Source: Escherichia phage vB_EcoM_G53. From it: a stretch of DNA of 64,000 nt. Positions within the stretch are counted from its first letter, which is position 1. Each line of letters opens with the position of its first letter. The notes beneath the pieces are model-generated. The model was not told the origin of the DNA. It did not search any database and saw only the letters and a list, made by a program, of their open reading frames with translations. The stretch lies in sequence record MK327943.1; one strand, 5' to 3'. The position numbers and the translations under genes were made by a program. Shown one piece after another: positions 1 through 64,000 of the stretch.

Positions 1-2214
1 TTATTTGGCCGCTTCCACGGCCTTCATGAATTTAACGATTTGAGCGACCTGTTCTTTGGAAAGAGTACCACGTCGTCCCATGTAGTCTGACACAATATGA
101 TAATTGGTTTCGAATTCAATAACCATTTTATCATCATTATCGTAAGCATTATCTTTAAGCTTATCGAAAATTTTAGCACACAATTCTAACTTCTTATTCA
201 GGTCTGTATTAGTAGCACCTGCGAATCGATTCCATCCCCAACGATTATTTACTGTTGAGAGTTTTGCAAAGTCTTTACTGATTTCTTTGTTCTTAGAGCT
301 AAAATACTTACTAAGGAAGTTAAGCTCTTCATTACGAGTAATATGATTCAAATAAGGCTGTGCTCTACGACTTGGTGATACATACTCATCATAATCCACT
401 TTATCGATTAGCGTAATATAGTCATTAATTGATTTTTCGAACAAGCATTCTACTTCACCAAGTTTACGAGCTTTCTTAGCAATCTGTGGACGAACTACAG
501 TGAACTCTTTAATACCTGACAAATCAGCAATACGGGTCAAGAAATTGGAGTCATAGTTCAACCAACCTTTATCTGCGTCAAGACATTCAGCATTAGAACG
601 ATTACGAACTATAGCATAACCTTGGATTTCATCAGCTTCACTCGCTGGAATAAAGAGATCTTCTGATACCCAAACATCGTTTTCATTCTTAAAGAACCGA
701 TGAGCACTCGGGGATTTAGGACGAGGCCCATTAGAACGAGTCTTGACTTCAATCCATGGCTTAACGATTTGTAAAAGCTCTGAAGTCTTGTACATGTTAA
801 TGTTGTCGCCATCAAAGATAACTTTAAGACGTTCCAGAAGTTTCATTGCATCTTCGTCTGTAGGGTCAACGAATAGTACGCTTTTACCAAAACCGCGTGG
901 AACTTTACCGGTTAATTTAACCTCGTCTTTAGACATTTCAATTGAATTAAGAGCTCGCATTAATGGAACGCGTCCCTTAACGTCGTCAATAACAATTTCA
1001 ACGTTTTTAATGTTAATGCCAATCAGACTGTTAATTGAAATAGTTGTCGATGAGCTACCACTTTCACGAATACGACGAAGACGAGGGGATTCAACGATAT
1101 CGTATACGACACCAAGATTACACCACTCAGGCCCCATTTTAAAACGTTTGTACAACTCAGAATAAGTTAGTTGTTCTTTAGAGTATTTCAGTGATTCAAT
1201 ATTAGACCCAGCCTTTTCCATGTATTTACGAGCGGTATAACCAAGAGAATCAATTTCACGGAACACATGACGCGGGTATTTACAATCAATCCATTTCTTA
1301 GAATCTTCAGCGAACAATTTAGCATCGATTTCTGCAACGCGTTTATGGATATTTGCTACTGTACGTTTATCAAATGACAATGCTTCACGAGACGGGGCTA
1401 CATCTAGTTCGCCCATAGGGAATTTAATATAAGCTGTAGTGCATCGCGTCATCATCCATGTTTGTTCTTTAATAACACTTCCGATTGGATATACAATACC
1501 ACCATAAACAGCCATGATATTACCACGTTCACCCCATGGAGCTTCCTTGGCCAAATATACATCGTCAAATTCAGGAAAGTATTTAATATCTTTAACACCA
1601 CGAACTTCTGCAATATCACCTAGAGGACGCATAACATATGCAATTTCAGATGCGAACTTTTCAAAATCTTCTGGGTTAACAGGCACAACTACTTCAACGC
1701 CGGTCCGGTCATCAGGTCCCATCTTATCTACGAAGGTTGGCTTAATCTGTGGACCCGTGTCATCTTGGTAGATTACGTAACCACGAACTTCACCGTTGTG
1801 ATAAGACGTAAGGTTAAACGTATCAGTATATGCTAGTGGAGCTTTAGAGCCGAGTCCGAATCCACCAATGAAATCGTTACTCGATGTTTTAGTTGAAGCA
1901 AAATATGAGTTATAGATTCCTGGCTCTTCGTCATTACCTCGAATGGTGAAATCGCTCATACCAGGACCAAAGTCTCGAACTACAAAACGTGGGTCTAAAC
2001 GACCTGGAGCCTGAACAATAAACTTATCGGTGCAACCATTAAGAATTTGTCCATCGATACAGTTTGTGATTAATTCACGTACACAAGCCAATTCTTTGTT
2101 TGTATAAAGGTCATTAGATAAAATCTTATAAACTTTGCTATTGCCTTGAATAGTGAATGCTGTGCTCTTACCACCTGAACCAATAATCGTTTCTTTAGCC
2201 GTTTCAATAATCAT
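1..2214 (-). CDS. rIIA: rIIA protein (lysis inhibition / membrane integrity protector), GHKL ATPase-like N-terminus
   Basis: 737-aa ORF with stop at 1..3; GHKL-type motifs (ELITNCIDG, DFGPGM, GGFGLGSK); position next to gene 39 as in T4. Confidence 0.8.
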   Translation of the reverse strand: MIIETAKETIIGSGGKSTAFTIQGNSKVYKILSNDLYTNKELACVRELITNCIDGQILNGCTDKFIVQAPGRLDPRFVVRDFGPGMSDFTIRGNDEEPGIYNSYFASTKTSSNDFIGGFGLGSKAPLAYTDTFNLTSYHNGEVRGYVIYQDDTGPQIKPTFVDKMGPDDRTGVEVVVPVNPEDFEKFASEIAYVMRPLGDIAEVRGVKDIKYFPEFDDVYLAKEAPWGERGNIMAVYGGIVYPIGSVIKEQTWMMTRCTTAYIKFPMGELDVAPSREALSFDKRTVANIHKRVAEIDAKLFAEDSKKWIDCKYPRHVFREIDSLGYTARKYMEKAGSNIESLKYSKEQLTYSELYKRFKMGPEWCNLGVVYDIVESPRLRRIRESGSSSTTISINSLIGINIKNVEIVIDDVKGRVPLMRALNSIEMSKDEVKLTGKVPRGFGKSVLFVDPTDEDAMKLLERLKVIFDGDNINMYKTSELLQIVKPWIEVKTRSNGPRPKSPSAHRFFKNENDVWVSEDLFIPASEADEIQGYAIVRNRSNAECLDADKGWLNYDSNFLTRIADLSGIKEFTVVRPQIAKKARKLGEVECLFEKSINDYITLIDKVDYDEYVSPSRRAQPYLNHITRNEELNFLSKYFSSKNKEISKDFAKLSTVNNRWGWNRFAGATNTDLNKKLELCAKIFDKLKDNAYDNDDKMVIEFETNYHIVSDYMGRRGTLSKEQVAQIVKFMKAVEAAK

Positions 2215-2226
2215 ATTTTTCTCTCA

Positions 2227-2427
2227 TCACAAGTTACGTTTAAAAATTTCTGCTACTTCAAGAAGTTCTTCTTTAGTAGCTGTATCGGTTTGTATTTTAT
2301 ATCGAATTTCTTTAAAGCGTTCTTTAAAGGACTCTGCTGATTCGATATCAAAAAATCTTTGGATAAGCCGGAATTCCCGGAGCACTGCTTTATCAAAAAG
2401 TTCCAAGTCCACGTTATATGTTCTCAT
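2227..2427 (-). CDS. small hypothetical protein at the rIIA.1 position
   Basis: 66-aa ORF directly upstream of rIIA on the same strand. Confidence 0.4.
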   Translation of the reverse strand: MRTYNVDLELFDKAVLREFRLIQRFFDIESAESFKERFKEIRYKIQTDTATKEELLEVAEIFKRNL

Positions 2428-2519
2428 AATATTCTCTTCAGTAGATTCCTAGGGCACTATTACTAAAGACCATATAATCTATCATCTTATGTGTAATAGT
2501 GCCTCAGGCTATTCAGGAT

Positions 2520-3620
2520 TTACGCTGTGAAGATTTTATCCCACATCGCAACAACTGCATCTCGATTATACTTCTTCCATACTGCTTCAGCACGTTTAAC
2601 TCGAGCTTCGTATGTGTCAGTGAATTCTAATACAGCTTTTGTGTAAAGCGCAACTACTTCTTTCTTAGGAGTAGAGGAATCAATTTCTACACGCACAGTA
2701 TCCGGGTCGTATTCGAATGTCGCATGAGGATAATCCTTAAAAACTAACTGGATTACAGGGACACCTTTAGAGATGGCTTCAATAGAACTATTCTCTACCG
2801 TACCTGTGTCAGGACACGTATTAATAAGTGCTTTAGCCGTTTTAAGACGTTCCATGATTTCACTGTGTGGAGCATCAATAATAACAGGATATTTAGCTGG
2901 TGGTGCCCATTTGCTTGGACAGTATCCTGCACCATTTTCGCCTAGTGCTTTAATCGCTTCAAGAGCAACATCAGTACGACGCATTTTAGTGTCATAACGT
3001 TGTGCACTAATAATCAAATCCGTCGCCGGAAGAACTTCAGGTTTCTCATTCAAACAAATAACCGGATAATCTTCGGCTTCAAACAACGGATTTGCTCGCC
3101 AATAATCATAATCAATTTTGTCAGTCAGACCTGAAGTCATATAACAATATTTGCGTTCAAATTCACGGAAGGCTTTAGTAGGAGCATAACTCTTACCACC
3201 ATTCTTATGAATTTGAATAGTCTGGTCCCAAATTTGAACAATGCCACGAGATACCGGTTCAAATGGTGTTGCCATAAAATTCTTATGAACTTTAGAGAGA
3301 CCTGCGTCTTTAATTGCCTGAACGGTTAGTTTAGTCGGTTCCATAGTAACAACAAAATCGTATTCATGGATGCCGGCTAGTTCAACAATCTTACGAGCCA
3401 TAGTATAACTCATACCTAGACTGAATTTTGTCAGATGACCAACAGGATGATGATTAACCTTCCAATCACCAAACGTGTCATTGTCAAAACCGATATAATC
3501 AATATCAGCACCGATGGACACAAGATATTTCAACACATTTAAATGTACCGCTTCAAGACCACCTTGTACACGTTCTGGGTTAAATGGGACTGCACGAGAT
3601 GGGATAAACATAACTTTCAT
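2520..3620 (-). CDS. GT-B fold glycosyltransferase, candidate DNA 5-hmC glycosyl(arabinosyl)transferase
   Basis: 366-aa ORF; C-terminal GT4-like E-x7-EA-x3-G-x-PVI signature (TGTVENSSIEAISKGVPVI); sits where T4 carries gene 60/mobA. Confidence 0.55.
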   Translation of the reverse strand: MKVMFIPSRAVPFNPERVQGGLEAVHLNVLKYLVSIGADIDYIGFDNDTFGDWKVNHHPVGHLTKFSLGMSYTMARKIVELAGIHEYDFVVTMEPTKLTVQAIKDAGLSKVHKNFMATPFEPVSRGIVQIWDQTIQIHKNGGKSYAPTKAFREFERKYCYMTSGLTDKIDYDYWRANPLFEAEDYPVICLNEKPEVLPATDLIISAQRYDTKMRRTDVALEAIKALGENGAGYCPSKWAPPAKYPVIIDAPHSEIMERLKTAKALINTCPDTGTVENSSIEAISKGVPVIQLVFKDYPHATFEYDPDTVRVEIDSSTPKKEVVALYTKAVLEFTDTYEARVKRAEAVWKKYNRDAVVAMWDKIFTA

Positions 3621-3625
3621 AATTA

Positions 3626-3665
3626 AGCCTTATTAAAATTAAAATGAAGCTCCCGAAGGAGCTTA
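3626..3665 (-). terminator. intrinsic terminator-like hairpin (UUCG loop) plus U-rich tract after gene 39
   Basis: minus strand aagctcc-ttcg-ggagctt followed by cattttaattttaat; 5' arm overlaps the gene 39 stop. Confidence 0.45.
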
Positions 3666-5480
3666 GGACATCCATTCTTTACGAAGTTCTGAATCATCAC
3701 CCATCAACATTTCAAAGAGTTCTTTCCAATTTTCAGGAAGTTTAACTACGTCGTACACAGGGTTCTGAATCATTTCACGATATTCTGACTTTTCAAGGGA
3801 GCCTAATCCCTTGATGTATCTAATACTATGCTTAGGCAGTGTATCTTTAACTTCTTCATACTCAGCTACAGTATAAAACCATTTTTGAGTTTTGCCAATT
3901 TGTGCAATAATTACAGGCGTTTTAACAAAGCGAATACGTCCTTGTTCAAACAATTCAGGCCAATTACTAAAGAAAGCAAGCAAAGCCGGATAGATACTTC
4001 CAAGACCGTCGTGATCTGCATCGGTCATAATTGCAATATTATGATAGTTCGTATTCTCTGCCTTTTCACCAAGAATAAGACCTGTGATAGCACAGATATC
4101 AAAGAGCTCTTTGTTCTTCATCATATCAGCATATGACATACCCCAGCTATTCATCACCTTACCGCGTAATGGGAATCCACCGTGTAGTTCACGGTCACGA
4201 ACATCAATGAGATAACCAATTGCCGAATCACCTTCTGTTAAAAACAATGTCGTATCTGCATCTTTACCACATTGGTTAGCTTTAATATGCTTATGAACCT
4301 TAGCTTTAGTTGCCTTTTTAGCTGCTTTAGTTTCTGCAGCCTTTTCTGCTGCCAATTTACGAGCTAATGCTGCTTCAACAATAGGCATAATCAAGGCTTC
4401 GTTTTTAAGAAGCGCCTGAGCAATTTTCTTAGCATCTAATTGGATATGATTACGAATATCACCATACGTTGACGTTAAACGTTCTTTAGTCTGAGAATCA
4501 AAACGCATGTTGCTCATGTCTCTAATAAACATCAACATTGTGAGGCATTCTTTAACACGAGCTTTAGTGACTTCAATACCCTTATATTTCTTTTTAATAC
4601 CCGGTAAAAGATGTTCGCAGATATCGTCCATTACACATTCAACATGATGTCCACCATTTTTAGTATGGATGTTATTCACATAAGTTAAATGACGGAAGCC
4701 ATCTGGTGATGTTGTGAATGCTATAGAGACTTTATCATTTTCTTGAATGATGTTATCTTCACCAAATTGTTTAGCAAATCGTTTAAAATTACCATCAACC
4801 TTTTTACCATTAAATGTGAACTTGATATCAGGATAAACGACTGCCAATGTTTGAAGTCGGTCTAAAGTAATATCTAAATAAATTTGAGATAAATTATGCT
4901 CTTCAAATGAAGAGAAATCAGGAGTGAAGATTACTTTAGTGCCTTTACCTTTAGATTTCTTAGAAGACCATGATTTGTTTTCCATTCCGTTTGAACAGTT
5001 AACAGTGATTTCATTTTCGCCATCTGACGTGATGCCTGTAAACAACGTAGAGAAGATATTAGTTAAACTACTCCCGACGCCGTTCATACCACCAGTCTTG
5101 CGTTCAGAGTCATCACCAAAGTTACCACCGGCCTTTGGAATAGTCCAGGCTGCTACAGGCCCAGGAATTTGTTCACCCGTTTGGTCAGTAACTAAACCTT
5201 GAGGAATACCACGTCCGTTATCTTCCACCAAAACTTGATTATTTTTAATTTGCACATCAATTTTATTTGCAAACTTAAATGATGTACGAATAGCTTCATC
5301 AACCGAGTTGTCAATAATCTCATCGATTAATTTAACCAGACCAGGAACATATTCAACTTGTTGATATTTACCAAACAAAAAACGCTCATGTGCTTCTTTA
5401 GCAGAAGAACCAATATACATACCACTACGTTTCTTAATATGTTCTACATCTGACAATACCTTAATTTCATTTTTAATCAT
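3663..5480 (-). CDS. 39: DNA topoisomerase II large (ATPase, GyrB-like) subunit, unsplit gp39
   Basis: 605-aa ORF; GHKL ATPase and TOPRIM-like motifs (VEDNGRGIP, GGNFGDD); T4 synteny. Confidence 0.85.
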   Translation of the reverse strand: MIKNEIKVLSDVEHIKKRSGMYIGSSAKEAHERFLFGKYQQVEYVPGLVKLIDEIIDNSVDEAIRTSFKFANKIDVQIKNNQVLVEDNGRGIPQGLVTDQTGEQIPGPVAAWTIPKAGGNFGDDSERKTGGMNGVGSSLTNIFSTLFTGITSDGENEITVNCSNGMENKSWSSKKSKGKGTKVIFTPDFSSFEEHNLSQIYLDITLDRLQTLAVVYPDIKFTFNGKKVDGNFKRFAKQFGEDNIIQENDKVSIAFTTSPDGFRHLTYVNNIHTKNGGHHVECVMDDICEHLLPGIKKKYKGIEVTKARVKECLTMLMFIRDMSNMRFDSQTKERLTSTYGDIRNHIQLDAKKIAQALLKNEALIMPIVEAALARKLAAEKAAETKAAKKATKAKVHKHIKANQCGKDADTTLFLTEGDSAIGYLIDVRDRELHGGFPLRGKVMNSWGMSYADMMKNKELFDICAITGLILGEKAENTNYHNIAIMTDADHDGLGSIYPALLAFFSNWPELFEQGRIRFVKTPVIIAQIGKTQKWFYTVAEYEEVKDTLPKHSIRYIKGLGSLEKSEYREMIQNPVYDVVKLPENWKELFEMLMGDDSELRKEWMS

Positions 5481-5502
5481 GTTGTCTCCTCGTTATGAAG
5501 GT

Positions 5503-5527
5503 ATTCTATCATCCGAAATCTAAAGCA
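5503..5527 (-). promoter_or_regulatory. middle (MotA-dependent) promoter candidate for gene 39
   Basis: minus strand TGCTTTA box, 12-nt gap, TAGAAT -10; followed by GAGGAG SD and the ATG at 5480. Confidence 0.45.
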
Positions 5528-5545
5528 AAAAGGGCCGAAGCCCTT
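5522..5545 (-). terminator. intrinsic terminator (UUCG tetraloop hairpin + U-tract)
   Basis: minus strand aagggc-ttcg-gccctt followed by ttttgcttt, immediately after the stop of the 145-aa ORF. Confidence 0.55.
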
Positions 5546-5981
5546 ATTTAAATTTAATTTTCTGAAGTGTATCAATTGCAGCTAAACGCCCTTGTTCACT
5601 TTTAACTGTAATGACCACATCGCCTGATACGATCACCGAACCATCAACAAATTCTATAGAGCCTTTTTTGAAATCGACAGCTGTATCTGGTTCCGGAACT
5701 TCTTCAAAGAATTTAAATTCTGCACCATAAATCAGAATATCACCTTGCATACTATGAATAGTTCGGCCATAATCACCTACGGCTTCTACAGCAATCACTG
5801 AAACACCATAACCAATCATCTCTTCCACAATAAAATCTTTAGACAATAAAGTAGTATGCAGATTAGTATTAAGACGTTTACCAGTCGTATTAAGAATTCT
5901 CAAGAAATTATCTTCCTGTCCTTTGATAATACGATATTTCTTACCAACTTCAAAACCTTTAAAAGACGTATTAAAAGCCAT
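5544..5981 (-). CDS. hypothetical protein
   Basis: 145-aa ORF between gene 39 and the Zn-ribbon ORF. Confidence 0.5.
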   Translation of the reverse strand: MAFNTSFKGFEVGKKYRIIKGQEDNFLRILNTTGKRLNTNLHTTLLSKDFIVEEMIGYGVSVIAVEAVGDYGRTIHSMQGDILIYGAEFKFFEEVPEPDTAVDFKKGSIEFVDGSVIVSGDVVITVKSEQGRLAAIDTLQKIKFK

Positions 5982-5983
5982 AA

Positions 5984-6163
5984 TTAACCCTTCTTAAGTA
6001 AGTCGTAAAAACCGCCGTTCACATGTTTAGGAGCAGAAACCCGACGAGTAGACAGACGATGACATTCAGGGCAAACATCGTTTTCTCGTTCAGAAATCCT
6101 TTTAATTTTTTCATATTCATGACCACAATCTTCAGATTGACATTTATAGTCGTATAACGGCAT
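5984..6163 (-). CDS. FmdB-like zinc-ribbon protein (59 aa), not in ORF track
   Basis: [18 protein letters not shown]...CPECH: two CxxC pairs; start ATG overlaps upstream stop (TAATG); stop 2 nt before the next ATG. Confidence 0.5.
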   Translation of the reverse strand: MPLYDYKCQSEDCGHEYEKIKRISERENDVCPECHRLSTRRVSAPKHVNGGFYDLLKKG

Positions 6164-6576
6164 TATTGTTCCTTAAAGTGAGCTTTCAACATTTGATACA
6201 AAGACCATGCCTGGTCGTTATTTTTGATAGTAATCGTCATCGCAGGAAATTCAGACAATTCGTCAAGTTCGCCAGAATCTTGCTCTTCAGACTCTTGATA
6301 TGGATTTCCAACTTCGTCAAAGAACTCTGCTTCATTCGTGGAGAGCCAGATAAAGTTTTCATCAAGAATATCACCACCTGTTGCGTATCCAACCATGCCA
6401 GTAGATGTCACAATTTTAGTAGGACGTCCAAGATGGTCAACATCTAATACTTTAAATGGTTCCATGCCAAGACGTCGTGCATAAATCCCATTATCAGTGT
6501 GGTCTTTAATAAACTCTTCTTGGGCACGTTTATCTTTAAATTGGTACCATGAGTTAACGCGGAATTTATTAGCCAT
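6163..6576 (-). CDS. hypothetical protein (start placed at MANKF)
   Basis: ORF 6163..6594; ATG at 6576 overlaps upstream stop (TAATG) with GGAAGGA SD. Confidence 0.45.
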
Positions 6577-6803
6577 TAGTAAGTTTCCTTCCAATAAGTT
6601 GTACCATTTTCAGTGATTTCACGGAAGATACCATAGATAGGCATTTCATCACCGAGTTTTTCGTAAACGTAAACCACTTCGGTGTAGCATAAAAATTCAG
6701 TCCAGCTTTTCTGTACAACAACTAAATCAGGATTAAACAGAACATCTTCAAACTCATCGATGTTTGAATCAGTAGTTACGTTTTTAATGATTTGACGTTT
6801 CAT
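6576..6803 (-). CDS. hypothetical protein (start placed at MKRQ)
   Basis: ORF 6576..6848; internal ATG at 6803 has AAGAGGAG SD and lies downstream of the early promoter. Confidence 0.4.
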
Positions 6804-6831
6804 AATATTCTCCTCTTGTTTTGATAGGTCT

Positions 6832-6860
6832 ATAGTATCATAGACCATAGTTGTTGTACA
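6832..6860 (-). promoter_or_regulatory. early promoter (sigma70-type)
   Basis: minus strand TGTACA -35, 17-nt spacer, TACTAT -10, followed by conserved AGACCTATCAA box. Confidence 0.5.
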
Positions 6861-7385
6861 TCATTTTAGCAAAATAAAATCAACTTGTTCTGCCAATGAA
6901 CGTCTAAACATTAATTGACAACTTCCGAGGATGAAATCAGGTGCTTCATAGACCGCGATGTAGTATCCTTTAGCTTTCAAGAGTTCAACATCCACCTGGT
7001 CATCAAACCATGCATAAACCGCGTCAACACTTTCAAATCCAAAATAGAACCCTTGAGCCCAATCTTCACTCAATTCAAATGTGTGCTCAATTCTATAGTA
7101 TCTTAAGATATTTTGTTCAAGGAGTTTGTCTTCATTTACTGTAGGACGATTAGGGACATTATAGTTGTCGCCGTGATGGTAGAAGTTACCTGAGAGTATT
7201 CCATGTTTATCAAGGAACTCCCATGTTTCTTCAGAGTTGTCGGTGCCCGACCAACCGTATGGCGAGCGAGGTTCTTTATTCCAAGAGGTTTCCCAAATTC
7301 TGACGGCTTTACCGTCTTCGATAGCAATTCCTGGTAATGATTCACGTTGAGTACAAAAACTACGTTCTACACGGTAAACTAACAT
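6861..7385 (-). CDS. hypothetical protein
   Basis: 174-aa ORF; GAGGAG SD upstream of ATG at 7385. Confidence 0.45.
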   Translation of the reverse strand: MLVYRVERSFCTQRESLPGIAIEDGKAVRIWETSWNKEPRSPYGWSGTDNSEETWEFLDKHGILSGNFYHHGDNYNVPNRPTVNEDKLLEQNILRYYRIEHTFELSEDWAQGFYFGFESVDAVYAWFDDQVDVELLKAKGYYIAVYEAPDFILGSCQLMFRRSLAEQVDFILLK

Positions 7386-7411
7386 ATTATTCTCCTCTGG
7401 TTGATATGGTT

Positions 7412-7440
7412 ATAATATCAAAACCGGAGGAGAAGTAAAC
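7412..7440 (-). promoter_or_regulatory. early promoter with spacer/5'UTR inverted repeat
   Basis: minus strand GTTTAC, 17-nt spacer, TATTAT; arm ctcctccgg in the spacer is complementary to ccagaggag carrying the SD. Confidence 0.5.
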
Positions 7441-7444
7441 AACT

Positions 7445-7864
7445 TTATGCAAAAGATGCTGGACAATATTTTTTGATTTGGAACTCAGGAACTACCATGA
7501 ACTGTCCAGCGAAAACGATGTTATAAAGCTTAACACCATCTTCTACCCATTGGTCCGAAATAAAACCAGCAACTTGTTTCGTTGTCCATGGAGACCCGTC
7601 AGTTGCAGCAGCAATAGTAAATTCATGGTCTTTTACAACTAAAACAGACCTGCACAGTTTCCATTTGAACGCACGTTCTTCTGGCTCAATGAACTGGCTT
7701 TTAACGTAACCAATGTTACCATCGGCGTCACGAACTTTAACTTCGTTACGTCCAAAAACCGGATCACTCACAGAAAGAACTTCAACCAACTTCCCAGCAA
7801 CTTTAGAGCGAGAAGCATCCGATACGTGTACATAATCACCAATAGAGAGATTTGCAATATTCAT
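7445..7864 (-). CDS. MotB-like protein paralog (KOW-like N-terminus)
   Basis: 139-aa ORF; N-terminal IGDYVHVSDASRSKVAGKLVEV and shared C-terminal DQWVEDGVKLYNIVFAG with the next two ORFs; T4 motB neighbourhood. Confidence 0.45.
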   Translation of the reverse strand: MNIANLSIGDYVHVSDASRSKVAGKLVEVLSVSDPVFGRNEVKVRDADGNIGYVKSQFIEPEERAFKWKLCRSVLVVKDHEFTIAAATDGSPWTTKQVAGFISDQWVEDGVKLYNIVFAGQFMVVPEFQIKKYCPASFA

Positions 7865-7873
7865 AATAATTCC

Positions 7874-8371
7874 TTAAGCTTTACGAGGAGACACATAGCG
7901 AGTGATTTCAGATTCTTCAACAACTCGGAAGTCACCTAAGAATACAATATTGTATAGCTTTTTACCATCTTCAACCCATTGGTCGCTGATGAAGCCGCAC
8001 ATAGTATCAGTTTTGCTTGGATAACCGTATTCGTCGATGTAATCAAATTCTTTATCGGTTATAAATTCAACGCCTTTGCAAAGGGCCCATTTGAACTGTG
8101 TAGTAGGCTCAACGATATCGCTTGAAGCAAAGTGTGCAGGTACAACTTCTTCGCTTGAAGCAAATTGGACTCGTATATGTTTTTCCAGGAATTTAGGACT
8201 TACGTAAGCATACTGGGCATCTTGTCCGCCAAAACTGGGGATGATTCGAACTTTAACTTCTTTAACACGTCCCATGCCGTTAGTACGAAGCCCTGCTACT
8301 TCAACCAGACGACCTGCAGCTTTAGAACGAGAAGCAGGAGATACACGAAGGATTTCACCAATATTAATCAT
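7874..8371 (-). CDS. MotB-like protein paralog
   Basis: 165-aa ORF sharing N- and C-terminal motifs with 7445..7864 and 8436..8930. Confidence 0.45.
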   Translation of the reverse strand: MINIGEILRVSPASRSKAAGRLVEVAGLRTNGMGRVKEVKVRIIPSFGGQDAQYAYVSPKFLEKHIRVQFASSEEVVPAHFASSDIVEPTTQFKWALCKGVEFITDKEFDYIDEYGYPSKTDTMCGFISDQWVEDGKKLYNIVFLGDFRVVEESEITRYVSPRKA

Positions 8372-8403
8372 ATTTTTTTCTCTCTTTGTTTAAGTTGAAA
8401 TTC

Positions 8404-8433
8404 ATTATACTCCATCCATCCTTGGATGTAAAA
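8404..8433 (-). promoter_or_regulatory. early promoter, member of repeated promoter module
   Basis: minus strand TTTTAC, 18-nt spacer with palindromic core (atccaaggatggatggag), TATAAT. Confidence 0.45.
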
Positions 8434-8435
8434 CA

Positions 8436-8930
8436 TTAATTAAGAATATTAACTACTGCACTACGTGGAACAACACTAAAATCACCAGCATGAACAACGT
8501 TCAGAAGTTCAACACCGTCTTCAATCCACTGATCAGTTACCCATCCACTCACTGGACCTGCGAACGGACGTCGAATTGAAACAGCTTTACACAACAAATC
8601 AGTAGGCTCAATAGGCTTAATCAGAGTACCGTACATACAAGCGATATCCATATCAATACAGATGTCTTTAACGGGTTCTACTTCTTCAATCAACAGTTCA
8701 AAGTCGGTGCTTGGAAGGGCGGCAGTAGAAATTGTACCGTATGAATTTTTAATTTCTAAGAATAACCAAGGGCCTTCAGCTTGTTTGATGAAGTTAACAA
8801 TAGTGAAACTATTACCTTGAGTGGCGCCTAAAATTTCACAAAACTTTTCATAAGCTCGCACTGAAGCACCGTACCAGTTGATTTGTTTTTCGTCTTTCAG
8901 GATGTAAGTAGCCGTAGTATTGATGTTCAT
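8436..8930 (-). CDS. MotB-like protein paralog
   Basis: 164-aa ORF; C-terminal GWVTDQWIEDGVELLNVVHAGDF matches its two neighbours. Confidence 0.45.
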   Translation of the reverse strand: MNINTTATYILKDEKQINWYGASVRAYEKFCEILGATQGNSFTIVNFIKQAEGPWLFLEIKNSYGTISTAALPSTDFELLIEEVEPVKDICIDMDIACMYGTLIKPIEPTDLLCKAVSIRRPFAGPVSGWVTDQWIEDGVELLNVVHAGDFSVVPRSAVVNILN

Positions 8931-8962
8931 AATGTTTTTCCTGTTTGGTTAAGATAGATTCA

Positions 8963-8992
8963 TTATACTCCAACCGTCCTTGGTTGTAAACT
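8963..8992 (-). promoter_or_regulatory. early promoter, member of repeated promoter module
   Basis: minus strand GTTTAC, 18-nt spacer (aaccaaggacggttggag), TATAAT. Confidence 0.45.
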
Positions 8993-8996
8993 GGTT

Positions 8997-9674
8997 TTAT
9001 CGCTGTTTTACACTTAACGGGTCAGGATTCTCAGGGACATCTTCAAGGCCAAGCGCATAACGCTGAGCATATTTTAACATCAAAATATCTTTAGCACAAT
9101 CATGAATACTATCATGGGCAACGAATCCTTTTAGCGTACCCATCGGTAATGGACACATACTTAATCCTCGTGTCAACGAGTAAGCTTCGATTGCCGTACG
9201 AATATCGCGTTGAGCCCAGAATTTAACCGGTTCTAATTTATCAGTATCAATATCCGGTTCAAGAACACCTTCATCACGATAGAGGTCACGAATCAAATCG
9301 ACCAAGATCGGGAAGTCAAAGCTCATACCACGGCACCACATCTGTGATTTCCATTGGTCAACTTTATTAGCTCGGCAATAGTCTAAAAAGATTTTAATGC
9401 CTTCAAGCGTAGTGACATCGTCTTCAGACGGAGCCAAGTTTTTACGTGCTTCAGCCGATTGTTCTTTCCACCATTTCATAGTGGATTTAGCGAAAACTCG
9501 CTTCCCTTTCTGAGAAGCTAAATTAAATTTAATTCGCTTACCTCGTTGAACAAGTTCTTCAAATGATTCAACAACTTCAGGGTCGGAATTATATGCAATA
9601 ACCGCAAGGTCAATAACAGCCGCTTTTGATGTATTGCCGAATGTTTCAAAATCTATAATAACATCAGTGCTCAT
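8997..9674 (-). CDS. dexA: exonuclease A (DnaQ-like 3'-5' exonuclease)
   Basis: 225-aa ORF; N-terminal IIDFETFG Exo I motif; adjacent to dda as in T4. Confidence 0.75.
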   Translation of the reverse strand: MSTDVIIDFETFGNTSKAAVIDLAVIAYNSDPEVVESFEELVQRGKRIKFNLASQKGKRVFAKSTMKWWKEQSAEARKNLAPSEDDVTTLEGIKIFLDYCRANKVDQWKSQMWCRGMSFDFPILVDLIRDLYRDEGVLEPDIDTDKLEPVKFWAQRDIRTAIEAYSLTRGLSMCPLPMGTLKGFVAHDSIHDCAKDILMLKYAQRYALGLEDVPENPDPLSVKQR

Positions 9675-9683
9675 AATTTTCTC

Positions 9684-10997
9684 TCAAATAAAATGGACGT
9701 CAAAACGACCACGAGTTGTGCCGACATACAATAATTGTTTAGCTAATTCTGAATCGGCATAATGGATACACGGTGTATAAACAAAGGCAGTGTCAACAGA
9801 CATACCCTGGGCCTTATGGAAGGTTGACACCGGTAGTGCCTTCACCTTAGTGAACATACGTTTAGCATCCCAGAATTCGCTCCATGGAGCTTTACCACCT
9901 TTATTCCAGAATTTGTATGTTTCTGCGGTCTTAGCCAAAAACAAATTGAATTTATAAAGCTCTTCTTCAGAAGAAATAACCTTTATATCTTCGCGGATGT
10001 ATTCTTCATCATCCCCATATGTTTCTACTGTAAGATTCCAGTATCGTATCATATATTCACCTGAAACACCACGTGCTTTAACGAATGTAGACGTTTCTAC
10101 AGCATCTCGAATACGAACGAATTGCCCATTATTGAAAAGCATTTCAGTCATATTTTTACCGTCTAGTTTATAAGTCTTAGTTAACGGTTCCTGTAGAACA
10201 ATGACTTCGTCTTTAATAAATGGTTTTTCTGTTTCAAGAAGTTTTCGGCGAATAATTGAATTTAACTTGTCCACCGACTTATTTGTGAATGCCATCATTC
10301 GATTTTCGAAAAGGTCTTCAGGAGTTTTAACAACGTTAAAATAGTTCATCATATATGATTTAAGGTCTGTATATCCGTGAACACCATGCCCGTCAACTAC
10401 TTTATCGTAAATCCATTTGCCATTACGAATATCAGTTGCAACATCAATAATTGGTGCATTGCTACGTTTAACTTCTGTAAGGTTGCATTGCACAAAGTCT
10501 TTGTGAGTGAAGAAAGGACTTAGATACGCAGTTGATTCGCCTGGGTCTACCGGACGAATCTGGCATCGGTCGCCGATTCCAATTACTGTACACCATTTAG
10601 GGATACTAGCTAACATTATTTTAAACAGAGAACGGTCACACATTGACGCTTCATCAAATAACAGTACACGACACAAGGCTAAGTCGGGAACCTTTTTCTG
10701 TTCAAACAATACGTTTTCTTCGTATGTAGTTGGGTTGATTTTAAGAATGCTATGAATAGTCGATGCTTCTTGACCCGCAAGTTTTCTTAGAACCTTTTTA
10801 GCAGCATGTGTAGGGGCTGCTAAAATAATACCTGATTCTCCAGAAGAAATAAGGGCTTCAACGATGAATCTAGTAAGGGTTGTTTTACCTGTACCAGCGG
10901 GCCCGTTAATAGTTACGTGATGTTTCTTTTCTTTAATAGCGTTCATAACAACGTTGAAGGCGTTTTTCTGGCCTTCAGTCAAATCATCAAATGTCAT
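9684..10997 (-). CDS. dda: Dda DNA helicase (SF1B)
   Basis: 437-aa ORF; Walker A GPAGTGKTT; T4 Dda is of similar length. Confidence 0.85.
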   Translation of the reverse strand: MTFDDLTEGQKNAFNVVMNAIKEKKHHVTINGPAGTGKTTLTRFIVEALISSGESGIILAAPTHAAKKVLRKLAGQEASTIHSILKINPTTYEENVLFEQKKVPDLALCRVLLFDEASMCDRSLFKIMLASIPKWCTVIGIGDRCQIRPVDPGESTAYLSPFFTHKDFVQCNLTEVKRSNAPIIDVATDIRNGKWIYDKVVDGHGVHGYTDLKSYMMNYFNVVKTPEDLFENRMMAFTNKSVDKLNSIIRRKLLETEKPFIKDEVIVLQEPLTKTYKLDGKNMTEMLFNNGQFVRIRDAVETSTFVKARGVSGEYMIRYWNLTVETYGDDEEYIREDIKVISSEEELYKFNLFLAKTAETYKFWNKGGKAPWSEFWDAKRMFTKVKALPVSTFHKAQGMSVDTAFVYTPCIHYADSELAKQLLYVGTTRGRFDVHFI

Positions 10998-11305
10998 CGT
11001 AAAGTCCCTGCAATTGGAATACTAACAATACGGCCTGTGTCCAGGATTCGTTGATACAATCTTTGCGTCTCCGCATCTAGTTTAATGTGTTTCATTTCAA
11101 GCTTATTAAACCAGAACTTACGCGGAGTTTCGACCATTCTTAGAACTCCCATTTTTAAATCTGTTTTATACTGTGTTTTCAAAGTATCGAAAACTTTATC
11201 TGCAATATCCTTTCTAAAAAATACTGCAGGACGATGCTCATCAAGTGGAACCGGGACAGTAAATCCTTCCATATCTCGATAAACTATTGCATATACATAA
11301 ACCAT
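10994..11305 (-). CDS. hypothetical protein
   Basis: 103-aa ORF overlapping the dda start by 4 nt. Confidence 0.45.
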   Translation of the reverse strand: MVYVYAIVYRDMEGFTVPVPLDEHRPAVFFRKDIADKVFDTLKTQYKTDLKMGVLRMVETPRKFWFNKLEMKHIKLDAETQRLYQRILDTGRIVSIPIAGTLR

Positions 11306-11307
11306 AA

Positions 11308-12054
11308 TTAACCTTTAATCAGTTGGAATAATGATGCGCTAAGTGGTAAGCCACGTTTCAATTTTAATTTACCAATGAAACCAATCTTTTCAAAACGTTG
11401 CAGACCTTGGATAACTTTATCATATGTATCGAAAAGCGATTCAGCGTCAGTTAATTTAGTTTTAGTTTTCCAGTCAGAGCCTTTAAGAAGAACGTTGAGT
11501 TTAGTAAGTTCATGGCCTTCTGCTTGATGTGAGCCGTTAATGCGTGCTTTCAAAGCAACAATTCTAAGTTTAGATTCGTTAGATAAAGGTTGATTTTTCA
11601 TCATGTTCGCCATATGCTTAACACGATTTTCACGTTTTGCTCGGATTTTTAAAATAGTACCATAAACATTTTTAATTTGGGCCCATTTCTTCTCGTCGAG
11701 ATTAAGTTTCTCTACTTTACGGGCAGAAGGATTAGCGATACGTCTTGCAATGGCATCACGTTTCTCAATAAGTTCTTCTAATGTTAAATCAGAACGAGCC
11801 GTGTTATATTTTTTCTTAACCGGGATGACATTACCTTTAATGTAGCCTATATCATTATTAAAACGTTCTAAGGATAATTTCTCACCTTCAACAGAGTTAT
11901 TAAAAGATTCACCTGAGTAAGCGCAGACCTTTTGATCAAGAATGTTTTTAAGGTAATTAAAGTCTAAGTTAAAATCCTTAGAGCGTCTCTTCGCAGAAGC
12001 TCTGGTGTGGTCAAGACGACGATTGATTTTGTTAATTTTATTATTTGATAACAT
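11308..12054 (-). CDS. Srd-like protein (position-based call)
   Basis: 248-aa basic ORF between the dda-proximal ORF and the ART pair, matching the T4 srd position and size. Confidence 0.35.
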   Translation of the reverse strand: MLSNNKINKINRRLDHTRASAKRRSKDFNLDFNYLKNILDQKVCAYSGESFNNSVEGEKLSLERFNNDIGYIKGNVIPVKKKYNTARSDLTLEELIEKRDAIARRIANPSARKVEKLNLDEKKWAQIKNVYGTILKIRAKRENRVKHMANMMKNQPLSNESKLRIVALKARINGSHQAEGHELTKLNVLLKGSDWKTKTKLTDAESLFDTYDKVIQGLQRFEKIGFIGKLKLKRGLPLSASLFQLIKG

Positions 12055-12103
12055 AATATTTTCCTCTGTCTTACGGACGTTTGGTCATTTAGCTGATAAG
12101 CTT

Positions 12104-12132
12104 ATAATATCATGCCCTCAGGTAGTGTACAC
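12104..12132 (-). promoter_or_regulatory. early promoter
   Basis: minus strand GTGTAC, 17-nt spacer, TATTAT upstream of the ATG at 12054. Confidence 0.45.
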
Positions 12133-12206
12133 TCTTTTTTCGTAAAATGCTTTAATTTTTTATGTGTTATAATGGTTCTGAGTTCCATCCGGTTATTCCA
12201 ATTCAG

Positions 12207-12815
12207 TCAGTAACTGACAATAGACAGATTCCAGATTGTATAACGTCCATCTTGAATAATAGAATCTACACGCAGTGTAGTCCCTATAGGGAGCATAAAT
12301 TCACATTCGTCAGATATAAGTCTAGCATTAGACCGTCTTGTCGCTTCAGGGAAAGCTCCATTGAACTCACAAGATGGCGCAGCCAGAATCATGTTAAGCA
12401 TATGTTCACGGAAGTTGAAAGCAAATGGTGCATCTTTAATGCAGAACATATTAAATGTTCCGTAAAAATTATACGAAGCAAAGTTACGTGCTACACCGAA
12501 CACTGGGCTGAAGCTCATTACTCTGTCAAATTTAATAATACTACCAATGCCTTTATCATCAAGTGTGGCCATAGTTTTCTTAGAGATTCCACGATACATT
12601 GTCTCAGGAACAGAAGACGACCAATTTCTACGAACGATTGAACTTAACTCCTGTTGAATACAGTCTGGCTTGTTTTCCATACACTGCCACAGTACACTTT
12701 GTTCAATGTCGCTGAATTGACTATCAATTTCGTATTGCAATTCATCTTGATATTCAGGGTTTTGAGCACGACGAACCATTTCTTCAATTTCACACTCGTT
12801 ATACGGCATAAACAT
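12207..12815 (-). CDS. ADP-ribosyltransferase, ModA/ModB family
   Basis: 202-aa ORF; R-S-E type motifs (YRG, SFSP, ECEF); paralog of 12873..13454. Confidence 0.6.
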   Translation of the reverse strand: MFMPYNECEIEEMVRRAQNPEYQDELQYEIDSQFSDIEQSVLWQCMENKPDCIQQELSSIVRRNWSSSVPETMYRGISKKTMATLDDKGIGSIIKFDRVMSFSPVFGVARNFASYNFYGTFNMFCIKDAPFAFNFREHMLNMILAAPSCEFNGAFPEATRRSNARLISDECEFMLPIGTTLRVDSIIQDGRYTIWNLSIVSY

Positions 12816-12843
12816 TTAGGTTTCTCCTGTGGTTGATAAAGGT

Positions 12844-12872
12844 ATAGTATCATCATCGGAAGAGTTTGTACA
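12844..12872 (-). promoter_or_regulatory. early promoter
   Basis: minus strand TGTACA, 17-nt spacer, TACTAT, directly after the upstream stop. Confidence 0.45.
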
Positions 12873-13454
12873 CTAAAAATTCAACATTTTCAAATGAATG
12901 ATTTTGTATAATCGAGATAAAGGGTCGTATTCTAAGTCTTCAATTTCCACAATCTCAAATCTAGAGATACCTGAGACCATGTACTCTTGTTCAGATTCAA
13001 TCATATCTAGGACGTCAACACGCGTTTCTTCCATAACATGCTTAGGGTTCTTTCCGGCGAGTACAATGTTAACCATGTTTTGGTAGTAATCAAAAATGAA
13101 TGGAGCATTCCTGAGACTAAGAATAGTGTACGTCTGATATTCCCATCTCCCAGAGAATTGACGAGCTGTACTGAAATCAGTTGTGAACGATGTTACTCGT
13201 CCAGGAGACCAATGGCATCCAACAGAAAGAAGAGAAAGACGTTCTACTTCTTCTGGAGTTACACCGCGGTAGAGTTCTACTGGTACTGTAGAAGTCATAT
13301 GCTTACGAACAAGATGGTCTAATTCATAGTGGAAATCCGGGTCTTCCTTAGAATCGGTGCAAGCCCAGAGAATGTTTTGTTCTTGGCGGGTGAATTTGCT
13401 ATCAATAAGATTTGTTAGGTATTCACGTTCTTGAAGTTCAGATTGACATGTCAT
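12873..13454 (-). CDS. ADP-ribosyltransferase, ModA/ModB family
   Basis: 193-aa ORF; YRG...SFTTDFSTARQF...EQEYM motifs. Confidence 0.6.
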   Translation of the reverse strand: MTCQSELQEREYLTNLIDSKFTRQEQNILWACTDSKEDPDFHYELDHLVRKHMTSTVPVELYRGVTPEEVERLSLLSVGCHWSPGRVTSFTTDFSTARQFSGRWEYQTYTILSLRNAPFIFDYYQNMVNIVLAGKNPKHVMEETRVDVLDMIESEQEYMVSGISRFEIVEIEDLEYDPLSRLYKIIHLKMLNF

Positions 13455-13506
13455 GATAGACCTCCATTTAAAGATAAGCCTATCATAACATGAGAGGAGG
13501 GAATGT

Positions 13507-13674
13507 AAACTACTTTTTAAGCTTTCCTACTAAAGGTCCATCAGGGCCAGGTTGTTCTAACATGAATAACGATGCTTTAAAAAGCAATGTTAACCCTTTC
13601 ACCATTCGATACCATGTCTCAAAGTCTTTTTCCTTGATTTCTAGTAAGAATTTCTCTTTAAATTTCTCTTTCAT
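13507..13674 (-). CDS. small hypothetical protein (55 aa), not in ORF track
   Basis: ATG overlaps the upstream stop as ATGA (13671..13674); ORF MKEKFKEKFLLEIKEKDFETWYRMVKG... Confidence 0.35.
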
Positions 13675-13859
13675 TTCCAAGGACTCCATGGTGGAGGGTC
13701 ATCATAATAAGAGGCAAGGTCTTTCAGGGCTTCAACAGGTAAACTAAAGCCGTGTCGTTGTATAATACTATCTAGTTCATCGACAAGTTCACTACGATGC
13801 ACTTTAGGAGCCTTGACTTCAGGCTCGTCAAACATACTCATAAGGTCCATATTATTCAC
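13671..13859 (-). CDS. small hypothetical protein
   Basis: 62-aa acidic ORF. Confidence 0.4.
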   Translation of the reverse strand: MNNMDLMSMFDEPEVKAPKVHRSELVDELDSIIQRHGFSLPVEALKDLASYYDDPPPWSPWK

Positions 13860-14316
13860 CTAAATAAAAACTAGCAGGTTCAGAGAATGTTTCTAGTGCT
13901 ACACCTTTTGTCTTAAAAAATTTCCAAATAGCTCGTTGCAAATGGATTAAATCTGCTAATGATGTAATAAAGTATTTTTTGGCAAAATACTTATGGTCTC
14001 GCTTTTCAAACAAGTCTAAACGCTTTTCAGGATTCACATAAACGGCATTTTCCGTAGATTCATAACCTAAGTCCTTTATGCCTTCTTCAAGACTAAACGG
14101 AGAATTTTTAGAATGAGTAATAGCTCCAACTCGCTCTACACGAATTTTGTAACCTTTAGGAATCTGCAATTTGCAGAATTCTTCTACGATATATTGCGGA
14201 TTATTTAGACTTTTGTTAATGAGAATAGCTATTTCTAGTGGAGTCTTATCTTCTACTGGTATATGTTTAAACGACTTGGCTTCAAGCAAATACATTTTAA
14301 ATAACATAGCATCCAT
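13852..14316 (-). CDS. hypothetical protein
   Basis: 154-aa ORF. Confidence 0.5.
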   Translation of the reverse strand: MDAMLFKMYLLEAKSFKHIPVEDKTPLEIAILINKSLNNPQYIVEEFCKLQIPKGYKIRVERVGAITHSKNSPFSLEEGIKDLGYESTENAVYVNPEKRLDLFEKRDHKYFAKKYFITSLADLIHLQRAIWKFFKTKGVALETFSEPASFYLGE

Positions 14317-14495
14317 TATAATTTCCTCGATGGTTCACCCATATAAAGTTTTACAATACGTTCGCCTTCATCTTCGACGAGCTTTTCTTCATGTTTCTGG
14401 AATTCTTTAGCCATATTCTCTTCAAGAACATCCAGCCAATCTTCCGGACCTACACCATCGTCCCAGCTTTTAAACCATTTAACTATCTTGTTCAT
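14316..14495 (-). CDS. small hypothetical protein (start placed at MNKIVKW)
   Basis: ORF 14316..14522; ATG at 14495 overlaps upstream stop (ATGA). Confidence 0.35.
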   Translation of the reverse strand: MNKIVKWFKSWDDGVGPEDWLDVLEENMAKEFQKHEEKLVEDEGERIVKLYMGEPSRKL

Positions 14496-14692
14496 TCGCA
14501 GCTCCCTGAGCTTGAACCACAATCAGAATAACTTGACCCGGAATCACCAGGCCAAGACGATACGTATGAATGATTATAACTTGAAGAGCTTGAAGCGTTA
14601 ACCTGTTTTGTTTTTGGACGAATAACTTCTTCCATCATGCCGTCACCAATGTATTCCCAACTTTTTTCGTGTGTATCAGGAATAGGCATCAT
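14492..14692 (-). CDS. small Ser/Cys-rich hypothetical protein (start placed at MMPIPD)
   Basis: ORF 14492..14815 trimmed to the first ATG after the upstream stop. Confidence 0.3.
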   Translation of the reverse strand: MMPIPDTHEKSWEYIGDGMMEEVIRPKTKQVNASSSSSYNHSYVSSWPGDSGSSYSDCGSSSGSCE

Positions 14693-14705
14693 ACCTTCGC
14701 CTGGT

Positions 14706-14933
14706 TTAACAGCAAACAACTTCTTCAGCATCGTAAGCATTAATTGTTCCTCGAACAAAACGAACACCACCGTCATCCCAACGGATTTCGGCATTAAATT
14801 TGACGTCTTCACCATCCATCATGAATGAGTGTACAACTACATCATCATAATATCCAAGACCGTATTTCAACGAAACTTCTTGAGCAATCAAAGCACCTAA
14901 TGTGTTATTAGGTTTAATCCAACGATTTAACAT
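14706..14933 (-). CDS. small hypothetical protein (start placed at MLNRW)
   Basis: ORF 14706..15002; ATG at 14933 preceded by AAGAGGAG SD and a GTTTAC/TAAGAT promoter. Confidence 0.4.
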   Translation of the reverse strand: MLNRWIKPNNTLGALIAQEVSLKYGLGYYDDVVVHSFMMDGEDVKFNAEIRWDDGGVRFVRGTINAYDAEEVVCC

Positions 14934-15002
14934 ATTGTTCTCCTCTTGAGTAAGTAAAAATATCTTAACACAGTTTTTAGTGGTTGTAAACTGTAGAAAC
15001 AA

Positions 15003-15037
15003 AAAAAAAAGGAATCCCGAGGGATTCCTTAAATTAT
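15003..15037 (-). terminator. intrinsic terminator after soc
   Basis: minus strand ggaatcc-ctcg-ggattcc hairpin followed by T10. Confidence 0.7.
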
Positions 15038-15274
15038 TTAACCACTTACTGGTGTAGGGGTAAACATTGCAGCGTTCTTAGTTTTCCAGTCAGCTGCATC
15101 AGAAACTACAGTAGAATACGCCGCCTTTTCAGAAGGAAAGGTCTGATAATGAGAATCTGCAATCCGATGTTCGTTTGAATAAATCTCAAACGGTACAGAA
15201 ACTTCCATACCTTTAACTTCTTTACCTTCACCAGCAGGATGCGTAAAGGTTTTGATGTTTACATAACCACCCAT
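15038..15274 (-). CDS. soc: small outer capsid protein Soc
   Basis: 78-aa ORF; GYVNIKTF...HYQTFPSEKAAYSTV matches the T4 Soc sequence as I recall it. Confidence 0.8.
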   Translation of the reverse strand: MGGYVNIKTFTHPAGEGKEVKGMEVSVPFEIYSNEHRIADSHYQTFPSEKAAYSTVVSDAADWKTKNAAMFTPTPVSG

Positions 15275-15305
15275 AATTAACTCCTTTGTTGTTTAATTAC
15301 AGGTG

Positions 15306-15313
15306 TATTTATA
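15306..15313 (-). promoter_or_regulatory. late promoter TATAAATA upstream of soc
   Basis: exact TATAAATA on the minus strand about 32 nt upstream of the soc ATG. Confidence 0.6.
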
Positions 15314-15319
15314 ACTTAA

Positions 15320-15856
15320 TCAGTAACCATTATCCTGGCGTTCAAAGTTGTGTTGGTTTTTCAAGTAGTAAAGTTTAAAGATTTCTTCAGCAGAAAGACC
15401 CAGACCTTGGAACATATTCAGAACAAAGTGGAGGATATCAATCATCTCGAATTTAATTTCAAGCTGGTCTTCAGGAGACAGTTCATCGATACGACGATTT
15501 CGATATTCAGCGTGTTGTGCCTTCCATGGCTTCCATACAGAGCTAGCGGCTTTTTCACCGTTGCTCATACCGCCAAGTGAAGTCAGCAGTTCACGAAATT
15601 CATCATCAATATAATCTTTCTGATTACGCAGCCAATCAACAACATCACCAGCAGTGGCCAATTCATCAGGATGTTTGTTATGTTCAGGCTTGTCATTTGC
15701 CAGACGAACCTGTAAAGATTTCTGCATATCAAGCATTACCTGCAGTGGGTCTTTATCTTCGTGAATAAGAGCATTAAAATAAGCTTCTTCTGCTTTATCA
15801 ACACCAGAAATAAGTTGTGAACATTCGTTAAAGTGTGCCATTATTTTTCCTTTCAA
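15320..15856 (-). CDS. 56: dCTPase/dUTPase (MazG-like), gp56
   Basis: 178-aa ORF with MazG-like nucleotide pyrophosphohydrolase character; T4 position between soc and 61. Confidence 0.65.
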   Translation of the reverse strand: MKGKIMAHFNECSQLISGVDKAEEAYFNALIHEDKDPLQVMLDMQKSLQVRLANDKPEHNKHPDELATAGDVVDWLRNQKDYIDDEFRELLTSLGGMSNGEKAASSVWKPWKAQHAEYRNRRIDELSPEDQLEIKFEMIDILHFVLNMFQGLGLSAEEIFKLYYLKNQHNFERQDNGY

Positions 15857-15929
15857 TTCAGTATAAGAGAGTTAATTCTAACATTAATTTTATAAAGCGT
15901 AATAAATAATAGGTAACTAAGGAGATATT

Positions 15930-16127
15930 ATGTTTAAACTTCCATCGTTAATCAACGCTATTAAAGGCAATAAAAAGAAAACTGCTATCGCTGCAATAGT
16001 TGTAGGTGGCATTATTTCATGGAACTTCTGGATTGCACCATTGTTAGTTGCCCATGGTGTTATGGTTCCTTCTGTTCCATTGGATACTGTAGTTGATTTG
16101 GCCTTTGCTATTATAGGGCTTGTTTAA
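15930..16127 (+). CDS. small membrane protein (only plus-strand gene called)
   Basis: 65-aa hydrophobic ORF; strong SD AAGGAG 6 nt before the ATG; converges on the 3' end of gene 61. Confidence 0.5.
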   Translation: MFKLPSLINAIKGNKKKTAIAAIVVGGIISWNFWIAPLLVAHGVMVPSVPLDTVVDLAFAIIGLV

Positions 16128-17146
16128 ATCTTCGAATAACGAGATAATCTCATTTTAGCATGCAACCCACTTGAAATATTCTGTTTCATATATTCTAAAA
16201 TTTCTTGTGGTGTTGCATTTTCTTTCATTACCATATCATTCACATCCTTTGATCTCCATGGAGCTCGGTCCCAGAACATGACACGTTCGCCTGCATCAAC
16301 TAATCGCTTCATGCGAGCTATAGTATCTGGATGCCTAGGTTCATTATCCATTACCCATACCCGACGTTCTTTAAATGGTACCACATCTAAATCTATTGCG
16401 CCGCCTGTAATAGCGATTGCATTGGGTATGAATAAACTATCAATAGGGCCTTCCATTACCCAGACGTCCCCTTCCTTAACACGTTCAACACCATAAATTT
16501 TTGTTGCAGACTCAAACGCTTTAATAGTGATATATTTCTGAGGAGCATCTTTACGAAGTGCACGTCCTTGGAATGACTCGGCCTTCCCATCTTTATTAAA
16601 AATAGGAATCACTAAACGTGGTTCGGGGATCTCTTTCTTATACGTACCAGGTTGAATCTTGTTGACCAATTTGGGCCATTCTAATGTGAACCATAATCTG
16701 TTCCACGATTCTTTAGGAATACACCGAGACTTAACATATTTCACAATAGGATGCTCTTCAGGCAACTTGTCCAGACGAGAACAAGACGGCAAAGAATTTA
16801 TAGTCTTTTTCTCCGGTTCTGGTTTATGTTCAGGAACCTTTTCAATCTTTGGTTCCATTCTAGCTTTTTCTTTACGAACTTCCATTAGATATTCGCGATA
16901 AAGCTCTTCATCATACTCTTTTAAGTATCCGGAAATTGTATTGTGGTATTGACAGTTATAGCAATGTACATTACCAGGAGTACCACCGTAATACCATCCG
17001 CGAGCTTTCATTGCATCCGTCTGGGAGTCGCCACAAACTGGACAACGAAATGTTAATTTAAATGTGCTTGAATTATTAATTTGTCTAAAACGAGGTAGGT
17101 GAGAAAACGCACGATAAGCAAATTCATTATCTATCCATTCAGCCAT
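16124..17146 (-). CDS. 61: DNA primase gp61
   Basis: 340-aa ORF; N-terminal zinc ribbon CPVCGDS...CYNC; TOPRIM-like core; T4 gp61 is of similar size. Confidence 0.85.
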   Translation of the reverse strand: MAEWIDNEFAYRAFSHLPRFRQINNSSTFKLTFRCPVCGDSQTDAMKARGWYYGGTPGNVHCYNCQYHNTISGYLKEYDEELYREYLMEVRKEKARMEPKIEKVPEHKPEPEKKTINSLPSCSRLDKLPEEHPIVKYVKSRCIPKESWNRLWFTLEWPKLVNKIQPGTYKKEIPEPRLVIPIFNKDGKAESFQGRALRKDAPQKYITIKAFESATKIYGVERVKEGDVWVMEGPIDSLFIPNAIAITGGAIDLDVVPFKERRVWVMDNEPRHPDTIARMKRLVDAGERVMFWDRAPWRSKDVNDMVMKENATPQEILEYMKQNISSGLHAKMRLSRYSKI

Positions 17147-17185
17147 AGTATTCTCCAGAGGCCTTAAATTAATAAGGCCATCTTA

Positions 17186-17680
17186 TCACAACTTATTAAT
17201 ATTTACTTTAATTCGCTTTCTTTTCTTGGAAGGAATTTGTTCGGGACCTTTATTTACGACTGCACCTGTAGTTGTTCCTGATGCAATAACTTGAGGGCTG
17301 CCACCTGAATCGCCAGCAACCATATCCTCAAATAAAGGGAGCTCTTTAAATATTTCTTTCTGTTGTTCTTCCGTAATGTTATAGCGTGAAGCTACAGCAC
17401 TCCAGGCAGACATCATTGAGGCCATTCCATTAAGACCTGGAACAGTGCTCATCATTCGCTTCATTGAACGAACTGAAGCATGAAAAGGTGTATAAGCCGC
17501 TTTCTCTTCAGGAGTAGAAGGACGTTTAAGAACACTTCCACGTTCATCGATGATTTTGGCTTCGTATGCTTTCCATTCGGTAAAAGGTTTTTGCATTAGT
17601 CGAATAAACTTATATGCGTAAACAGAATCTATTGCAGTGTTAATAATACCCATAGGTACCTCCTGAGTATATTTAATCAA
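17186..17680 (-). CDS. hypothetical protein
   Basis: 164-aa ORF. Confidence 0.45.
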   Translation of the reverse strand: MIKYTQEVPMGIINTAIDSVYAYKFIRLMQKPFTEWKAYEAKIIDERGSVLKRPSTPEEKAAYTPFHASVRSMKRMMSTVPGLNGMASMMSAWSAVASRYNITEEQQKEIFKELPLFEDMVAGDSGGSPQVIASGTTTGAVVNKGPEQIPSKKRKRIKVNINKL

Positions 17681-17870
17681 TTACAAAGATTGCTTTGTCA
17701 CCATTTATATCTGTGACTTCATATGTAGTGCCTTCATACTGTGGAATATTCCAAATTACACCATCATTAGCTTTTACGCTAATATGGCATTGGTGTTTTG
17801 AAACAACTTCATAATCTTCAAAACTTGTAAAAACACTAATTTTAGAACCGGTGCAAATTGCAGTAGTCAT
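17673..17870 (-). CDS. small hypothetical protein
   Basis: 65-aa ORF. Confidence 0.4.
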   Translation of the reverse strand: MTTAICTGSKISVFTSFEDYEVVSKHQCHISVKANDGVIWNIPQYEGTTYEVTDINGDKAIFVID

Positions 17871-17871
17871 T

Positions 17872-18531
17872 TTAACCTCGATTCATAAATGCATTAAATA
17901 TTTGGTCATCAACAGAAATTTCTAATTCGACTTCAATTGCTTCAGCCTTTTCTTCAGGTGGTAATTCGTATCCACACACTACAATTTTTTCATCGATATC
18001 AAAATATATAGAAGCAATACGATTAATGTTATTTTCAGTTAAGTCCAAATCAACATCAACATCTTTTTGGCCTACACTTAGAGGATAACTAATACGGGTT
18101 ATTTTATTATCTTTAACAAAGAGTCCACCAACATACTCTGTACTACGTTTGAAGTTTACACGTTTCCGAATTGAAAGATATGATACATCTTTACCGTGAG
18201 CTCGGCTCATAGGACATAATGAATAGCTAGAATAAGAGATGTCAAATCCTACACCTTCAATATGAGCCAACGTGTCATGATTAAACCAATTATAATCATA
18301 TGCCAAATCCATTATATTGTAATATGTGAAAGGCACAGGATTAACATCATATGTTGTACCTTTAAAATCTGCCCAGGCAACGATTTCGTTATCTTTAACA
18401 ATTACAAAAATTACACCAATATGGTATCCGTTATTATTTTCATTCGGCGTTATATTATAACATTGTGCATTAGGAAATTTACCATATTTAAATGGCGCAT
18501 TTTTGTGCATATAATAAATCATATTATTCAC
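17872..18531 (-). CDS. hypothetical protein
   Basis: 219-aa ORF. Confidence 0.45.
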   Translation of the reverse strand: MNNMIYYMHKNAPFKYGKFPNAQCYNITPNENNNGYHIGVIFVIVKDNEIVAWADFKGTTYDVNPVPFTYYNIMDLAYDYNWFNHDTLAHIEGVGFDISYSSYSLCPMSRAHGKDVSYLSIRKRVNFKRSTEYVGGLFVKDNKITRISYPLSVGQKDVDVDLDLTENNINRIASIYFDIDEKIVVCGYELPPEEKAEAIEVELEISVDDQIFNAFMNRG

Positions 18532-18817
18532 CTGTGATTTCGGTTACGATATCTTTGTTATCGAAATTAGGGTCACAATACAAAACATAGTTGTACTGCA
18601 TGATACCGCCAGACTTAAGTTGTTCAACAACTTTATTAACCATATTAGGATGGTCTCGTTTAGTGATGTTCATGATATCAGAGAAGATTTGTTGTTCAAC
18701 ATCTTCTTGATTTGCAGTCATTGACCACTCACAGAGGTCTTTATCATAACCTGCCGTAACTGGAGCCGGTGCACATGATACTGCAAGTAAGATTGCTGCC
18801 AATGATAACTTTTTCAT
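18524..18817 (-). CDS. sp: Spackle periplasmic protein (superinfection exclusion, lysozyme gp5 inhibitor)
   Basis: 97-aa ORF with signal peptide; GYDKDLCEWSMTA...GGIMQYNYVLYCD matches T4 Sp as I recall it. Confidence 0.7.
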   Translation of the reverse strand: MKKLSLAAILLAVSCAPAPVTAGYDKDLCEWSMTANQEDVEQQIFSDIMNITKRDHPNMVNKVVEQLKSGGIMQYNYVLYCDPNFDNKDIVTEITGE

Positions 18818-18880
18818 TTTAACTCCTTAGTTGATTTGATAGGACTACTATACTATAGTCCATCTATAATGTAAACAAGT

Positions 18881-19129
18881 TTATTCTTTTTCGCGAATAA
18901 TAATTACTTGTTGAGGCTGCTGAGCTGATTTCTTTTCGGCAACGATAGACCAAATTAAAGTTCCAATCCAACCAACCATCGTCCAGTTAAAGAGTAAAGA
19001 TACAAAGAAGATTGCTGTTGTGCTTTTTGTGCCACGAATAAGTGCGATTACCCAAGGCAACATGTAAATGATGATTGAACCAATACCTGCGATTAAAACT
19101 GCTACTGAACTAGCTACGAATAATTCCAT
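18881..19129 (-). CDS. superinfection-immunity family membrane protein (Imm-like)
   Basis: 82-aa two-TM ORF with LPWVIALIRG and LLFNWTMVGWIGTLIW motifs typical of the Imm_superinfect family. Confidence 0.5.
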   Translation of the reverse strand: MELFVASSVAVLIAGIGSIIIYMLPWVIALIRGTKSTTAIFFVSLLFNWTMVGWIGTLIWSIVAEKKSAQQPQQVIIIREKE

Positions 19130-19190
19130 GTTAATTTCCTCTTGATTTGTTATGTTTATAGTATCTTGTTTTAACTTTGGTGTAAACCAA

Positions 19191-19559
19191 TTAATTAAAT
19201 TTGTTTAAACGTTCAATACACTGGACGTAGTTATTCGCGATTTGTTTCTGGGTAGGCTCTTTACCAGTTGTTTCAACATAGCGAATGAATGCGATTTCAG
19301 TAGCCTGTAGACAATGTTCTTTAACGCGTTGTTCTTTTGACAATGCTACGGTATCAGAGTCACGATAACGTTGAGCATGGGCATCAGCTTGAATCATTCG
19401 ATTACCTACAGTAACCGGGTCTTCCACTTCAACTTTAGGTTGGTCGTACTGTTTAACATTCGGATTGTAAATCAATTGGCCGACGTTATTAGGGATAAAG
19501 CCATGGGCACCACATCCGGTTAATCCAAATACCATTGCTAAAGCGATTAATTTTTTCAT
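19191..19559 (-). CDS. lipoprotein
   Basis: 122-aa ORF; signal peptide with lipobox LTGC. Confidence 0.5.
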   Translation of the reverse strand: MKKLIALAMVFGLTGCGAHGFIPNNVGQLIYNPNVKQYDQPKVEVEDPVTVGNRMIQADAHAQRYRDSDTVALSKEQRVKEHCLQATEIAFIRYVETTGKEPTQKQIANNYVQCIERLNKFN

Positions 19560-19619
19560 TTCAATTTCCTCTGTAGTTGATAGAAAGATAGTAACACAGT
19601 ATGTGGTGCTTGTAAACAG

Positions 19620-19832
19620 CTATTTTAAACTTTTTCGAAATTTGCGTTTTTCTTGACGAATCTGTCGTTTAGTCGGACGTACAACAAATTTAACGAAGTC
19701 CACTTTGCCGTGTGGAAACTTTTCAGATGCTTCGCAGTCCATCATTAGTTCCCATCCTTCCAGAATAAGAGCTTTCCATTGTGTAGTTGATGCAAATTCG
19801 TATGTTGATGGTTTAAACACAGTTGAATACAT
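19620..19832 (-). CDS. small basic protein, RPTKRQ-motif family (start placed at MYSTVF)
   Basis: C-terminal VRPTKRQIRQEKRKFRK shared with 45364..45543 and 45968..46138. Confidence 0.4.
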   Translation of the reverse strand: MYSTVFKPSTYEFASTTQWKALILEGWELMMDCEASEKFPHGKVDFVKFVVRPTKRQIRQEKRKFRKSLK

Positions 19833-19833
19833 A

Positions 19834-20046
19834 TTATCCTCTGAAATCAGCTTCAAAAACTTTCTCGTCATTAATAAATGCTTTAACTAATGCATTGTTC
19901 ACTTCAGCAAGTTGTACCGTAACCCACTCGATTTCTTCGCGATCACCTGATAACATGATATCTTTAGTGAACATCTCACCGCTTTTAAACCAACCGATAA
20001 AAGTAACTTTAGTTAATTTGCTCATATTTCCTCGCAAAATGCCCAT
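19834..20046 (-). CDS. small hypothetical protein
   Basis: 70-aa ORF. Confidence 0.4.
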   Translation of the reverse strand: MGILRGNMSKLTKVTFIGWFKSGEMFTKDIMLSGDREEIEWVTVQLAEVNNALVKAFINDEKVFEADFRG

Positions 20047-20339
20047 TCAGCGTGATAAACTGTAGCGCCTTTAGTATCATTCATTTGAACTACATCTACC
20101 GGAGAAATTACTCGATAGAGACGTGGTTCACCTCCATAAGAGCGTGCTGCTCGTCCTGCATAAATCTTTGCTAAACCGATATCTTCAGTAAAGAATACAC
20201 GATCCAAGTTTTTCTTACGTCCAGTTTCAGACAGAACTCCTGTTTCTTCAGGAGGACAAAGCATGTTTTCGATGTTAGCTGAACTACTTGAACCGTGATA
20301 AAAAATCTTAAATTCTGCTTTACAATCGATGGTTTTCAT
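20022..20339 (-). CDS. hypothetical protein
   Basis: 105-aa ORF downstream of an early promoter with a GGAG SD. Confidence 0.45.
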   Translation of the reverse strand: MKTIDCKAEFKIFYHGSSSSANIENMLCPPEETGVLSETGRKKNLDRVFFTEDIGLAKIYAGRAARSYGGEPRLYRVISPVDVVQMNDTKGATVYHAEWAFCEEI

Positions 20340-20365
20340 TTTGTTCTCCAGTAGTTGATAGGTCT

Positions 20366-20394
20366 ATAATAACACAACTACTGGAGAAGTAAAC
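20366..20394 (-). promoter_or_regulatory. early promoter with 12-bp perfect inverted repeat spanning spacer and SD
   Basis: minus strand GTTTAC, 17-nt spacer, TATTAT; ctccagtagttg (20376..20387 region) pairs with caactactggag containing the SD. Confidence 0.55.
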
Positions 20395-20769
20395 TTAAAA
20401 ATGTAATTTAGATATATCTGCGTTGATTTCGTTTTGGTTTGCGTCATATGCAATTAAACGAACCGCTTTAGATGGGTCATTCAATGCATAGAAATGATGG
20501 AACATTGCTCGAACGATATCACCATTTACGAGTTCTACCTGGATAGGAGAACCTTTTTCGAGTTGGAAATGTTCGTAAGCTTTGATGGTTCGTAGATAAT
20601 CAAGTTTTTGATTTCCAGCTCCAACTATTTGTACGATACGTTTGCCTGTGTTTTCCATACGAGATACAATAGTTTTAGGAGCAAGAATAACGTAGGTTGC
20701 CAGCGGAGAAACTACTTCAACAGTTGTGTTTTCGGTGATTGCAGTAAAAATTGCTTGAGACATATTCAT
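20395..20769 (-). CDS. hypothetical protein
   Basis: 124-aa ORF. Confidence 0.45.
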   Translation of the reverse strand: MNMSQAIFTAITENTTVEVVSPLATYVILAPKTIVSRMENTGKRIVQIVGAGNQKLDYLRTIKAYEHFQLEKGSPIQVELVNGDIVRAMFHHFYALNDPSKAVRLIAYDANQNEINADISKLHF

Positions 20770-20798
20770 AATGTTTTCCTCTTGGTTTGTGTAAGTAC

Positions 20799-20828
20799 AT
20801 CATATCATGCCTAGAGAAAGATGTAAAC
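20799..20828 (-). promoter_or_regulatory. early promoter
   Basis: minus strand GTTTAC, 18-nt spacer, TATGAT, then AAGAGGA SD. Confidence 0.45.
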
Positions 20829-20857
20829 CCCGAAAGGAGACCGAAGTCTCCTTTTTA
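20829..20857 (-). terminator. UUCG-tetraloop hairpin after gene 41 (terminator or RNA stability element)
   Basis: minus strand ggagac-ttcg-gtctcc followed by tttcgggg; the U-tract is weak. Confidence 0.35.
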
Positions 20858-22300
20858 TTAAAATTTTAACTCATTGGCTAAGCTATCTAGGTCAGCACGT
20901 GTTGCTTTGGCTTTACCTACGCGTTCCGTACGATTCACCTCTGCCTGACGCATCTGAGCACCTGCGTTTTCATTTACTGTGTTAGGTGTGTTCATGCCTT
21001 CTTGCTCAATCTCAACCCATTTCTGATTGCCTTTACGTACACCCATCAGGAATTTATTCCACTTATTCTTATCGCCGTATCGTGATTTGATTTGTTTGAT
21101 AAGTTGTTGTTCAGCTTGTGCAAGTTCTTCGGTTTCAATTACAGCCAACATGAAATCTGCCGTTGCTGGTAAACCTGCTGATTCTGCGATATCACTCATG
21201 TTCATGTCTGAAGCATCCCATGCTGCACGTCCTACTTGAGCTGCAGTCCATAGAACTGTTTCAGATTCTACTGCTAATGCACGAAGTTCTTCTGCGATAG
21301 CTTTAACTAATGTGTAGCTATTTTCAGTGTAAACTCTGATACGACAAGACCCACAAATACCTAAGTAATCAACCATGATTACAGATGGCACAAAGTTCTT
21401 CTTAAGTTTTAACTCATTAAGCAATGCACGGAATGTATTAGCATTAGCTCCGCCAGTAGGATACTGTTTAACTACTAAACGTCCTAATGTTGTTTTTGAA
21501 CGCCATTTTTCCATCTTGGCTTTATATTCAGCATAAGATACGTTACCATCATCGATATCATCGAGTGATACGTCAAGCATGTTTGCATCTATACGCTTAG
21601 CACAAACTTCTTCAGCCATTTCCATGGAAATATAAAGAACATTATGTCCTGTTTGAAGATAATCTGCAGCAAGTGAACAAAGGCCTAAAGATTTACCGAC
21701 GTTAACACCAGCCATTAAAACGTTTAGTGTACCTGTTTCAGCACCACCTTTAGTGATTTTATTCAAAATGTTTAATTTGAACGGGACCTTACGTGCTTTG
21801 TTCAGATAAGAAAGCCAGCGTGCTTCGTAGTCTTCCATCCAGTCATGTCCAACATAACTATCGAACGAAATTGAAAGTGCTTGACGCATAATATCAGGAA
21901 TAGCTCCTACGTCAGGCATTTTCTTGTTACGTTGTTCTGGAGGTAGTTCAGCATTAGACTGAATCTCAATGATTTTGGATGTAGCATTATACATCGCTTT
22001 TTGCTGGACATATTTCTCAGTTTCTTTAACCAACCATTCATGGTCTTCAGGAGTATCAGCCAATTTTTCAATTAGGTCTGAAGTTCCTTTATATTCGGCT
22101 TCAGTTAAAGAACTGTTATCTAAAGCCACCTTTAACGCATTGATAGATGGCATTGCATTATATTCGTTAACGTGGCTCTTTATAATTTTAAAGACATTTT
22201 TTGCCGGTCCACGCTCAAAATACTCAGAATCCATATAAGGCCAGACCTTAGAAAAATAAGCCTGGTCGTATACTAGATGAGACAAAATAATTTCTACCAC
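20858..22300 (-). CDS. 41: replicative DNA helicase gp41 (DnaB-like)
   Basis: 480-aa ORF; Walker A GVNVGKS; T4 gp41 is of similar size; synteny with 61 and uvsX. Confidence 0.9.
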   Translation of the reverse strand: MVEIILSHLVYDQAYFSKVWPYMDSEYFERGPAKNVFKIIKSHVNEYNAMPSINALKVALDNSSLTEAEYKGTSDLIEKLADTPEDHEWLVKETEKYVQQKAMYNATSKIIEIQSNAELPPEQRNKKMPDVGAIPDIMRQALSISFDSYVGHDWMEDYEARWLSYLNKARKVPFKLNILNKITKGGAETGTLNVLMAGVNVGKSLGLCSLAADYLQTGHNVLYISMEMAEEVCAKRIDANMLDVSLDDIDDGNVSYAEYKAKMEKWRSKTTLGRLVVKQYPTGGANANTFRALLNELKLKKNFVPSVIMVDYLGICGSCRIRVYTENSYTLVKAIAEELRALAVESETVLWTAAQVGRAAWDASDMNMSDIAESAGLPATADFMLAVIETEELAQAEQQLIKQIKSRYGDKNKWNKFLMGVRKGNQKWVEIEQEGMNTPNTVNENAGAQMRQAEVNRTERVGKAKATRADLDSLANELKF

Positions 22301-22309
22301 GATAACTCC

Positions 22310-22651
22310 TTAAAAGAATTTAAATTTTTTCTTGGTTCGTTCATTAAAAGCTTGTTGTACTTGCATTGTAACACATTTTTCAACGTGTGGTGCAAGTTCT
22401 GCTTTTCTGTCCTGGTCAAGAACTGCAAAGTCCATTACGATTTTACCATCAACCCAGTCTAGTTTTGTAATATAGACTATATGATGGGAACCGTCTTCAA
22501 GTGTAATCAGAATCTCTTGAATGACATTTTCCATTGCTGAACGGACAATTTTAAGAGATTCATTAAACACTCGTTCTTTGCGAATGTCCTCCCCTTCCGA
22601 AGAAGGGGATTCATCAACGATTTCTAGATTTAAATCATCGAGATTATTCAT
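22310..22651 (-). CDS. gp40-like protein (position-based)
   Basis: ORF between 41 and uvsX, as gene 40 in T4; start placed at the ATG after the uvsX stop. Confidence 0.4.
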   Translation of the reverse strand: MNNLDDLNLEIVDESPSSEGEDIRKERVFNESLKIVRSAMENVIQEILITLEDGSHHIVYITKLDWVDGKIVMDFAVLDQDRKAELAPHVEKCVTMQVQQAFNERTKKKFKFF

Positions 22652-23816
22652 CGAAATCTTCCATTTCGTCAAGGTCGTTTTCTATATCTGCTGCAGATGG
22701 AGCATCAGAAGTTTTAACCGGAACTTTAGTTGTTGCTTTGCAATTAATAAGGTCGTTAACAGCGTCATCAACTTCTTTAATAGAAGAGATAGCACCTAGT
22801 TTATATTTAGTTTCAATTGCATCTCGGAAAGGTTTGTGTTTAAACAAAGGTCCCCAGAATTCTACACAATCAGTAGCTTTAGCACGCCATGATTTTTCTT
22901 CACGAATCATTTCACCTGTTTCTTCGTCAAGGAATTCGCGAGCATACCAACCGGCTTTAGGCTTAACTACAAAACCAATTTCAGTTGCCATTTCTAACAA
23001 GCCACTGAATGGGTCAATACCGCCATCAAAATTAACCGTGATCGGGAAAGTAGATTTCTCTTTAACTGTGCGAGATTTTTCTGCTTTCAACGTGAAGTCA
23101 TAACCGGTCAATTCTGTACCTTCTTTAACCTGACGTTTAGAGATAAAAAACACTGTGTTGGCAGAATAAAGAATACCTGTACCACCGCCCATAATCTCTT
23201 TAGGATACAATCCACCGATTTCCATTGCTGTATGGTTGATTGCAACACATGGAATATCTTTAATAGTCAGATAAGGAGTCACAATGCGGAACAAAGATTT
23301 AAGTGCCTTAGCACGAGACATATCACCTACAACTTTCTCGTTCAACGCATCTTCGGTTTCTTTCTTAGATGCAGTATTACCAATCGAGTCAATAAAGATA
23401 ATAACTTTATCACCACGTTCAATCGCGTCAAGCTGATTAGTCATATCAACTTTAAGTTGTTCGACAGATTGAATCGGAGTATGAACTACACGGTCTAAAT
23501 CAACACCCATCGAACGGAAGTAAGATTCTGAAGCACCGAATTCTGAGTCATAAAACAAACAGATTGCATCTTTATATTTCTTCATATATGCTGCAACCAT
23601 GGTCAGCCCAAACAATGTTTTAAAGTGTTTAGAAGGAGCAGCAAAAATAGTTAAGCCTGATTGCAACCCGGCATTCAGTGCACCACCTAGTGCAATATTC
23701 AACATCGGAATACGAGTAGGGACTTCATCACGATTATTAAACAGCTTAGACTTAGTCAAGTCTGCAGTCATTTTAGAAGTAGAAGCTTTAATCAGACGAG
23801 ATTTTAAATCAGACAT
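22644..23816 (-). CDS. uvsX: UvsX recombinase (RecA-like)
   Basis: 390-aa ORF; N-terminus MSDLKSRLIKASTSK and RecA core match T4 UvsX as I recall it. Confidence 0.9.
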   Translation of the reverse strand: MSDLKSRLIKASTSKMTADLTKSKLFNNRDEVPTRIPMLNIALGGALNAGLQSGLTIFAAPSKHFKTLFGLTMVAAYMKKYKDAICLFYDSEFGASESYFRSMGVDLDRVVHTPIQSVEQLKVDMTNQLDAIERGDKVIIFIDSIGNTASKKETEDALNEKVVGDMSRAKALKSLFRIVTPYLTIKDIPCVAINHTAMEIGGLYPKEIMGGGTGILYSANTVFFISKRQVKEGTELTGYDFTLKAEKSRTVKEKSTFPITVNFDGGIDPFSGLLEMATEIGFVVKPKAGWYAREFLDEETGEMIREEKSWRAKATDCVEFWGPLFKHKPFRDAIETKYKLGAISSIKEVDDAVNDLINCKATTKVPVKTSDAPSAADIENDLDEMEDFDE

Positions 23817-23914
23817 TGTATTTTTCCATAGGCATCATTATATTTTACTCATGTTTAAAAGATAAGATGATTATATACTAAGGGTTATACAGCATTTAAA
23901 ACTTTAAATGGCTC

Positions 23915-24463
23915 TTAACGAGCCCATTTGATAATTTCTGTAATCAAATAATTACGTTCGCTTGCATTAAATCCTATAACTTTGTTAGCACCATCATGAT
24001 TAAGTAATTGATACGTTTGGATTTTGTTATGAATTGCAAACTCTTCAAAATGTGAAATGACTGTATTAAAACCGAATGAAGACAAAGTAATAAGGTCGTC
24101 TTCAAAACTTTCAGTCATTTCGTTACGTGTTAAAATAATTGTGAACACATCATGGTTTTGGCAAAGACGAACATAATCCTGTTCATAAACGTCAAGAACC
24201 GAGTCCGCATCTTGTCGAATACGTCCATAAACCCAGTTACTAATATATCCACGGTCTAACAGATAAATCTTAGTAGGGTCTAAATAATTCAACATCGTTT
24301 CGAAACAACCAACTTCATTTCGAGACTTAACATCGAATCGTCCATCAACTGTTCGTTTAGGGAAATCAATTTTTACATATCTTTCACTAATTTCCATTAT
24401 GTCATTAATGAAAGTTGTTTTACCAGCATTATCCGGGCCATCTACTAAAATAATTTTAGCCAT
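23915..24463 (-). CDS. P-loop nucleotide/nucleoside kinase-like protein
   Basis: 182-aa ORF; Walker A GPDNAGKTT near the N-terminus; sits where T4 carries beta-gt. Confidence 0.45.
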   Translation of the reverse strand: MAKIILVDGPDNAGKTTFINDIMEISERYVKIDFPKRTVDGRFDVKSRNEVGCFETMLNYLDPTKIYLLDRGYISNWVYGRIRQDADSVLDVYEQDYVRLCQNHDVFTIILTRNEMTESFEDDLITLSSFGFNTVISHFEEFAIHNKIQTYQLLNHDGANKVIGFNASERNYLITEIIKWAR

Positions 24464-24464
24464 T

Positions 24465-25364
24465 TTATTCCTCGATTACGACATCTTCATATTTAGGTAT
24501 ATTATACGGTGAAGAAATTAAAGCATTAAAGTAGATGAACTCACCAAGACCTGGATGAAATACTTCTTCAGGATTTTCGAAATATTGAATCTTCGGACGT
24601 CCTTTAAGAATTTGATAGTACTCAGTTTTAGTTGGTTTAAAAATTCGAATCAACGCTTCTTCAGGATACTTATTTCTGTCGAAGCTATTATTTGGATCGG
24701 TTATATAAAGCGGTTGACCTAATTGAATTGCACATTCAACCACTTGTTCAAAACGATAGCATGGGTCACTAATTCGAAATGGATGAAAAATACCATCTAG
24801 ATAAATAGGAGCCAAATCACCTACAAGACGCTGCATGATGGAAGGACGTATAACTTTCTGCGTTACGATAATCTTATTACCATCTGCACCTGCGTTAACC
24901 AGCACTTCTTTTTGACGTTCATTCAACACAGTAGTTTGAAGTGAACGATTAACCGACAACATGTCGGTTTTTAAGAATTCGTCAATATAAAAACGTGGTT
25001 TATTAGGGTCTGCAGTGATATTGAAATTGAATTCCACATCAAAAGCGCCGTCATATCCAGTGATATCTGTGATTAGAAAATCACAATCATAATAAGCAAT
25101 TAATGAATCAACCACAAATTCATTTTCAGACCAGAAATATTTACGAGTGTTATACGCGTTATCTTTATACCATAATGGAACAAACTTAAATTCTGGAAAA
25201 AGACGTTCGCATTCTTTAATATCAGATGCATTACGTGGATATGTAATCACATCACCCGGATTAGCACGGTGCAAATGAAGTTGGAAGTTGCCATCCTTAA
25301 GGATAGCATACTGTCCAGTTTCATAAGACCGCATACTCAAGATAGGTACGCGGAAAATAGCCAT
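24465..25364 (-). CDS. hypothetical protein (in the T4 beta-gt locus)
   Basis: 299-aa ORF tightly packed between the P-loop kinase and the gp42-like gene. Confidence 0.45.
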   Translation of the reverse strand: MAIFRVPILSMRSYETGQYAILKDGNFQLHLHRANPGDVITYPRNASDIKECERLFPEFKFVPLWYKDNAYNTRKYFWSENEFVVDSLIAYYDCDFLITDITGYDGAFDVEFNFNITADPNKPRFYIDEFLKTDMLSVNRSLQTTVLNERQKEVLVNAGADGNKIIVTQKVIRPSIMQRLVGDLAPIYLDGIFHPFRISDPCYRFEQVVECAIQLGQPLYITDPNNSFDRNKYPEEALIRIFKPTKTEYYQILKGRPKIQYFENPEEVFHPGLGEFIYFNALISSPYNIPKYEDVVIEE

Positions 25365-26080
25365 TAGTCAAGGAATCCTTTAACATAATCAAAATCACGT
25401 TCAAACACATGGGCACTTACCATGGTATGAGTATAATCACCAACTTCTACACCACATTCGTTAGCGATATAATGGAGTAATTTTCCTTGGAGATAAAAAT
25501 CCAACTGCATAACAACAGCACAGTTCTGAGAACGCATATGACAGTGGGTATAAAGTTTACCATCACGAATATAATAAGTCACTGAGTCAGTACATGGATA
25601 TTCAAGCGTTTCGTCTGAATCAAGCAAAGCCTGATCAGAACTTTCTAGAATTTGGAACACAACTCTTCGGGAGTTAGGCTTCTCTTTAAGTTCTTTTAGA
25701 AGAGCTGGTAATTGGGCCGCAATGCGAGGACCATAGAAAGTGTTGAAGTTCGCAGGCAAAACATCTGATTTTGGTTTAGAAATAAATTTAGCGACATTAG
25801 GATATGCCTTAAACGCTTCTTCCGCATCAGTACCACCAGAAATCATAAACTTCCAGAAGTCTTCGGCATATTCATAAGAGATGCGGTTAATACGTGGGTC
25901 GGTCATTTTGAATGATGATGGGGTGTCAACAACTACTGTCATAGACCCAATTTCATTACAACGTCCAATACGAGAATCAGTTACGAATTCCGGGTTTTCT
26001 AAAATTTCACGATTGACTGCTTTAAATGCGGCTTGAAAATCTGCGGCTTTGATATATTTCATTGTGTTATGTTTTCCCAT
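25364..26080 (-). CDS. 42: dCMP hydroxymethylase-like (thymidylate synthase superfamily), gp42
   Basis: 238-aa ORF; active-site region PCTDSVTYYIRDGKLYTHCHMRSQN aligns with the T4 gp42 MCTNTVQYLIRD...NMRSND region as I recall it. Confidence 0.65.
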   Translation of the reverse strand: MGKHNTMKYIKAADFQAAFKAVNREILENPEFVTDSRIGRCNEIGSMTVVVDTPSSFKMTDPRINRISYEYAEDFWKFMISGGTDAEEAFKAYPNVAKFISKPKSDVLPANFNTFYGPRIAAQLPALLKELKEKPNSRRVVFQILESSDQALLDSDETLEYPCTDSVTYYIRDGKLYTHCHMRSQNCAVVMQLDFYLQGKLLHYIANECGVEVGDYTHTMVSAHVFERDFDYVKGFLD

Positions 26081-26122
26081 GTTTACCTCAATACAATTTA
26101 TTATATACTCAATTCGTAAAGC

Positions 26123-26362
26123 TTATTTGAATTTCTTGGCAATGTTGATATAACGTAAAGCTTCACCATCAATACTTCCAAGAACACTATGAAGAAATGT
26201 ATCAGCGTAGTATTCCAATTGAACAGGTTCTTTAATCACTTTAGCCGCTTTGGTTTCAAAAAGGCCCATCAGGGCCTTTTTAAGAATTTGTTCGTTAGTG
26301 TTCAGTTTCGTAGTCAAAATCTCTTCATTAAGTTGGTGGTTAAAAGTTTTTCTAGAAATCAT
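26123..26362 (-). CDS. small hypothetical protein
   Basis: 79-aa ORF. Confidence 0.4.
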   Translation of the reverse strand: MISRKTFNHQLNEEILTTKLNTNEQILKKALMGLFETKAAKVIKEPVQLEYYADTFLHSVLGSIDGEALRYINIAKKFK

Positions 26363-27531
26363 TCCGGGTACCTCAAAGCGTCATCAGAGTTAGTTATATC
26401 AATAATAGATATAGAGTTTTCTGCTAACCCGTTTTTAGATAATTGACGTTTATAATATCTTTCACAATATGTACACGTCGTCCCGCAGATTTCATTAGCA
26501 CAATCGAAATCTGGATGTCTGAACCACCTTTTTTCTAAAAAGCCATCTAACAAAGAGGTTTCAATATTTACTGTATGTGAAAACTCGGTCTCATTTTCAA
26601 GAGTGAAAATAGTCTCTAAAGGCTTCCACAGTTCTAACAAATTACCTTCAAACTTTTCAGAAGCGTATGCTTCAAGAACTTTCAAAATGTAGTCTGTGCT
26701 ACCTGTACGTCCTGAAACTTTGAATTGAGTGATACCAATATCATTATAAAGTTTCAAATCTTGAGGACGAACAAAACGAGTTCTCAACCAGTTAAATGGG
26801 TCTGTATCACGAGCTTTAATACAGTGCTGCATTGGATAACCGTTTAAGGATTTAGCATCATCAGCTGTAACATCAGTACTATGGAAAATATAGCAAGAGT
26901 CACGATAGCTACAATGTGTTGTATACCCTTTACCAGCATTAGAACAGAACTCATTTACAAGAACTTCAAATATTATATTGTTCTTATTGCAAAACTCTGC
27001 TGCACGCTTCAGGAAAGAAACTGAACGGTTCTTATGAATTCCACAACAGACCTTTTTGATATTATATTGGTCGTGCAAGTATTTGATTTGAGTTACAGCA
27101 TCGACATGTAGAATTGTTGAAACTTCAATCTCAATGTCTTTATTGACTTCACGAACAATTTCCATAACAACAGGGTTAGCGATAGTAATACGCCATACGC
27201 CTATTGACCAAAGATACTGAACATAATCCTGAATAGCTTTCTTCTTCCACTCAACTAGTTCTCTTTTTGAACCAGGATTTATCGTGTTGAGTGTATAGTT
27301 AAAGCAAATACCTAATTCGTTACAACGTTTAACGTAATCTTCTAACATCTTTTTGTCAACGTCAGGAAGCCTAAAATCAGGTCTGGCTGCTACAAAAGCC
27401 ATTTCTCTTGTAGAGCCGTATACTTCATTTATCAAGCTATTAGGATAAGTTTTATTGAGCTCTACGATTTTATCAAGAAGAGCTAAATCAAAATTCGTTC
27501 CGATTTTAAAAGTATTCATTTTTTTTTGCAT
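26359..27531 (-). CDS. Cys-rich enzyme-like protein, possible Fe-S / U32-like fold (tentative)
   Basis: 390-aa ORF with clustered cysteines (CSNAGKGYTTHCSYRDSC; CANEICGTTCTYC); no radical-SAM CxxxCxxC. Confidence 0.3.
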   Translation of the reverse strand: MQKKMNTFKIGTNFDLALLDKIVELNKTYPNSLINEVYGSTREMAFVAARPDFRLPDVDKKMLEDYVKRCNELGICFNYTLNTINPGSKRELVEWKKKAIQDYVQYLWSIGVWRITIANPVVMEIVREVNKDIEIEVSTILHVDAVTQIKYLHDQYNIKKVCCGIHKNRSVSFLKRAAEFCNKNNIIFEVLVNEFCSNAGKGYTTHCSYRDSCYIFHSTDVTADDAKSLNGYPMQHCIKARDTDPFNWLRTRFVRPQDLKLYNDIGITQFKVSGRTGSTDYILKVLEAYASEKFEGNLLELWKPLETIFTLENETEFSHTVNIETSLLDGFLEKRWFRHPDFDCANEICGTTCTYCERYYKRQLSKNGLAENSISIIDITNSDDALRYPE

Positions 27532-27578
27532 CTCACGTTAATTGACGCGATGGTTTTTTGCAGGTCTTACTTAAATTA

Positions 27579-27980
27579 TTATAGATTCGGTTTATATGAT
27601 TTAAATGTTTCGAATTCGCCTTTATTCATAAGAGCTTTGAATTCGTCAGGACGCATAGCTTTGTCGTCGATAATCCAATCATATACTGGTTTATGTGTTA
27701 GCAAATTATGGTACTTCAAACCAATGTTTGCCAAGTTCTGAATCAGACTTGGGAGAATGTCAATTGCTATACGACCAGGACCTACTGACTTCATACCGCG
27801 AGCAGTGTAAAGCGTTATTGTATGCCCTGCATCATACAGGGCATTAATGGCAGACACCATTTCGACGTCTGGTTTGAAGTTCACGTAATCACGATTGTTA
27901 TTCCACTCTGTTATACAATCATCGACATCAAAACAAAGATTAAGCATGTTTTCTACACAGTGCATTAGATTCGTTCCCAT
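27579..27980 (-). CDS. HAD-superfamily phosphatase (small, sugar-phosphate phosphatase-like)
   Basis: 133-aa ORF; HAD motif I FDVDDCI, motif II LYTARG, motif III/IV K...IIDDK. Confidence 0.6.
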   Translation of the reverse strand: MGTNLMHCVENMLNLCFDVDDCITEWNNNRDYVNFKPDVEMVSAINALYDAGHTITLYTARGMKSVGPGRIAIDILPSLIQNLANIGLKYHNLLTHKPVYDWIIDDKAMRPDEFKALMNKGEFETFKSYKPNL

Positions 27981-29650
27981 TGATGAGTGATATCGCCACC
28001 GATTGGACGATAGGAAACACCAGTTTCTTTATCAGTTAGTACCCATTTACCAGGATTTTTTGTAATCAGAGTAGCCGTTACAGGTTCTGCCACGTCATAA
28101 CTAATAGAGCCGTCTTGAAGTACACGGCCCATGTTACGTAATTGCTTAGTCAGAAGTTCCATACCTTTATAATATGCGGCTACCGCTTTAAGTGGATTAT
28201 TCTTGAAATAACCACCTAATGCAATCCAGATAATTGCCACTGCCAAATGATGATACTCGTTAAACGAACTCATCTTTCCATATTTGTAAACTAATGGATT
28301 GATGTTAATAGTCACATTACAAGTTGTTTCATCAATAGTAAACTGCCCCCAGGTCGGATTAGCGTTGAATTCATCATAACCTGAAACAGCATAAAGCACT
28401 TTAGCTTCATCATACAATTTTGGCCCGTAAATCTTGGTTTCGCCAAAATATCCACGAGGGTCGATAAACTTGACTTCGCCGTTATCAGTAATCATAGTAT
28501 TACTGAAGTTCGGGTCACCGTGAATAACAGAGTACTGTCCCTGAGAACGGTTATGATACCGAATAAGGTGTTCTAAAGCTTGTTTCAGCATTGGCTTCAG
28601 ACGTCCAATCTTAGTGTAGTTCACATGTGTGATTTTACCAAATGAATCAATCAATGGTTGAATGCTTTCACAACGATCAATAACTTTCGTATAGAATTCT
28701 TTAGTGAAATCACGACGAACAGTTTCAGGACTTACAAAATAAGTGTCTGTGCTGAATTTCAGTGCATCTAAAATTGCATCAACAATTTGTGGACGAGCAA
28801 GACTTGATTTGGATTTAATATATTCAAATGCCGGCTTACCTTTAATGCGTTCCATTTCAAAGTTATTTTCATTAACAGAAACTAACTGAGGGACTGAATC
28901 TGATTTCACTTTCAAATACCACGAAATCTCATCTTTCTGAAGAGCTCGGCCCTGTTCGGTTAATGCGAATTTAGTTACAGTTTCTTCACCAATTTCAACT
29001 GCATTAAAACTACGATTAAGTTCACGAACTTCATGAGCTTTTTCAAGTTTAGGCATATCACCTAAATCAATTAGATTCATAAGCTCTGATTTATTGAATG
29101 CGCTGCCGTAAAGGAATTCTACGAAATCACGTCCTTTGCAGTATTCATGAATTTCCTCATCAGTAGAACCCATATAGAATTCCCAGTCTTTGAACTGATA
29201 AATTCCTACAACATTACCACCTGTTGAACCTACGTTAGTGATATTTTCACCGTCGAAATTATATCGACATTCGTCACCCTTAACATAGATTGCGTTAACA
29301 TTCCAAGACCATGAACCAAAATCGGGAATAATATCACACCAGTTAACAATTACGTTATGGCCGTCTAAATCTTTGTGTAATTTAGCAAGAGCATAAGCAG
29401 ATCCATACGCTTCATCAACTGTACGAATAGTCACATTGAACCCTTCTTGCTCACAATAAGCTCGAACAGTTTCAGCAAATTTTGAATGAACTACTACAAT
29501 AATTTCATCTGCGCCAAGGTCAGAATAAATTGTATACAAATTGCTCAGAATAGTGTCTTGTTTATAGTTAACAAGCACCTTAGGAATATGATGCGTTATT
29601 GGATACAAACGAGTTGCCAGTCCAGCACCAAGAATAACAGCTTTTTTCAT
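27965..29650 (-). CDS. bifunctional sugar-1-phosphate nucleotidyltransferase (N-term) / sugar kinase (C-term, APH/ChoK-like)
   Basis: 561-aa ORF; N-terminal ILGAGLATRL nucleotidyltransferase motif (LicC/RmlA-like); C-terminal HGDPNFSN...DNGEVKFIDPRGY kinase motifs (LicA/APH-like). Confidence 0.65.
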   Translation of the reverse strand: MKKAVILGAGLATRLYPITHHIPKVLVNYKQDTILSNLYTIYSDLGADEIIVVVHSKFAETVRAYCEQEGFNVTIRTVDEAYGSAYALAKLHKDLDGHNVIVNWCDIIPDFGSWSWNVNAIYVKGDECRYNFDGENITNVGSTGGNVVGIYQFKDWEFYMGSTDEEIHEYCKGRDFVEFLYGSAFNKSELMNLIDLGDMPKLEKAHEVRELNRSFNAVEIGEETVTKFALTEQGRALQKDEISWYLKVKSDSVPQLVSVNENNFEMERIKGKPAFEYIKSKSSLARPQIVDAILDALKFSTDTYFVSPETVRRDFTKEFYTKVIDRCESIQPLIDSFGKITHVNYTKIGRLKPMLKQALEHLIRYHNRSQGQYSVIHGDPNFSNTMITDNGEVKFIDPRGYFGETKIYGPKLYDEAKVLYAVSGYDEFNANPTWGQFTIDETTCNVTININPLVYKYGKMSSFNEYHHLAVAIIWIALGGYFKNNPLKAVAAYYKGMELLTKQLRNMGRVLQDGSISYDVAEPVTATLITKNPGKWVLTDKETGVSYRPIGGDITHQWERI

Positions 29651-29678
29651 GTTGAAGTCCTCATTGGTAAGTAGGAGT

Positions 29679-29704
29679 ATTGTACACTATTCTAGTTAAA
29701 GCAT
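29679..29704 (-). promoter_or_regulatory. middle (MotA-box) promoter candidate for the kinase/nucleotidyltransferase gene
   Basis: minus strand ATGCTTTAA box, 11-nt gap, TACAAT; GAGGA SD before the ATG at 29650. Confidence 0.4.
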
Positions 29705-29836
29705 TCATACTTTGCCTGTAGACCAATCATAATCCATCCAATTACAAGTGTTGGAACCATTACTGGAGCCGTTAAGCTCCAGTAGATAGTCCATGACAAG
29801 CATCAATAGTAAAAGTCCTATTGTTATTGCTTTCAT
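29705..29836 (-). CDS. small hydrophobic peptide (43 aa), not in ORF track
   Basis: ATG overlaps the SIS gene stop as ATGA; MKAITIGLLLLMLVMDYLLEL... Confidence 0.3.
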   Translation of the reverse strand: MKAITIGLLLLMLVMDYLLELNGSSNGSNTCNWMDYDWSTGKV

Positions 29837-30468
29837 TGTTCGCCTCGTAACATGGCACCTAGTGCACCGCCTGGATGGAACTTAAGGAAATCATTAGAGG
29901 TAAATCCACGTTCAGACGAAAGGTTGATAGCAAACGTATCGATAAGCGCTAACAACAATGTAGTGGACATAGTCGGAGCCAGAGAATTCTCATCAACCTC
30001 TACTGCGATGCCTGTACAGAAAGAGTAATCAAAAAGGGCTTCATTTTCTTGTGGAATGTCTGGGTTACAATGCAACAGAATCTGTTTGACGTTCGGTCGA
30101 ATCATTTTAAGATGCTTAGCCACGCCTATCATTTCTTCAGTTTTACCAGAACGACTAATATGAATCAACACATCATTAGGCGCAATGAATCCTGCATCAC
30201 CGTGAGAATAATGCCCAGTGTTCAAGTACATACTCGGGATACCGAGTGAAGCAAATGTCTCAGAAGCTTTAGTTGCAATATTAGCATTCTTACCAACACC
30301 TGTAATAATTACTCGGCTTTCATAATTACTAAGACCCGGGCGTCGAAGAGTTTCTAGAATAGCATTATAACGAGCAGGGTTTTGACTAATTACTTTGGCC
30401 ATAGCGGCCAAAGAAGAAGCTTGTTTTATGATTGCGTCAATAGCGATAGTAATAGGAGTAGTTTTCAT
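29833..30468 (-). CDS. SIS-domain sugar-phosphate isomerase (KdsD/GutQ-type arabinose-5-phosphate isomerase-like, no CBS domains)
   Basis: 211-aa ORF; GVGKNANIATK...HYSHGD...ISRSGKTEE matches KpsF/GutQ SIS motifs. Confidence 0.7.
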   Translation of the reverse strand: MKTTPITIAIDAIIKQASSLAAMAKVISQNPARYNAILETLRRPGLSNYESRVIITGVGKNANIATKASETFASLGIPSMYLNTGHYSHGDAGFIAPNDVLIHISRSGKTEEMIGVAKHLKMIRPNVKQILLHCNPDIPQENEALFDYSFCTGIAVEVDENSLAPTMSTTLLLALIDTFAINLSSERGFTSNDFLKFHPGGALGAMLRGEQ

Positions 30469-30508
30469 ATTTCTCTCATTTAATTAGTTTACCGTCCATG
30501 GCATTATA

Positions 30509-33220
30509 TCAAAAATCGAACATATCGAACAGAGATGCTTTCTTCTCGTAATCGAGTTTCGCTGCTGATGTGAATCCTTCAAGTGGTTTAATAAATGTCT
30601 TCTCAAGGAGAACAGTGTAGTCCATCCAATGAAGTACGTCGTCTTTAATTAAATCTGTGATTTCAGTGCCAGAAGGCCATGCGATACATTTATCACCGAA
30701 TGGGTTTCCTTCACGTAAAGGCAGAACATATACTTTTTCACCTTCTACAACTTGTGGTGCATCAATATTACCTTTGATAGCTCGGTTATATGTCAGAATT
30801 CCACGAATATGGAACGGACATTTAGGACCCGGGAATCCACCTACGTCGTATTTAGCAATGTTATTCGCAGAAGATACCGACGCGATGCTAATATAATTCA
30901 ATTGACGGAATTCTTTTTCAAACTCTTTAAAATATTCTTGTAATGATTCTTCACCTTCTTGAAGCATACGACGAATACATTCTTTAAGAGCTTTCTGTAC
31001 TGCTTTAGGAGTCGAAGATTTCTGAGTCTCTAGACCCATGATTTTGAGTTTAGGCTCAGCGTAACGAGTACCTTCCATATCCCACACGTTTAATGCATAA
31101 CGTTTCTTACCAGTCCAAAATCCGCCAATACCTTTAGAACCAAGCGGAGGCCCAGCGATAGCTTCTCGGTCCATGAACATTAAGTGTTGTTTATTGTTCA
31201 TGTATTCACACATTTCACGGAAACCTCTATCAATAGCAGGTTCCATACGTTCACGAGCAAACTTATCTAAGAAGTCTACCCAATGGTTGGTATCACGGAA
31301 TTTAGATTCACCAACCTTATCGATAATTTTATCAGCAGATACGTAAATAGAGTCTGTATCACCATAAAGAACGAAAGCTTCACCTTCTGTACCACAAACT
31401 TCATTCAGATATTCATTAACTTTACGTTCAATCCACTGTAAAGCCATTTGCCCGAATGTTGTGATTGCAGTAGCATTACGCAAATCATAATAACGGAACC
31501 AAACGTTGCCAAGTGCACCATAAAGTGAGTTGATAAGCAATTTACGGTTAATTTGTGCAGTCATACCTGCAACTTCAGTACGTTGAGCTCTAAACAACAT
31601 TTCATTAAGAGATTTAGCAGACAACTTTTTAATCTTTTCTTTAATCTCGTCAGTGAAGTCAAAACGATAATCAACATCTAATGGTTCGTCAACAGAAAGA
31701 TTAGGATTATGCAATGCCTCTTTAATTATTTCACCATTACGTTGAGCTGCAAGCATATAACCTTTATGTTCTTTACGTTGATTAAAGACCTTAGTGATTT
31801 CAGTTGGAACTACACCATCACGGTCTTTATAATACATCATGCCGTTAGGAGAACAACTGTACACATCTGAAGGACGTTCAGCGATTGCGTTAATATAATC
31901 ATGCAATGGAGCTACTTTAAACGTTCCTGCTATTGTTTCCGGGCTAATATTCACTTGGCGAATAATACTTGGATACAGAGATGTAAGGTCGAAACTCATT
32001 ACATATTTGTATCGATTTGGAATAGGTTCCTTAACAAAAGCGCCGGGATAAGGTTGAACCGGGTGAGAACGACCTTGTGGAATCACCTTGTTCTGCTCTT
32101 TAAGGCTATTAAAAATAATAGCATCCCATGTTTTAATTGGGCTAAACACAGATTGAATCTGTATCTTAGCATAATAACCCATGTCCAAGCTCAAGTTGAT
32201 GAACTGACGCTTAGCATCAATTTGCAATACACGATACACGTCGATAATGTTATAAGAAATATATCGTTGGTGATTGCTTTCACGAAGTTTAGAAATAGGG
32301 CCGTCATATTTCAGTTTACCAACGTTCAATTCAAATTCTGAAATGTAATCCAGAGAATACGACGGTTGATTGGTAAAAGAGAATTTTTTGTAAAGGTCAA
32401 TGTAATCAAGAACAGAGATACCGAACAATGTAATGATTTCACGAGAACCATACATGTTTTCGATAACTTTAACACGAGTTTTACGATGTGGTGATAAACG
32501 TTTCGCAGTAGATTCGCCAAAAATATTCTTGATTCGGTTATACACATATGGAATATCAAATGACTCAACGTTCCATCCAGTCAAAATGACAGGAGTTTTC
32601 TGTTGCCAGAAGTTGAGATATTCCATCAACAATTCTTTTTCGTTATCGAACGGCATATAAATGATTTTATCGATAATTTCAGATGGAACTTCATCACCGC
32701 CTTGTTCTTGAAGCTTAGCAGCGATTTCAATAGACCATTCTTCTACATTACCATATGGAGAATTCAATAGATCAAATACGTAGAACCTGTCGTCAATTGA
32801 GTCATAATGGGTGATAGCATCAATCGGATGTTTTGCTTGTGACGGCTCAGGGAACCCATCCGGAGATGTTACTTCGATGTCGAAGTTAGCCACACGAATT
32901 TTTGTATGGTCGTATTTGATTTCATAGTTATAAGTGTCAGACAAATACGCCAATTTGAAATCGTCCATGCCAAGTGCTTCAAGTCCGATATCTTCCATGC
33001 GTTTAATCCATTGGGAGGCATCACGCATATTAGCGAACAACTTACGAGTACACGGCTTACCGTAGATATCGAAATATTTCGTAGCCTGACTTTCTGGACA
33101 ATGAGCAAACAGTGATGGTTTATATTCTACTTCACGAGTACGTTCACGGCCATTAGAATCGATGTAACGTTCAAAAATTGAATCACCAATCTGTTCAACC
33201 GTTAAGTAAAATTCTTTCAT
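30509..33220 (-). CDS. 43: DNA polymerase gp43 (family B, with 3'-5' exonuclease)
   Basis: 903-aa ORF; Exo I FDIEV, pol motifs DxxSLYPS, KxxxNSxYG, YGDTDS; N-terminus MKEFYLTVEQIGDSIFERYIDSNGRERTREVEYKPSLFAH matches the RB69 polymerase sequence from memory. Confidence 0.95.
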   Translation of the reverse strand: MKEFYLTVEQIGDSIFERYIDSNGRERTREVEYKPSLFAHCPESQATKYFDIYGKPCTRKLFANMRDASQWIKRMEDIGLEALGMDDFKLAYLSDTYNYEIKYDHTKIRVANFDIEVTSPDGFPEPSQAKHPIDAITHYDSIDDRFYVFDLLNSPYGNVEEWSIEIAAKLQEQGGDEVPSEIIDKIIYMPFDNEKELLMEYLNFWQQKTPVILTGWNVESFDIPYVYNRIKNIFGESTAKRLSPHRKTRVKVIENMYGSREIITLFGISVLDYIDLYKKFSFTNQPSYSLDYISEFELNVGKLKYDGPISKLRESNHQRYISYNIIDVYRVLQIDAKRQFINLSLDMGYYAKIQIQSVFSPIKTWDAIIFNSLKEQNKVIPQGRSHPVQPYPGAFVKEPIPNRYKYVMSFDLTSLYPSIIRQVNISPETIAGTFKVAPLHDYINAIAERPSDVYSCSPNGMMYYKDRDGVVPTEITKVFNQRKEHKGYMLAAQRNGEIIKEALHNPNLSVDEPLDVDYRFDFTDEIKEKIKKLSAKSLNEMLFRAQRTEVAGMTAQINRKLLINSLYGALGNVWFRYYDLRNATAITTFGQMALQWIERKVNEYLNEVCGTEGEAFVLYGDTDSIYVSADKIIDKVGESKFRDTNHWVDFLDKFARERMEPAIDRGFREMCEYMNNKQHLMFMDREAIAGPPLGSKGIGGFWTGKKRYALNVWDMEGTRYAEPKLKIMGLETQKSSTPKAVQKALKECIRRMLQEGEESLQEYFKEFEKEFRQLNYISIASVSSANNIAKYDVGGFPGPKCPFHIRGILTYNRAIKGNIDAPQVVEGEKVYVLPLREGNPFGDKCIAWPSGTEITDLIKDDVLHWMDYTVLLEKTFIKPLEGFTSAAKLDYEKKASLFDMFDF

Positions 33221-33250
33221 TTAATTTCCTTTAGACGAGTTATTGTCTTT
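33221..33250 (-). promoter_or_regulatory. gene 43 translational operator-like hairpin adjacent to the SD
   Basis: mRNA agac-aataactc-gtct (4-bp stem, 8-nt loop) immediately 5' of the AAGGA SD and ATG. Confidence 0.5.
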
Positions 33251-33280
33251 TGTTTGTTGATGAACTTATTATACTCCAAA

Positions 33281-33296
33281 TGGGACCGAAGTCCCA
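33281..33296 (-). terminator. UUCG-tetraloop hairpin after regA (weak terminator or stability element)
   Basis: minus strand tgggac-ttcg-gtccca followed by tttgg and then a TATAAT element. Confidence 0.35.
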
Positions 33297-33301
33297 TTGC
33301 T

Positions 33302-33679
33302 TTAATTACCAATTGTATATTTTGCTTTCAAAGTCCAGTCATCTTTCTGTTTAAAAGAGATAACACGGAAGTTATTAGTCAGGCCAAACAGATCTTCACG
33401 AGCAGAGTCTTCAATAACAATCAATCCCCAGTCTTCAAGCAACTGAGCAATCGAATCACGTCGCTGATAGTCTTCACCGTCAATATCAACCTGACGTCCA
33501 TCCATACGCAGCATTTCTTTAAAGTGGACGATGTAGTATTTACCTTGCTTTTGGAGGATATGACAGGACTGATAAAGGACTTTATCCTTGTTATTAGCGA
33601 TGCCCATACGGGTCAAAGTCTCTTTGACTTTCAGAAAATCTTCAGGGTTCTTCAATTTAATTTCAATCATTTTTACCAT
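33302..33679 (-). CDS. regA: translational repressor RegA
   Basis: 125-aa ORF; near-identical over much of its length to T4 RegA as I recall it ([32 protein letters not shown]). Confidence 0.9.
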
Positions 33680-34236
33680 TCCAATGCTAATTTTTTAAAT
33701 TGTTTTTGTTCTTTCACATTTTTTGTAACTTCTTTGAGAAACTCATCAGTGACCACGGCCTTCAGTTCTTTAAGGACTATTGGCAACTTGTTATTTTTTT
33801 CAAGGAGCCGCTTATACTCGGTAGCATCATTCATGTTGATTGTGTAATGTTTCATCAACAGTTTGATAACTAGTAACTCTGAAGTGTCTTCGACTAGTTT
33901 AGCCCATTTAGAGAATCGTCGGCCACGTGGAATTGCCGCCATCATATAGTTGAAGTGCGCTTCATCACTTAATTCAGAACCAACTAAGTTCATCATGTAA
34001 ACGGCTGGCATACATTCTGGGAACTGGGATAATGAGTTCTCAACCATAAATTTTGAGTAGTCGACCTGAGCAATTGACATAGATTTCTTTTCATTAATAG
34101 CATTAATGATTTTAAAGAATTCATTCTCAGGTTTTTCTTTAAACATGTCAGCACATTTTTGAATCGCATCAGCGTCGTTAGACTTCCATGCAATTTGGTG
34201 CTCGTTAAGTTGGACGTCATCATCAAATAAGTTCAT
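33673..34236 (-). CDS. 62: clamp loader small subunit gp62
   Basis: 187-aa ORF between regA and 44; T4 gp62 is of similar size. Confidence 0.75.
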
Positions 34237-34237
34237 A

Positions 34238-35200
34238 TTATTTCCAAGTCAGTTCGCAGGTCAGTTGAAGAAGCATATACATAACATGTAATTCAATATT
34301 ACTTGCTAATCCATGAAACTTATTATTTTCGCCTGCAATTTCATAAAGCGAAATAATACTTTTACCTGGTGCAACTTTGTCATAACACTCAGAAACTAAT
34401 TTATCGATGAACCATGAATAATCAGCGGCATATTTTGGAGCTAACGCACGAAGCTGTTTGATATCTTTATTTTTCATTGCTTCTATGACATCATCTACCG
34501 TGCCACGATCATTGGTTACAATCGACAAAATACCTGCATCAAGAACACCTTTAGACGAGTACTGGTCTAATTGACCAATTGTACGTCGAAAGTCCGGGAA
34601 GTTCTTTTTAACCAGAGCTGCAACAACTTTCATATCAGCGATTTCGATATTTTCGTTCTTACAGATTTCAACCATGCGATGAATCATTTTCTTCATCATT
34701 GAGATTTTATCTTCTTCGGTTGGACGTCCGAATTCGATAACTCGACAACGACTACGTAACGGTTCGATAATTCCATCGATGTTGTTGGCAGTAATAATAA
34801 TAGAACAGTTACTAGAGAATTCTTCCATGAATGTACGAAGGTGACGTTGTGATTCAGCGAGGCCACTACGGTCAAATTCATCAATAACAATAACTTTAGG
34901 CTTGCCTTCCATTGAGACTGAACGAGCGAATGCAGTTAACGGACCGCGCACAAAATCAATCTTACAATCAGAACCGTTGACGAACATCATTTCGGCATTG
35001 ATATCATTACATAATGCTTTTGCTACGGTTGTTTTACCGGTACCAGGAGATGGAGAGTGTAAAATAATATGAGGAAGTTTTCCTTTAGATACTAAAGACT
35101 TGAATGTTTCATGGTCATACGCAGGCAGAATACATTCGTCAATGGAAGAAGGACGATATTTCTGTTCTAGAATGTGTTCTTTGGAATTGATAGTAATCAT
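34238..35200 (-). CDS. 44: clamp loader ATPase subunit gp44 (RFC-like AAA+)
   Basis: 320-aa ORF; Walker [11 protein letters not shown], Walker [12 protein letters not shown]-like RSRC motif. Confidence 0.9.
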
Positions 35201-35225
35201 GTAATTTTCCTCATTATCATTAAAC

Positions 35226-35246
35226 TGGAGGATTTCTCCTCCATAA
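35226..35246 (-). promoter_or_regulatory. GAAA-tetraloop hairpin in the 45-44 intergenic region
   Basis: minus strand tggagga-gaaa-tcctcca between the gene 45 stop and gene 44 SD; no U-tract. Confidence 0.3.
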
Positions 35247-35275
35247 TCGTATCACAATAAACGTAAAGCTTTGAC

Positions 35276-35962
35276 TTAGAAGTCGTGAGTAGAATCGGCT
35301 TCCATCGCAATAACATAACTTACTTGAGAGCTTTCAAACTTAGCTGCAACTTTATCACCAGCTCCCCACAACATTACTTTATAGTTACCTGGCTGGATTT
35401 TCATATTAGCCATATTGATTACGAAGTTAAAGTTATTAGAACCGTCATAATCAGTAAGAGTCAAAGAATACTTAGGACGAGTTAGTCCGGAATCTTCAAC
35501 TTTATTATAGCCATTGATAACAATTTTACCATCTTTATTTGTAATAGCAATTGTATCAATCTGAAGACCACGTGAAACTCGAAGCAATTGTTGAAGGTCT
35601 TCGGCTTTAATTTCAGTAATCACAGAAGCCACTGGGAATTGAATTGGCTTATTAGGAAAAACAATGGTGCTCTTGTCGGCAGCAGGCCAATAAACTGTGG
35701 AACGTGTATCTGCAATTTTAATATTGCCATCAGTATGCATTGAAATTTCGGCATCATCAGACACTAGACTCAAAATGCTTAAGAAGCTATTCAAATCATA
35801 AAGTGCTACGTCAAAATCAATTTCATCAGAGATATTTGCTTCCGCATAAGTGGTGCCATTAACTGCACGAGTCATAATAAATTTACCTTGACTCAGCAGA
35901 ATGCCAGAGTTAATAGAGGCAAAGTTTTTCAGAATAGCGATAGTATCTTTAGACAGTTTCAT
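35276..35962 (-). CDS. 45: sliding clamp gp45
   Basis: 228 aa from the ATG at 35962 (MKLSKDT...); the ORF-track start at 35977 is a TTG; highly similar to T4 gp45 as I recall it. Confidence 0.9.
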   Translation of the reverse strand: MKLSKDTIAILKNFASINSGILLSQGKFIMTRAVNGTTYAEANISDEIDFDVALYDLNSFLSILSLVSDDAEISMHTDGNIKIADTRSTVYWPAADKSTIVFPNKPIQFPVASVITEIKAEDLQQLLRVSRGLQIDTIAITNKDGKIVINGYNKVEDSGLTRPKYSLTLTDYDGSNNFNFVINMANMKIQPGNYKVMLWGAGDKVAAKFESSQVSYVIAMEADSTHDF

Positions 35963-36004
35963 TTTATTTCCTTTCAAGACAATTCAAAGTTTATAACAAA
36001 TTTA

Positions 36005-36421
36005 TTATGCAGCAACCATCTGCTTTTTAATAGCTTCAGGCAGTGATTCAATATATTCTGGAATTTTAGAAGCAACAATTTCGCCAGCTGCAATTAGTTG
36101 TTCGTCGGCATCAACACAGTAAAAATCTTCAAGGCGTTCAGAACCGTCTTTATCAAGAACGATTTTAGCACCTGCTTCGATAGAATCTTTATAGTGCTTA
36201 CGCATCAAATGAATCCACATATCAGACACATCGTTATCAATAAAACCATAAATCATAAAACGAGTTTCTTGTGGCAAAGATTGGAGTTTTTTAGCACTTG
36301 CGTCATCACAATGCAGGACCCATGCTTTACGAACACGATTATGGTTATGCGGGTTAGCGTCAGTACGGATAGAAGTAACTTTCAGATCAGCAGCGGTAAA
36401 ACCTTTAGCAGTAGTAAACAT
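36005..36421 (-). CDS. RNA polymerase-binding protein RpbA-like (position-based)
   Basis: 138-aa ORF immediately upstream of gene 45, as rpbA in T4. Confidence 0.4.
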   Translation of the reverse strand: MFTTAKGFTAADLKVTSIRTDANPHNHNRVRKAWVLHCDDASAKKLQSLPQETRFMIYGFIDNDVSDMWIHLMRKHYKDSIEAGAKIVLDKDGSERLEDFYCVDADEQLIAAGEIVASKIPEYIESLPEAIKKQMVAA

Positions 36422-36433
36422 ATTATTTCTCTC

Positions 36434-36634
36434 TTATTCGTAGAAGTCGGTAACTGTCCATGCGGAATTGCGATTAGACATTATTTTATTATACTCATCT
36501 TTAAAAGCAGATTTGAGCATTTGTTCAGTGACAATATGTTCTTCACCTGAAAACGTATTGGTCAAAACATATTTTTTAATTTCAGGGACAACGAGAAGAT
36601 GTTGTCCAGTTGAATACTCCATGTTGTTCTCCAT
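36434..36634 (-). CDS. small hypothetical protein
   Basis: 66-aa ORF. Confidence 0.4.
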   Translation of the reverse strand: MENNMEYSTGQHLLVVPEIKKYVLTNTFSGEEHIVTEQMLKSAFKDEYNKIMSNRNSAWTVTDFYE

Positions 36635-36676
36635 TTAATTTGATGTGGTCATTATAACCACATCGTGTTAAAGCGT

Positions 36677-38365
36677 TTATGAAACAGTCATTACAGTAAA
36701 TCGTCCAACTTTGCTCATTTGCAAATGTTGTCCATAACGTTGAGGGTCATGGTCCCTATGAGAAATAATGAACACGTTAGTATTTTGTAAACTTCCAAGA
36801 ATGGTATCTATAGCCTTAACAGCTTCAGAATCAACTGCCCCATCAAAAACCTCATCAAGAATCAGAGTGTTGATTTTAACACCAGAGACCTTTTCAGCAA
36901 TATCTCGCCATGTAAACAACAACGCGATATCAATGCGTGCTTTTTCACCTTGACTAAATGAAGCATAACTAAAATCTTCACGACCACGTGATTTTATAGA
37001 TTCATTGAATTCTTCATCAATAGAAAACACGTAATCAGCTTCCATGATTTTAAGATAATGGTTAATCTGCTTGTTGAACAGAGGCACATATTTTTTAATG
37101 ATAGCACCTTTAATACCAGAATCTTTTAACATATCTGTGATAATACCACGATGGTATTTTTCAAGAACGATATCTGATTTTGTTTTAATGATTTTATCAA
37201 GTTCTTTTTGAAGCAAAGCTATCTCATCGGCATGGTCGATAAATTCTGCTGAGGCTTGCTCTATTGCAGCTTTAACTTTCTTAGCTTTATCAATAGTGGC
37301 AATCATTGCTTGTTTCTTGGTACGAATATCAGATGCAAGGTCCTGTTTAGTCTTAACATTAGCTCTATATTCATCAACTAGGACACTCAGATTATCTCTG
37401 TGACAGGTAAGTTGCTCGAATGAGTGATTACATTCATGAAGCTTATCGGTAATCTTAGAGACAATAGGGTCACCCTGGTGCAATTGTGATGCACAAGTAG
37501 GACATGTGCCACCGTCATGATACATCTTAATAACTTTGTTATATGAGTCGATTTTAGATTTAATCAAGAATGCTTCTTGTCCTATCTTGTTGAATGCCTC
37601 AGTAGGGTCTTCATCAAGAACGATATTAAGTAGTCGCTCATTAGCTTCTTCGATTTCTGCTTTTAATGAACGAGCTTCTTTGGCTAGGTCGTCATACATA
37701 TTCTGTAGACGCGCTACATTATCACCAGATAATTTCTTTTGACGTTCGATATTCTCGTTATAAATCTTAATTTGTTGGATAATACCATCTTTCTTGGCAT
37801 CAAGAACTTGTCCCTGAGAATTAAGTTCGCGAACTTGAGACTTATTGATTTTATCCATTTCAGCGAGTGTGCCGACTTCTAAAAGGTCTTCGACAAGTTT
37901 TCTACGAGCAGGGGTGCTAAGAGCCATGAAAGGGGTATACCCTGCCGTCCCAAGCACAACGATTTGTTTAAAAGACGCGTATGACATTCCGATGCTACGT
38001 TCAAATTCTTCTTGGAAGTCACGACTGCTGGCAGATTCATCGAGACGAACACCGTCAACGGAGATTTCGAAAATATTGGGCTTTTGGCCGCGTCTAATGA
38101 AGTATTTTTTATCATCGAATTCCATCCAAAGCTCAACTAAGAGCTCTTTCTTGTTCGTGCTATTAATGATTTGTCCTTTCTTAACATCACGAAATGGTTT
38201 ACCGAAAAGTCCGAAAGTAATGGCTTCTAACATCGTAGATTTACCACCGCCATTTTTACCGGTGATTAATGTCTTTTGGACTTTATCTAATTGGATATCG
38301 ATAGGATTCCCACCTACCGACATGATGTTTTGATAACGAACACGATTTAATTTAAATGATTTCAT
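36677..38365 (-). CDS. 46: recombination endonuclease subunit gp46 (SbcC/Rad50-like ATPase)
   Basis: 562-aa ORF; Walker A GKNGGGKST, long coiled-coil with CPTC zinc hook, C-terminal Walker B LILDEVFD. Confidence 0.9.
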   Translation of the reverse strand: MKSFKLNRVRYQNIMSVGGNPIDIQLDKVQKTLITGKNGGGKSTMLEAITFGLFGKPFRDVKKGQIINSTNKKELLVELWMEFDDKKYFIRRGQKPNIFEISVDGVRLDESASSRDFQEEFERSIGMSYASFKQIVVLGTAGYTPFMALSTPARRKLVEDLLEVGTLAEMDKINKSQVRELNSQGQVLDAKKDGIIQQIKIYNENIERQKKLSGDNVARLQNMYDDLAKEARSLKAEIEEANERLLNIVLDEDPTEAFNKIGQEAFLIKSKIDSYNKVIKMYHDGGTCPTCASQLHQGDPIVSKITDKLHECNHSFEQLTCHRDNLSVLVDEYRANVKTKQDLASDIRTKKQAMIATIDKAKKVKAAIEQASAEFIDHADEIALLQKELDKIIKTKSDIVLEKYHRGIITDMLKDSGIKGAIIKKYVPLFNKQINHYLKIMEADYVFSIDEEFNESIKSRGREDFSYASFSQGEKARIDIALLFTWRDIAEKVSGVKINTLILDEVFDGAVDSEAVKAIDTILGSLQNTNVFIISHRDHDPQRYGQHLQMSKVGRFTVMTVS

Positions 38366-38616
38366 ATGTATTCTCTTCGAATGAAGTCCTCTACATATTT
38401 TAACATGTCATCTCTATCAGCAAAATATTCATCTAGTTCTGCATACATAACAACACCTGGTGCATACTCACAGGTAACATACATTGTTCCAAAGAAACGA
38501 GGAGTTGATTCCTCGTAATTCTCAGTCCATTCAACGATACCAATATAACCGTCACCAATACTAAATTCATGACGATGGATTTCATAATCAGTCTTCGTCA
38601 TTATACGCATCCTCAA
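38362..38616 (-). CDS. small hypothetical protein
   Basis: 84-aa ORF overlapping the gene 46 start by 4 nt. Confidence 0.4.
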   Translation of the reverse strand: MRMRIMTKTDYEIHRHEFSIGDGYIGIVEWTENYEESTPRFFGTMYVTCEYAPGVVMYAELDEYFADRDDMLKYVEDFIRREYI

Positions 38617-38845
38617 TACACGCTTCAGCCATTTTAAGAATAGAGCCGGGAGTATCGTTGTCCATTATATTAAAGCTAAATTCAATGGCCCAGTCGGTGC
38701 AGACATGAACTGCTTTAACTTCATTGCCTTCAACGCGTAATGGCTCAATCCAATACTTGATAGTGTTCTCGAATCCATCATCGTCTTTAACGTCCATTTC
38801 AACTTCAAGTCCAAGCCCAGCATTATTAAATTCATCTAAAGTCAT
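38588..38845 (-). CDS. small hypothetical protein
   Basis: 85-aa acidic ORF. Confidence 0.4.
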   Translation of the reverse strand: MTLDEFNNAGLGLEVEMDVKDDDGFENTIKYWIEPLRVEGNEVKAVHVCTDWAIEFSFNIMDNDTPGSILKMAEACIEDAYNDED

Positions 38846-39861
38846 TGTGTTGCCTCAATATAAAGTTCGTTGGAATATTTGACCAGCGCTTCTCTGTCTT
38901 CGTCTGAGATATCTGGAATCGCGTCAATATATTCTTTAATGATATCTTGAAGTGATTTAATCTCGATTTCCTGGTCGTCATCAGATTCAACACTGTTATC
39001 AACTTTAGAAACCATGCGAAGAGAGTGAACTACTTTTTCAAGTTCAGATTCAAACTTAGTCAACTCTGAATCAATTTCTGATACTATAACACGTAAGGCT
39101 AGATTAGTATAATCAGAATAATTGATTTTGCCTTTAAACGGATAAGTGATTCGTCGATGCCATGTTGTTTCATTAGGAATAAATTCCATACGTTCAACAT
39201 CAGTGTCAAATACCCAGAATCCGCGCGGGTCATTCTCATCACCTGCAGTAAGGGTCCATGGTGTCCCAATATATTTGACGTTAGCAGCTTCAGAGATTGT
39301 GTGGAAGTGGCCGGACCAGACTTGTTTATAGGTCTTTAAGAAATCAGGTTCAAGCCCATGAGACTTCATTCCTTTATAGAAATAAAAGCCATTCAGTTCC
39401 CAGTGCCCAACACAATACGCTGCGGAAGAAGTCTTGATGTGCTCTAAGATTTCACCTGTATTTTCTTCACACATCCATGGAACGATATCAATCAGACATC
39501 CGTCAAAATCTACAGTAGTCGGATGCTCGTAAATAGTAAAGTTTTCAAATTGAGTTAACAATTCAGAAACAGTGTTAGGTGTTATTGTATTCTTAAACGC
39601 CATGTCATGGTTTCCTATCGTGACATGAACGTGAATGCCTGCTTTAGAAATCATATCAACGATTTCACGATTGAATTCCATTGTACGATGTGTTATTGCT
39701 TTACGGACGTCAAACCAATCACCGTACTGAATCCAAGTTTTAATCCCGTGTTTCTTAGAGTATTCAATTGCTTGTTGAATACCATCACGTTGAATATCTT
39801 GAACCCATGGGTCGTCTTGTTTGACTCCGATATGGAAGTCGCCTAAGTGCAAAATTTTCAT
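38842..39861 (-). CDS. 47: recombination nuclease subunit gp47 (SbcD/Mre11-like)
   Basis: 339-aa ORF; phosphoesterase motifs LHLGDFH, GNHD, GHWH. Confidence 0.9.
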   Translation of the reverse strand: MKILHLGDFHIGVKQDDPWVQDIQRDGIQQAIEYSKKHGIKTWIQYGDWFDVRKAITHRTMEFNREIVDMISKAGIHVHVTIGNHDMAFKNTITPNTVSELLTQFENFTIYEHPTTVDFDGCLIDIVPWMCEENTGEILEHIKTSSAAYCVGHWELNGFYFYKGMKSHGLEPDFLKTYKQVWSGHFHTISEAANVKYIGTPWTLTAGDENDPRGFWVFDTDVERMEFIPNETTWHRRITYPFKGKINYSDYTNLALRVIVSEIDSELTKFESELEKVVHSLRMVSKVDNSVESDDDQEIEIKSLQDIIKEYIDAIPDISDEDREALVKYSNELYIEATQ

Positions 39862-39884
39862 ATTATTTCCTCATTAGTTAATTC

Positions 39885-39910
39885 ATTCTATCATCCGTTT
39901 ATAAAGCAAA
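39885..39910 (-). promoter_or_regulatory. middle (MotA-box) promoter candidate for gene 47
   Basis: minus strand TTTGCTTTA box, 11-nt gap, TAGAAT; box abuts the terminator U-tract. Confidence 0.45.
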
Positions 39911-39931
39911 AAAGGAACTCCGAAGAGTTCC
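39903..39931 (-). terminator. intrinsic terminator (UUCG tetraloop + U-tract)
   Basis: minus strand ggaactc-ttcg-gagttcc followed by ttttttgcttt. Confidence 0.6.
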
Positions 39932-40104
39932 TATCCACATAGTACACCGTACAGAGGCTCATTTGAACTTTTAAATCGAATGGGCTTGTACGTAATAGTT
40001 CCTTCGGCTTTAGCTTTATCATAAGACTCTTTAAAACGTCTCATTCTTTCTGCTTTGCCTTTACGGATTTTATCGAAATTTTCAGAAGTCGGGATGTTCG
40101 TCAT
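39931..40104 (-). CDS. small hypothetical protein (57 aa), not in ORF track
   Basis: MTNIPTSENFDKIRKGKAERMRRFKESYDKAKAEG...; GAGGTG SD; stop overlaps the terminator stem. Confidence 0.35.
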   Translation of the reverse strand: MTNIPTSENFDKIRKGKAERMRRFKESYDKAKAEGTITYKPIRFKSSNEPLYGVLCG

Positions 40105-40143
40105 GCATAAGCACCTCTCAGAAAATACCTAAATCGATTTCTC

Positions 40144-40365
40144 TCATCGTTTCCACCATTTCTTAACTTGAAATGAATCGACCCACACGAGTTGTTTTGG
40201 GTCTGCCTTTACAATAGGCGGACAAATTTCTGTAATAGAACCGTCGTGATATTCCTTTTCAGAAATTTTAACACAAAGAGGACCTCCCAATTTAAGGGTG
40301 AACCCTGCGTTCAGCTTCAGACGTTTAAACTTTGTTTGAACTAGCGCCATTAATGATGTCCTCAA
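40144..40365 (-). CDS. small hypothetical protein
   Basis: 73-aa ORF. Confidence 0.35.
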   Translation of the reverse strand: MRTSLMALVQTKFKRLKLNAGFTLKLGGPLCVKISEKEYHDGSITEICPPIVKADPKQLVWVDSFQVKKWWKR

Positions 40366-40648
40366 TAGCCTGACGAGTAGTAACCCACTGGATTTTAATT
40401 AACTTGTCATTGTATGGTTGTCGTAGAATATCCCGAGATTTCTTAATAGCATATTCGTAAGCTTCGAAGTTGTTTTGAATTGCTGCTTCTTGAGCATGAG
40501 CATAAAGACGGTTTAGTTCAAAACGATTCTTTTTAAGAATCTTTTCGGATTTTTTACGTGCTTCAGCTTCATTTTTCTTTTGGATTTCTTGTAGCATTTT
40601 AGCTACTGCATCTTCTGCTTCTTTATTTTCAATAATCTCGGTAGTCAT
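40325..40648 (-). CDS. hypothetical protein
   Basis: 107-aa ORF. Confidence 0.4.
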   Translation of the reverse strand: MTTEIIENKEAEDAVAKMLQEIQKKNEAEARKKSEKILKKNRFELNRLYAHAQEAAIQNNFEAYEYAIKKSRDILRQPYNDKLIKIQWVTTRQAIEDIINGASSNKV

Positions 40649-40649
40649 A

Positions 40650-40865
40650 TTATCTCATTAAATTAAAATAAAAACGTCCATCCTCTTCAATACAGAACTC
40701 ATATTCAACTGGAGTCCCGTTTATCGAAAATGACACGTCATGTGGGTTCAAAGGGTCGATGTCAAAATTAATTTTAAATTCACGACCCAACAGTTTTACC
40801 AAATAAGGGATTGCTTCGTCAAAAGGTTCTTCTAAGTAGTTAGAGATGTCAATTGTCATCCTCAT
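40650..40865 (-). CDS. small hypothetical protein (start placed at MRMTID)
   Basis: ORF 40650..40943 trimmed to the ATG near the gene 55 stop. Confidence 0.35.
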
Positions 40866-41406
40866 ATAAAAAATCCAAACTAGGCGAATCGCTAACAACT
40901 TCCTTCTTTTCAGCCCCAGGAGCTTTATAAGCGGATTCTTCATAATGCGTCATTTTATCGTAGATGTCTTGAATAAATGTTTCATCTACCAACGCTACCA
41001 TATCATCGTCATGACTGTCGTAGACATTATGAACGAAGTAACTATATTTCTTTGCAACTTCCTTACGTTCTTTTTTGATACGTTGGACAAAAGCATTAAA
41101 ACAAGCTCGAGTTATGTATGCATGTGGGTTATTGTACTTAGTTTCGTCGAAATTATGAAGTCCCTTAATAGAGGCTTCAATCCCATCTGCAATCATCTCC
41201 TGCTTCCAAGACTGGGTATATCCTGAAAAGTTGAAACGTTTGGACAGGCCTTCGGCGATAAGCATAATTGCTAAACCGATGGTATCATTCTGACGAATAA
41301 TTTTGTTTGGGTCTTTATTATTTAAGAGCTCCTTTTTCCACTCGATTATAGCGGCGAGAAGCTCTTTATTATTCACATAGTTATTTTTAGGTTTTTGTTC
41401 AGTCAT
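40849..41406 (-). CDS. 55: late transcription sigma factor gp55
   Basis: 185 aa from the ATG at 41406 (MTEQKPK...); near-identical to T4 gp55 as I recall it over [39 protein letters not shown]. Confidence 0.9.
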
Positions 41407-41478
41407 AAGTACCTCTTGGCTCAATTCATAGGTCTATTATATCATAATATTTAGAGACCTATCTTAAAGCACGAGATA

Positions 41479-41748
41479 CTATCGGAGCAAACAATAAGCC
41501 TGAAACACTTTTTCCATTAAACGTTTGAACTCATGGATATCGATATAAAGCTCAGTAAGACCGGCATTATAAAGAAAATCTAAAAAGTTCTCATGTGTTT
41601 CGTTATAGTCGCCTTCGTTTAATTGAGATACATGAGTTTCCCAAAAACCAACACCTTTAACGAATGGAAAATACGTGACTTTCATGTATTCGTCAACATA
41701 AAATTCGCCCAGCTTTTCTTCAGTTATACTGATTCGAGTTAATTTCAT
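41479..41748 (-). CDS. small hypothetical protein
   Basis: 89-aa ORF. Confidence 0.4.
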   Translation of the reverse strand: MKLTRISITEEKLGEFYVDEYMKVTYFPFVKGVGFWETHVSQLNEGDYNETHENFLDFLYNAGLTELYIDIHEFKRLMEKVFQAYCLLR

Positions 41749-41972
41749 TCTAGTTCCTTTGCTGCTTCAAGAGCAGCATCCAGCGAATCAAATTGGTCAA
41801 CGAAATCAATATTCAACGCATCGTCAACCGTAGCATATAACCACCATTGTTTGAATTCGTATTCTAGAATAAATCCAGGACCTTCAATCTGAGGAAGACC
41901 TAGACTATTTGTACCAACTTCGTAACCAGCTAGACGCAGGTCATTAATCAAAGTTTCTGTTAATACGCTCAT
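41745..41972 (-). CDS. small hypothetical protein
   Basis: 75-aa acidic ORF. Confidence 0.4.
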   Translation of the reverse strand: MSVLTETLINDLRLAGYEVGTNSLGLPQIEGPGFILEYEFKQWWLYATVDDALNIDFVDQFDSLDAALEAAKELE

Positions 41973-42349
41973 TTTACCGCCTTAACAATTTTAAGGTCAA
42001 CGAATTTTTTCTTACGTTGATTTTTCATACGACGGATAGTCTTTTCAGAGATTTCATGTTTCTGATAAGCTTTAGATTCAACACCAAATGCAGCAACGTC
42101 AAATTCAGAAAGAATATATTGTACTAGAATTTCACGAATAGAATTACGTCCAATTTTCTGGTCGTGTTTTTGCATGATTTCATAAAGACGGAATTCCCAC
42201 GCATCAAGAACTTGAGGAGTAACAATATTGCCAGATTCCAGAAGAGCAACAACTTTATCGAAAGCGAAAGAATTAACTACGTTTTTGATTTTAGTAGACA
42301 TATTATTTTCCTCGGTTATTTTATTATCCAACGAGAGAATTATACTCAT
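41969..42349 (-). CDS. hypothetical protein
   Basis: 126-aa ORF; start may be at the internal MSTKIKN. Confidence 0.4.
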   Translation of the reverse strand: MSIILSLDNKITEENNMSTKIKNVVNSFAFDKVVALLESGNIVTPQVLDAWEFRLYEIMQKHDQKIGRNSIREILVQYILSEFDVAAFGVESKAYQKHEISEKTIRRMKNQRKKKFVDLKIVKAVK

Positions 42350-42367
42350 CTCTCAAGAGTTTGTATA

Positions 42368-42607
42368 CTATTTTTTAAGCATGAAAAGTAAGTAATTTGT
42401 ATCACGTGGAGTAATATCAACACCCATATCAAAGATGCCTTTATAGATTGGGTATTTGTTTTCGGTTGTATCGAAGCTGAAACTATTTCCATCACAACTA
42501 ACAGTAATAGCATCTGTTAAAATGTCATACTCAATCCTAACAATTGAATCCCCAATTTTAACGTCGAGGTGTTTTTTGAATTTGATAAAATCTAATTCTT
42601 GGGCCAT
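42368..42607 (-). CDS. small hypothetical protein
   Basis: 79-aa ORF. Confidence 0.4.
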   Translation of the reverse strand: MAQELDFIKFKKHLDVKIGDSIVRIEYDILTDAITVSCDGNSFSFDTTENKYPIYKGIFDMGVDITPRDTNYLLFMLKK

Positions 42608-42670
42608 GATATTTTCCTCATTTTAAGACGATAGGAAGATAATAACATGTCTTCCTATCGTTGTACATTA

Positions 42671-42871
42671 TTAACCGAACTTTTTAGCGCCTTTCCAGCC
42701 TTCGTACATAACTGCACAAGTCAGTAGTACAGCGTGCTGGCATTCTTTGTATTTGTAAATCCAGAACCAGCGTAAGAAGTCTTCGTCCTCAACACCGTTG
42801 AGTTTCATATTGGCAAAGAATTCGGCACGTTCTTCACGAAGCTTTTGCGATAACATAGATTCAGGATTCAT
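42671..42871 (-). CDS. small hypothetical protein
   Basis: 66-aa ORF. Confidence 0.4.
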   Translation of the reverse strand: MNPESMLSQKLREERAEFFANMKLNGVEDEDFLRWFWIYKYKECQHAVLLTCAVMYEGWKGAKKFG

Positions 42872-43002
42872 TTTGTGTTCCAGGCCCCATTTTCATCGAT
42901 GAACTTAATCCAGTCATTTACAGACCATTTAGTTGTATCACCCTTTGGATTAACATTTAAAGTATATAATCCCTGCTTAAAAAGCATTCGTTTGATATTC
43001 AT
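42868..43002 (-). CDS. small hypothetical protein (44 aa; start placed at MNIKRM)
   Basis: ORF 42868..43095 trimmed to the ATG with GAGGAA SD just after the upstream stop. Confidence 0.3.
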   Translation of the reverse strand: MNIKRMLFKQGLYTLNVNPKGDTTKWSVNDWIKFIDENGAWNTK

Positions 43003-43009
43003 AATTTCC

Positions 43010-43303
43010 TCAACTGTAACGATAACATTCGTTAGCTTTACGTTTGGCTTCAGTATGAGAAGTATTATAATCATACTCTTCTTTACTGTAAACATCTTTT
43101 TTCAACTTACGAACTTCTTTGCGGAGTTGTCGATTCATTTCGTTCTTGACTTCAGAATCAACGCCTTTCATACGTTTCCATTTATCTGAGCGGAAGATGT
43201 TTTCAACCATGTCTTTGTGGCTAACACCGTCAGGAGCTTTACGCTTACCAAAATAGTCGTAATCGCGAACTTTCAAATCTTTACGACGATATGTTTTACC
43301 CAT
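43010..43303 (-). CDS. basic hypothetical protein (start placed at MGKTYRRK)
   Basis: ORF 43010..43330; ATG at 43303 with GAGGT SD. Confidence 0.4.
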   Translation of the reverse strand: MGKTYRRKDLKVRDYDYFGKRKAPDGVSHKDMVENIFRSDKWKRMKGVDSEVKNEMNRQLRKEVRKLKKDVYSKEEYDYNTSHTEAKRKANECYRYS

Positions 43304-43310
43304 AAGTACC

Positions 43311-43559
43311 TCAGAGGTTGATTGATACAACGCGTTTGATAAAATTCACTTCACTTACTGAAAGGTCTTTAAGACCGATTGATTCTAAACGCTGAGTAAG
43401 CGTCAACATCGGGATATAATCCCAATGAGTTTTATTTGCTTGATAAGTACGAACGCCATTAGCAATTTCAACGTTCAAATCAGAAATGGTAATGAATATC
43501 GGACGTTCGTTATTTACATTAAGAGATAGAACAACTTTCTTTGAATCTAAACTAATCAT
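43311..43559 (-). CDS. small hypothetical protein
   Basis: 82-aa ORF. Confidence 0.4.
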   Translation of the reverse strand: MISLDSKKVVLSLNVNNERPIFITISDLNVEIANGVRTYQANKTHWDYIPMLTLTQRLESIGLKDLSVSEVNFIKRVVSINL

Positions 43560-43738
43560 GGCTTAATTTCCTTCGCAATTGAACAGAAGATACCGCGGTC
43601 ACAAAGCATTTCACCAATTTCTGGATATTTGATTGAACGGTACCAAACATCCAGGTTTGAAACTTTGGTTATCTGTACTGCATTACCGTTGACAGAATAG
43701 TACTGGTCAACCTTAATTTCTTTATCTTCAATTGTCAT
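43556..43738 (-). CDS. small hypothetical protein (start placed at MTIEDKE)
   Basis: ORF 43556..43900 trimmed to the ATG with GAGGAA SD downstream of a GTTTAC/TAAGAT promoter. Confidence 0.35.
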   Translation of the reverse strand: MTIEDKEIKVDQYYSVNGNAVQITKVSNLDVWYRSIKYPEIGEMLCDRGIFCSIAKEIKP

Positions 43739-43871
43739 TTTATTTTCCTCTATAGTAGATGGTTTAATCTTAACACATTTATTGAGGATGTAAACTGTTT
43801 TATGAAAATATTTTTTGATTTGAGAGGGGCACAAGGAGATAGTGAAGTGAAGATTCCAATGGATTATATTA

Positions 43872-43906
43872 GAAATGAGATAAAGAAGACCAGGCGGCAC
43901 CTGGTC
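43872..43906 (-). terminator. intrinsic terminator after the thioredoxin-fold gene
   Basis: minus strand gaccagg-tgccg-cctggtc followed by a U-rich tract; overlaps the upstream stop. Confidence 0.45.
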
Positions 43907-44228
43907 AATCTTCTATGATATCAGAGTCATATCCTAATGAAATCAAGGACTTTTTAAACTCTGCAATATTCTTTTGTTTCTTATCATTTAAAAATATGAC
44001 AGGATAACGAATATTAAGTGAAGTGAATCCTGCACGTTTAGCAAGAGATATGATTAAAGGACGGTCATATTCAATCTTACCATTATTAGTGAGGACTTTA
44101 TAAAATGTATAAGGAGCATTGAGATCCTTTAAAAGTTTTGTAACAGCATAACATCCTGGACAACGTCCTACTTCTTCAGGGATGCCATAAACTTCAATTT
44201 TATTCTTTGGGTTCGAGTTTTGTTCCAC
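43905..44228 (-). CDS. thioredoxin-fold protein with CPGC motif (glutaredoxin/NrdH-like); start uncertain
   Basis: KIEVYGIPEEVGRCPGCYAVTKLL; GTG at 44228 with AAGGAA SD proposed because the upstream in-frame extension overlaps ORF 44200..44511. Confidence 0.45.
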   Translation of the reverse strand: MEQNSNPKNKIEVYGIPEEVGRCPGCYAVTKLLKDLNAPYTFYKVLTNNGKIEYDRPLIISLAKRAGFTSLNIRYPVIFLNDKKQKNIAEFKKSLISLGYDSDIIED

Positions 44229-44511
44229 GAGAAATAATTCCTTGATAAGCCCAGTACGGCGGGTTAACAGAATCATCACCAGAATTTTCTTCAGGGAAAT
44301 AAACCTGAATAACGAATCCGGATTCGTCAAAGGTAAAATACACTGTAGGCAGTTCACCAAGCAATTCGGAACGAGCGTTAATTTCTTCGAGGTCTTGCTC
44401 ACGTCCAGCCCAGAAACTATGGTTCAGTGTACACTCATAGAAATAATAGTCATTGCCAAACATGTCAAAGCCGTTCCAGCTCTCGGCGACATAACGTTCA
44501 AAACTAAGCAT
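44200..44511 (-). CDS. hypothetical protein
   Basis: 103-aa acidic ORF. Confidence 0.45.
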   Translation of the reverse strand: MLSFERYVAESWNGFDMFGNDYYFYECTLNHSFWAGREQDLEEINARSELLGELPTVYFTFDESGFVIQVYFPEENSGDDSVNPPYWAYQGIISRGTKLEPKE

Positions 44512-44513
44512 AA

Positions 44514-44768
44514 TTAGGCCTTTTTATCAAGAATACGTTCGATGCGACGAGTAATTGATTCACAACGTGCTTTAAACTCGGCAGGCGGAAGTCCCTTTTC
44601 AGGAGAAATCGTTCCAATGATGTAGAACATTACTAATGCCGGAATTGTAACCACAGCACCGATGGCCAACAAAATAACCATCACAATAAATCCGAGTGTT
44701 TGTGCTACTGCTAATCGAAATTTATACATTAGAAAAAGTTCCCGTACATTGATGCAACAAAAAGCCAT
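44514..44768 (-). CDS. small membrane protein
   Basis: 84-aa ORF with two hydrophobic segments. Confidence 0.4.
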   Translation of the reverse strand: MAFCCINVRELFLMYKFRLAVAQTLGFIVMVILLAIGAVVTIPALVMFYIIGTISPEKGLPPAEFKARCESITRRIERILDKKA

Positions 44769-44850
44769 TGAGAAGGATACTCAAGGCCCATTAGACGAAC
44801 CGCATCGTTTACTGCTTCTTGTAATGCGTAGAACACATATCCGTAAAAAT

Positions 44851-45324
44851 TCATTTAAGCGATTTCCTCAGTTGTTTTTTAAATGACGTTACCATTTTAG
44901 CTTTGGTATCGTCTTCATTATAACTAAAACCGTTTGAAAGCATTTCTGCAATCATTTCTTCTTTAGCTAATCTTGAGAACTCTTTAGTTTTGTCCGGAAC
45001 AAAATTAGGATGGATGTTATTAGCAGAATAATCTTGTTTCAAATAAGCAAGAAGAGCTTCAAGCCATTCGAGGTAGTCGACATCACGACCTTTAAGACCA
45101 GAACGGTTGAACTTATGCTTCATTTGACCTTCTGCTGCGTTGCACAGATTACAGAGTAACCCACGAACTCTACCTGCTTTTGGCCCGTTTAATTCGTGGT
45201 CGTGGTCAAGATGGTTACCTTGAACATCAGGGTCTAATTCACGGTGGCAAATAGGACACTTACCGTTCTGTGCATCATAAAATTTTTGTTTTTCTTCTTT
45301 GTATAATTTGCCAGATAATAACAT
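44851..45324 (-). CDS. 49: endonuclease VII (Holliday junction resolvase) gp49
   Basis: 157-aa ORF; zinc/HNH-like motifs CPICHRELD...NHLDHDHELNG...CNLCN; same length as T4 EndoVII. Confidence 0.85.
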   Translation of the reverse strand: MLLSGKLYKEEKQKFYDAQNGKCPICHRELDPDVQGNHLDHDHELNGPKAGRVRGLLCNLCNAAEGQMKHKFNRSGLKGRDVDYLEWLEALLAYLKQDYSANNIHPNFVPDKTKEFSRLAKEEMIAEMLSNGFSYNEDDTKAKMVTSFKKQLRKSLK

Positions 45325-45330
45325 AATAAA

Positions 45331-45361
45331 CCCTTACCATATATAGATAAGGGTATTTATA
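45331..45361 (-). promoter_or_regulatory. gene 49 control region: late promoter TATAAATA plus SD-sequestering hairpin
   Basis: TATAAATA at 45354..45361 (minus); mRNA hairpin ccctta-N11-taaggg whose 3' arm carries the SD-like AAGGG 7 nt before the ATG. Confidence 0.55.
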
Positions 45362-45363
45362 AT

Positions 45364-45543
45364 TTAGTAAACGTTATAAAAGTCTCGATGAAAACGTTTA
45401 TACTGTCGAATCATTCTTTTAGTAGGACGTGTTACCGAAATGATTGAAGTCCTCATGTTTGGATTGTTTGGAGCCCCAATCATAATAAATTTCCAGGATT
45501 TTTGGCCGTTTGTTCTTTCGCCATAAAATAGTTCAGTTTTCAT
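45364..45543 (-). CDS. small basic protein, RPTKRQ-motif family (59 aa), not in ORF track
   Basis: MKTELFYGERTNGQKSWKF...VTRPTKRMIRQYKRFHRDFYNVY; AAAGG SD. Confidence 0.4.
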   Translation of the reverse strand: MKTELFYGERTNGQKSWKFIMIGAPNNPNMRTSIISVTRPTKRMIRQYKRFHRDFYNVY

Positions 45544-45552
45544 AATAAACCT

Positions 45553-45966
45553 TTAACTTAAACGTCTTTCTAAATATTCAACGTATTCCGCTGCGGCTTG
45601 CATCAGATTACCTTCATAACCGTCATTATTTTCTTGGGCGGCTAATTTAGCTAAAGCATAAGAAATACGTTCACCTTCGAATTCGCCAAGTCCACCATCA
45701 CAAACTACTTGGTCAATTTCTTCGAGTTCATCTATTGAATGGGATTCCCAGAAGCACCAAAGAGAAGTATCACGGTCATAGATGCAAAGTTTCTCACCTG
45801 TGTTCAACATCACTTCAATAATGCCATGGTCGCCATAACCATCTTCGGTAGTAGTACCAATTACCTTGATGATCGTATCTTTCTTTAATTCAGGAAACTT
45901 GACTTGTAGTTCTTCATCTTCTTTAACAATCTTGAACCATTTACCGCGAGTTTCAGAAATATTCAT
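45553..45966 (-). CDS. hypothetical acidic protein (start placed at MNISETRGKW)
   Basis: ORF 45553..46104 trimmed to the ATG just after the stop of the upstream small ORF. Confidence 0.4.
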   Translation of the reverse strand: MNISETRGKWFKIVKEDEELQVKFPELKKDTIIKVIGTTTEDGYGDHGIIEVMLNTGEKLCIYDRDTSLWCFWESHSIDELEEIDQVVCDGGLGEFEGERISYALAKLAAQENNDGYEGNLMQAAAEYVEYLERRLS

Positions 45967-45967
45967 A

Positions 45968-46138
45968 TCAATATTCTCTATAAAAGTTACGATGAGAACG
46001 TTTAGCTTTGCGAAGCTGACGTTTAGTAGGACGAACTGTAAACGGTTGTCCAGAGAAAAAATTCGGATCGGTTTTAATAAGCAAATACCAATCATGCTTG
46101 CCATTTTTTAATAAACGGTACAATAATTTAACTTGCAT
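45968..46138 (-). CDS. small basic protein, RPTKRQ-motif family (56 aa)
   Basis: ORF-track start at 46165 is a TTG; ATG at 46138; C-terminal VRPTKRQLRKAKRSHRNFYREY. Confidence 0.4.
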   Translation of the reverse strand: MQVKLLYRLLKNGKHDWYLLIKTDPNFFSGQPFTVRPTKRQLRKAKRSHRNFYREY

Positions 46139-46266
46139 AATAATCTCTTCCCATCTCCATATCAATTAATTCATTTATTGAAGGTTCATCATAACACGTT
46201 TCTTCGTCGTTGTAAACTGTTTCGACGTCCGGCTCGACTGTCTCCCATCGAGCCGAATACCATGGC

Positions 46267-46623
46267 TTAACCCCGGAGTTTATTGAGCTCTTCATAATCA
46301 ATCCAGGATTCTAGCCCTGACGGCAGGTCACATTCAATGTTCCACAGAAGCTCTTCAATGGCTTGCAGGCGATTATATTCTTCAACGGTAATGGTAACCA
46401 TTGGTGCAACCGGTTCTGCCTTTTTAACCATCATGTCGTTCATCAGGACGTAAAGGTCATCACGAACGACAGTGTCGTTCCATCCCCATGATTTGGCTTC
46501 GTAAGCTAATGATGAAGGGAGCACATTTAAAACTTCAATAATAGTTGGAGCATCAGGACCAAGTTCATTGGCACAAACTTCGTATACATCTTGGAAATCT
46601 TTAAGATTTAATGAATATGTCAT
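46267..46623 (-). CDS. hypothetical protein
   Basis: 118-aa acidic ORF. Confidence 0.45.
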   Translation of the reverse strand: MTYSLNLKDFQDVYEVCANELGPDAPTIIEVLNVLPSSLAYEAKSWGWNDTVVRDDLYVLMNDMMVKKAEPVAPMVTITVEEYNRLQAIEELLWNIECDLPSGLESWIDYEELNKLRG

Positions 46624-46641
46624 TTAAAATTTTCTCGCAGG

Positions 46642-46938
46642 TTATTGTTCTACCCATGAACAAGAGACTTCAAAATCAGGACCACCGTATTCCCAGTGAT
46701 ATTCACCAACAGGAATCCAGTCACCGTGCTCGTTTTCTTCATAGTCCTCAGGCTCAAGGCCAACGAATCGCCATTGGACACCGATGATTCGATTACCCAT
46801 CATTACTCGAAATTCGCCCCATGGATTATCGATAGCATACTGAATATCGTTCTTGGCACGAGAGCACATTTCTTGATATAATAAAGCTTCTAATTCACCC
46901 TTGTCATAAGGACCAGGGAAAGTTAAATCAATACTCAT
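46642..46938 (-). CDS. hypothetical protein
   Basis: 98-aa Trp-rich acidic ORF. Confidence 0.45.
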   Translation of the reverse strand: MSIDLTFPGPYDKGELEALLYQEMCSRAKNDIQYAIDNPWGEFRVMMGNRIIGVQWRFVGLEPEDYEENEHGDWIPVGEYHWEYGGPDFEVSCSWVEQ

Positions 46939-47198
46939 TTAAAATATTCTCGTAGTTGGTCAAATCCACCAATGTGACTTCCGTCAGGAGCAAACACCTG
47001 AGGCATAGTCAATCCAACTTGTGATTCACGTCCAAGCTTAACCAGAAGCTCAGTAATTTTCTCATCATCGAACACACCTTTTTCCGGCATAACATTAATG
47101 AATTCGAATGGTTGTTTCTTAACAGTCAGCAATCGTTTCGCATTATCACAATAAATGCATTTATGAATAGTAGAGTCATACCCGTACACTTTAAACAT
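46935..47198 (-). CDS. nrdC: thioredoxin NrdC
   Basis: 87 aa from MFKVYGYDS; CIYCDNAKRL active site; near-identical to T4 NrdC as I recall it. Confidence 0.85.
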   Translation of the reverse strand: MFKVYGYDSTIHKCIYCDNAKRLLTVKKQPFEFINVMPEKGVFDDEKITELLVKLGRESQVGLTMPQVFAPDGSHIGGFDQLREYFK

Positions 47199-47604
47199 TA
47201 TTTTTCCTTTCATCGATTAAATATGCAATGCCAAATACAATACATGTAATAAAACCTGTGATACAGATAGAAACCAACAATACTGTACCAAAGAACCAAA
47301 TCAAGTTATCTTTGGTAGTTTGTTTGATATCCATCTCACGAATTTCTATAGCTATCGTATCACCTTTATTCAGAAGCGTATAAAACGATGGCGATACACG
47401 CCTGTCAAAAACTCGTCCTTGCTCATCTTTATAGACTGCAATAAATTCTAATTTAGAATATTTTCCTGTAGATTGGCCTGAGATTAATTCCACTACCTCC
47501 ACAGGAATTACTTTAGTTTCCATGTAAGTATTCTGGCTGTTCCAAATGAATGGAATAATAGCAAAAACTAAAGCTGCGATAAAACAACGAAGGCTATATC
47601 TCAT
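47191..47604 (-). CDS. membrane protein
   Basis: 137-aa ORF with N- and C-terminal hydrophobic helices. Confidence 0.45.
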   Translation of the reverse strand: MRYSLRCFIAALVFAIIPFIWNSQNTYMETKVIPVEVVELISGQSTGKYSKLEFIAVYKDEQGRVFDRRVSPSFYTLLNKGDTIAIEIREMDIKQTTKDNLIWFFGTVLLVSICITGFITCIVFGIAYLIDERKNNV

Positions 47605-47909
47605 TATAATGTTCTCTCAAATTTGTGGAAGCATTTACGGCATTTCAATTTCAAGTTATCAGTGGTCCAGTTAACCAATTGGACTTGGATAGTTCCACAT
47701 TCCGGACACGGGTGTTTTGCTGCCGATTTGGCAGCATTTTCACGTCGTTCAACCATTTTCATTATTTCGTTCCATGCCGGAGGAACAAACTCTTCTTCAC
47801 CGTGGATTTTATCTCGCTGAACAAATTCAATCTTTGAACTATCGTCAATAAACTTAACCAAGCCATGATTAGTGCTCATATCAATATCCTCTAAAAGACG
47901 TAGTTTCAT
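47604..47909 (-). CDS. zinc-ribbon protein
   Basis: 101-aa ORF with CPECG...CRKC. Confidence 0.45.
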   Translation of the reverse strand: MKLRLLEDIDMSTNHGLVKFIDDSSKIEFVQRDKIHGEEEFVPPAWNEIMKMVERRENAAKSAAKHPCPECGTIQVQLVNWTTDNLKLKCRKCFHKFERTL

Positions 47910-48856
47910 TATAACACCTCAATGGCATTTCGTAAACCATCCGCTTTCGCATTCAGAGCTTTTAACGATTTAGTTTGTTCTGCAATCTGGGCTTCGACTT
48001 CTTTCAGACGAGATTTGAGATATTCGCGTTCTTCTCTTAAGTTATCAACTTTTTCTGCTTTAGGCTCTTTAATAGGCTTAGGCTTATACTCGTTAGGGTT
48101 CTTCAACTTAATTTGAATGCGAGAACTGTATAACATTGAACCATTATCTTCGGTTTCATCATACATTTCTACCACGTCCATGATTCTTAACATCATGCGA
48201 AGTTTATAAGACAGCGAACGAATGGTTTTATTGTGCTTCTTAATTTCTTCAGCTTTCATGGTGCCGAGATTACGCGAGTAATAATAAGGAACCTGAATAT
48301 CAATTGATAATGATGCGGTACCATTACCGGTTGGTTTGAACACTGCAGTAACCCAATCTTTAGCATGAACTGTATTTGTACGATCATCGCCGCCTGTGAA
48401 TAATTTACGAGAATGTTTAAAAAGCATATTCACTTGGTTATTGAATTCACAAGCAAATTTATCAGCAAATTTAGTTTCAGGAATGGTAGTTAACCAATCA
48501 GCCAAATGAGTCTTTTTAACATCATTAACAATAGTGAATTCAACCAAATCGGTTTTAGATGTCACAGATTTAATAAAGCTCGGCTTCATAAAGTTTTTAA
48601 TGTTATCGCGAGCTACAGTAGAAGATAATAAACGAGAACGTTTGAACCATTGAAGCAGCGTCCCTAATGAATGAGAATATGCATTTTGAGTATCTTTACA
48701 GATATGATTTTCTTGGCCTGTGTATGTAAGAAAATCACGAAGAATACTATAAACCACACCTTTATGTGGAACATCAGTCCAAGCACCAGTAGCACGTTGA
48801 GCGTGAGCGTTAGCGATAAGACCGGCAAAGTATTCAATGTAATGTGAACGTGTCAT
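47909..48856 (-). CDS. hypothetical protein with C-terminal coiled coil (tandem trio member)
   Basis: 315-aa ORF; C-terminal heptad-rich region; own promoter copy upstream. Confidence 0.45.
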   Translation of the reverse strand: MTRSHYIEYFAGLIANAHAQRATGAWTDVPHKGVVYSILRDFLTYTGQENHICKDTQNAYSHSLGTLLQWFKRSRLLSSTVARDNIKNFMKPSFIKSVTSKTDLVEFTIVNDVKKTHLADWLTTIPETKFADKFACEFNNQVNMLFKHSRKLFTGGDDRTNTVHAKDWVTAVFKPTGNGTASLSIDIQVPYYYSRNLGTMKAEEIKKHNKTIRSLSYKLRMMLRIMDVVEMYDETEDNGSMLYSSRIQIKLKNPNEYKPKPIKEPKAEKVDNLREEREYLKSRLKEVEAQIAEQTKSLKALNAKADGLRNAIEVL

Positions 48857-48884
48857 AATATTTTCCTCTCGTTAAGATAAATTC

Positions 48885-48914
48885 ATTATACTCCAACCAT
48901 CCTTGGTTGTAAAC
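48885..48914 (-). promoter_or_regulatory. early promoter, repeated module with palindromic spacer
   Basis: minus strand GTTTAC, 18-nt spacer aaccaaggatggttggag, TATAAT. Confidence 0.5.
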
Positions 48915-48918
48915 TGAT

Positions 48919-49878
48919 TTATGATTTTAACGCATTCATTGCGTTAAAAAGTTTAGAATACTGCAACTGGAGATTCGTTACAACACTTTGAGCATCACGA
49001 AGCTTAGCTTGTGCTTTGTCAAGTTCAACAGACAGTTGGTCCATAGTGGCCTTGATTTGATTGTAATGGTAATCTTCGACCGGAAGAAGGTCATTAGAAA
49101 CATTTAGTTTTACTGCAGACAGTTTGCACACATTTGGCGAACCTTTAAACATTGATTTACCCGAAGTAGAATAAGCACTTAGGACTTCGGCCTGTTCAAT
49201 TGGGGTCCCAGTAAGCGATGCTTCAAACAATGCATTTTCCTTTTTAAGATTTTGATAATATTCGGAGTCTTTGTGCCACCATGGCGCCGGAACCTTTTTA
49301 CCAATAGATACACGAGCCTGGATAGCGATATGGCCCTTATTCTTGATAGGGTTGATAATATTAAGCTCACGAGAATAAATTGCTTTAATCTGGTGAATAT
49401 TATCACCTAAAACTTCCAATGCTTGGTGGAATACACGAGCAACATTATCATTCTTAGGTTTATACGTAAGAGTGAACTCATTCTCACTGATAACCATGAT
49501 TTCCAACTTATCGTAAGTATATTTCAAATGTTTCATGTTAATTGCTTGAGAACGAATACGAGAAGCAATGGCCATCAGATTGTTAAGGTTATTCCGGAAC
49601 TGCTTAGCGAAATATTGTCCTTCACCGCCAATACAAAAATTACGAAGTTTCTGTTTGGCCAATAAACGGCTGAACTCGCCATTTTTAATGAACTCTTTAA
49701 CGGGTGTGTTAGTAACGCATTCAAATTGAGTAAACTTACGAGAATTAATCCCATAATATGAACAGATTTCCTCAATCTCTTCAGGAGTCTTTACAGGCAT
49801 ACGGATAGGATTAGGTCCTGGAGTATATGCGTTCGAGGTAAATTCTTTGATAAGTTCTCTACGTGTAATAAAAGCCAT
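48919..49878 (-). CDS. hypothetical protein with C-terminal coiled coil (tandem trio member)
   Basis: 319-aa ORF; C-terminal coiled coil; own promoter copy. Confidence 0.45.
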   Translation of the reverse strand: MAFITRRELIKEFTSNAYTPGPNPIRMPVKTPEEIEEICSYYGINSRKFTQFECVTNTPVKEFIKNGEFSRLLAKQKLRNFCIGGEGQYFAKQFRNNLNNLMAIASRIRSQAINMKHLKYTYDKLEIMVISENEFTLTYKPKNDNVARVFHQALEVLGDNIHQIKAIYSRELNIINPIKNKGHIAIQARVSIGKKVPAPWWHKDSEYYQNLKKENALFEASLTGTPIEQAEVLSAYSTSGKSMFKGSPNVCKLSAVKLNVSNDLLPVEDYHYNQIKATMDQLSVELDKAQAKLRDAQSVVTNLQLQYSKLFNAMNALKS

Positions 49879-49904
49879 TTTATATTCCTCATGTTGAAAA
49901 ATTT

Positions 49905-49934
49905 ATTATACTCCAACCATCCTTGGTTGTACAT
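49905..49934 (-). promoter_or_regulatory. early promoter, repeated module
   Basis: minus strand ATGTAC, 18-nt spacer aaccaaggatggttggag, TATAAT. Confidence 0.45.
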
Positions 49935-50929
49935 CATTCCTTAAGAAGTTTTACTACTTGAATAAGATTAGCTCGTTCTGTTTTATTTTTACCGTTTAAG
50001 CCTGCTAATCGTGAGATTTCATCGTCAGTCTGTTGAATAGTTACATTAAGTTCGTTAATCAAAGCTTCAAAGTATTTGATTTGCTCAGCATGTTTTGATT
50101 CAAATTTCTGAACCGGAATAACGTCTTGGTTCAGTTCATCAATAAGGTCTTTAAGAGCATCTTCTTGGTTGATATCATATTCAACTTCTTTTATTTCTTC
50201 AACGAGCTCGTCTTTATATCTAACGTCTTTTAGTCCTGGAGCTGGTCCTGAAATCTCTTCTTTAAGAGTACAAACATACCCAATACGGTATCCAATGCCG
50301 TCTCGCTTGATATCAACTTCGTCGATAAATCCACAATGTTTAAGCCCGGAGCCGATTATGTCAAAATATCCTTGACGTCGTCCTTCAAACGTTACACGAA
50401 CTACTAAGACAGTTTTACCTGCAACCTTTTGAAGCTCACATTTATAAAAGTCAGTTGAACCTGAATAACGTGGATGAGTTTTAAAGTTCATCTGACGATC
50501 TAGGCCCATTTGTAAGCGTGCTGTTACGGCCATAAAACGTGTTTGGTTCTCGTTAAGATGAGCAACAATCCATTTCAAAGGCATTTTACACTGTTCACGG
50601 CCGAACAAATCAGTACGTCCTAGATTACGCAGGATGTTGTTAGAGTTAATCATCGACAGAACGTTAAGTTTATTCAGCGCGCTGAAGATTCCATCAGCCA
50701 TTGATTTTCCATAACCTTTACACGCTTTAATAAGTGCTCGCGGCAGATTAGTATAGATTTCAGACGGCATATGAAAATCAAATTTACTAGTCAGTAATTG
50801 ATGAACTTGGATAGCAATTTGCTCATAATTAAGTGCTCTGCGATCGTTATGGTCTTTAAACCATACTTTAATCTGTGAAGCACATAAACCGTTAATTTCA
50901 TGTTTTACCGCATCAGATGTAATGCTCAT
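49934..50929 (-). CDS. hypothetical protein with C-terminal coiled coil (tandem trio member)
   Basis: 331-aa ORF; C-terminal coiled coil. Confidence 0.45.
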   Translation of the reverse strand: MSITSDAVKHEINGLCASQIKVWFKDHNDRRALNYEQIAIQVHQLLTSKFDFHMPSEIYTNLPRALIKACKGYGKSMADGIFSALNKLNVLSMINSNNILRNLGRTDLFGREQCKMPLKWIVAHLNENQTRFMAVTARLQMGLDRQMNFKTHPRYSGSTDFYKCELQKVAGKTVLVVRVTFEGRRQGYFDIIGSGLKHCGFIDEVDIKRDGIGYRIGYVCTLKEEISGPAPGLKDVRYKDELVEEIKEVEYDINQEDALKDLIDELNQDVIPVQKFESKHAEQIKYFEALINELNVTIQQTDDEISRLAGLNGKNKTERANLIQVVKLLKE

Positions 50930-50964
50930 AACTATTTCCTCAGATTGAATTGGAACTCAAAACC

Positions 50965-50988
50965 ATTATAACCCGTCCTTGGGTAAAG
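50965..50988 (-). promoter_or_regulatory. degenerate copy of the repeated promoter module
   Basis: TATAAT retained but the spacer is shortened to about 12 nt (CTTTAC-ccaaggacgggt-TATAAT). Confidence 0.3.
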
Positions 50989-50991
50989 CGT

Positions 50992-51519
50992 TTATGCGTG
51001 AACCGTCTTTAAACGTTCTTCAAATTTCCGAAGAGTACTAATACGTTCTGCTTTCTGTTTTGTATAGTTTGCAATACGTTCTGAAGTGAGAGCGTATCGT
51101 TCGTTTACTGTTTCTTTCATGAAGTCAGGGATTTCACGAGAAGCTTTAATTTCATCAAACTTATCGAGTACTGCCTGGTCTTCAGCAATTAAATTTTCGT
51201 ACATCTCGATATCTTTCTTGATGAAGTCGATATCTTCCTGGGTTACTTTGGATAAACGAGATGCTTTATCCTTTTTGTACTGCTCGTTAGTTTCACGAGA
51301 CCAGAATAATGTACGTTTTTTGTTAGTGTTTTTGTAGACTTCCACAATTCCAACTGAATCGATGATAACAATCCAATTCCAGCGAGATTTGAAAATCTGA
51401 CCTCCGTCCACGGTAATCTCGTTACCATAAGCAACGTCATTAAAGAACTTACTTTGTGCTTCAGATTTAAATTTACCGTCGTTATAATTTACCAGGTTGA
51501 AAATATCTTTAGCGTTCAT
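50992..51519 (-). CDS. hypothetical protein
   Basis: 175-aa ORF downstream of a GTTTAC/TATTAT promoter. Confidence 0.45.
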   Translation of the reverse strand: MNAKDIFNLVNYNDGKFKSEAQSKFFNDVAYGNEITVDGGQIFKSRWNWIVIIDSVGIVEVYKNTNKKRTLFWSRETNEQYKKDKASRLSKVTQEDIDFIKKDIEMYENLIAEDQAVLDKFDEIKASREIPDFMKETVNERYALTSERIANYTKQKAERISTLRKFEERLKTVHA

Positions 51520-51577
51520 GTTTTACCTCCAGTAGTTGATAGGTCTATAATAACATAACCATAGACCTTGTAAACAA

Positions 51578-51865
51578 CTAAAAGAAACTTTTTTCGGTAT
51601 TTTTTCCACTGAACCAAACAGACTTCGGGATTTTTTGTAATTTTTCAGATTTAAGTTTCTCTTCCTGTTCTTTCTTATATACACCCTTGTCGTACTGGAG
51701 CATCTCTATGGCATTCTTTTGCAAACGATCTAAGGTAATTAAGGCTTTAGTTTTTCCTTTCAAGGAAGAGTCCTGGCGAACCTCCTCGCTATATTGCATT
51801 GTAGAACTAACCATACGATGAGCATAGAGTTCGACTGCGGCTTTAATTTTTTGCATAAAATCCAT
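51578..51865 (-). CDS. hypothetical protein
   Basis: 95-aa ORF; AAGAGGA SD. Confidence 0.45.
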   Translation of the reverse strand: MDFMQKIKAAVELYAHRMVSSTMQYSEEVRQDSSLKGKTKALITLDRLQKNAIEMLQYDKGVYKKEQEEKLKSEKLQKIPKSVWFSGKNTEKSFF

Positions 51866-52003
51866 AACATATCCTCTTTGATTTGTACATCATTATTTTT
51901 AAATATTTCTATGCCCTCAGTAGGTTCCTGGTGTCCTTCTTTGAGGTAAGCCATATGATTATTCATCTTTATGGCTTTTGTTACCTCAGAACTTCCTATA
52001 AGC

Positions 52004-53005
52004 TTATTTCAGTAAAGTTACTTCAGAGATTTCCTCCCAACCATCTTTATCAGTTGAAATAAAATCTGCTACATAAAGAGCGGTACGTAATGATACATTG
52101 CGAAGACGAGATACATTAGCCTTCATCCAGGACAATGCTTTGTACGTTTCTGCATCCGTCAGGCCACGTTTCTGCATCATGTCAGTAGATAATATTACAT
52201 CTTCAACTCGAACCATAATCTCTTCATTAGAGTGTACTCCAAGGTCGAGATACACTGAACGAGATACTAAAGCTTGAAGGTGTGGAGCAAGTTTCGAACC
52301 CCGTTCTAACTCTTTATCGATATCAACGTTTGTAATGAAAACGATAGTACCTTCAAACTCAAATTCTTTATCAATACCCTTATCCTCGAGATAAGATGAC
52401 GCAGTGCTCCAACAAACTTTGCGTTTATCTCCGGTATCTAATGCTGCTTTAAGAAGGTTCAGGATGTCCATATCTGAGAATACGTCAACGTCATCGATTA
52501 AGAGAACGCTGTCTGCATCACGGTTGAGCCAAAGTTGTTCGTAAAGGCCAATACCAGAGATTTTACCATTAATGCTTTTGTATTTGATGAAACCATTATC
52601 ATTAGCATTATTAAGTGCTTTATCCAGAGAATACGTCTTACCAATACCAGCTGCACCTGAAATAATGAGTGAACGAATTTTGCCATCGATAATACCATTC
52701 GTCATCATGTTCATTACTTTAAAGCGTTTGTTGATACGGGTTTTCATATCTTCAGTGCTTTCAACAACTGCAACTGGTGATGTCTCAACTCCTTCCATTA
52801 CGATGTCTGATTTGAAGACCCATACTCCACGTTCAGAACCATCAATAATAACGAAAATTTTACCATCACCTAAGTGGGAACATTCAGGATTAAGCTTTGC
52901 CGGGAACCAGGTCTTTGTGGCAACATAAGAACCAGAGATTTCGTTATTACGATAGATACCTTTTTTGATTTGAACGTTGAACATTTTATTCTCCAATTTA
53001 CTCAT
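52004..53005 (-). CDS. P-loop ATPase (AAA-like)
   Basis: 333-aa ORF; Walker A GAAGIGKT, Walker B LLIDDVD. Confidence 0.5.
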   Translation of the reverse strand: MSKLENKMFNVQIKKGIYRNNEISGSYVATKTWFPAKLNPECSHLGDGKIFVIIDGSERGVWVFKSDIVMEGVETSPVAVVESTEDMKTRINKRFKVMNMMTNGIIDGKIRSLIISGAAGIGKTYSLDKALNNANDNGFIKYKSINGKISGIGLYEQLWLNRDADSVLLIDDVDVFSDMDILNLLKAALDTGDKRKVCWSTASSYLEDKGIDKEFEFEGTIVFITNVDIDKELERGSKLAPHLQALVSRSVYLDLGVHSNEEIMVRVEDVILSTDMMQKRGLTDAETYKALSWMKANVSRLRNVSLRTALYVADFISTDKDGWEEISEVTLLK

Positions 53006-53022
53006 TTCGTTTCGATAGGTCT

Positions 53023-53051
53023 ATAGTATCATATCCTAAAAGCATGTACAC
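53023..53051 (-). promoter_or_regulatory. early promoter
   Basis: minus strand GTGTAC, 17-nt spacer, TACTAT, then the AGACCTATC box. Confidence 0.45.
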
Positions 53052-53069
53052 TACTTTTTAAAAATATTT

Positions 53070-53100
53070 TAACCCCCTAAAGGGACCCGAAGGTCCCCAA
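53070..53100 (-). terminator. UUCG-tetraloop hairpin after the secreted-protein gene
   Basis: minus strand gggacc-ttcg-ggtccc followed by tttagggggtt. Confidence 0.4.
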
Positions 53101-53102
53101 AT

Positions 53103-53369
53103 TTACTTATCGCACTTAGCAACATAATTAGGCATATCACAGAATACAGAGCGAGTAACTACTCGGCCCTTTGACCATGCTTCAGTTGCTTGTCCGGCCG
53201 TGCTATTAATATAGCTTGATTTGATATTCTCAATACCCTGAGAATGTGATGCATTTACCGAACCGTTGGAAGGCCCAGAAGACTGGTTACCACCAGCTCC
53301 TGTACCTGTGGTAGCACCAACAGAGAATGCCATCATTACTGCGAATAAACCAATTACTAATTTTTTCAT
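53103..53369 (-). CDS. secreted Gly/Ser-rich protein
   Basis: 88-aa ORF with signal peptide MKKLVIGLFAVMMAFSVGA. Confidence 0.5.
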   Translation of the reverse strand: MKKLVIGLFAVMMAFSVGATTGTGAGGNQSSGPSNGSVNASHSQGIENIKSSYINSTAGQATEAWSKGRVVTRSVFCDMPNYVAKCDK

Positions 53370-53400
53370 ATTTACCTCAAGTTAAGGGTTATTTATCTAT

Positions 53401-54390
53401 TTATTTATAGTAAGAATTATGATTTTCGAGATAGACTTGCTCAAGGAAATCATCCCAGAAACTCATATCTACTTTTTGTTGCATACCGTTCTTAGCGGCT
53501 TGTTCTGATGCTTGTTCTACCTGGTCAACAATGTCTTCCAGGAATTCTTGTACAGTTTTAAACGTATGTTTACCAAGCTTAACATCGAGAATAAATGGAG
53601 CATCCTGAAGTGGGTAAACCAAGTCACCGGTTTTGTAAATTTCCAATAATTGAAGTCCACCACGACATGCATGGCTCAATGCTTTCCAGTCAATACCTTC
53701 GTTGGCTTCTGCCTTACGAGCACGTTCGCCATAGTTCTCTTCCAGTTTAACCAGGATGGCATTGAACTCTTTATTGGTTAACGTATCTTGGAATTTACGG
53801 TCTAACAGATTATAGAATGTTTGCTTACCTGTTTTCTCGTTTTCGGTTTCAACCCACGAAGCAAATTCACCTACAGGCAGAACATTCTTCATATGTGATA
53901 AACGAATTACTGCACCATTATCAAAGTATCGTCCCCATTCATTAGAACGTTTAAGGGCTTGACGAAGAACAGCCAGTCGAGAACCCTTGACACCGTATTT
54001 AGAAGCTTGCTTACGGACATACCCTAAATAAGATTTCATGTTAGTGGTATAGAAACGAGACCTGTTATCTTGAATATACTTCCATACATCAGGCAAATCA
54101 GATTTAACTACTAGACTTTGTGGAGTGTGAAGCATATCTAATGCGACGGTTTCACCATCCGCAGCTAGTTTAAAGAAATATTTGAGACTATACAACTCAT
54201 GGTCCACGTCGTCTTTTGTGTTCTTAGAAGCCGTGTTGTTAGTGTTCTTGCTCATGTGTTCTTTAACGTTACCGGTCAAGATATCGCGAGCATGAGGGAC
54301 ATAAATTTCTTTAAAATCGACGTCAGAATCAGGAGTAGACGTTCCATAAAGGTGGCTACCAAAGTAAGCCTTAACAATCGTTTTCATCAT
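53401..54390 (-). CDS. pol-beta-superfamily nucleotidyltransferase
   Basis: 329-aa ORF; N-terminal GSHLYGTSTPDSDVDF (GS-x9-DxD) nucleotidyltransferase signature. Confidence 0.5.
   Translation of the reverse strand: MMKTIVKAYFGSHLYGTSTPDSDVDFKEIYVPHARDILTGNVKEHMSKNTNNTASKNTKDDVDHELYSLKYFFKLAADGETVALDMLHTPQSLVVKSDLPDVWKYIQDNRSRFYTTNMKSYLGYVRKQASKYGVKGSRLAVLRQALKRSNEWGRYFDNGAVIRLSHMKNVLPVGEFASWVETENEKTGKQTFYNLLDRKFQDTLTNKEFNAILVKLEENYGERARKAEANEGIDWKALSHACRGGLQLLEIYKTGDLVYPLQDAPFILDVKLGKHTFKTVQEFLEDIVDQVEQASEQAAKNGMQQKVDMSFWDDFLEQVYLENHNSYYK
53402..53409 (-). promoter_or_regulatory. late promoter TATAAATA
   Basis: exact TATAAATA on the minus strand about 33 nt upstream of the ATG at 53369. Confidence 0.45.
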
Positions 54391-54860
54391 TTAGCCTTAT
54401 ATTCAAGAGTAGGACAGACTTTTTCTTTACGAGCTTTAAGGTATTCACCTATTAATGATTTCTTACGTTCAATAGGCTCAAGTCCATTTTTAATTCGTTC
54501 TTGGTTTTGTGCAATGAGCTCAATTTCTTTATAATATTTTCTGTCGTTATACTTGTCTAACAACCAAGACGGACCAATTACCGCCCCGACAGCAATAAGA
54601 ACCATTACTGATATTGTTAAAATGCCTATACCAATTGAAGCAGGAACTAATGTCCATAAACTACTAAAGACAAAGAATTTAGTTAAAATTTCTTGGCCAA
54701 TGATCGCGGCACCTGCTAAAGTTGCAAATCCAACAATTGAAACAGCTAATACCGGGATAAACGTTTTCCAAAAATAAGCACATAGCGTTTTTGGACGATT
54801 CCACGTACTATTGAACGCGGCATAAATTTTAAAGTGCCAAGAGTTTTCATTGATAATCAT
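54387..54860 (-). CDS. membrane protein
   Basis: 157-aa ORF with multiple hydrophobic helices. Confidence 0.45.
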   Translation of the reverse strand: MIINENSWHFKIYAAFNSTWNRPKTLCAYFWKTFIPVLAVSIVGFATLAGAAIIGQEILTKFFVFSSLWTLVPASIGIGILTISVMVLIAVGAVIGPSWLLDKYNDRKYYKEIELIAQNQERIKNGLEPIERKKSLIGEYLKARKEKVCPTLEYKAK

Positions 54861-54869
54861 AATAATTCC

Positions 54870-55400
54870 TTATTTCAAAGTCGGGATAATAGAATCAAGA
54901 TAAGCTTTAAGAGCAACTGCTTCATCTTTGTCTAATGTAATGATATGTTGACGAAGGTCGTCAATTTGATGAATAACTACGACATCACCATCTTCATAAG
55001 AAGGATTAACGCTCAGGACTGTTGTATAGTCAGGGTTGTCCTGATTTGTAATAAAAGCATTACGACATTTAGCCCATTGAAGTTTGGCCTTTTTGACTGT
55101 TTCAGATTCCATGAATTCTTTCACTTTAGTGACGAATGTTTTCCAATTATTAATAGAAAAACATTCGTCTTCAGTTTCGATATTAACCCCACTATAAAGT
55201 CCGTGATAAAAACGAACTTGAAGGTCTTCATCAATGTTAATTACAGATGCATGGCCTGGCGGATTGAGTTTCAAAATCTTGTCTAGTTCCATAGGAAGAA
55301 TAGTAACAGCATCATCTTCTTGCGTCAGAACGTAAGCATAACCGCGTTTTTCAATACATAAATCACCGAACAACTCTGTTGTTTCAATTACAGTTTTCAT
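54870..55400 (-). CDS. hypothetical protein (start placed at MKTVIETT)
   Basis: ORF-track start at 55412 is a TTG; ATG at 55400. Confidence 0.45.
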   Translation of the reverse strand: MKTVIETTELFGDLCIEKRGYAYVLTQEDDAVTILPMELDKILKLNPPGHASVINIDEDLQVRFYHGLYSGVNIETEDECFSINNWKTFVTKVKEFMESETVKKAKLQWAKCRNAFITNQDNPDYTTVLSVNPSYEDGDVVVIHQIDDLRQHIITLDKDEAVALKAYLDSIIPTLK

Positions 55401-55401
55401 A

Positions 55402-55581
55402 TTATTCACCAATTAAAGTTTCAACAAAATTCACCAAAGCATTCTGGCAAGCGTCAACCTGATTTTCATAAAAATCTCCATTATCATTTACCGCATGATA
55501 AGCTACGTCATTCAAATCTGAATCAGCTTCACGTAAGTCACGGATAAGGTCCATCAATTTATTAGCTTGTTCACGGGTCAT
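55402..55581 (-). CDS. small acidic protein (59 aa), not in ORF track
   Basis: MTREQANKLMDLIRDLREADSDLNDVAYHAVNDNGDFYEN...; ATG overlaps the upstream stop (ATGA). Confidence 0.35.
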   Translation of the reverse strand: MTREQANKLMDLIRDLREADSDLNDVAYHAVNDNGDFYENQVDACQNALVNFVETLIGE

Positions 55582-55688
55582 TTTACCATACTCGTTTCAA
55601 TAAGATTCACTATGCCGTTTACCATGTTATAGGTAAACATCGGATAATTGTATTGTACTACAACATAAGCGATAAGCAAAAGTTTCAT
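55578..55688 (-). CDS. small hydrophobic peptide (36 aa), not in ORF track
   Basis: MKLLLIAYVVVQYNYPMF...; GGAG SD 6 nt upstream; follows an early promoter. Confidence 0.3.
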   Translation of the reverse strand: MKLLLIAYVVVQYNYPMFTYNMVNGIVNLIETSMVK

Positions 55689-55711
55689 TTTGTTCTCCGT
55701 TTGTTTTGATA

Positions 55712-55741
55712 GGACTACTATAACATAGTCCTACCAAGATG
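55712..55741 (-). promoter_or_regulatory. early promoter
   Basis: minus strand GTTTAC, 18-nt spacer, TATAGT, then AGTCCTATCAAA box. Confidence 0.45.
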
Positions 55742-55745
55742 TAAA

Positions 55746-56003
55746 CTACCGATTGTGTTTTAAATGTTGATAAAGTTCTTCAACTTGTTTTGGGTCCAAA
55801 ACAATTAGGTCATTTTCTTGGCGAAGATAAATCCATCCATTATCCCCAGGACCATTTTTACAAAACATCACCACCATATCATCATCTTCAGCGCTTTCAG
55901 GTAAAAGTTCAAGTACACCGTCTTCAGATTTTCCAGTATAATCGTAAAGCATAATATCCTCACATAATCTCGTTAACATACATTTGCAATTCGGTGTGGG
56001 CAT
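55746..56003 (-). CDS. small hypothetical protein
   Basis: 85-aa ORF. Confidence 0.4.
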   Translation of the reverse strand: MPTPNCKCMLTRLCEDIMLYDYTGKSEDGVLELLPESAEDDDMVVMFCKNGPGDNGWIYLRQENDLIVLDPKQVEELYQHLKHNR

Positions 56004-56139
56004 CGGCCATCTTTTTCATAGCTCTGTTAATGTCGATGTCTCCATCTTCGCAACCATGAGCATTTTCCCAATCAGATACCGCATTAGCGTACTCTTCAAT
56101 CAAAAACATTAACTTAGAAATTTTTTCTTTACGTGACAT
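55960..56139 (-). CDS. small hypothetical protein (start placed at MSRKEK)
   Basis: ATG at 56139 with GAGGAG SD downstream of a GTTTAC/TATAGT promoter. Confidence 0.4.
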   Translation of the reverse strand: MSRKEKISKLMFLIEEYANAVSDWENAHGCEDGDIDINRAMKKMADAHTELQMYVNEIM

Positions 56140-56240
56140 AACGTTCTCCTCTAGTAAGTAAGGTTTACTATAACACAACCTGAGGAGAAGTAAACTGATA
56201 GATGCCAAAAAGCCCCAACCATAAGGAAGGGGCTAGTAAA

Positions 56241-56543
56241 TTAGATAGATGTAGGCTCTAATTTTATTTTCATGAACTCGGCAAATTGTCTGGCAGTTTT
56301 TATGCCTTGTTCATGACATTCAAATGCATCATCACAGGGACTATTTTTGTAATGCTTTGCCATATACTTATAGAATTTTTCAGAATTCTCGACATTTTGA
56401 ATTTCAAACAAAGTATATACGTTTTTAATCCCTGATTCCATAAAGTTATCAAAATATGGGTCGATATGTGCAGTACCAACGATAGGAGTTGTTGCTGCAA
56501 AAAACCCCAGCATCGCTATGACAGCTATCGCTCTTAAGGCCAT
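56241..56543 (-). CDS. secreted/periplasmic protein
   Basis: 100-aa ORF with N-terminal signal-like hydrophobic segment. Confidence 0.45.
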   Translation of the reverse strand: MALRAIAVIAMLGFFAATTPIVGTAHIDPYFDNFMESGIKNVYTLFEIQNVENSEKFYKYMAKHYKNSPCDDAFECHEQGIKTARQFAEFMKIKLEPTSI

Positions 56544-56555
56544 ATAGGCCTCCTG

Positions 56556-56768
56556 TTAATTTTGGCCAGTATTTATTTTTCGCCTTTGGACGGCCTTAAC
56601 ATCTGTGAGGTATTTTTCCAGCTTGCGCTTGCGTGTATAATCAGCTTTAGAACCGGTTTGACGGATATCCTCGTTTAAATGAGAAATAGAATGTCCTAAT
56701 TCTCTTCGGATTTCATCTAATTGGGTTACAGTAAGATTACGAAGTTGTCTTTCGTTTAATTGCTGCAT
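56556..56768 (-). CDS. small basic protein
   Basis: 70-aa ORF. Confidence 0.4.
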
Positions 56769-56795
56769 ATATACCTCTTGGTTAGATATTAGTAT

Positions 56796-57377
56796 TTATA
56801 ACAACCCTGTCAAATCATTCCAATGCTTCCGGCATAATGACACATATCTATCGGTATCACCAATTTCAATTTGACTGCCATCTGTAATTGGAAGTCCGTC
56901 TTCCGTGACTCTAGCTACCATTGTGGCCTTTTTACCACAATGACAGACACCTTTAAGTTCAACAAGCTTATCGGCAATAGCCATTAATGCTTGAGAACCT
57001 TCAAATAGATTACCTTTAAAATCTGTTCGTAGTCCATATGCCATTACCGGCACATTGTACACGTCAACAATACGACTAAGTTGATACACCTTTTCAGTAG
57101 TTAAGAACTGAGCTTCGTCAACAAATACACAATGAATATCCTTTTGTGCTGCAGCCCATTTATAAAATTCAAAGATATCCATGTCTTTTGTAATTATATT
57201 GGCATCCTGACGAATACCAATACGAGAGACTATTTCACCTTTTGAATCGCGAGTATCAATAGCCGGTTTAAGAACTAATACACCCATGCCACGTTCTTTA
57301 TAGTTATGTGCGGCAGTAAGTAATGAAGCAGACTTACCAGCGTTCATAGCGGCATAGGTAAAAATTAAACTAGCCAT
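56796..57377 (-). CDS. tk: thymidine kinase
   Basis: 193-aa ORF; P-loop AMNAGKS; C-terminal zinc ribbon CHCGKKA...CRKH; same length as T4 Tk. Confidence 0.85.
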   Translation of the reverse strand: MASLIFTYAAMNAGKSASLLTAAHNYKERGMGVLVLKPAIDTRDSKGEIVSRIGIRQDANIITKDMDIFEFYKWAAAQKDIHCVFVDEAQFLTTEKVYQLSRIVDVYNVPVMAYGLRTDFKGNLFEGSQALMAIADKLVELKGVCHCGKKATMVARVTEDGLPITDGSQIEIGDTDRYVSLCRKHWNDLTGLL

Positions 57378-57386
57378 AAGAGTCCC

Positions 57387-57569
57387 TTATAGTGAATTCA
57401 CGTAGTCAATGAGTTCTTGTTCTTTCCTGTCAAATGATTCCAACAATGCTTGATATTCTTCGTCTGTTAAAGGAGCATATTCATCGTACGCATTGGTGGC
57501 TGCTTGCTCATCCAATAGGTCATGGATAAGTTCGAACAGTTTAGTTTTCTCTTCTTTAGTCAATTTCAT
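57387..57569 (-). CDS. small acidic protein
   Basis: 60-aa ORF. Confidence 0.35.
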   Translation of the reverse strand: MKLTKEEKTKLFELIHDLLDEQAATNAYDEYAPLTDEEYQALLESFDRKEQELIDYVNSL

Positions 57570-57793
57570 TTAGGTTCACCTTCTTTAACGAAATCTGGGT
57601 AAGGGTAAAATCCTGAGTAAAACCCTTCACCTTTATGATTGCTACAACCTTTGTTCGAACAGTAACACCAATAATCAAAATCACAAGCCATTTCGTCATT
57701 GCATAAAGCAAAAACTACAGGCCATTCGCATTTTTCGCATTTAGCACCTGTAAGAATTTTTGTTTGACTCATAGCCATGTCACCTTTAAGCAA
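57566..57793 (-). CDS. small Cys-rich (zinc-binding-like) protein
   Basis: 75-aa ORF with 9 Cys (CEKCEW...CNDEMACDFDYWCYCSNKGC). Confidence 0.4.
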   Translation of the reverse strand: MLKGDMAMSQTKILTGAKCEKCEWPVVFALCNDEMACDFDYWCYCSNKGCSNHKGEGFYSGFYPYPDFVKEGEPK

Positions 57794-57996
57794 TATTCTT
57801 CTACATGTTGTTTACGGCCTTTCTTATCAATAAAGGTATATTCAACGAATGTTCCGATGTAGTCTTTATCTACATCATGTGGACTATTAATTGGACATTT
57901 GGTACGACAAATGCGTTCCCATTGACGAATAATTACTGCCTTATTCTTTGGGTCATATGGATGTGGATAATGTATATTCATAATAACGGTTCCCAA
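57769..57996 (-). CDS. small hypothetical protein
   Basis: 75-aa ORF. Confidence 0.4.
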   Translation of the reverse strand: MGTVIMNIHYPHPYDPKNKAVIIRQWERICRTKCPINSPHDVDKDYIGTFVEYTFIDKKGRKQHVEEYCLKVTWL

Positions 57997-58475
57997 TCAA
58001 CAATCACAATTTCTAGTTTAGTAGAATACGTATCTAAAATCTCTTCGATGACATCCCAGTTTCCACCACCAATACCTGCACCAATTCTTGGCATATAAAT
58101 TACAGGCTTTATTATCTTATTCTTTCCGAATTCATTTAATTCTATTATACAATTCATTAAAGCAGAGTACTCAAAATTAGGTCCCGGCTCAAACTGTGTA
58201 TAAAGATTAAAGCAATAAGCTTTATGGGTCTTAAAATATTTTTCATAAACCGAATAAGTCCCGAGTTTAGACTCGTCTCCGAATTCGGTTTGAAGTTTAT
58301 CGGCTTCCAGAATTTTTGGATAAGCCTTTGCTAATTGTCCTGCCACACCCGCGCCCATTGTATGAAAACAATTACACCCATGAGCAATATTATTACCTTT
58401 AGAAAACAGGGCGACAATATCGCCCTTGATATAGTTTTTAATCACTTGCTGCAAGTCCTCTATTATAAGAGTCAA
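57978..58475 (-). CDS. macro-domain protein (ADP-ribose binding/processing)
   Basis: 165-aa ORF; NIAHGCNCFHTMGAGVAGQLAK and PRIGAGIGGGNW match macrodomain motifs. Confidence 0.6.
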   Translation of the reverse strand: MTLIIEDLQQVIKNYIKGDIVALFSKGNNIAHGCNCFHTMGAGVAGQLAKAYPKILEADKLQTEFGDESKLGTYSVYEKYFKTHKAYCFNLYTQFEPGPNFEYSALMNCIIELNEFGKNKIIKPVIYMPRIGAGIGGGNWDVIEEILDTYSTKLEIVIVDWEPLL

Positions 58476-58785
58476 CTAGACGGTCCACCATAGAATTGCA
58501 TGCTGCCTTATCTTTAGGTTCCGCCACCGAGCATTCTAATATTTGCCATTTTTTATAGTATCTTTTAATTAAGGTAGACGCCTTGAACCTACTAGACGCC
58601 CCGTCTTTTTCTCCGTCTTTATACGCATATAACAATTTTTGTGAAAAATCTACTTTACACTCTTGACTTTTACCACAGTAATCAGACGCCGTTCTGTTTG
58701 TATACTCCGTTACATCAGTATATGTAGTATTAGCAAGAGCGTTAAATGAAACCAAGCCAACTATTAAAGCCAACATTTTGGTCAT
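58438..58785 (-). CDS. secreted Cys-containing protein
   Basis: 115-aa ORF with signal peptide. Confidence 0.45.
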   Translation of the reverse strand: MTKMLALIVGLVSFNALANTTYTDVTEYTNRTASDYCGKSQECKVDFSQKLLYAYKDGEKDGASSRFKASTLIKRYYKKWQILECSVAEPKDKAACNSMVDRLVDSYNRGLAASD

Positions 58786-59324
58786 TCTTTTATTTCCAGT
58801 AGTTTATTTGATTTAAGGTAATTAGCCTTTTCTAGGACTTCAGAAGCATATTTACTTCCGGCACTTGTCTTCCATCCCGCATTATATGAGGATATAGCTT
58901 TTCTTATATCCCCGTTATGTATATTTAACCAATAAGAAAATTCGATATAAGCCCATCTGGCTGAATTAGACCGCTTAGATAGCATTTTCTTAATTTGGGC
59001 ATCAGTCATATTATAACCAAGTTGGTTAATTCTTGCCCTCATTGTTGGTAGATAATTTTGGAACATTCCATACGCATGGTGACCTTTCTTATCTTTAAGA
59101 TTAATACCGGCAGATGATTCCTGCCATAGTATTGCGGCCATTATGTATCCAAGTCCTTTCTTATGCATATTTTCATGCGTTTTAAATTTTCCATCCTTAG
59201 AAAACTGTTCCCCAAACTGATAAGCATAATTCAAGTTATCGAGTTGGACATTACTAAAAGTATGCTCGGAGCTATGTGCTGATAACGAAAGAGCAAATAG
59301 ACCAGCGAGTAGTGCTTTTCTCAT
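58782..59324 (-). CDS. periplasmic lytic transglycosylase-like protein (SLT domain)
   Basis: 180-aa ORF; signal peptide; WQESS catalytic-Glu context and AYGMFQ motif. Confidence 0.5.
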   Translation of the reverse strand: MRKALLAGLFALSLSAHSSEHTFSNVQLDNLNYAYQFGEQFSKDGKFKTHENMHKKGLGYIMAAILWQESSAGINLKDKKGHHAYGMFQNYLPTMRARINQLGYNMTDAQIKKMLSKRSNSARWAYIEFSYWLNIHNGDIRKAISSYNAGWKTSAGSKYASEVLEKANYLKSNKLLEIKE

Positions 59325-59332
59325 GTTTACCT

Positions 59333-59791
59333 CTAGATTTTAATCACTGCTTTAGAAGCTTTTCCTGGTAGTCGTTTACTGTTAATAATAGCCATTCTAC
59401 ATCGAAGAGTCTTCATTTTGAATGCCGGATTTTCGCGACAAACTGTAAGTCCTAACCAAAGATTTCCGTCAGTTATTTCTAAACGGCCTGGACGATACTC
59501 GACACCTTCGACAAAATCTTCATCAACATCTGGACGTGCCGGCATTGATAAAAATTCTGCAACTTCTTTAACGTGATTTTTTACTTTATGAAATAATTCA
59601 AAAACGTAATTCTCATCTATTTCTCTCTGGATGGCACGATCTAAGAGATGTTGAGAATACTTGATATGAAAGCCTGGTAGTCCAAGAGACTTTGCAGCAT
59701 CTTTTATACCGGCATTTATTTTGCGGAACTCCGTTTCAAAGATTCGACGGAGTTTATTACGGCGGATAAAAACTTCCGAATTGATAGTCAT
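59333..59791 (-). CDS. regB: RegB endoribonuclease
   Basis: 152 aa from the ATG at 59791 (MTINSEVFIRRNKLRR...); highly similar to T4 RegB as I recall it. Confidence 0.85.
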   Translation of the reverse strand: MTINSEVFIRRNKLRRIFETEFRKINAGIKDAAKSLGLPGFHIKYSQHLLDRAIQREIDENYVFELFHKVKNHVKEVAEFLSMPARPDVDEDFVEGVEYRPGRLEITDGNLWLGLTVCRENPAFKMKTLRCRMAIINSKRLPGKASKAVIKI

Positions 59792-59819
59792 TTTGATTTC
59801 TCCTCTAGTTGACAAGTCT

Positions 59820-59849
59820 ATAGTAACACAACTAGAGGAGAAGTAAACT
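59820..59849 (-). promoter_or_regulatory. early promoter with 12-bp perfect inverted repeat spanning spacer and regB SD
   Basis: minus strand GTTTAC, 18-nt spacer, TACTAT; ctcctctagttg in the spacer pairs with caactagaggag carrying the SD. Confidence 0.55.
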
Positions 59850-60147
59850 ACTCTTTGAAAGGAATTAACTTTTTAACTGCTTTAGATACTTCGTCACGAA
59901 CCTGATGGAAGTTCTTGAGCTGTTCAAGGCGTTGTTCGTAATACGCAATCTCATCTTCTTCAAGACAATCGTCAGCGTCTTCTTTCAGATATGCCTTGTA
60001 CTCATTAAAGAGGGCCCATAGGCGGTTCTCAAAGTCATCAAGGCTTTGAATTTTCTTGTGCTTCGGAACAAGGCCAAAAGGATTGCTTTCAGTTATGCGT
60101 CTAGATGCTTCATAATGAGTTCCAAAGCCTGATAGGATTTGAGCCAT
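59848..60147 (-). CDS. hypothetical protein
   Basis: 99-aa ORF. Confidence 0.45.
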
Positions 60148-60413
60148 TAGTATTTTTCCTCAGGTCGAAATACCGCACGACATGCCCACATGCTGGCTTC
60201 TTTTAGATGTTGCTTAGCATACTTAAGAGCCTGCACTGCATCCATATCTTCTTTGGTTTGTTGCTCTGTTTCATTTTCTTTCAAGATATATGCTTCTTCA
60301 ATCAGAGCATCAAACAACAATCCAAGACGGACTTCTGCATCTTTAATAGCGTTCACTTTACCGATTTTATCATCGGTATGCGGCTTGTAGCCTTTGATGT
60401 CTTCAATCGACAT
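60147..60413 (-). CDS. hypothetical protein (start placed at MSIEDIKG)
   Basis: ORF 60147..60581 trimmed to the ATG near the upstream stop. Confidence 0.4.
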
Positions 60414-60627
60414 AAGGAATTTCCTCATCTGTGGCAAGGTCATATTCGACCAATTGGATAGGCTCATTAATACCATATCCACGTACAGTGATATCAGTTG
60501 TCGGATAGTTTCCAGTAATATCACCCATTCTAAATGATTCAGTGAATGATTGCTCGCCTGAGCAACTAAACCAGGCGGCAAAACATTTTAAAACATCTTC
60601 AGACCCTTCTATAATCAATTTAGCCAT
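60403..60627 (-). CDS. small hypothetical protein
   Basis: 74-aa ORF. Confidence 0.4.
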   Translation of the reverse strand: MAKLIIEGSEDVLKCFAAWFSCSGEQSFTESFRMGDITGNYPTTDITVRGYGINEPIQLVEYDLATDEEIPYVD

Positions 60628-60989
60628 TATAGACTCTCAGTAAAGGTGCGAGCGATAACGTCACGCTGCTGTTCCGGAGTCAGAGAGTTAAAGCGAACTG
60701 CATAACCGGATACACGGATGGTCAGCTGCGGATATTTTTCCGGATGCTTAACTGCATCTTCCAGAGTTTCACGACGCAGAACGTTAACGTTCAGGTGTTG
60801 ACCACCTTCAATTTTAACTTTAGGTTGATGTTCAATTTCAATTTCACGGGCATTCAAACCGTAGAAAATTTCCGGGTCTACAATAGCGTCTTCTTTAAAA
60901 GTCTTAGAGACAATAATCCGGGCTTGAGTACCGTCTTCAAAATAAATAGTGCCTTTATGTGCACCTTCAAGAATTTGATATGCTTTCAT
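60627..60989 (-). CDS. autonomous glycyl-radical cofactor protein (GrcA/YfiD-like)
   Basis: 120-aa ORF; C-terminal [27 protein letters not shown] glycyl-radical (PFL-type RVSGY) motif. Confidence 0.65.
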
Positions 60990-60995
60990 ATAACC

Positions 60996-61304
60996 TCAAT
61001 TAGAAAATAAATTTATCCAAGTTTTTTCTTTAATCAAAAATGGGTCGGAATTAAACGCCATTAAACTTTGAGTGATTAATCCCTTAAATGGCCCATCAAT
61101 AAATTCCATTTTGAAATGTGGAATACTAGTCATCAACCGTGCATTAGGAGCAGTACAAAGAACCTGCTGCCCTGCGAACGGACCTTTAGTCAAACGATAT
61201 CGTTTAGGTTTAAAATGGTAAATCTCGTAATTTTCTACAAGGGCCCTTTTATTGCATACTGGGCTGTTATAACAATATTCAAAAACTTCAATAGTGGTCA
61301 TCAT
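60996..61304 (-). CDS. hypothetical protein
   Basis: 102-aa ORF. Confidence 0.45.
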   Translation of the reverse strand: MMTTIEVFEYCYNSPVCNKRALVENYEIYHFKPKRYRLTKGPFAGQQVLCTAPNARLMTSIPHFKMEFIDGPFKGLITQSLMAFNSDPFLIKEKTWINLFSN

Positions 61305-61840
61305 TGCATTCCAATCACAAAAAATTGAGGACGAGCATTACCGCCGATGCAATATTTGCTTTTGCAACAGTGTTGGACTGTTTTAATATGTACATTGTAA
61401 ATCTTATCCATATCAGGAGCTTTAATAGGCTCGTCAATTATATACAGAATACGAGAAAGCGTTAATCCACGGAATTTAGAACCTTCATTGCCAATAAAAC
61501 TACGAACAGAATCAGTAAATAAACGGAATCGAATATCGTCGCTAGAATAACGAGAAAATTCTTTTTCAATGTTGCCAGCAGAAATTTTAGCATAAGCTGA
61601 AGTATTAGAAAGAACAATAACTGTTCCGCCATCATACAGCCAATTAGCAGCAAAGTTAGTCACAGCAATTGATTTACCTGATTGTCGGCCGCCGTCTAAA
61701 CGAAGTGTACAGTACTGCTTGAGTACGTCTTCAAATGGTGGGACATAACCGTTCTTACAAATTTCTTCTACTCTAGCATCAGAATGGTGTGTAAAAGCAT
61801 TCATCAGGGATAGATAAGGTCCAGTTAAAAATGTTCTCAT
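61301..61840 (-). CDS. P-loop protein (start placed at MRTFLTGP)
   Basis: ORF-track start at 61876 is a GTG; ATG at 61840; GGRQSGKS Walker A-like. Confidence 0.4.
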   Translation of the reverse strand: MRTFLTGPYLSLMNAFTHHSDARVEEICKNGYVPPFEDVLKQYCTLRLDGGRQSGKSIAVTNFAANWLYDGGTVIVLSNTSAYAKISAGNIEKEFSRYSSDDIRFRLFTDSVRSFIGNEGSKFRGLTLSRILYIIDEPIKAPDMDKIYNVHIKTVQHCCKSKYCIGGNARPQFFVIGMQ

Positions 61841-62012
61841 ATTATTTCTCTTAAGGTTGGGGCCATTCCGTGGCACATGTTAGGTCCTTCGACTCGCTAT
61901 GTAAACCCATTACCGCATTGCGCTCGACCTTATTACAGGTTGGAAAAGGTACATCACTCAGAGGACTCGACGTTCATGAGGAGAGGTTGCGTTTCCCTTT
62001 ATTAGGCAAGAA

Positions 62013-62342
62013 TTATACTCTAGGCTTTTGAGCTTGTTTGGTATTGGATTCCCATGCGGCTTTGGTAATTTTGTTAGCGGCATAACCAAAGGCATTAGAT
62101 AGAACACCTTTAGAGTTGAATACATCCAATCCAATAAGTACACCGGCTGTGTTAAATTTAGGAGCAAAGTACGCATTAGTTTTAGAAAGAACTTTTTTCA
62201 ATTCAGGGTCTTGAACCAAGCCATCAAAAACGCCTTTACTATTTACTTTGTATGTTACTTTGGGATTTTTACCTTCTTCGATAGCAGCTTTCTGTTCCGC
62301 AGATAATGTAACTTCAGTGATAAACTCCTGATATGTTTTCAT
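62013..62342 (-). CDS. internal protein (IP) with capsid-targeting leader
   Basis: 109-aa ORF beginning MKTYQEFITE, the T4 IP leader consensus; AAGGA SD. Confidence 0.6.
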   Translation of the reverse strand: MKTYQEFITEVTLSAEQKAAIEEGKNPKVTYKVNSKGVFDGLVQDPELKKVLSKTNAYFAPKFNTAGVLIGLDVFNSKGVLSNAFGYAANKITKAAWESNTKQAQKPRV

Positions 62343-62367
62343 TTTGTTCCTATTGTTTTAATTTATG

Positions 62368-62682
62368 TTATTCTTTAGGGAAGTTTTTAGAGTATGCATC
62401 ATAAAGTTTATTACCAATACGACGGAAGACTTTAGCTGCAAAACGGTTTTCAGGGTTTTTAATCATGATTTGCATCATGTAAGTTCCTGCATCCGAAAGA
62501 GCTTCTTCATAGTACCCATTAATTTCTTTAAGAGTCCTACGTTTACCGCCAGGACCATCAACAGTAATTTTCCATTTACCTGTAGAAGTGCGGCTCGGTG
62601 GCTCAACTTGTTCAATCCAAATATAACCACCTTCAACGCGTTGGTTGGCGGATTCTGCAATAAATTCTTTATACGTTTTCAT
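62368..62682 (-). CDS. internal protein (IP) with capsid-targeting leader
   Basis: 104-aa ORF beginning MKTYKEFIAE. Confidence 0.6.
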   Translation of the reverse strand: MKTYKEFIAESANQRVEGGYIWIEQVEPPSRTSTGKWKITVDGPGGKRRTLKEINGYYEEALSDAGTYMMQIMIKNPENRFAAKVFRRIGNKLYDAYSKNFPKE

Positions 62683-62746
62683 TTTTTGTTTCCTTGTTTG
62701 TTTTGATAGAGTAATTATACCATATTAATACTTAAGCGTAAACAAT

Positions 62747-63007
62747 TTAAGCTTTACCGCCAGAAATAATTCCGAAGTTGTTAAAATCGTATCCAATATC
62801 GTCAACATCTACTTTAGGGCTTGCTACAACATAAGCAATTTCACTACGTTTTGCATAGGTGTTGATTTCTTTACCATCGCCACCTAAGAAAGAATACCCA
62901 TTACGTTTTAATGAGCCAAAGTCTTCCGCATCACCAATGAAAGCTTTAACTTTAAATTTGGGGTCTTTGGCATCTGCTTCAATGATAAATTCTTGATACA
63001 TTTTCAT
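62747..63007 (-). CDS. internal protein-like product from the internal start inside the denV frame
   Basis: ATG at 63007 preceded by TAAGGAAAAA; [14 protein letters not shown] leader. Confidence 0.45.
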
Positions 63008-63427
63008 TTTTTCCTTAGTAAATTGATTACCATAGTATTTGTACCAAGTCGGACGTTGAGCAATTTTTTCATCTAAGCGTGCTTGACTTATCGCAATGGA
63101 CGCTTCGGACGGGACGTAATTATTACGAAATTCGGCAGGAATGTCGGAAATATCCTGGACAGTCGTGTCCTTGATTTTGAAACCGCGTTTCAAGCATTCA
63201 GCGATTAGCTCGATTTGTCGTAAACGTAAAAATTCGAGTTTGTCGTAAAAGAATGTTACGTGACCTGTGCCTAAGATAAATGTTGGAGAGATTTTAAAAT
63301 CCTTTACACGTTTACCGTTTTGAACATGTTTACGGACTGCACCAAATACGCGTGGTAATTCACGATACTCAGCCATAAGATGTTGGTCGGACAGTTCAGA
63401 AACAAGTGTTAAATTGATACGAGTCAT
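62747..63427 (-). CDS. denV: DenV endonuclease V (pyrimidine-dimer glycosylase) reading in-frame into an IP-like C-terminal module
   Basis: from the ATG at 63427: [34 protein letters not shown] matches T4 DenV as I recall it; no stop before [10 protein letters not shown] at 63007. Confidence 0.75.
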
Positions 63428-63455
63428 AATTTCCTCCAAGTAGTTGATGAATGTA

Positions 63456-63485
63456 TAGTATCAAAACCCTTGGAGGAAGTAAACA
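63456..63485 (-). promoter_or_regulatory. early promoter with inverted repeat spanning spacer and denV SD
   Basis: minus strand GTTTAC, 18-nt spacer, TACTAT; cctccaag pairs with cttggagg carrying the SD; coordinates approximate. Confidence 0.45.
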
Positions 63486-63767
63486 CTATTTTTCTGAAGC
63501 GCCTGAAATATATTTTTCAAGACGTTGTTTCATTAGCGAGCCGTTCTTAGCGATTTCTTCCGGTTTATCGCACATACGTAACAAGGCTTCAAGCTTAGCG
63601 ATATCGCTGGTACGTTCAAATTTGCGAGTATCTATTTTACTAGCAAGTTCAGAAATACGTGCTAATAGACTTTCAGCTTCAACCAAAGCTGCACCTAGCT
63701 TAGTTGCAAATGTGTCGGTAGCTTCGTTAAGAATAGATTCTGATAAAAATTCACTATATGTTTTCAT
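63486..63767 (-). CDS. internal protein (IP) with capsid-targeting leader
   Basis: 93 aa from [10 protein letters not shown]; ATG overlaps the e stop codon (ATGA). Confidence 0.55.
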
Positions 63768-64000
63768 ATATACGCTTTCCAAGTTCCTGTTTTAAATGTT
63801 GAGATTACGCGTTTCGCGCGATTAGGTGTCTGACGATACCATTTAGATTGGGCTAGATTTACTGCCGCTTCATCCCAACGTTTCTGTTGAAGCATACGAA
63901 GAGAATTAGTAAAACCGGCGACGCCTGCTACACCCATTTGGAAGACCATATTGACCAATGCACAACGACGAACTGCATCTAAAGAATCATACACCGGTTT
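63764..64000 (-). CDS. e: lysozyme e (endolysin), 3' portion only; 5' end lies beyond the window
   Basis: C-terminal 76 aa [62 protein letters not shown] matches T4 lysozyme as I recall it. Confidence 0.85.

Follow-up and report, generated by a model that had tools for sequence, protein, structure and literature searches.

Gene 49 and its genomic neighborhood

The DNA analyzed here is a stretch of 64,000 nt from Escherichia phage vB_EcoM_G53 (sequence record MK327943.1), which is referred to below, in its full length, as the window. The source phage is a Mosigvirus, that is, an RB69-like relative of T4, and over the gene 49 region, it is approximately 95% identical to several RB69-like phages. 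The gene of interest is a 157-aa open reading frame (ORF) on the minus strand that encompasses both the catalytic and the dimerization domains of endonuclease VII (PF02945, 5.1e-20; PF09124, 1.6e-25). The homologs of this ORF carry the endonuclease VII annotation, and the HLDHDH motif of gp49, along with the Cys residues, is invariant. In RB69-like relatives, the genes are arranged in the order nrdC ... pin - small ORF - 49 - nrdD, with nrdD overlapping the end of gene 49. The genes and signals that surround the leader of gene 49, together with the gene for the sigma factor that is relevant for its expression, are the following:

40852..41406, minus strand: gene 55, the late sigma factor reading TATAAATA (tblastn, 99.5% identity to RB69 gp55 over 185 aa)
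44851..45324, minus strand: gene 49, recombination endonuclease VII, 157 aa (Pfam PF02945 and PF09124; 83% identity to T4 gp49)
45324..45322, minus strand: ATG start codon of gene 49
45364..45543, minus strand: 59-aa ORF (DUF7279), located directly upstream of gene 49, with the TAA stop at 45366..45364; its equivalent in RB69 is RB69ORF087c
45553..45966, minus strand: pin (PinA protease inhibitor), upstream and co-oriented (Pfam PF10465, 3.5e-46)
46188..46216, minus strand: match to a sigma-70/T4-early-like promoter (TTTACA-17-TATGAT, with TG in front; consensus scan only), from which read-through transcription might originate

The late sigma factor gp55 is encoded within the same 64-kb window as the gene 49 leader. 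The genes upstream of gene 49 are co-oriented and tightly packed, and read-through RNA would enter the leader hairpin described below from the DUF7279 ORF. The start position of pin was set by comparison with the 414-nt homolog of this gene in phage SA79RD, where the site homologous to 46188..46216 is annotated as T4-early-like. By consensus scan only, early-like promoter matches were found on the minus strand at 46216 and 47936, and no terminator-like sites were detected on this strand between 46188 and the hairpin.

Two paralogous small ORFs of the DUF7279 family (PF23945), at 45364..45543 and 45968..46165 on the minus strand, flank pin. The C-termini of the two paralogs are similar and basic (RPTKR..R..KR.HR.FY..Y).

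A late promoter box joined to a hairpin that contains the Shine-Dalgarno sequence

The short region between the DUF7279 ORF and gene 49 contains a compact element, with only 40 nt from the box to the AUG, all of which reads on the minus strand and consists of the following parts:

45354..45361, minus strand: late promoter box TATAAATA, promoter positions -13 to -6; exact consensus, with the TAAATA core invariant in 45 of 45 distinct gp49 leaders
45346..45354, minus strand: 5' arm of the hairpin, ACCCUUAUC, the first base of which is the last A of the promoter box (RNAfold)
45348, minus strand: predicted late transcription start (+1, A), the sixth nucleotide past the box, as expected from the -13 to -6 rule
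45339..45345, minus strand: hairpin loop UAUAUAU, 7 nt, the length and sequence of which vary freely among relatives
45330..45338, minus strand: 3' arm of the hairpin, GGUAAGGGU (RNAfold), which covaries with the 5' arm
45331..45336, minus strand: Shine-Dalgarno (SD) sequence UAAGGG, wholly inside the 3' arm and 6 nt from the AUG

The mRNA reads, in order, UAC UAA (stop of the 59-aa ORF, 45366..45364) - AU - UAUAAAUA (45361..45354) - CCCUUAUC - UAUAUAU - GGUAAGGG - UUUAUU - AUG (45324..45322), where the 6-nt stretch TTTATT is the spacer between the SD and the start codon. In the T4/RB69 lineage, including the window, the hairpin is followed by UUUAUUAU. According to RNAfold, the helix consists of 9 bp, from A45354-U45330 through C45346-G45338, including one U-G pair, and the minimum free energy of the hairpin is between -11.7 and -12.2 kcal/mol, with folding z-scores of -2.6 relative to dinucleotide shuffles and -5.2 relative to mononucleotide shuffles. 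The same 9-bp helix is kept in the predicted folds of sequence contexts of up to 300 nt. The best match to the anti-SD is UAAGGG, which forms a duplex of -5.0 kcal/mol with the 3' end of 16S rRNA, and all six nucleotides of this SD are paired in the stem.

The first-pass annotation of this DNA had reported TATAAATA at 45354..45361, without naming the strand, followed by ccctta-N11-taaggg. The box is indeed present there, on the minus strand, and the remaining strings are correct both in sequence and in position (ccctta, 45353..45348; N11, 45347..45337; taaggg, 45336..45331). The arms pair as had been proposed, but the size of the hairpin needs to be amended because RNAfold yields a stem of 9 bp with a 7-nt loop rather than 6 bp with an 11-nt loop. 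An SD-like sequence had also been placed in the 3' arm ahead of the endonuclease VII ATG, and this assignment is borne out by the complete pairing of UAAGGG 6 nt from the ATG and by the identification of the gene with Pfam.

Phage SA79RD carries a late promoter annotation at the orthologous box. In RB69, the leader of which is nearly identical to that in the window, the late promoter Pl:47792 was predicted at the orthologous box, and a terminator (47738..47760) was called at the same site (Nolan et al. 2006, PMC1524935). These are separate automated calls, in Additional Files 5 and 6 of that work, the terminator having been called by TransTermHP; the accessible part of the paper contains no joint reading of the two calls as an SD-masking arrangement.

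On the plus strand, the reverse complement of the element (45334..45363) contains a sigma-70-like match at 10 of 12 positions (TTACCA-18-TATAAT), which is oriented antisense, towards the upstream ORF, and is probably a by-product of the AT-rich palindrome; the scanned region contains 22 such matches compared with the 16.3 expected.

The combination of box and hairpin within the window

The box alone proves nothing because TATAAATA is not over-represented in the window, with 4 copies in 64 kb as opposed to the 7.1 expected by shuffling. The four exact copies (15306, 45354, 53402 and 56793) all lie on the coding strand of the region, the minus strand, and three of them match late promoters that were predicted in RB69 by Nolan et al., namely, Pl:15279, Pl:47792 and Pl:58753 (PMC1524935). 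The combination of a box with a hairpin, as found upstream of gene 49, is unusual. For each of the window's 50 TAAATA boxes, the 30 nt that begin with the final A were folded, and the gene 49 site ranked second in the stability of the downstream fold. A covariance model (CM) of the element produced a single match in the 64 kb, the gene 49 site itself. An Rfam search with the element gave no meaningful match, both matches being far below the gathering scores.

The two other strong folds in this ranking, downstream of the TAAATA boxes at 15040 and 5550 on the minus strand, are GC-rich hairpins with a tetraloop and a U-run (-13.9 and -8.9 kcal/mol; 15010..15045 and 5520..5555, respectively). These hairpins look like ordinary intrinsic terminators, not SD masks.

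Conservation and covariation across gp49 leaders

To define the leader set, two scans of IMG/VR with gp49 (42-89% protein identity) were combined with T4 and RB69, resulting in 45 distinct box-to-start sequences; the distant endonuclease VII-domain loci L116-L127, which are not T4-like and lack such a leader, were omitted. At every T4-like locus, an (N)NTAAATA box abuts a hairpin and is located 19-33 nt before the start codon. Promoter positions -13 and -12 vary among the 45 leaders, in line with the published description of late promoters (PMC1524935); in Aeh1-like phages, the box is CTAAATA, which is the reported late consensus of Aeh1 (PMC1524935). In approximately 40 of the 45 distinct leaders, the 5' arm starts exactly at the A in position -6, the last base of the box. 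Throughout the set, the 3' arm ends 0-8 nt from the start codon, and the loops comprise 4 to 12 nt.

The stems differ by lineage while staying complementary. The lineage-specific arms include the following pairs (5' arm / 3' arm):

CCCTTATC / GGTAAGGG; GGTTCATC / GAGGTGAACC; CTCTTATC / GAGGTAAGAG; CCTCTATA / TATAGAGG
GAGTCAT / ATGACTC; GTCCTAT / ATAGGGC; AACACC / GGTGTT
CTATCATC / GAGGTGATAG; CAGTTTTC / GAGGAAACTG; CCCATATC / GATATGGG

Over the 45 leaders, the mean folding energy is -10.5 kcal/mol for the full element compared with -1.0 kcal/mol for the RNA that begins at the predicted +1, and the mean folding z-score is -4.6, with values below -1.5 in 43 leaders. In 42 of the 45, half or more of the SD nucleotides take part in base pairs.

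Covariation was assessed in two alignments. In the MAFFT alignment, which was not fitted to the structure (29 rows), 90% of the cells are paired, compared with 41-49% when slid; compensatory changes are present at 5 of 8 pairs, none of the 500 shuffles reaches the score, and the covariation value is 0.570 (slid, at most 0.169). After CM realignment (36 distinct rows), 93% of the cells are paired (36-46% slid), with compensatory changes at 7 of 8 pairs, again none of 500 shuffles reaching the score, and a covariation value of 0.668 (slid, at most 0.137). Because the CM realignment uses the structure as its template, it is biased in favor of pairing, but the unfitted MAFFT alignment leads to the same conclusion. 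RNAalifold recovered only 3 pairs from the raw MAFFT alignment because the variable loops misalign several lineages, and explicit pair counting and CM realignment were used instead. One of the stem pairs is a U-G wobble in 27 of the 36 rows of the CM alignment, a dominance that fits an RNA transcribed in the sense direction and not a DNA cruciform.

One of the exceptions to SD pairing, locus L103 (IMGVR_UViG_2974770551_000001, 1130..1200), contains TATAAATA inside the loop of a hairpin with the arms TCCTCCAAT / ATTGGAGGA. Here, the SD (GGAGG) is paired to an arm that precedes the box, and the whole 5' arm lies upstream of the late promoter. This leader keeps the logic of SD masking with a different geometry.

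In the window, 9 nt separate the TAA of the upstream ORF from the 5' arm; the corresponding distance is 11 nt in T4, and in most lineages the stop lies 2-13 nt ahead of the 5' arm (2-8 nt in many relatives), often overlapping the late box (TAATAAATA, TGATAAATA; loci L048-L114). Ribosomes that terminate on the upstream ORF might partly open the hairpin, which would make the mask leaky.

Predicted timing of gene 49 translation

The late consensus box sits at positions -13 to -6, of which -13 is poorly conserved (PMC1524935). Initiation at a promoter of this type would take place about 6 nt past the box, in a manner coupled to replication and dependent on gp33 and gp45. Because the box occupies these positions, +1 is predicted to be A45348, inside the arm, and because this base is the seventh nucleotide of the 9-nt 5' arm, the late RNA would keep only 3 potential pairs. 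In read-through RNA, the predicted cost of opening the SD is 11-12 kcal/mol, with 60, 150 or 300 nt of upstream context, and the predicted probability that the SD is unpaired is 0.00. For RNA starting anywhere from -2 to +3 (45350 to 45346), the predicted cost drops to about 3.5 kcal/mol, and the folding energy of the predicted late-form RNA is -1.9 kcal/mol. These predictions agree with two earlier suggestions from the first-pass annotation, namely, that late transcripts start inside or after the 5' arm and that the early read-through mRNA is masked.

The interpretation of the leader as a combination of SD masking with a late promoter is supported, and the locus is very probably the ortholog of the translational timing device of T4 gene 49. 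The switch would operate as follows. Gene 49 is the last in a co-oriented string of early/middle genes (nrdC ... pin - DUF7279 - 49), and transcripts initiated upstream would run on through its leader. The read-through RNA would fold into the 9-bp hairpin (45354..45330, minus strand), with the SD UAAGGG in the 3' arm; 30S subunits would bind such RNA poorly, and the junction-cutting nuclease would not be made from its AUG. Late in infection, RNA polymerase with gp55 would recognize TATAAATA (45361..45354) and, the last base of the box being the first base of the 5' arm, would start transcription some 6 nt downstream, at about A45348, within the arm. Without six of the nine arm nucleotides, the late RNA would form no hairpin, and the SD would be exposed. 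Endonuclease VII would then be translated at the time when it is required, for resolving branched DNA before packaging. For phage G53, the analysis shows the sequence elements, the identity of the gene, a gene for gp55, the energies of the predicted folds, and conservation with covariation, whereas where the late RNA begins, whether and how much read-through RNA is made, and how strongly translation is affected are inferred. As a counterpoint, the SD is weak (-5.0 kcal/mol), and the late RNA is predicted to retain a residual opening cost of 3.5 kcal/mol.

Alternative explanations for the hairpin

The features of the hairpin can also be read in terms of transcription termination. Under this explanation, the hairpin would be mainly a rho-independent terminator of the pin - DUF7279 unit, gene 49 would be expressed late via the late promoter alone, and the pairing of the SD would be incidental. 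What the element shares with such terminators, in the T4/RB69 lineage, is a stem-loop followed by a U-rich stretch (UUUAUUAU), and it is called as a terminator by a simple scan (9 bp, 4 GC pairs, tail TTATTATGTT), in an ARNold annotation at the orthologous site of phage WFL6982 (-11.0), and in RB69, by TransTermHP at 47738..47760 with a confidence of 98 (PMC1524935). However, the stem is AU-rich, with GC pairs accounting for 4 of the 9 in the window, and the U-tract is interrupted (tail U-UUAUUAUG in the window). Furthermore, the U-tract is not conserved whereas the SD pairing is: only 1 of the 45 distinct leaders shows a run of at least three U immediately behind the stem, which in most lineages reaches up to or into the AUG. 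It is this lack of conservation of the U-tract that leads us to reject termination as the conserved function. Neither of the two features that are conserved, the pairing of the SD (42 of 45) and the start of the stem at -6, is required in a terminator. In addition, nrdD, which overlaps the end of gene 49, is a prereplicative gene and, behind a terminator, would need read-through or a promoter of its own. We therefore regard termination as an improbable main role of the hairpin, and the terminator label that automated programs give it is probably misleading. A partial, lineage-specific role as a terminator or attenuator, added to the masking, is possible, although on balance we do not favor it.

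Stable stem-loops at the ends of cistrons often serve as processing or stability elements, and the conserved stem upstream of gene 49 could be one of these, acting as a barrier to 3' exonucleases that protects the upstream mRNA or as an RNase III/E site, and not as a translational mask. The 1988 study of T4 gene 49 by Barth and colleagues reportedly considered cleavage besides sequestration. Such a function leaves unexplained why the SD is always in the 3' arm, with that arm ending 0-8 nt from the start codon, and why every lineage has the late promoter joined to the 5' arm; besides, the element matched no Rfam family or known processing motif. Compared with masking of the SD, this explanation appears very unlikely.

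The inverted repeat might also act at the level of DNA, as a cruciform, possibly a substrate of endonuclease VII, or by modulating the late promoter as a palindromic protein-binding site, given that the repeat overlaps promoter positions -6 to +3 and that the product of gene 49 cleaves cruciforms. The dominant U-G wobble (27 of 36), however, corresponds to a C-A mismatch on the complementary strand, so that the symmetry exists in RNA only; with 9 AT-rich base pairs and a 7-nt loop, the repeat is poorly suited to cruciform extrusion; and for a protein-binding site, the arms change too freely, while staying complementary, around loops of 4 to 12 nt. The dominant wobble and the freely varying arms and loops led us to reject the DNA cruciform, and we give a DNA-level function hardly any credence. 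Finally, a chance AT-rich inverted repeat next to a chance TATAAATA, both functionless, is effectively refuted by the covariation across lineages and the strongly negative folding z-scores. Chance is also at odds with the unique CM match in the window, the second rank among 50 TAAATA boxes and the same arrangement in T4, even though the box is not enriched (4 copies compared with 7.1 expected) and AT-rich DNA yields many weak hairpins.

Comparison with T4 gene 49 and with other late switches

The SD masking proposed here for G53 was established as the mechanism of gene 49 expression in T4 decades ago. In the T4 study of 1988, according to its abstract, the first ribosome-binding site (RBS) can reportedly be hidden in a hairpin on long early transcripts, and late transcripts are said to begin just upstream of this site. 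The T4 leader reads AATAAATA-CCCTTATC-TATTTAA-GGTAAGGG-TTTATT-ATG and shares with the leader in the window the identical arms (ACCCTTATC / GGTAAGGGT), the SD, the TTTATT spacer and the ATG, with the box abutting the arm in the same register. The box itself is the full consensus TATAAATA in the window and AATAAATA in T4, and the predicted fold consists of 9 bp with the 7-nt loop UAUAUAU in the window compared with 10 bp and a 5-nt loop in T4. The predicted late start in T4 that corresponds to A45348 is NC_000866 46879, on the minus strand. The first-pass annotation had described the locus as a mirror of T4 gene 49. This is accurate for the arms, the SD and the spacer but not for the gene directly upstream of gene 49, which is the 59-aa DUF7279 ORF in the window and pin in T4, nor for the internal GUG start.

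In T4, codon 53 of gene 49 is an internal GUG start that gives rise to a nested coding sequence (NP_049693.2), whereas in the window (45166..45168, minus strand) and in RB69, this codon is GTT. Codon 53 is GTG in only 5 of the 47 gp49 genes examined. Judging from the codon, the nested short product is probably not made from gene 49 in the window, and the nested short protein looks T4-specific.

A broader class of switches follows the same logic, in which a late gene resides within early or middle transcription units, the RBS is enclosed in a hairpin on long RNAs, and a late promoter is positioned to leave the 5' part of this hairpin out of late RNAs (PMC2988022, PMC3014915). On long transcripts of T4 gene 49, e, soc and I-TevI, an RNA helix sequesters the SD or the AUG (PMC3014915); for gene 49, the sequestration is attributed to Barth et al. 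1988 (Genetics 120:329) in a review (PMC2988022). The logic extends to T4 e (lysozyme), soc, I-TevI, I-TevII, I-TevIII and segB, and to mobE of Aeh1 (PMC2988022, PMC3014915). The genes and sequences involved in the e, soc, I-Tev and segB switches of T4 and the mobE switch of Aeh1 are unrelated to the gene 49 leader. The gene 49 module differs from these other switches also in that the stem begins exactly at the last base of the box, which makes it very compact.

Implications for gene 49 regulation

Because endonuclease VII cuts branched DNA, its early production would endanger replication and recombination intermediates. A hairpin combined with a late promoter explains how a late function can be placed inside early transcription units without being expressed early. 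The device being already known from T4, its presence in an RB69-like phage is expected, and the occurrence described here is mainly an aid to annotation. A modest added value comes from the conservation of the module, with compensatory changes, across very divergent T4-like phages; a further by-product is the observation that the nested internal start of T4 is not conserved.

Conceivably, the element integrates the use of the late promoter and the masking of the SD with a partial unmasking by ribosomes that terminate on the upstream ORF, allowing leaky, coupled early expression, and in the T4/RB69 lineage also controls, by partial termination or attenuation, how much read-through enters 49-nrdD. 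We consider this composite rather doubtful. A family-wide, multi-function view of gp49 leaders (Straboviridae) was not found in the accessible literature.

A second arrangement of a similar kind may exist elsewhere in the window. At 56543..56582 on the minus strand, upstream of a 100-aa ORF (56241..56543) that may resemble T4 rI, AATAAATA precedes ACTGGCCAAAATTAACAGGAGGCCTATATG. Here, a stem of 4 bp (GGCC/GGCC) overlaps the SD AGGAGG (-5.9 kcal/mol). This site may be a second, weaker combination of a late promoter with an SD hairpin.

Follow-up and report, generated by a model that had tools for sequence, protein, structure and literature searches.

A repeated early-promoter cassette with a covarying spacer hairpin in the nrdC region of a T-even phage

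Why should near-identical early promoters, repeated in front of different accessory genes, carry a palindrome between their −35 and −10 boxes? An earlier note on Escherichia phage vB_EcoM_G53 (MK327943.1) had described three consecutive genes for coiled-coil proteins, each behind a copy of one palindromic-spacer module, and had suggested that promoter-plus-gene cassettes were duplicated or exchanged as units. We analysed this locus within a 64,000-nucleotide stretch of the genome (the window). The region shares 98.6% identity with mar005P1-type phages of Mosigvirus, a relative of T4.

The nrdC.3–nrdC.6 array and its promoter cassettes

The region follows the T4 gene order 49-nrdC-nrdC.11, and the three reading frames are present at 47909–50929, all on the minus strand, encoding 315, 319 and 331 aa. 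The 315-aa early accessory gene (47909–48856) is a homologue of T4 nrdC.3 (56% identity; phrog_1435; PF26897), and the 331-aa gene (49934–50929) is a homologue of T4 nrdC.6 in the PF26899 family, about 29–32% identical to T4-type nrdC.6 proteins. Between them, the product of the 319-aa gene (48919–49878), a divergent homologue of T4 nrdC.5, matches DUF7235 over its full length (PF23882, E 2.8e-123; 411.7 bits, Pfam gathering cut-off 30); T4 nrdC.5 is itself a DUF7235 protein (420.6 bits, E 5.3e-126). The upstream neighbour of the trio (50992–51519, minus strand) encodes a 175-aa nrdC.8 homologue, 83% identical to that of T4, with a promoter at 51547–51574. The locus is the nrdC.3–nrdC.6 accessory early-gene array of a T-even phage and is probably a counter-defence island. 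T4 uses nrdC.5 to counter Dsr1 defence (Srikant et al. 2022, PMC9391042). The 319-aa protein shares its Pfam family over the full length and its position in the array, but is only about 25% identical to it, and its anti-Dsr1 role is putative.

To call the trio coiled-coil proteins overstated a property of their tails. All three reach their highest value on a crude a/d-heptad score within the last 40–50 residues, above the 95th percentile of shuffles each time (10.25 vs 8.25, 10.5 vs 7.75 and 8.75 vs 7.5). AlphaFold models of two of the three predict single long C-terminal helices (274–314 and 266–318), with pLDDT values of 48 and 41, too low for fold comparison. In the 315-aa protein, the heptad-like helix is the last ~45 aa.

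The repeated GTTTAC-N18-TATAAT module was confirmed in four minus-strand copies. The 30-mer GTTTACAACCAAGGATGGTTGGAGTATAAT is exact at 48885–48914 and recurs with two mismatches at 49905–49934, one at 8962–8991 and three at 8404–8433, with no match in 100 shuffled sequences. The first canonical copy (48885–48914) heads the 315-aa gene with a −35 TTTACA (48908–48913), a 17-nt spacer and a −10 TATAAT (48885–48890); its spacer holds the hairpin CAACCA-AGGA-TGGTTG (48894–48909; loop C-AAGGAU-G), followed by GGAG. Spacer and −10 are identical in the second (49905–49934; hairpin 49914–49929), whose −35, TGTACA, overlaps the TGA stop of the 331-aa gene. The third (8962–8991, placed one nucleotide away at 8963–8992 by the earlier note) has the loop AAGGAC and lies upstream of a 164-aa gene (8436–8930, minus strand); the fourth (8404–8433) has a compensated stem, CATCCA/TGGATG, and lies upstream of a 165-aa gene (7874–8371, minus strand). 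Both genes belong, as had been proposed, to the motB family (PF17613; E 6.5e-38 and 7.5e-9, respectively), of which a third paralogue, at 7445–7864, stands without a cassette (PF17613, E 1.3e-24). The motB genes that carry the same cassette are ~40 kb from the nrdC trio.

We took as a T4-type sigma-70 early promoter a −35 (G)TTTAC(A), a spacer of 16–18 nt and a −10 TATAAT. A consensus scan ranked 48913–48885 as the region's best sigma-70 match (11/12, 17-nt spacer) and scored 49933–49905 at 10/12 with the same spacing; the copies at 8404 and 8962 also fit this promoter type. The copies at 48885–48914 and 49905–49934 are near-consensus early promoters by sequence, and their activity is predicted. 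At the orthologous site, one GenBank record carries a promoter annotation. Copies resemble each other only between about −36 and +12 of the promoter, the coding flanks being dissimilar, and the layout is stop codon, promoter, Shine-Dalgarno and ATG. T4 early promoters follow a GTTTAC/TATAAT pattern, with UP, −35, TGn and −10 elements (Hinton 2010, PMC2988021). The cassette shares their GTTTAC-type −35, 17-nt spacer, TATAAT and A/T-rich upstream region, and its start region (..CTATC..) is common to other window promoters; however, the canonical window copies have no TGn extended −10, whereas in T4 cassette variants the TGn comes from the 3' arm of the hairpin (TGTGG-TATAAT, GATGG-TATAAT).

The copy upstream of the 331-aa gene (about 50965–50990, minus strand; CTTTACCCAAGGACGGGTTATAAT) had been described as degenerate, with a shortened spacer. 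The spacer is indeed short, about 11 nt from TTTAC(C) to TATAAT, but the copy is a separate, conserved variant: its hairpin, ACCC-AAGGAC-GGGT, abuts the TATAAT (50965–50970), and it is orthologous to the T4 nrdC.8|nrdC.7 element TATACC-AAGGAT-GGTATAAT, with conserved flanks, which led us to reject decay from the canonical module. With about 11 nt of spacer, no properly spaced −35 and no TGn, it falls outside our promoter definition.

A covarying hairpin with an invariant loop

Is the palindrome mere spacer filler? We found it to be a conserved, covarying feature, a hairpin of 5–7 bp whose C-AAGGA(U/C)-G loop is invariant. Among 12 distinct variants from Tequatrovirus, Mosigvirus and Dhakavirus, 93.1% of stem cells were paired, against 63% after shuffling (0/500), although the sample of independent variants is small, and shared descent or conversion links many of the 12, inflating the shuffle statistics. 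Sliding the alignment of these variants reduced paired cells to 19–44%. Both sides had changed in four of the six stem pairs, and C7, AAGGA and G14 were invariant in 12/12. The placement of the hairpin against the −10 comes in four registers: a gap of 4 nt, a gap of 5 nt, no gap, and a 2-nt overlap.

The pattern TTTAC-N4-AAGGA-N5-GGAGTATAAT, which imposes no complementarity, had 23 hits, spread over 21 contig stretches of viral and metagenome origin, and N4 and N5 were complementary in every one, two G.U variants among them. When the pattern was relaxed, there were 142 matches, whose stem lengths are bimodal (1–3 bp in 92, 4–6 bp in 50). T-even cassettes make up most of the long-stem class; six matches, representing four distinct sequences, come from contigs where T4-like ORFs are few or absent. 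Where AAGGAY lies beside a −10 in T4 and the window, the stem is 4–6 bp at all nine intergenic promoter sites and 0–1 bp at coding sites, except for T4 vs.1 (62151), with 6 bp.

The stem itself amounts to about −6 to −9 kcal/mol, and when the whole region is folded the hairpin is weak (z −0.3 to −1.5). No Rfam family matched it, and the intergenic regions contained nothing like an intrinsic terminator, in which a U tract follows a G+C-rich stem. The invariant loop, the covarying stems and the four registers suggest that the hairpin is selected as a single-stranded structure whose loop is read by sequence, most likely in read-through RNA. A hairpin with an invariant GGA loop in the spacer of an early promoter has apparently not been described before.

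Distribution and exchange of the cassette

T4 carries four cassettes, upstream of rIIA.1, nrdC.4, nrdC.3 and nrdC.7; one stands before a 30.5-like gene in another T-even phage, and Mosigvirus genomes have the cassette in 3–4 places each. A cassette resembles the other copies in its own genome more closely than its orthologues in other genera: the rIIA.1 and nrdC.4 copies of T4 both have CCACA/TGTGG arms, and the nrdC.3, nrdC.5L and motB copies of the window all have AACCA/TGGTT. Gene orders mapped for T4, the window, Dhakavirus and others place the breakpoints of gene content between genera at cassettes. From these comparative maps, the ~45-bp cassettes would serve at the DNA level as portable homology for recombination or gene conversion, which would explain both the homogenisation within genomes and the gain and loss of nrdC.3/.4/.5/.6/.7 and motB paralogues. 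Copy-copy recombination is predicted to release mini-circles of 1,020 bp (48885/49905) and 558 bp (8404/8962).

Such exchange recalls the modular shuffling of T4-type phages by promoter-early stem-loops (PeSLs; Arbiol et al. 2010, PMC2839356; Comeau et al. 2014, PMC4122927), of which Comeau et al. mark (degraded) examples at about 43–51 kb of PST/T4, the nrdC region. Like PeSLs, the cassette is intergenic, lies in a hyperplastic region, is repeated in the genome, combines an early sigma-70 promoter and a stem-loop in a short cassette with Shine-Dalgarno and ATG at its 3' end, and sits at insertion, deletion and replacement boundaries between related phages, where PeSLs are proposed as recombination linkers. 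PeSL stem-loops, however, are described as terminators just upstream of the promoter, with GGGG...CCCC in RB49 and 'AGNA-loop-TCNT' in PST/T4 (PMC2839356, PMC4122927), whereas the stem-loop of the cassette occupies the spacer or runs into the −10, is free of a U tract, and pairs covarying stems with an invariant AAGGAY loop. No PeSL-type terminator stem-loop precedes the −35, merely 0–4 nt separating it from the upstream stop codon. The idea that cassettes are exchanged as units is already published as PeSL shuffling, and the spacer hairpin is apparently the new part.

Candidate functions of the hairpin and alternative explanations

What could the hairpin do? Since it is upstream of the cassette's own transcription start, it would be present only in read-through transcripts from upstream promoters; read-through from the nrdC.8-homologue promoter (51547–51574) would include all three hairpins of the trio. 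Its most likely role there would be to bind a protein, so that polycistronic RNA is marked or regulated differently from promoter-proximal RNA. On balance, we think it rather probable that the module as a whole is a portable promoter cassette with a selected read-through RNA hairpin, candidate CsrA and RegB signals, and recombination homology.

The best sequence match for the hairpin appears to be a CsrA-type GGA hexaloop site, also a Shine-Dalgarno mimic; high-affinity hairpins of this class, bound by CsrA or RsmE, have an ANGGAN hexaloop and include those of the glgC leader and the CsrB repeats. The consensus derived for CsrA by SELEX, RUACARGGAUGU, places GGA in a hexaloop that AC/GU closes (PMC7652899). 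The loop C-AAGGA(U/C)-G corresponds to an ARGGAU hexaloop closed by C-G in 12/12 variants, another base pair lies outside the closing one, the T4 copies ACAAGGAUGU match every fully conserved SELEX position, and CsrB has comparable units of the ACACC-AGGAU-GGUGU type. Most cassette copies have a second GGA, 8 nt and about 30–36 nt downstream. On the other hand, the SELEX stems are mostly 4 bp or fewer against 5–7 bp in the cassette, and the hairpin lies upstream of its own transcription start. CsrA sites usually have a second GGA 10–63 nt away that overlaps the Shine-Dalgarno; in the cassettes such a GGA is present for the 315-, 319-, 331- and 164-aa genes and absent for the 165-aa gene, T4 nrdC.3 and T4 nrdC.7; bridging from hairpin to Shine-Dalgarno is therefore not general, because the Shine-Dalgarno sequences of these last three have no GGA. 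CsrB is reported to be unusually stable in T4-infected cells (PMC9697503), and our literature search found no report tying CsrA to T4 mRNAs. That T-even cassettes embed a high-affinity CsrA-type hairpin, so that read-through but not promoter-proximal early RNA binds CsrA, is a tentative proposal to which we give a low probability.

In the canonical copies, the GGAG-UAUAAU that follows the hairpin is a plausible RegB/S1 cleavage site, which would separate the cistrons. RegB has the single-stranded 11-mer consensus GGAGRAYARAA (Durand et al. 2006, PMC1702504), and the cassette sequence GGAGUAUAAUG/A agrees with it at 8–9 of 11 positions, with a mismatch at position 10 or at 11, the latter an important position. 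Like RegB/S1 sites, the cassette offers an intergenic GGAG with an A/U-rich heptamer free of C in early read-through RNA; it differs in that its GGAG is upstream of the Shine-Dalgarno and not within it, in that two of the four registers (T4 nrdC.4, rIIA.1 and nrdC.7 types) have no GGAG, and in that the GGAU class of its loop is mostly RegB-resistant in T4 (28/30 intergenic motifs; Durand et al., PMC1702504).

Could the spacer instead have no function of its own, being part of a strong early promoter that T4 recombination copies or converts while quasi-palindrome correction keeps its symmetry? The near-identity of copies within a genome and their divergence between genera would follow, as would homology limited to about 45 bp. 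PeSL work has shown that such cassettes recombine (PMC2839356), and templated quasi-palindrome repair in DNA could yield covariation without RNA selection. Neutral drift, however, would strike the loop as often as the stem, whereas C-AAGGAY-G is invariant in at least three genera while stems change with compensation, and the hairpin is kept in four registers, even in the window copy that has neither −35 spacing nor TGn; we consider this explanation unlikely. A processing role seems equally improbable, in which a cut by RegB/S1 at the GGAG, or by RNase E at the AU-rich UAUAAU, falls immediately 3' of the hairpin and separates the cistrons, leaving a hairpin that caps and stabilises the upstream message. 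RegB does cut intergenic GGAG motifs in early RNA (PMC1702504), GGAGUAUAAU(A/G) fits 8–9/11 of its consensus, and the hairpin is always immediately 5' of the AU-rich −10, but a stabiliser needs no invariant loop, the GGAG is missing from the registers named above, a stem of 5–7 bp is a weak exonuclease barrier, and there is no terminator-like U tract. Least probable of all is a double-stranded operator at which a dimeric phage or host regulator switches accessory promoters: although the spacer is a typical repressor site, the arms are inverted repeats and only certain accessory genes stand behind the cassette, asymmetry marks the invariant centre AAGGAT while the symmetric arms vary and covary, the opposite of a dimer-contact pattern; the sense strand has G.T wobble pairs, and the distance of the palindrome to −10 and −35 varies by up to 7 nt.

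A further alternative, already raised in the earlier note, concerns the genes: the trio may be paralogues duplicated with their promoters as complete cassettes. Profile comparison identifies nrdC.3 and nrdC.4 as clear paralogues (hhalign probability 98%, E 1e-13), and since each has its own hairpin cassette (HP) in T4, the order HP-nrdC.4-HP-nrdC.3 fits duplication of a promoter-plus-gene unit. A probable relationship of nrdC.5 to both (51–86%, E 5e-6 to 2e-4; reciprocal best out-of-family HMM hits) is weak but consistent, and the motB array shows the same pattern. Pairwise BLASTP among the three window proteins, however, found no similarity, and a link of nrdC.6 to the others is unproven and only suggestive (51% over 70 columns at best against the pooled profile, otherwise below 6%). 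Cassette similarity moreover ends at the promoter, and the same cassette heads unrelated genes, namely the motB family in the window, rIIA.1 in T4 and the 30.5-like gene in another T-even phage, which argues that movement or conversion of the promoter is independent of the downstream gene. Promoters also appear to be gained independently of genes, because the nrdC.6L|nrdC.5L cassette is missing from that junction in T4 and Dhakavirus. Paralogy of nrdC.3 and nrdC.4 and breakpoints at modules speak for part of the original idea, and joint duplication of the whole trio is possible but doubtful.

If the hairpin is inert, the finding is one more example of a PeSL-type promoter cassette. If, as in the reading we prefer, it is a read-through RNA signal, a cassette of ~45 bp would combine a promoter, a protein site present only in read-through RNA, a possible RegB site and a recombination patch. 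CsrA binding, if it occurs, could set the translation or stability of accessory counter-defence genes by transcript type, and the hairpins could titrate CsrA during takeover, as a phage-borne analogue of the CsrB/CsrC sponge units. The cassette would then offer a handle on whether infection engages the host Csr system, and on how polycistronic and promoter-proximal copies of one T4 early gene are treated differently. It would also explain how T-even phages insulate and shuffle their variable early host-range genes, including the anti-Dsr1 gene nrdC.5.

The repeated cassette and the genes it heads

Four copies of the 30-mer GTTTAC-AACCAAGGATGGTTGGAG-TATAAT, with 0–3 mismatches, lie on the minus strand of the window (48885–48914, 49905–49934, 8962–8991 and 8404–8433); 100 shuffles gave no match. 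Thus, the repeated promoter that an earlier note had described is a real, non-random feature. Two copies lie ahead of the genes for the 315- and 319-aa proteins and two ahead of motB-family genes (PF17613), confirming that the module also precedes two MotB-like paralogs. A consensus scan scored the promoter of the 315-aa gene at 11/12 and that of the 319-aa gene at 10/12, both with 17-nt spacers. Likeness among the copies is confined to about −36 to +12. Among phage records, 242 contain the canonical module, which occupies 3–4 places per Mosigvirus genome and 1–2 per Dhakavirus genome.

Between the genes, the consensus scan detected no site resembling a terminator, which rules out an intrinsic terminator, and inspection of the cassette sequences ruled out a MotA box or middle promoter, there being no TGCTT at −30. 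CCAAGG fits a StyI-type site (CCWWGG), but a restriction-site explanation was rejected: the motif is missing from T4 CCACAAGG and from TATCAAGG variants, and the DNA of T-even phages is modified.

The region shares 98.6% identity with Mosigvirus phages of the mar005P1/JK45 type, and the genes around it run as in T4, from gene 49 via nrdC to nrdC.11; all genes of interest lie on the minus strand. Of these, the 315-aa ORF (47909–48856) is a homologue of T4 nrdC.3 (56% identity), the 319-aa ORF (48919–49878) is DUF7235 over its full length (PF23882, E 2.8e-123), and the 331-aa ORF (49934–50929) is an nrdC.6 homologue with ~29–32% identity to T4-type nrdC.6 proteins. T4 nrdC.5 is also DUF7235 (E 5.3e-126), with an identity to the 319-aa protein of only ~25%. 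The three protein families are restricted to T-even phages: large homology searches returned 33, 19 and 4 clusters, from close T-even relatives only, and HMMER, run exhaustively on 1.8 billion representatives with the 319-aa query, returned 3 proteins. A protein-guided locus search of IMG/VR yielded only 7 loci. We found functional information on only one of these genes, T4 nrdC.5, which lets infection proceed again in cells that bear the defence gene Dsr1 (PMC9391042).

Several neighbouring features deserve mention. An early-promoter match on the minus strand (47908–47936; TTTACG, 17 nt, TG-TATAAT, 10/12) falls within the final codons of the gene for the 315-aa protein and would drive the overlapping nrdC.2-like gene (47604–47909). 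A third motB-family paralogue (7445–7864, minus strand, 139 aa, PF17613 E 1.3e-24) directly follows a 165-aa gene without a cassette, so that the window has an array of three motB genes, compared with motB.2/motB.1/motB in T4. A further uncharacterised accessory gene of the nrdC island, the nrdC.10 homologue (52004–53005, minus strand, 333 aa, 78% identity to T4 nrdC.10), has a Walker A motif, GAAGIGKT, around which it weakly matches AAA/STAND-NTPases and clamp-loader-like proteins, and also gives a weak HTH_37 match.

A covarying hairpin in the promoter spacer

In T4, the palindromic spacer recurs at the nrdC.5–nrdC.4 junction (GTTTACTTTG-CCACA-AGGA-TGTGG-TATAAT), the nrdC.4–nrdC.3 junction (TTTAA-AGCCA-AGGA-TGGCT-CGGAGTATAAA) and the nrdC.8–nrdC.7 junction (TTTA-TACCA-AGGA-TGGTA-TAAT), and a fourth copy, ahead of rIIA.1, is almost identical to that of nrdC.4. 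The window copy ahead of the 331-aa gene (about 50965–50990; TTTACCC-AAGGAC-GGGT-TATAAT), previously taken to be degenerate, is instead the orthologue of the T4 nrdC.8–nrdC.7 element, with conserved flanks. In all compared copies the AAGGA(T/C) loop and the C-G pair that closes it do not change, and the outer stem varies with compensation. Across 12 distinct variants, which are few and related by descent and whose pairing statistics overstate independence, standard pairs occupy 93% of cells, compared with 63% after column shuffling (0/500 reaching the observed value) and 19–44% with a slid partner. Both sides have changed in four of the six stem pairs, and the covariation pattern is clear despite the few related variants. 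Rfam, at permissive thresholds, gave no relevant match to the hairpin.

To guard against selection bias, we made three checks without imposed complementarity. A scan of IMG/VR and JGI metagenomes for TTTAC-N4-AAGGA-N5-GGAGTATAAT yielded 23 matches in 21 stretches, and N4 and N5 were complementary in all of them, with G.U pairing on the sense strand in two variants. A looser pattern with variable gaps gave 142 matches whose stems were bimodal (1–3 bp in 92, 4–6 bp in 50). The long stems were mostly T-even cassettes; six, representing four distinct sequences, came from contigs with few or no T4-like ORFs, one of them a possible copy in a distant T4-like contig. When AAGGAY beside a −10-like hexamer was examined in T4 and the window, stems were 4–6 bp at 9/9 intergenic promoter sites and 0–1 bp at coding sites, with the exception of T4 vs.1 (62151, 6 bp).

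The vs.1 hairpin (TTTCT-AAGGAT-GGAAA; window 59188–59203, minus strand; T4 62135–62150) lies inside the coding sequence and has the same loop as the cassette, conserved in both phages; the resemblance may be fortuitous, or this may be one more copy of the element, here within a gene. An IMG/VR contig, L059 (IMGVR_UViG_3300022841_000177), distantly T4-like with proteins 29–50% identical to those of T4, carries an intergenic TTTAC-TTC-AAGGAT-GAAG-...-TATAAT at 4714–4742, flanked by a dsbA-like gene and an ORF with 34% identity to window ORF 34238–35200. It could be a distant instance of the hairpin-in-promoter design or a chance match; stems as long occur in ~4% of background matches.

Protein relatedness and the shuffling of gene order

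Are the cassettes and their genes duplicated as units? Pairwise BLASTP among the 315-, 319- and 331-aa proteins found no similarity, and hhalign, which had no power on the shallow alignments of the homology searches, became informative once divergent homologues were added from the fetched loci. By sequence comparison nrdC.3 and nrdC.4 are clearly paralogous (BLASTP down to 5e-8; hhalign 98% probability, E 1e-13, >200 columns). The alignment of nrdC.5 with nrdC.3/nrdC.4 is collinear (51–86% probability, E 5e-6 to 2e-4), and these are each other's best out-of-family HMM matches. For nrdC.6, hhalign gave at most a suggestive 51%, against the pooled profile only and over a 70-column motif (hLS..A...LrNF ... 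A.RL); a link to the other families is otherwise unsupported. Thus, the duplication of promoter plus gene proposed by the earlier note holds for part of the array, nrdC.3/nrdC.4, but is not the whole story because unrelated genes are headed by the same cassette. Its description of three coiled-coil proteins applies to the tails and not to whole proteins: heptad periodicity of the last 40–50 residues exceeded shuffled controls in 3/3 proteins. AlphaFold2 confidence was too low for use (pLDDT 40.7 for the 319-aa family, 48.2 for the 315-aa family); in both of these low-confidence models the C-terminal tail is a single long helix.

T4 nrdC.6 (8067–8894 of the T4 stretch, 275 aa) terminates in ...KFSDYLD*, whereas in close relatives (L018–L021) ~20 extra residues follow in another frame (…DDEIFRLSGLSSKAKSEREKLIKIVDLLKS), a heptad-like tail also present in the window 331-aa protein; a frameshift appears to have truncated the reference T4 nrdC.6. 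The nrdC.4 of L018 is broken into two ORFs (193 and 158 aa).

Gene-order differences between genera fall at the cassettes (HP). The nrdC order is.8-HP-.7-.6-.5-HP-.4-HP-.3 in T4,.8-HP-.6L-HP-.5L-HP-.3 in the window and.8-HP-.6-.5-HP-.4-.2 in Dhakavirus (JS98 and relatives), and the gene 30.x region of another T-even phage also has the cassette. Non-orthologous copies within a phage share the same stem (T4 rIIA.1 and nrdC.4; window motB, nrdC.3 and nrdC.5L), and orthologous copies in other genera have different stems. We considered whether the window nrdC.5L–nrdC.3 cassette combines the two flanking cassettes of T4; the sequences allow such a hybrid but do not distinguish it from simple orthology with the T4 nrdC.4–nrdC.3 copy, and this idea was not retained.

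Such evolutionary behaviour is as described for PeSLs (promoter-early stem-loops), the cassettes through which T4-type phages shuffle modules (PMC2839356; PMC4122927), and the PeSL authors had earlier drawn (degraded) PeSLs around nrdC in PST/T4 (PMC4122927). However, the present cassette lacks a terminator stem-loop upstream of −35, a defining PeSL feature, and is for this reason filed as a putative variant, PeSL-like at the DNA level, rather than as a canonical member.

A second class of early-type promoters on the minus strand (7412–7439, 13482–13509, 20366–20393, 42639–42667 and 51547–51574; fold z-scores −2.2 to −5.4) has a strong inverted repeat straddling the −10, with its 5′ arm in the spacer and its 3′ arm in the 5′ UTR, often over the Shine-Dalgarno sequence (e.g., CTCCAGTAGTTG ... 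CAACTACTGGAG at 20366). The ribosome-binding site would be sequestered in read-through RNA and not in promoter-initiated RNA. T4 dexA–motB.2, motB.1–motB and motB–cef show the same straddling arrangement, and these repeats may correspond to the PeSL stem-loops in Comeau et al. (2014). The promoters at 20366–20393 and 51547–51574 have the 3′ arm and start region ...CTATCAACTACTGGAG in common and form another repeated module, distinct from the GTTTAC-N18-TATAAT cassette.

Anatomy of the hairpin and candidate readers of its loop

What is the hairpin for? An invariant but asymmetric centre between varying symmetric arms marks a hairpin whose loop is read by sequence, not a dimeric operator. Selection on the hairpin is not tied to promoter geometry, since its position against the −10 box differs among copies (four registers: upstream by 4 nt or by 5 nt, directly adjacent, or with a 2-nt overlap) and it is retained in the window copy that lost workable −35 spacing. 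Where the hairpin adjoins or overlaps the box, its 3′ arm provides an extended −10 with its TGn. Transcripts that start at the cassette itself begin downstream of the hairpin, so that only read-through RNA can contain it; RNA from the promoter at 51547–51574, for example, would span all three hairpins. From this arrangement we infer a putative RNA element that tells polycistronic from promoter-proximal messages.

CsrA and RegB/S1 are candidate readers on sequence resemblance. SELEX gave RUACARGGAUGU as the CsrA consensus, its GGA lying in a hexaloop that AC/GU closes, and ANGGAN hexaloops are recognised by RsmE (PMC7652899). Consistent with CsrA as a putative reader of the loop, the cassette core is C-AAGGAU-G (T4 copies ACAAGGAUGU), and E. 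coli CsrB has units such as ACACC-AGGAU-GGUGU. However, the cassette stems are longer than those of most SELEX ligands and several downstream Shine-Dalgarno sequences have no second GGA. We found no literature connecting CsrA with T4 mRNA; one omics paper reports CsrB to be unexpectedly stable in T4 infection. RegB/S1, whose site is GGAGRAYARAA (PMC1702504), is a putative reader 3′ of the hairpin: GGAG-UAUAAU fits 8–9/11 positions in the canonical copies but is absent from two cassette variants. Cutting by RegB at the loop GGAU itself is unlikely because 28/30 intergenic GGAU motifs of T4 resist the enzyme (PMC1702504).

Known biology accounts for most of the feature: the early promoters of T4, cassettes of the PeSL type and the variable accessory array at nrdC. 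What is new is a covarying GGA-loop hairpin within the promoter, with a putative function.

Follow-up and report, generated by a model that had tools for sequence, protein, structure and literature searches.

What does a stand-alone macrodomain do in a T4-related phage, and is its target an ADP-ribose mark made by the phage or one made by the host? The question is raised by a minus-strand gene next to vs in the 64-kb stretch of DNA from Escherichia phage vB_EcoM_G53 that was analyzed here (hereafter, the window). A preliminary description of this locus called the product a macrodomain protein, paired it with two ModA/ModB-type ADP-ribosyltransferases encoded in the same genome, and offered as another option that it might counter a host defense based on ADP-ribosylation.

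The ORF listing of the 64-kb window gives the gene as a minus-strand ORF at 57978..58475, or 165 aa if counted from a TTG codon, and the preliminary description used this extent. The ORF is real, but its 5′ boundary needs correction, with GTG at 58445 favored over TTG at 58475. The elements of the locus are as follows:

57978..58445, minus strand: coding sequence of tk.4/adfM, a stand-alone macrodomain of 155 aa from the GTG (468 nt, stop codon included)
58446..58475, minus strand: upstream extension of the longest, TTG-started ORF, which is the 3′ end of vs (vs ORF 58438..58785)
58456..58460, minus strand: Shine-Dalgarno-like GAGGA, 10–11 nt 5′ of the GTG, kept in T4 and RB32 (sequence and DNA alignment)
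58408..58426, minus strand: 8-bp GC-rich hairpin, AGGGCGAT ATT GTCGCCCT, then a GUUUUCU U-tract, ~20 nt into the tk.4 coding sequence and just past the vs stop codon

The GTG at 58445 is most likely the true start of tk.4 because three comparisons agree: alignments with tk.4 homologues begin at residue 11 of the 165-aa ORF and none earlier; the ATG of tk.4 in both T4 and RB32 aligns with the window GTG (58445..58443) at the DNA level; and phage MM02, 99.3% identical, carries an identical 468-nt, 155-aa coding sequence annotated as ‘macro domain protein’. The TTG start was ruled out on these same grounds. The vs stop codon and the tk.4 GTG overlap (GTGATTAA), and the extra 10 codons (58446..58475) probably do not contribute to the tk.4 product, being a longest-ORF artefact inside vs.

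The hairpin at 58408..58426 (−13.8 kcal/mol, z −2.5, by terminator scan and RNA folding) is kept in T4 and RB32. In phage NBG1, where the macrodomain coding sequence has been cut to 126 aa, it is annotated as ‘terminator’. The hairpin may serve to attenuate or terminate transcription after vs, between vs and tk.4. A promoter scan of 56500..62500 returned 16 sigma-70-like sites versus 20.5 in shuffled sequence; with fewer sites than in the shuffled sequence, the scan is uninformative on expression.

That the tk.4 product is a genuine macrodomain, as the preliminary description proposed, is confirmed by profile, sequence, and structural comparisons. The Pfam Macro family (PF01661) matches at 28.2 bits, above its gathering cut-off of 22, with profile positions 2–117 of 118 aligned, and PHROG 335 matches at an E-value of 2e-66. 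A PDB sequence search retrieved BT1257 (8e-11), yeast Poa1p, SCO6735, DarG, and TARG1. An alignment of 46 sequences gave an AlphaFold2 model with a pLDDT of 95.8 and a pTM of 0.91, and Foldseek matched this model to TARG1 (4j5r, E 4.7e-10), Poa1p (6lfr, 1.6e-9), Thermus DarG (5m3e, 6.7e-8), BT1257 (2afc, 1.2e-7), and SCO6735 (5e3b, 2.3e-6). At E ≤ 0.001, Foldseek returned 119 PDB matches; the top 50 are macrodomain structures or designs on a macrodomain-like scaffold. The model and these matches show the three-layer α/β macro fold. The protein has the family-conserved ADP-ribose-binding elements, namely N25 after strand 2, G31/G33, and G122/G124/G126–128 (residue numbers count from the GTG throughout). 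The sole match in the NCBIfam and PADLOC searches was DarG, in its macrodomain part.

The preliminary description was aware of no macrodomain gene in T4; T4 does have one. Its tk.4 (NP_049723) encodes 155 aa, described in RefSeq as ‘phosphatase; Tk.4; contains A1pp phosphatase motif’, and aligns with the window protein gap-free with 131 of 155 residues identical (84.5%, E 5e-105). The gene order in the window is tk, small ORFs, tk.3, tk.4, vs, vs.1, and regB, as in T4 and RB32 (by comparison of ORF order with both phages and by tblastn with T4 Tk.3, Tk.4, and Vs), so that the position of tk.4 between tk.3 and vs in the tk–regB block is conserved. By these comparisons, the window gene is a syntenic orthologue of T4 tk.4/adfM. 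The two proteins have in common every invariant family residue, including H22, N25, and Q84. They differ by 24 substitutions, none at an invariant family column, among them G127 in the window for K127 of T4 in a glycine-rich loop; the start codon is ATG in T4 and GTG in the window. T4 is a Tequatrovirus, whereas the window comes from a mar005P1/MM02-like Mosigvirus: the records nearest to it (p000y, MM02, mar005P1, and NBG1, at 99% identity) are assigned to Mosigvirus mar005p1. Relatives of the tk.4 protein were found by tblastn in 2798 phage records of many genera, and carriers of tk.4-type macrodomains include Felixounavirus, rV5-like, Vibrio, Pseudomonas, and Bacillus phages. Iyer et al. 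reported macrodomains in 41% of myoviruses (PMC9503650).

Several features of the neighborhood deserve mention in their own right. Across 57772..58785 (minus strand), the identity to T4 falls in a sharp mosaic gradient, with proteins identical at 100% for Tk.3, 84.5% for Tk.4, and 67.5% for Vs, and at 30–38% for the Mod-like proteins; this gradient suggests a recombination boundary near tk.3/tk.4. The vs gene (58438..58785, minus strand), encoding the valyl-tRNA synthetase modifier, has a 1-nt indel relative to T4 at its 3′ end that alters the last residues. In T4, minimal medium depletes vs more strongly than any other gene (HIDEN-SEQ, 10.1101/2025.11.20.689424). The N-terminus of the vs.1 orthologue (58782..59324, minus strand) resembles a signal peptide, and the protein weakly matches the SLT lytic transglycosylase family (E 0.0013, 18.8 bits, under the Pfam cut-off of 21.3). 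Between a tk.2-like ORF and tk.3 lies a cysteine-rich ORF of 75 aa (57566..57793, minus strand; CEKCEW...CNDEMACDFDYWCYCSNKGCSNH), which T4 lacks at this locus and which RB32 has, with the note ‘similar to RB49ORF089c’; from its sequence, it is possibly a small zinc-binding protein.

The T4 gene and its anti-DarTG2 role are already published. In the HIDEN-SEQ preprint of November 2025, a T4 transposon library yielded tk.4 as the single significant gene on a DarTG2-expressing host; a clean deletion made T4 DarTG2-sensitive, and the gene, scored as required solely with DarTG2 present, was renamed adfM, for anti-DarT factor, macrodomain (10.1101/2025.11.20.689424). The infection of DarTG-carrying hosts proposed in the preliminary description is the very experiment by which the T4 orthologue's function came to light, and its counter-defense option, borne out by that deletion, is correct yet already published. 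T4 without adfA and adfN stays DarTG2-resistant (PMC11825919). The window also contains, at 17875..18522 on the minus strand, an orthologue (65% identical) of T4 gene 61.2, encoding the anti-DarTG1 factor AdfA, and therefore a second anti-DarT gene. In the CmdTAC paper, no link to a phage macrodomain was found.

We consider it likely that the window gene is the T4 tk.4/adfM orthologue acting in anti-DarTG2 counter-defense. Its product, a 155-aa single-domain macrodomain, would be made early in infection from within the regB–vs–tk block. DarT2 of a host DarTG2 system would block replication by putting ADP-ribose on thymidine at TNTC-type motifs of single-stranded phage DNA; AdfM would bind the ADP-ribose via two glycine-rich loops and Asn25 and hydrolyze the base–ribose bond, leaving clean DNA, and would be in effect an ‘orphan antitoxin’. 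Its active site has Q84 for the lysine of DarG and TARG1 and no TARG1-type aspartate, which is the arrangement of SCO6735. By analogy, the window allele would do as T4 AdfM does, and T4-type AdfM would act by hydrolysis. Points that count against this explanation are the 24 of 155 residues that differ from T4, including the G127/K127 exchange, together with the acidic character of the protein and its lack of K34/K89 (see below).

The pairing with the phage's own ADP-ribosyltransferases fares differently. The two enzymes are where the preliminary description placed them (12207..13454), each with a PHROG 832 match of ~6e-38 and 30–38% identity to T4 ModA/ModB:

12207..12815, minus strand: Mod-type ADP-ribosyltransferase, ModA/ModB-like (PHROG 832 at 5.7e-38; 30–31% identity to T4 ModB/ModA)
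12873..13454, minus strand: second Mod-type ADP-ribosyltransferase, ModB-like (PHROG 832 at 5.9e-38; 38% identity to T4 ModB)

PHROG 832 is named ‘RNA polymerase ADP-ribosylase’, and R-S-ExE-type motifs can be read in both translations (YRG, SFS/SFT, and ECE/EQE). A Pfam search of the two ORFs gave no match, and the assignment comes from PHROGs and tblastn against T4. The tandem is highly divergent from T4 ModA/ModB, and a one-to-one correspondence is not assignable by identity alone. Mod and Alt enzymes modify arginine. With two Mod-type enzymes in the same genome, the macrodomain might erase or read ADP-ribose marks or RNAylation of phage origin, placed on host proteins by Alt, ModA, or ModB, and the existence of arginine-specific macrodomains such as Legionella MavL, cited in PMC13036486, makes the idea chemically possible. 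However, the Mod genes are unlinked to tk.4, ~45 kb distant, and the tk.4 protein is of the TARG1/DarG/SCO6735-like class, which acts on thymine and uracil bases and acidic residues; no MavL-type structure is found in the best 50 of the 119 fold matches. Many phage groups with no Mod-type match have tk.4-type macrodomains (2798 records versus 1078 with Mod-type enzymes, the latter mostly from enterobacterial T4-like phages), and T4 tk.4 was flagged as required with DarTG2 alone (10.1101/2025.11.20.689424). The pairing is thus unsupported, and we give hardly any weight to an action on the phage's own marks.

The active site indicates how a T4-type AdfM might work. Residue equivalences were taken from sequence and profile alignments (hmmsearch, hhalign, and MAFFT columns), and conservation was counted over 120 database homologues. 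The coding positions are:

58371..58382, minus strand: codons of H22-G23-C24-N25 (AHGCNC motif); N25 equals DarG N22, SCO6735 N27, and PhiKZ AdfM N23, and H22 equals SCO6735 H24 (hhalign)
58338..58358, minus strand: loop 1, MGAGVAG, residues 30–36, the GxG ADP-ribose/phosphate-binding loop (G33 invariant, G31 nearly so)
58194..58196, minus strand: codon of Q84 (NLYTQ motif), at the position of DarG K80, TARG1 K84, PhiKZ AdfM K78, and SCO6735 Gln85
58056..58085, minus strand: loop 2, IGAGIGGGNW, residues 121–130, the glycine-rich diphosphate-binding loop (I121, G122, G124, and W130 invariant)

Ten residues, H22, N25, G33, N80, Y82, Q84, P119, G122, G124, and W130, are each kept in at least 116 of the 120 homologues (H22 in 116, N25 in 118, and Q84 in 119). 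The conservation of N25, Q84, G33, G122, and G124, each in at least 118, argues for a selected enzymatic site. The GxG motif of macrodomains is described in PMC9503650, and N22/N23 have been named as active-site residues (PMC13309987). On alignment, N25 and the glycine loops are kept, but the lysine of DarG and TARG1 is Q84, and G126 falls at the position of the TARG1 catalytic aspartate, D125, so that the residues typical of DarG-type and TARG1-type catalysis are missing.

The closest parallel to this site is SCO6735 of Streptomyces coelicolor, which is without the Lys/Asp residues. Its Gln85 is essential (Q85A is inactive), and a water-mediated mechanism has been proposed; the enzyme cleaves thymidine-linked ADP-ribose off DNA and protects against DarT (PMC9411070). 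Q84, H22, and N25 of the tk.4 protein align with Q85, H24, and N27 of SCO6735 by both hhalign and MAFFT, and the MAFFT column of Q84 holds lysine in DarG (Thermus aquaticus and Mycobacterium tuberculosis), TARG1, and PhiKZ gp104, and glutamine in SCO6735 and BT1257. By hhalign, the tk.4 family matches SCO6735 (probability 98.4, E 7.6e-15) slightly better than T. aquaticus DarG (97.7, 1.9e-12). Both SCO6735 (5e3b) and BT1257 (2fg1/2afc) are also stand-alone proteins of ~150 aa with the His and Asn of the first motif (H24/N27) and a PRIG(A/C)G(I/L)(A/G)GGxW loop. With a near-invariant glutamine at the position of the catalytic lysine, as in SCO6735, the mechanism of T4-type AdfM looks SCO6735-like (Gln-type) rather than DarG-like, and Q84 would be expected to play the role of Gln85.

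The resemblance has limits. SCO6735 is only ~24% identical to the tk.4 protein and is encoded by a DNA-damage-inducible bacterial gene, and BT1257 comes from Bacteroides, whereas tk.4 is a phage gene. The DNA-contact lysines of SCO6735, K34 and K89, are not conserved, their places being taken by A32 and G88. SCO6735 and T. aquaticus DarG are basic (pI 9.2–9.7), while the tk.4 protein is mildly acidic (pI 5.6). With this pI and with K34/K89 absent, the sequence gives no clear sign of an electropositive DNA channel. PhiKZ AdfM is as acidic as the tk.4 protein.

The DarG2 macrodomain (T. aquaticus 5m31/5m3e, M. tuberculosis 5m3i) shares the fold (Foldseek 6.7e-8, TM ~0.75), the asparagine (N22), and the glycine loops with the tk.4 protein, and the two probably have a common substrate. 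DarG2 differs in having K80 where the tk.4 protein has Q84, and in its C-terminal DarT-binding domain and adjacent darT, in place of which tk.4 has only vs and tk.3 for neighbors. Filing the protein as a DarG was ruled out on the exchange of K80 for Gln, the missing C-terminal domain, and a score far under the cut-off (33.3 bits against 250 for the DarG2 equivalog NF048014).

If hydrolysis were dispensable, AdfM might bind the toxin or shield its product and neutralize DarT2 mainly in this way. This is conceivable because catalytically dead SCO6735 still inhibits DarT: the Q85A mutant of SCO6735, like DarG K80A and TARG1 K84A, does so in vitro, and the effect is greatest for SCO6735 (PMC9411070). 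Moreover, the canonical catalytic lysine is absent from the tk.4 protein, and hydrolysis by T4 AdfM is the preprint's inference from fold similarity only (10.1101/2025.11.20.689424). Yet the 155-aa protein covers only positions 4–146 of the 338 in the DarG model and has none of the DarT-binding domain that follows, and SCO6735, with Gln at the position of Q84, hydrolyzes fast (PMC9411070). Conservation of the ADP-ribose pocket also extends to 118 or more of the 120 homologues, which come from widely differing phages with hosts that carry different DarT proteins; this fits selection on catalysis and not on a protein–protein interface. We regard a non-catalytic mode of action as unlikely.

By fold, the protein comes closest to human TARG1/OARD1 and yeast Poa1p, of the Poa1p-like/ALC1-like macrodomain class. 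ADP-ribose linked to thymine or uracil is among the substrates of TARG1 (PMC9411070, PMC13036486). The K84/D125 dyad of TARG1 is replaced by Q84/G126 in the tk.4 protein, and a TARG1-type assignment was rejected because this catalytic dyad is missing. The historical ‘phosphatase / A1pp’ label raises another candidate activity, that of a small-molecule hydrolase acting as an ADP-ribose-1″-phosphate phosphatase or an O-acetyl-ADP-ribose deacetylase. The label stands in the T4 RefSeq entry quoted above and in the name of PHROG 335 (‘phosphatase’), and JGI calls homologues ‘O-acetyl-ADP-ribose deacetylase’; these names, however, are homology transfers. Poa1p has the top query-normalized TM-score (0.80, Foldseek) and an H-x-C-N-C motif in common with the tk.4 protein, but its sequence match is good in the N-terminal half only: of the probed Poa1p residues H23, S30, and F152, the first two align with H22 and T29, and the C-terminal half aligns poorly. 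To our knowledge, the Pnk/Rnl1 pathway of T4 RNA repair yields no Appr1p. The only known phenotype of T4 tk.4 is DarTG2-specific (10.1101/2025.11.20.689424), and a small-molecule hydrolase is, in our judgment, very unlikely.

A Gln-type base–ADP-ribose hydrolase might, on the other hand, have a wider set of substrates, e.g., uracil-linked ADP-ribose on RNA or marks made by further host ADP-ribosyltransferases that act on nucleic acids. We hold this to be a tenable, if rather doubtful, extension.

A second phage protein bears the same name. PhiKZ gp104, called AdfM in a 2026 paper, strips DarT2-installed ADP-ribose from DNA in vitro (PMC13309987). Like the tk.4 product, this chimallivirus protein is a stand-alone phage macrodomain with an anti-DarTG2 role; unlike it, gp104 has a DarG-like FPTKDNW motif with K78 and is imported into the phage nucleus. 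The hhalign match between gp104 and the tk.4 family (probability 96.6 over 116 columns) indicates distant kinship, and, judged from these alignments, the T4-type (Gln-type) and PhiKZ (Lys-type) AdfM belong to different macrodomain lineages.

The new point here is the glutamine in place of lysine at the catalytic position, an incremental refinement of what is known for T4. Glutamine where DarG and PhiKZ AdfM have lysine predicts an SCO6735-like mechanism, with Q84 as the obvious target for mutation. Were the wider substrate range to hold, phages would have drawn on two macrodomain lineages of different mechanism against ADP-ribosylating immunity, Gln-type in T-even phages and Lys-type in chimalliviruses. 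As already told for T4, T-even phages stack enzymes against DNA ADP-ribosylation, AdfA and AdfN against DarTG1 and AdfM against DarTG2. The window allele keeps every conserved residue, and, therefore, its Mosigvirus relatives should be DarTG2-resistant too.

Follow-up and report, generated by a model that had tools for sequence, protein, structure and literature searches.

The glycyl-radical cofactor gene vs.6 of a Mosigvirus-like phage, a phage/host chimera in a 64-kb window with no detectable nrdD or nrdG

We identified one gene for a GrcA-like autonomous glycyl-radical cofactor in the 64,000-nucleotide stretch of phage DNA analysed here, which is called the window throughout. The gene lies on the minus strand at 60627..60989 and encodes a protein of 120 residues. 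Pfam, its identity to the T4 protein, the solved structure 6owr and TIGR04365 identify it as orthologous to T4 vs.6, whose product is also known as Y06I, and it is found at the normal place of that gene between regB and denV. The window DNA is 97-99% identical to that of Mosigvirus isolates such as vB_EcoM_NBG1 (NBG1 below) and mar005P1, and by this measure the window is that of a T4-like, Mosigvirus-like phage. The gene order regB-vs.3-vs.4-vs.5-vs.6-vs.7-vs.8-denV is the same as in T4. RegB is recognized by Pfam at E = 8e-69, the vs.4 product is an Acb2-type protein, and window ORFs match T4 vs.4, vs.5 and vs.7 in tblastn searches. Several internal-protein genes and the lysozyme gene e are also among the neighbours.

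The genes vs.8, vs.7, vs.6, vs.5, vs.4 and vs.3 are tightly packed in the window. A Shine-Dalgarno sequence, GAGG (60994..60997, minus strand, from reading of the sequence), is located 4 nt 5' of the vs.6 ATG, where it overlaps the stop codon of vs.7, and the TAA stop of vs.6 overlaps the vs.5 ATG as TAATG. The tight packing and the overlaps of starts and stops therefore place vs.6 within a polycistronic row. Promoter and terminator scans around vs.6 and gene 49 returned sites no more numerous than in shuffled controls.

The glycyl-radical motif and the gene itself are real, far beyond chance. Pfam PF01228 (Gly_radical) matches the ORF with E = 2e-18 and 67.3 bits, against a cut-off of 22.2, and the closest solved structure to the window Vs.6 is that of E. 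coli GrcA/YfiD (6owr, E = 2e-42). The assignment of this ORF as a GrcA/YfiD-type cofactor with an RVSGY motif, which a sequence-only reading of the same DNA had proposed, is thus confirmed. The codon for the radical-bearing glycine of RVSGY, Gly95 (equivalent to GrcA G102 and PflB G734 in the translation aligned to 6owr and PflB), is at 60705..60707 on the minus strand. The second-best solved structure is the C-terminus of PflB, residues 696-759 (E = 3e-26), to which Vs.6 residues 57-120 align with about 84% identity over 64 residues. Vs.6 residues 60-120 are identical at all 61 positions to E. coli GrcA 67-127. Membership in the GrcA/YfiD class was tested as TIGR04365 and IPR011140. The NCBIfam GrcA equivalog model TIGR04365, which was built for bacterial GrcA, scores the window Vs.6 at 159.1 bits, just under its cut-off of 170, and aligns at model positions 23-126 only; the score falls below the cut-off because the N-terminal 59 residues of Vs.6 differ strongly from those of bacterial GrcA. 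In size (120 residues, where about 120-130 are expected of a small stand-alone glycyl-radical protein), in having its own Shine-Dalgarno sequence and stop, and in its C-terminal Gly_radical domain with RVSGY, homologous to PflB 693-759, Vs.6 has the features of this class.

The T4 protein (NP_049730) is likewise 120 residues long, is 93.3% identical to the window Vs.6 over its full length, and is encoded at the same position among the same neighbours. The two proteins differ at eight residues; residue 73, for example, is arginine in the window, as in E. coli, and histidine in T4. E. coli GrcA/YfiD (6owr; TIGR04365) is also a stand-alone protein of about 14 kDa with the same 61 C-terminal residues and the radical glycine in RVSGY. 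Unlike E. coli GrcA, however, Vs.6 has an N-terminal half that is 7 residues shorter and only weakly similar (30-60% nucleotide identity), and its gene belongs to an AT-rich cluster of early genes in a lytic phage. The radical domain of PflB (693-759), the part that is lost or displaced after cleavage by O2, resembles the Vs.6 C-terminus, whereas Vs.6 has no catalytic barrel and corresponds to the replaceable module alone.

The gene is not novel: it is a T4 gene with a published biochemical function and is widely annotated. With the window protein as the tblastn query, homologs were found in 1,588 phage records, of which 1,534 are full length. The carriers are T4-like phages of Escherichia, Klebsiella, Enterobacter, Citrobacter, Aeromonas and Vibrio, and also T5-like siphoviruses; an N-terminal motif beginning MKAYQILEG is common to the T4-like and even the T5-like homologs. 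Many of these records are already annotated "autonomous glycyl radical cofactor" or GrcA, and the T4 reference in RefSeq annotates vs.6 as "autonomous glycyl radical cofactor GrcA". Nolan et al. (2006, PMC1524935) counted vs.6 among 11 T4 ORFs of unknown function that were kept in all six genomes compared, those of T4 and five T4-like phages. The sequence-only reading had missed that the gene is T4 vs.6, and that in T4 it coexists with nrdD and nrdG, which makes the find much less surprising.

A codon alignment of the window gene, T4 vs.6 and E. coli grcA revealed that vs.6 consists of two halves of different character. The 5' half (codons 1-60, beginning MKAYQILEG; 60810..60989, minus strand) is of phage type, with 30-60% nucleotide identity to E. 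coli grcA. The 3' half (codons 61-120, from EGGQH to TESL; 60630..60809, minus strand) is of host type by its alignment to E. coli grcA and encodes the structured radical domain. In the last 180 nt of the gene, 175 are identical to E. coli grcA and all five differences are synonymous, and a stretch of 144 nt (60666-60809) is 100% identical; T4 vs.6 has three differences from E. coli grcA over the same 180 nt, and in coliphages this half is 97-98% identical to E. coli grcA at the nucleotide level. Base composition changes as well: the 5' half has 36% GC (GC3 about 0.23) and the 3' half 49%, with a window mean of 37%. Upstream of phage codon 61, the glutamate of EGGQH, there is almost no homology to grcA at the junction. 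T4 Vs.6 has the same construction, with a phage-type N-terminus, a C-terminal half identical to that of E. coli and the junction at codon 60/61.

A similar arrangement with a different host sequence is found in the Klebsiella Jiaodavirus pKp20. The 3' half of its gene has a GC3 of 0.60 and, from nt 181, matches K. pneumoniae grcA at 96% identity over 173 nt, with 100% identity in the first 99 nt. The 5' halves of the window gene and of pKp20 are homologous phage sequence and resemble neither host; in 180 nt the window 5' half differs at 19 positions from T4 and at 47 from pKp20. E. coli and K. pneumoniae grcA can be told apart at 21 sites in the last 180 nt, 17 of them synonymous. All 21 are in the E. 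coli state in the window, T4 and mobillu, and in pKp20 the first 18 are in that of K. pneumoniae. The homologs of Slopekvirus, Pseudotevenvirus, Krischvirus and T5-like phages have mixed states at these sites. The K. aerogenes grcA record LR134122 was left out of the comparison on account of a frameshift. In the coliphages and pKp20 alike the junction is at codon 60/61, where the disordered half of YfiD meets the structured one.

Amino-acid constraint was considered as the cause of the 3' identity and rejected: other enterobacterial species are at most 90% identical to E. coli in this tract, and phage EC-W2, with 100% amino-acid identity to E. coli there, has only 83% nucleotide identity. The pattern of host-specific sites implies that at least two Tevenvirinae lineages have each, recently and on their own, had the radical-domain half exchanged for that of the local host. 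One reading, to which we give even odds, is that vs.6 is a host-matched and repeatedly updated spare part, in which the phage 5' half is kept while sequence from the current host's grcA takes the place of the 3' half. If this is true, a lytic T-even phage would still be recombining with degraded DNA of its host at one specific gene, and the retention of vs.6 without a phage glycyl-radical enzyme system would show that it serves the host pyruvate formate-lyase (PFL) and not a phage reductase. In the literature, of which our coverage was partial, we found no paper reporting this pattern at the nucleotide level.

Neither nrdD nor nrdG was detected in the window. With the NrdD (605 aa) and NrdG (156 aa) of the closest relative as queries, tblastn gave no match at E <= 1 in the 64 kb, and with those of Aeromonas phage phiAS5 it gave a single chance-level match of 46 residues, to NrdD (E = 0.055). 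Gene 55 is at 40849..41424, and the interval between it and gene 49 contains only ORFs of at most 165 residues. One of these is an nrdH-like glutaredoxin ORF (43905..44402, minus strand, start codon uncertain), which has 78.7% nucleotide identity to T4 nrdH and a weak Pfam Glutaredoxin match (E = 7e-4; 20.2 bits, below the cut-off of 22.9), and whose counterpart in a relative is annotated as a glutaredoxin. This ORF has been kept despite the absence of nrdD and nrdG from the window. The sequence-only reading had described the interval as small ORFs with a thioredoxin-fold gene and had remarked on the missing nrdD and nrdG, and it was right on both points. In NBG1, T4 and the 25 best-matching relatives, nrdG and nrdD are directly downstream of gene 49, with the ATG of nrdD overlapping the gene 49 stop; in all of those 25 relatives the two genes lie between 55.8 and 49. 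Beside gene 49, T4 has nrdD (with an intron and I-TevII), mobC and nrdG, none of which adjoins it in the window.

Gene 49 itself (endonuclease VII; 44851..45324, minus strand) is recognized by Pfam Endonuclease_7 and Endonuc-dimeris and has 92% nucleotide identity to NBG1. In a pairwise BLAST comparison, the match to NBG1 stops at 44609, inside 55.8, and restarts exactly at 44850, at the gene 49 stop. Between these points the window has a segment of 240 nt (44610..44849, minus strand) in place of 2,510 nt in its relatives, which comprise the 5' end of 55.8, an ORF of 38 residues, nrdG and nrdD. Directly after gene 49 comes a 41-residue ORF, here called ORF41 (44729..44854, minus strand), whose ATG overlaps the gene 49 TGA as ATGA. 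It is 56% identical in amino acids to gp074 (42 aa) of Dhakavirus VR5, which occupies the same position, and a variant is readable in JS98. It is followed by a divergent allele of 55.8, recognized in alignments (44514..44729, minus strand), which encodes a small membrane protein of 71 residues counted from MYKF; this is 44% identical to the NBG1 protein, 40% to that of T4 and 34-35% to those of Dhakavirus. From 44716/44748 rightwards, across ORF41 and into gene 49, the DNA matches Dhakavirus JS98/VR5 with 78-79% identity.

We considered whether the 240-nt segment could be a deletion scar; this was rejected, as the segment carries ORF41 and the divergent 55.8 allele. ORF41 was also examined as a remnant of nrdD or nrdG, to which it has no similarity. 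With the 38-residue ORF between 55.8 and nrdG in NBG1 it has 19% identity and a common ND...G.E motif, which is only suggestive of homology. No phage record covers at least 80% of positions 44450-45000, and the exact junction strings were not found in IMG/VR viral contigs or in metagenome contigs. Searches for an exact protein on record gave none for the 55.8 allele (as 71 or 84 residues) or for gp49, and no relative of the 55.8 allele was found in IMG/VR. The simplest reading of the locus is that nrdD and nrdG were exchanged by recombination for a short module from an unsampled lineage with a cassette-less architecture, rather than lost in a recent internal deletion. The absence of the two genes, which the sequence-only reading had left as an unexplained gap, would then be a Dhakavirus-like module swap.

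The comparison with Dhakavirus was extended to a whole genome. The JS98 genome, assembled from seven loci, was queried with NrdD, NrdG, the window Vs.6 and E. coli GrcA, and none of the four gave a match below E = 0.2, while gp49 was recovered at 85% identity. JS98 carries the aerobic nrdA and nrdB. In both JS98 and VR5 gene 49 is followed by a small ORF, then 55.8, another ORF and nrdH, and the two phages thus resemble the window in having no nrdD or nrdG at this locus. They differ from it in the absence of vs.6, vs.5 being followed directly by vs.7, and the window elsewhere is 97-99% identical to Mosigvirus.

Among close T4 and Mosigvirus relatives, a chimeric query joining vs.6 and nrdD matched approximately 1,796 places in 1,030 records, 768 of them with a full nrdD, and in about 766 of those 768 there was a second matching place, which was taken as vs.6. 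CJ20, P896 and UPEC01 are candidates for the converse state, nrdD in the absence of vs.6. A query across the junction of 49 and nrdD found the junction intact in approximately 832 of 924 records; in the sampled ranking, the full genomes that matched in gene 49 only were all at about 81-82% identity and were mostly Dhakavirus. In Aeromonas phage phiAS5 the genes form a row nrdD-nrdG-grcA-like-nrdC-nrdH in which the ATG of the grcA-like gene overlaps the nrdG stop, and both in this phage and in T5-like phages nrdD and nrdG lie in contexts other than that of T4. Klebsiella phage 15882-3-4 appeared to be a genome with vs.6 only, and was rejected as such when nrdD and nrdG proved to be present but missed by megablast. 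At the lineage level vs.6 and nrdD/nrdG thus appear to travel together, and the combination in the window would be discordant; a genotype with vs.6 and without nrdD and nrdG was not found among the close relatives inspected. Most probably, this is a phage with vs.6 and without a class III reductase of its own. The searches covered 64 kb of a genome of about 168 kb, and for the remainder the inferred absence is supported by JS98, which, with the same architecture of 49, small ORF and 55.8, has no nrdD or nrdG genome-wide.

The function of the T4 protein has been studied in vitro. According to PMC8683613, which cites Wagner et al. (2001), the PFL-activating enzyme (PFL-AE) installs a glycyl radical on T4 Y06I as well as on E. 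coli YfiD, and both proteins restore PFL that has been cleaved by O2. These two proteins are the only validated PFL spare parts (PMC8683613). The structured C-terminal half of YfiD (residues 61-127) docks into cleaved PFL, where it replaces PflB 693-759 and bears the radical, and the N-terminal half matters for the binding of cleaved PFL and for activation (PMC8683613). In GrcA the radical is on G102 and is passed to C419 of PflB, whose own radical glycine is G734 (PMC12338860).

By orthology, we consider, with a probability of roughly 0.85, that the window Vs.6 restores host PFL damaged by oxygen when infection takes place at low or fluctuating oxygen. Rescue is likely because T4 Y06I, which is 93% identical, does this in vitro, and the proposal of the sequence-only reading that the phage may rescue host PFL is well founded to that extent. 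In the mechanism we envisage for a low-oxygen infection, host PflB that has been cut at Gly734 by O2 would bind the phage Vs.6, and the host PFL-activating enzyme PflA, a radical SAM enzyme, would put the radical on Vs.6 Gly95. The structured C-terminal half of Vs.6 would take the place of the lost PflB radical domain and hand the radical to Cys419. Since the activase would be the host PflA, vs.6 would work with or without a phage nrdD and nrdG. Both the activity of the window Vs.6 and its role in vivo are, in this proposal, those expected from the T4 protein. The N-terminal half of the window Vs.6, though unlike that of bacterial GrcA, is of the same phage type as that of T4 Y06I. T4 Y06I works in vitro with its phage-type N-terminus, which offsets concern over the divergent N-terminal half.

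The main rival to PFL rescue, although an improbable one, is a role linked to the class III reductase, in which Vs.6 would be a spare domain for phage or host NrdD cleaved by O2, or a substrate of NrdG, and would be a leftover in this phage. A nucleotide-metabolism role was proposed for vs.6 by Nolan et al. (2006, PMC1524935), and this fits the translational coupling of the phiAS5 homolog to nrdG inside a row of nrd genes, the joint lack of nrdD, nrdG and vs.6 in Dhakavirus JS98, and the second match, taken as vs.6, in about 766 of the 768 close records with a full nrdD. The protein itself argues otherwise. Its radical domain is that of GrcA, with 84% identity to the PflB C-terminus, and beyond the G-Y pair it has no similarity to the NrdD C-terminus (RRTCGYLG...); there is no NrdD chain among the 33 solved-structure matches of the window Vs.6. 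The activation of T4 Y06I by PFL-AE and its rescue of PFL in vitro (PMC8683613) also speak against a reductase role, as does the intact state of vs.6 in the window despite the absence of nrdD and nrdG. A further explanation is that the two genes are elsewhere in the phage and that the genotype of GrcA without reductase does not exist. The window covers 64 kb of a genome of about 168 kb, and other contexts for these genes are seen in phiAS5 and the T5-like phages, but T4, the Klebsiella Jiaodavirus examined and the 25 closest relatives listed, which are Mosigvirus, have the nrd cassette beside gene 49, and JS98, which has the junction of 49, ORF and 55.8 seen in the window, has no nrdD or nrdG anywhere. 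We consider this unlikely, though slightly less so than the reductase-linked role.

Two further explanations take vs.6 to be something other than a spare part. As a decoy, Vs.6 would soak up PflA activity or occupy PFL and so redirect or shut down host pyruvate flux. The phage N-terminal half differs from that of the host in the region implicated in recognizing cleaved PFL, and binding could therefore differ from that of GrcA. A decoy, however, would not need the radical glycine and the whole catalytic half to be kept host-identical, and the T4 ortholog restores PFL activity in vitro (PMC8683613); we regard this explanation as very unlikely. The least probable explanation takes the host-like half to have arisen neutrally, when the phage recombined with host DNA, in a gene without a selected function. 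The near-identity to E. coli grcA (175-177 of 180 nt) and the host-like GC content do show a recent import of host DNA. Yet 1,534 records from two phage families contain an intact, full-length ORF, its 5' half is conserved among phage lineages, the five 3' differences from E. coli are all synonymous, and the Shine-Dalgarno sequence and translational coupling of vs.6 are maintained, so that a gene free of selection is very hard to credit. Rescue of host PFL thus remains the reading that we prefer.

With vs.6 identified as a known gene, what stays of interest is an apparently rare or unique genotype produced by the module swap and the host-tracking chimerism, the latter possibly unreported. A Mosigvirus-like phage with vs.6 and without nrdD and nrdG would provide a genetic argument for a spare part that is independent of a phage glycyl-radical system, and such a phage would be a convenient strain in which to determine the contribution of vs.6 under low oxygen. 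The chimerism of vs.6 is direct sequence evidence of recent and repeated transfer of host DNA into one gene of strictly lytic phages. If it is general, it could mark the host species within T-even genomes and offer a tractable system in which to measure phage-host recombination.

The anaerobic-type genes of Dhakavirus are missing jointly: in a search of the entire 170.5-kb genome of JS98, nrdD, nrdG, and vs.6 were all not found, while nrdA/nrdB, nrdC, and nrdH are retained. A second Dhakavirus, VR5, has the same two local gaps as JS98. The reverse genotype, nrdD without vs.6, has candidates in three phage genomes of about 170 kb, CJ20 (MT533174.1), P896 (OL451225.1), and UPEC01 (MW233709.1). 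When a chimeric query joining vs.6 to nrdD was run against phage records, each of these matched the nrdD part and not the vs.6 part, giving one matching place instead of two. In Aeromonas phage phiAS5, the genes occur in a row in the order nrdD, nrdG, grcA-like, nrdC, nrdH (positions 376-3944 of the L096 locus), with the ATG of the grcA-like gene overlapping the stop codon of nrdG. Among the contexts examined, only this row has the GrcA-like spare part physically linked to genes of the class III reductase.

The window resembles Dhakavirus in having kept an nrdH-like glutaredoxin gene (43905-44402, minus strand, with a tentative start codon) while nrdD and nrdG are gone. At the position of the T4 nrdH start codon, the window has AAT AAA ATT (N-K-I). 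Gene 49 is translationally coupled, through an ATGA overlap, to a 41-amino acid ORF (44729-44854, minus strand), which is 56% identical to a 42-amino acid gene at the equivalent place in Dhakavirus. In phages carrying nrdD and nrdG, a 38-amino acid ORF lies between nrdG and 55.8, a small membrane-protein gene; identity to the window ORF is 19%, with a common ND...G.E motif, and the two may be distant relatives.

Two genes downstream of vs.6, vs.4 contains an Acb2/Tad1 hairpin domain (60147-60413; Pfam E = 1.4e-17), a match that places it among the anti-CBASS cyclic-nucleotide sponges. Its ORF in the window (60147-60581) is long, begins at TTG, and is probably an over-extension of the T4-type gene of 88 amino acids. 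At the 3' end of denV (about 63005-63031, in the ORF 62747-63439), comparison with the close Mosigvirus relative NBG1 revealed two homopolymer-length differences about 20 nt apart, AAA to AA and A5 to A6. Through both of these the denV stop codon is lost, resulting in an in-frame fusion to the next internal-protein gene and a fused ORF of 230 amino acids. The fusion may be genuine, or it may be a sequencing artefact in the A-runs.

The 3' half of vs.6, encoding the radical domain (60630-60809, minus strand), was compared with host grcA at the nucleotide level. In the window and in T4, this half is 97-98% identical to E. coli grcA, with an unbroken perfect match of 144 nt in the window. The K. 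pneumoniae grcA sequence was obtained by chance from entries in a plasmid collection (PLSDB) that are whole chromosomes. Several whole chromosomes carry the plasmid label there: CP125156.1 (5.37 Mb), NZ_OL790696.1, and NZ_CP141089.1. The same half of vs.6 in the Klebsiella phage pKp20 has the K. pneumoniae grcA state at 18 of 21 diagnostic sites, and the junction falls at codon 60/61 in both the coliphages and the Klebsiella phage. These sequence comparisons imply that half of vs.6 was replaced from the host, independently and recently, in the coliphages and in the Klebsiella phage.
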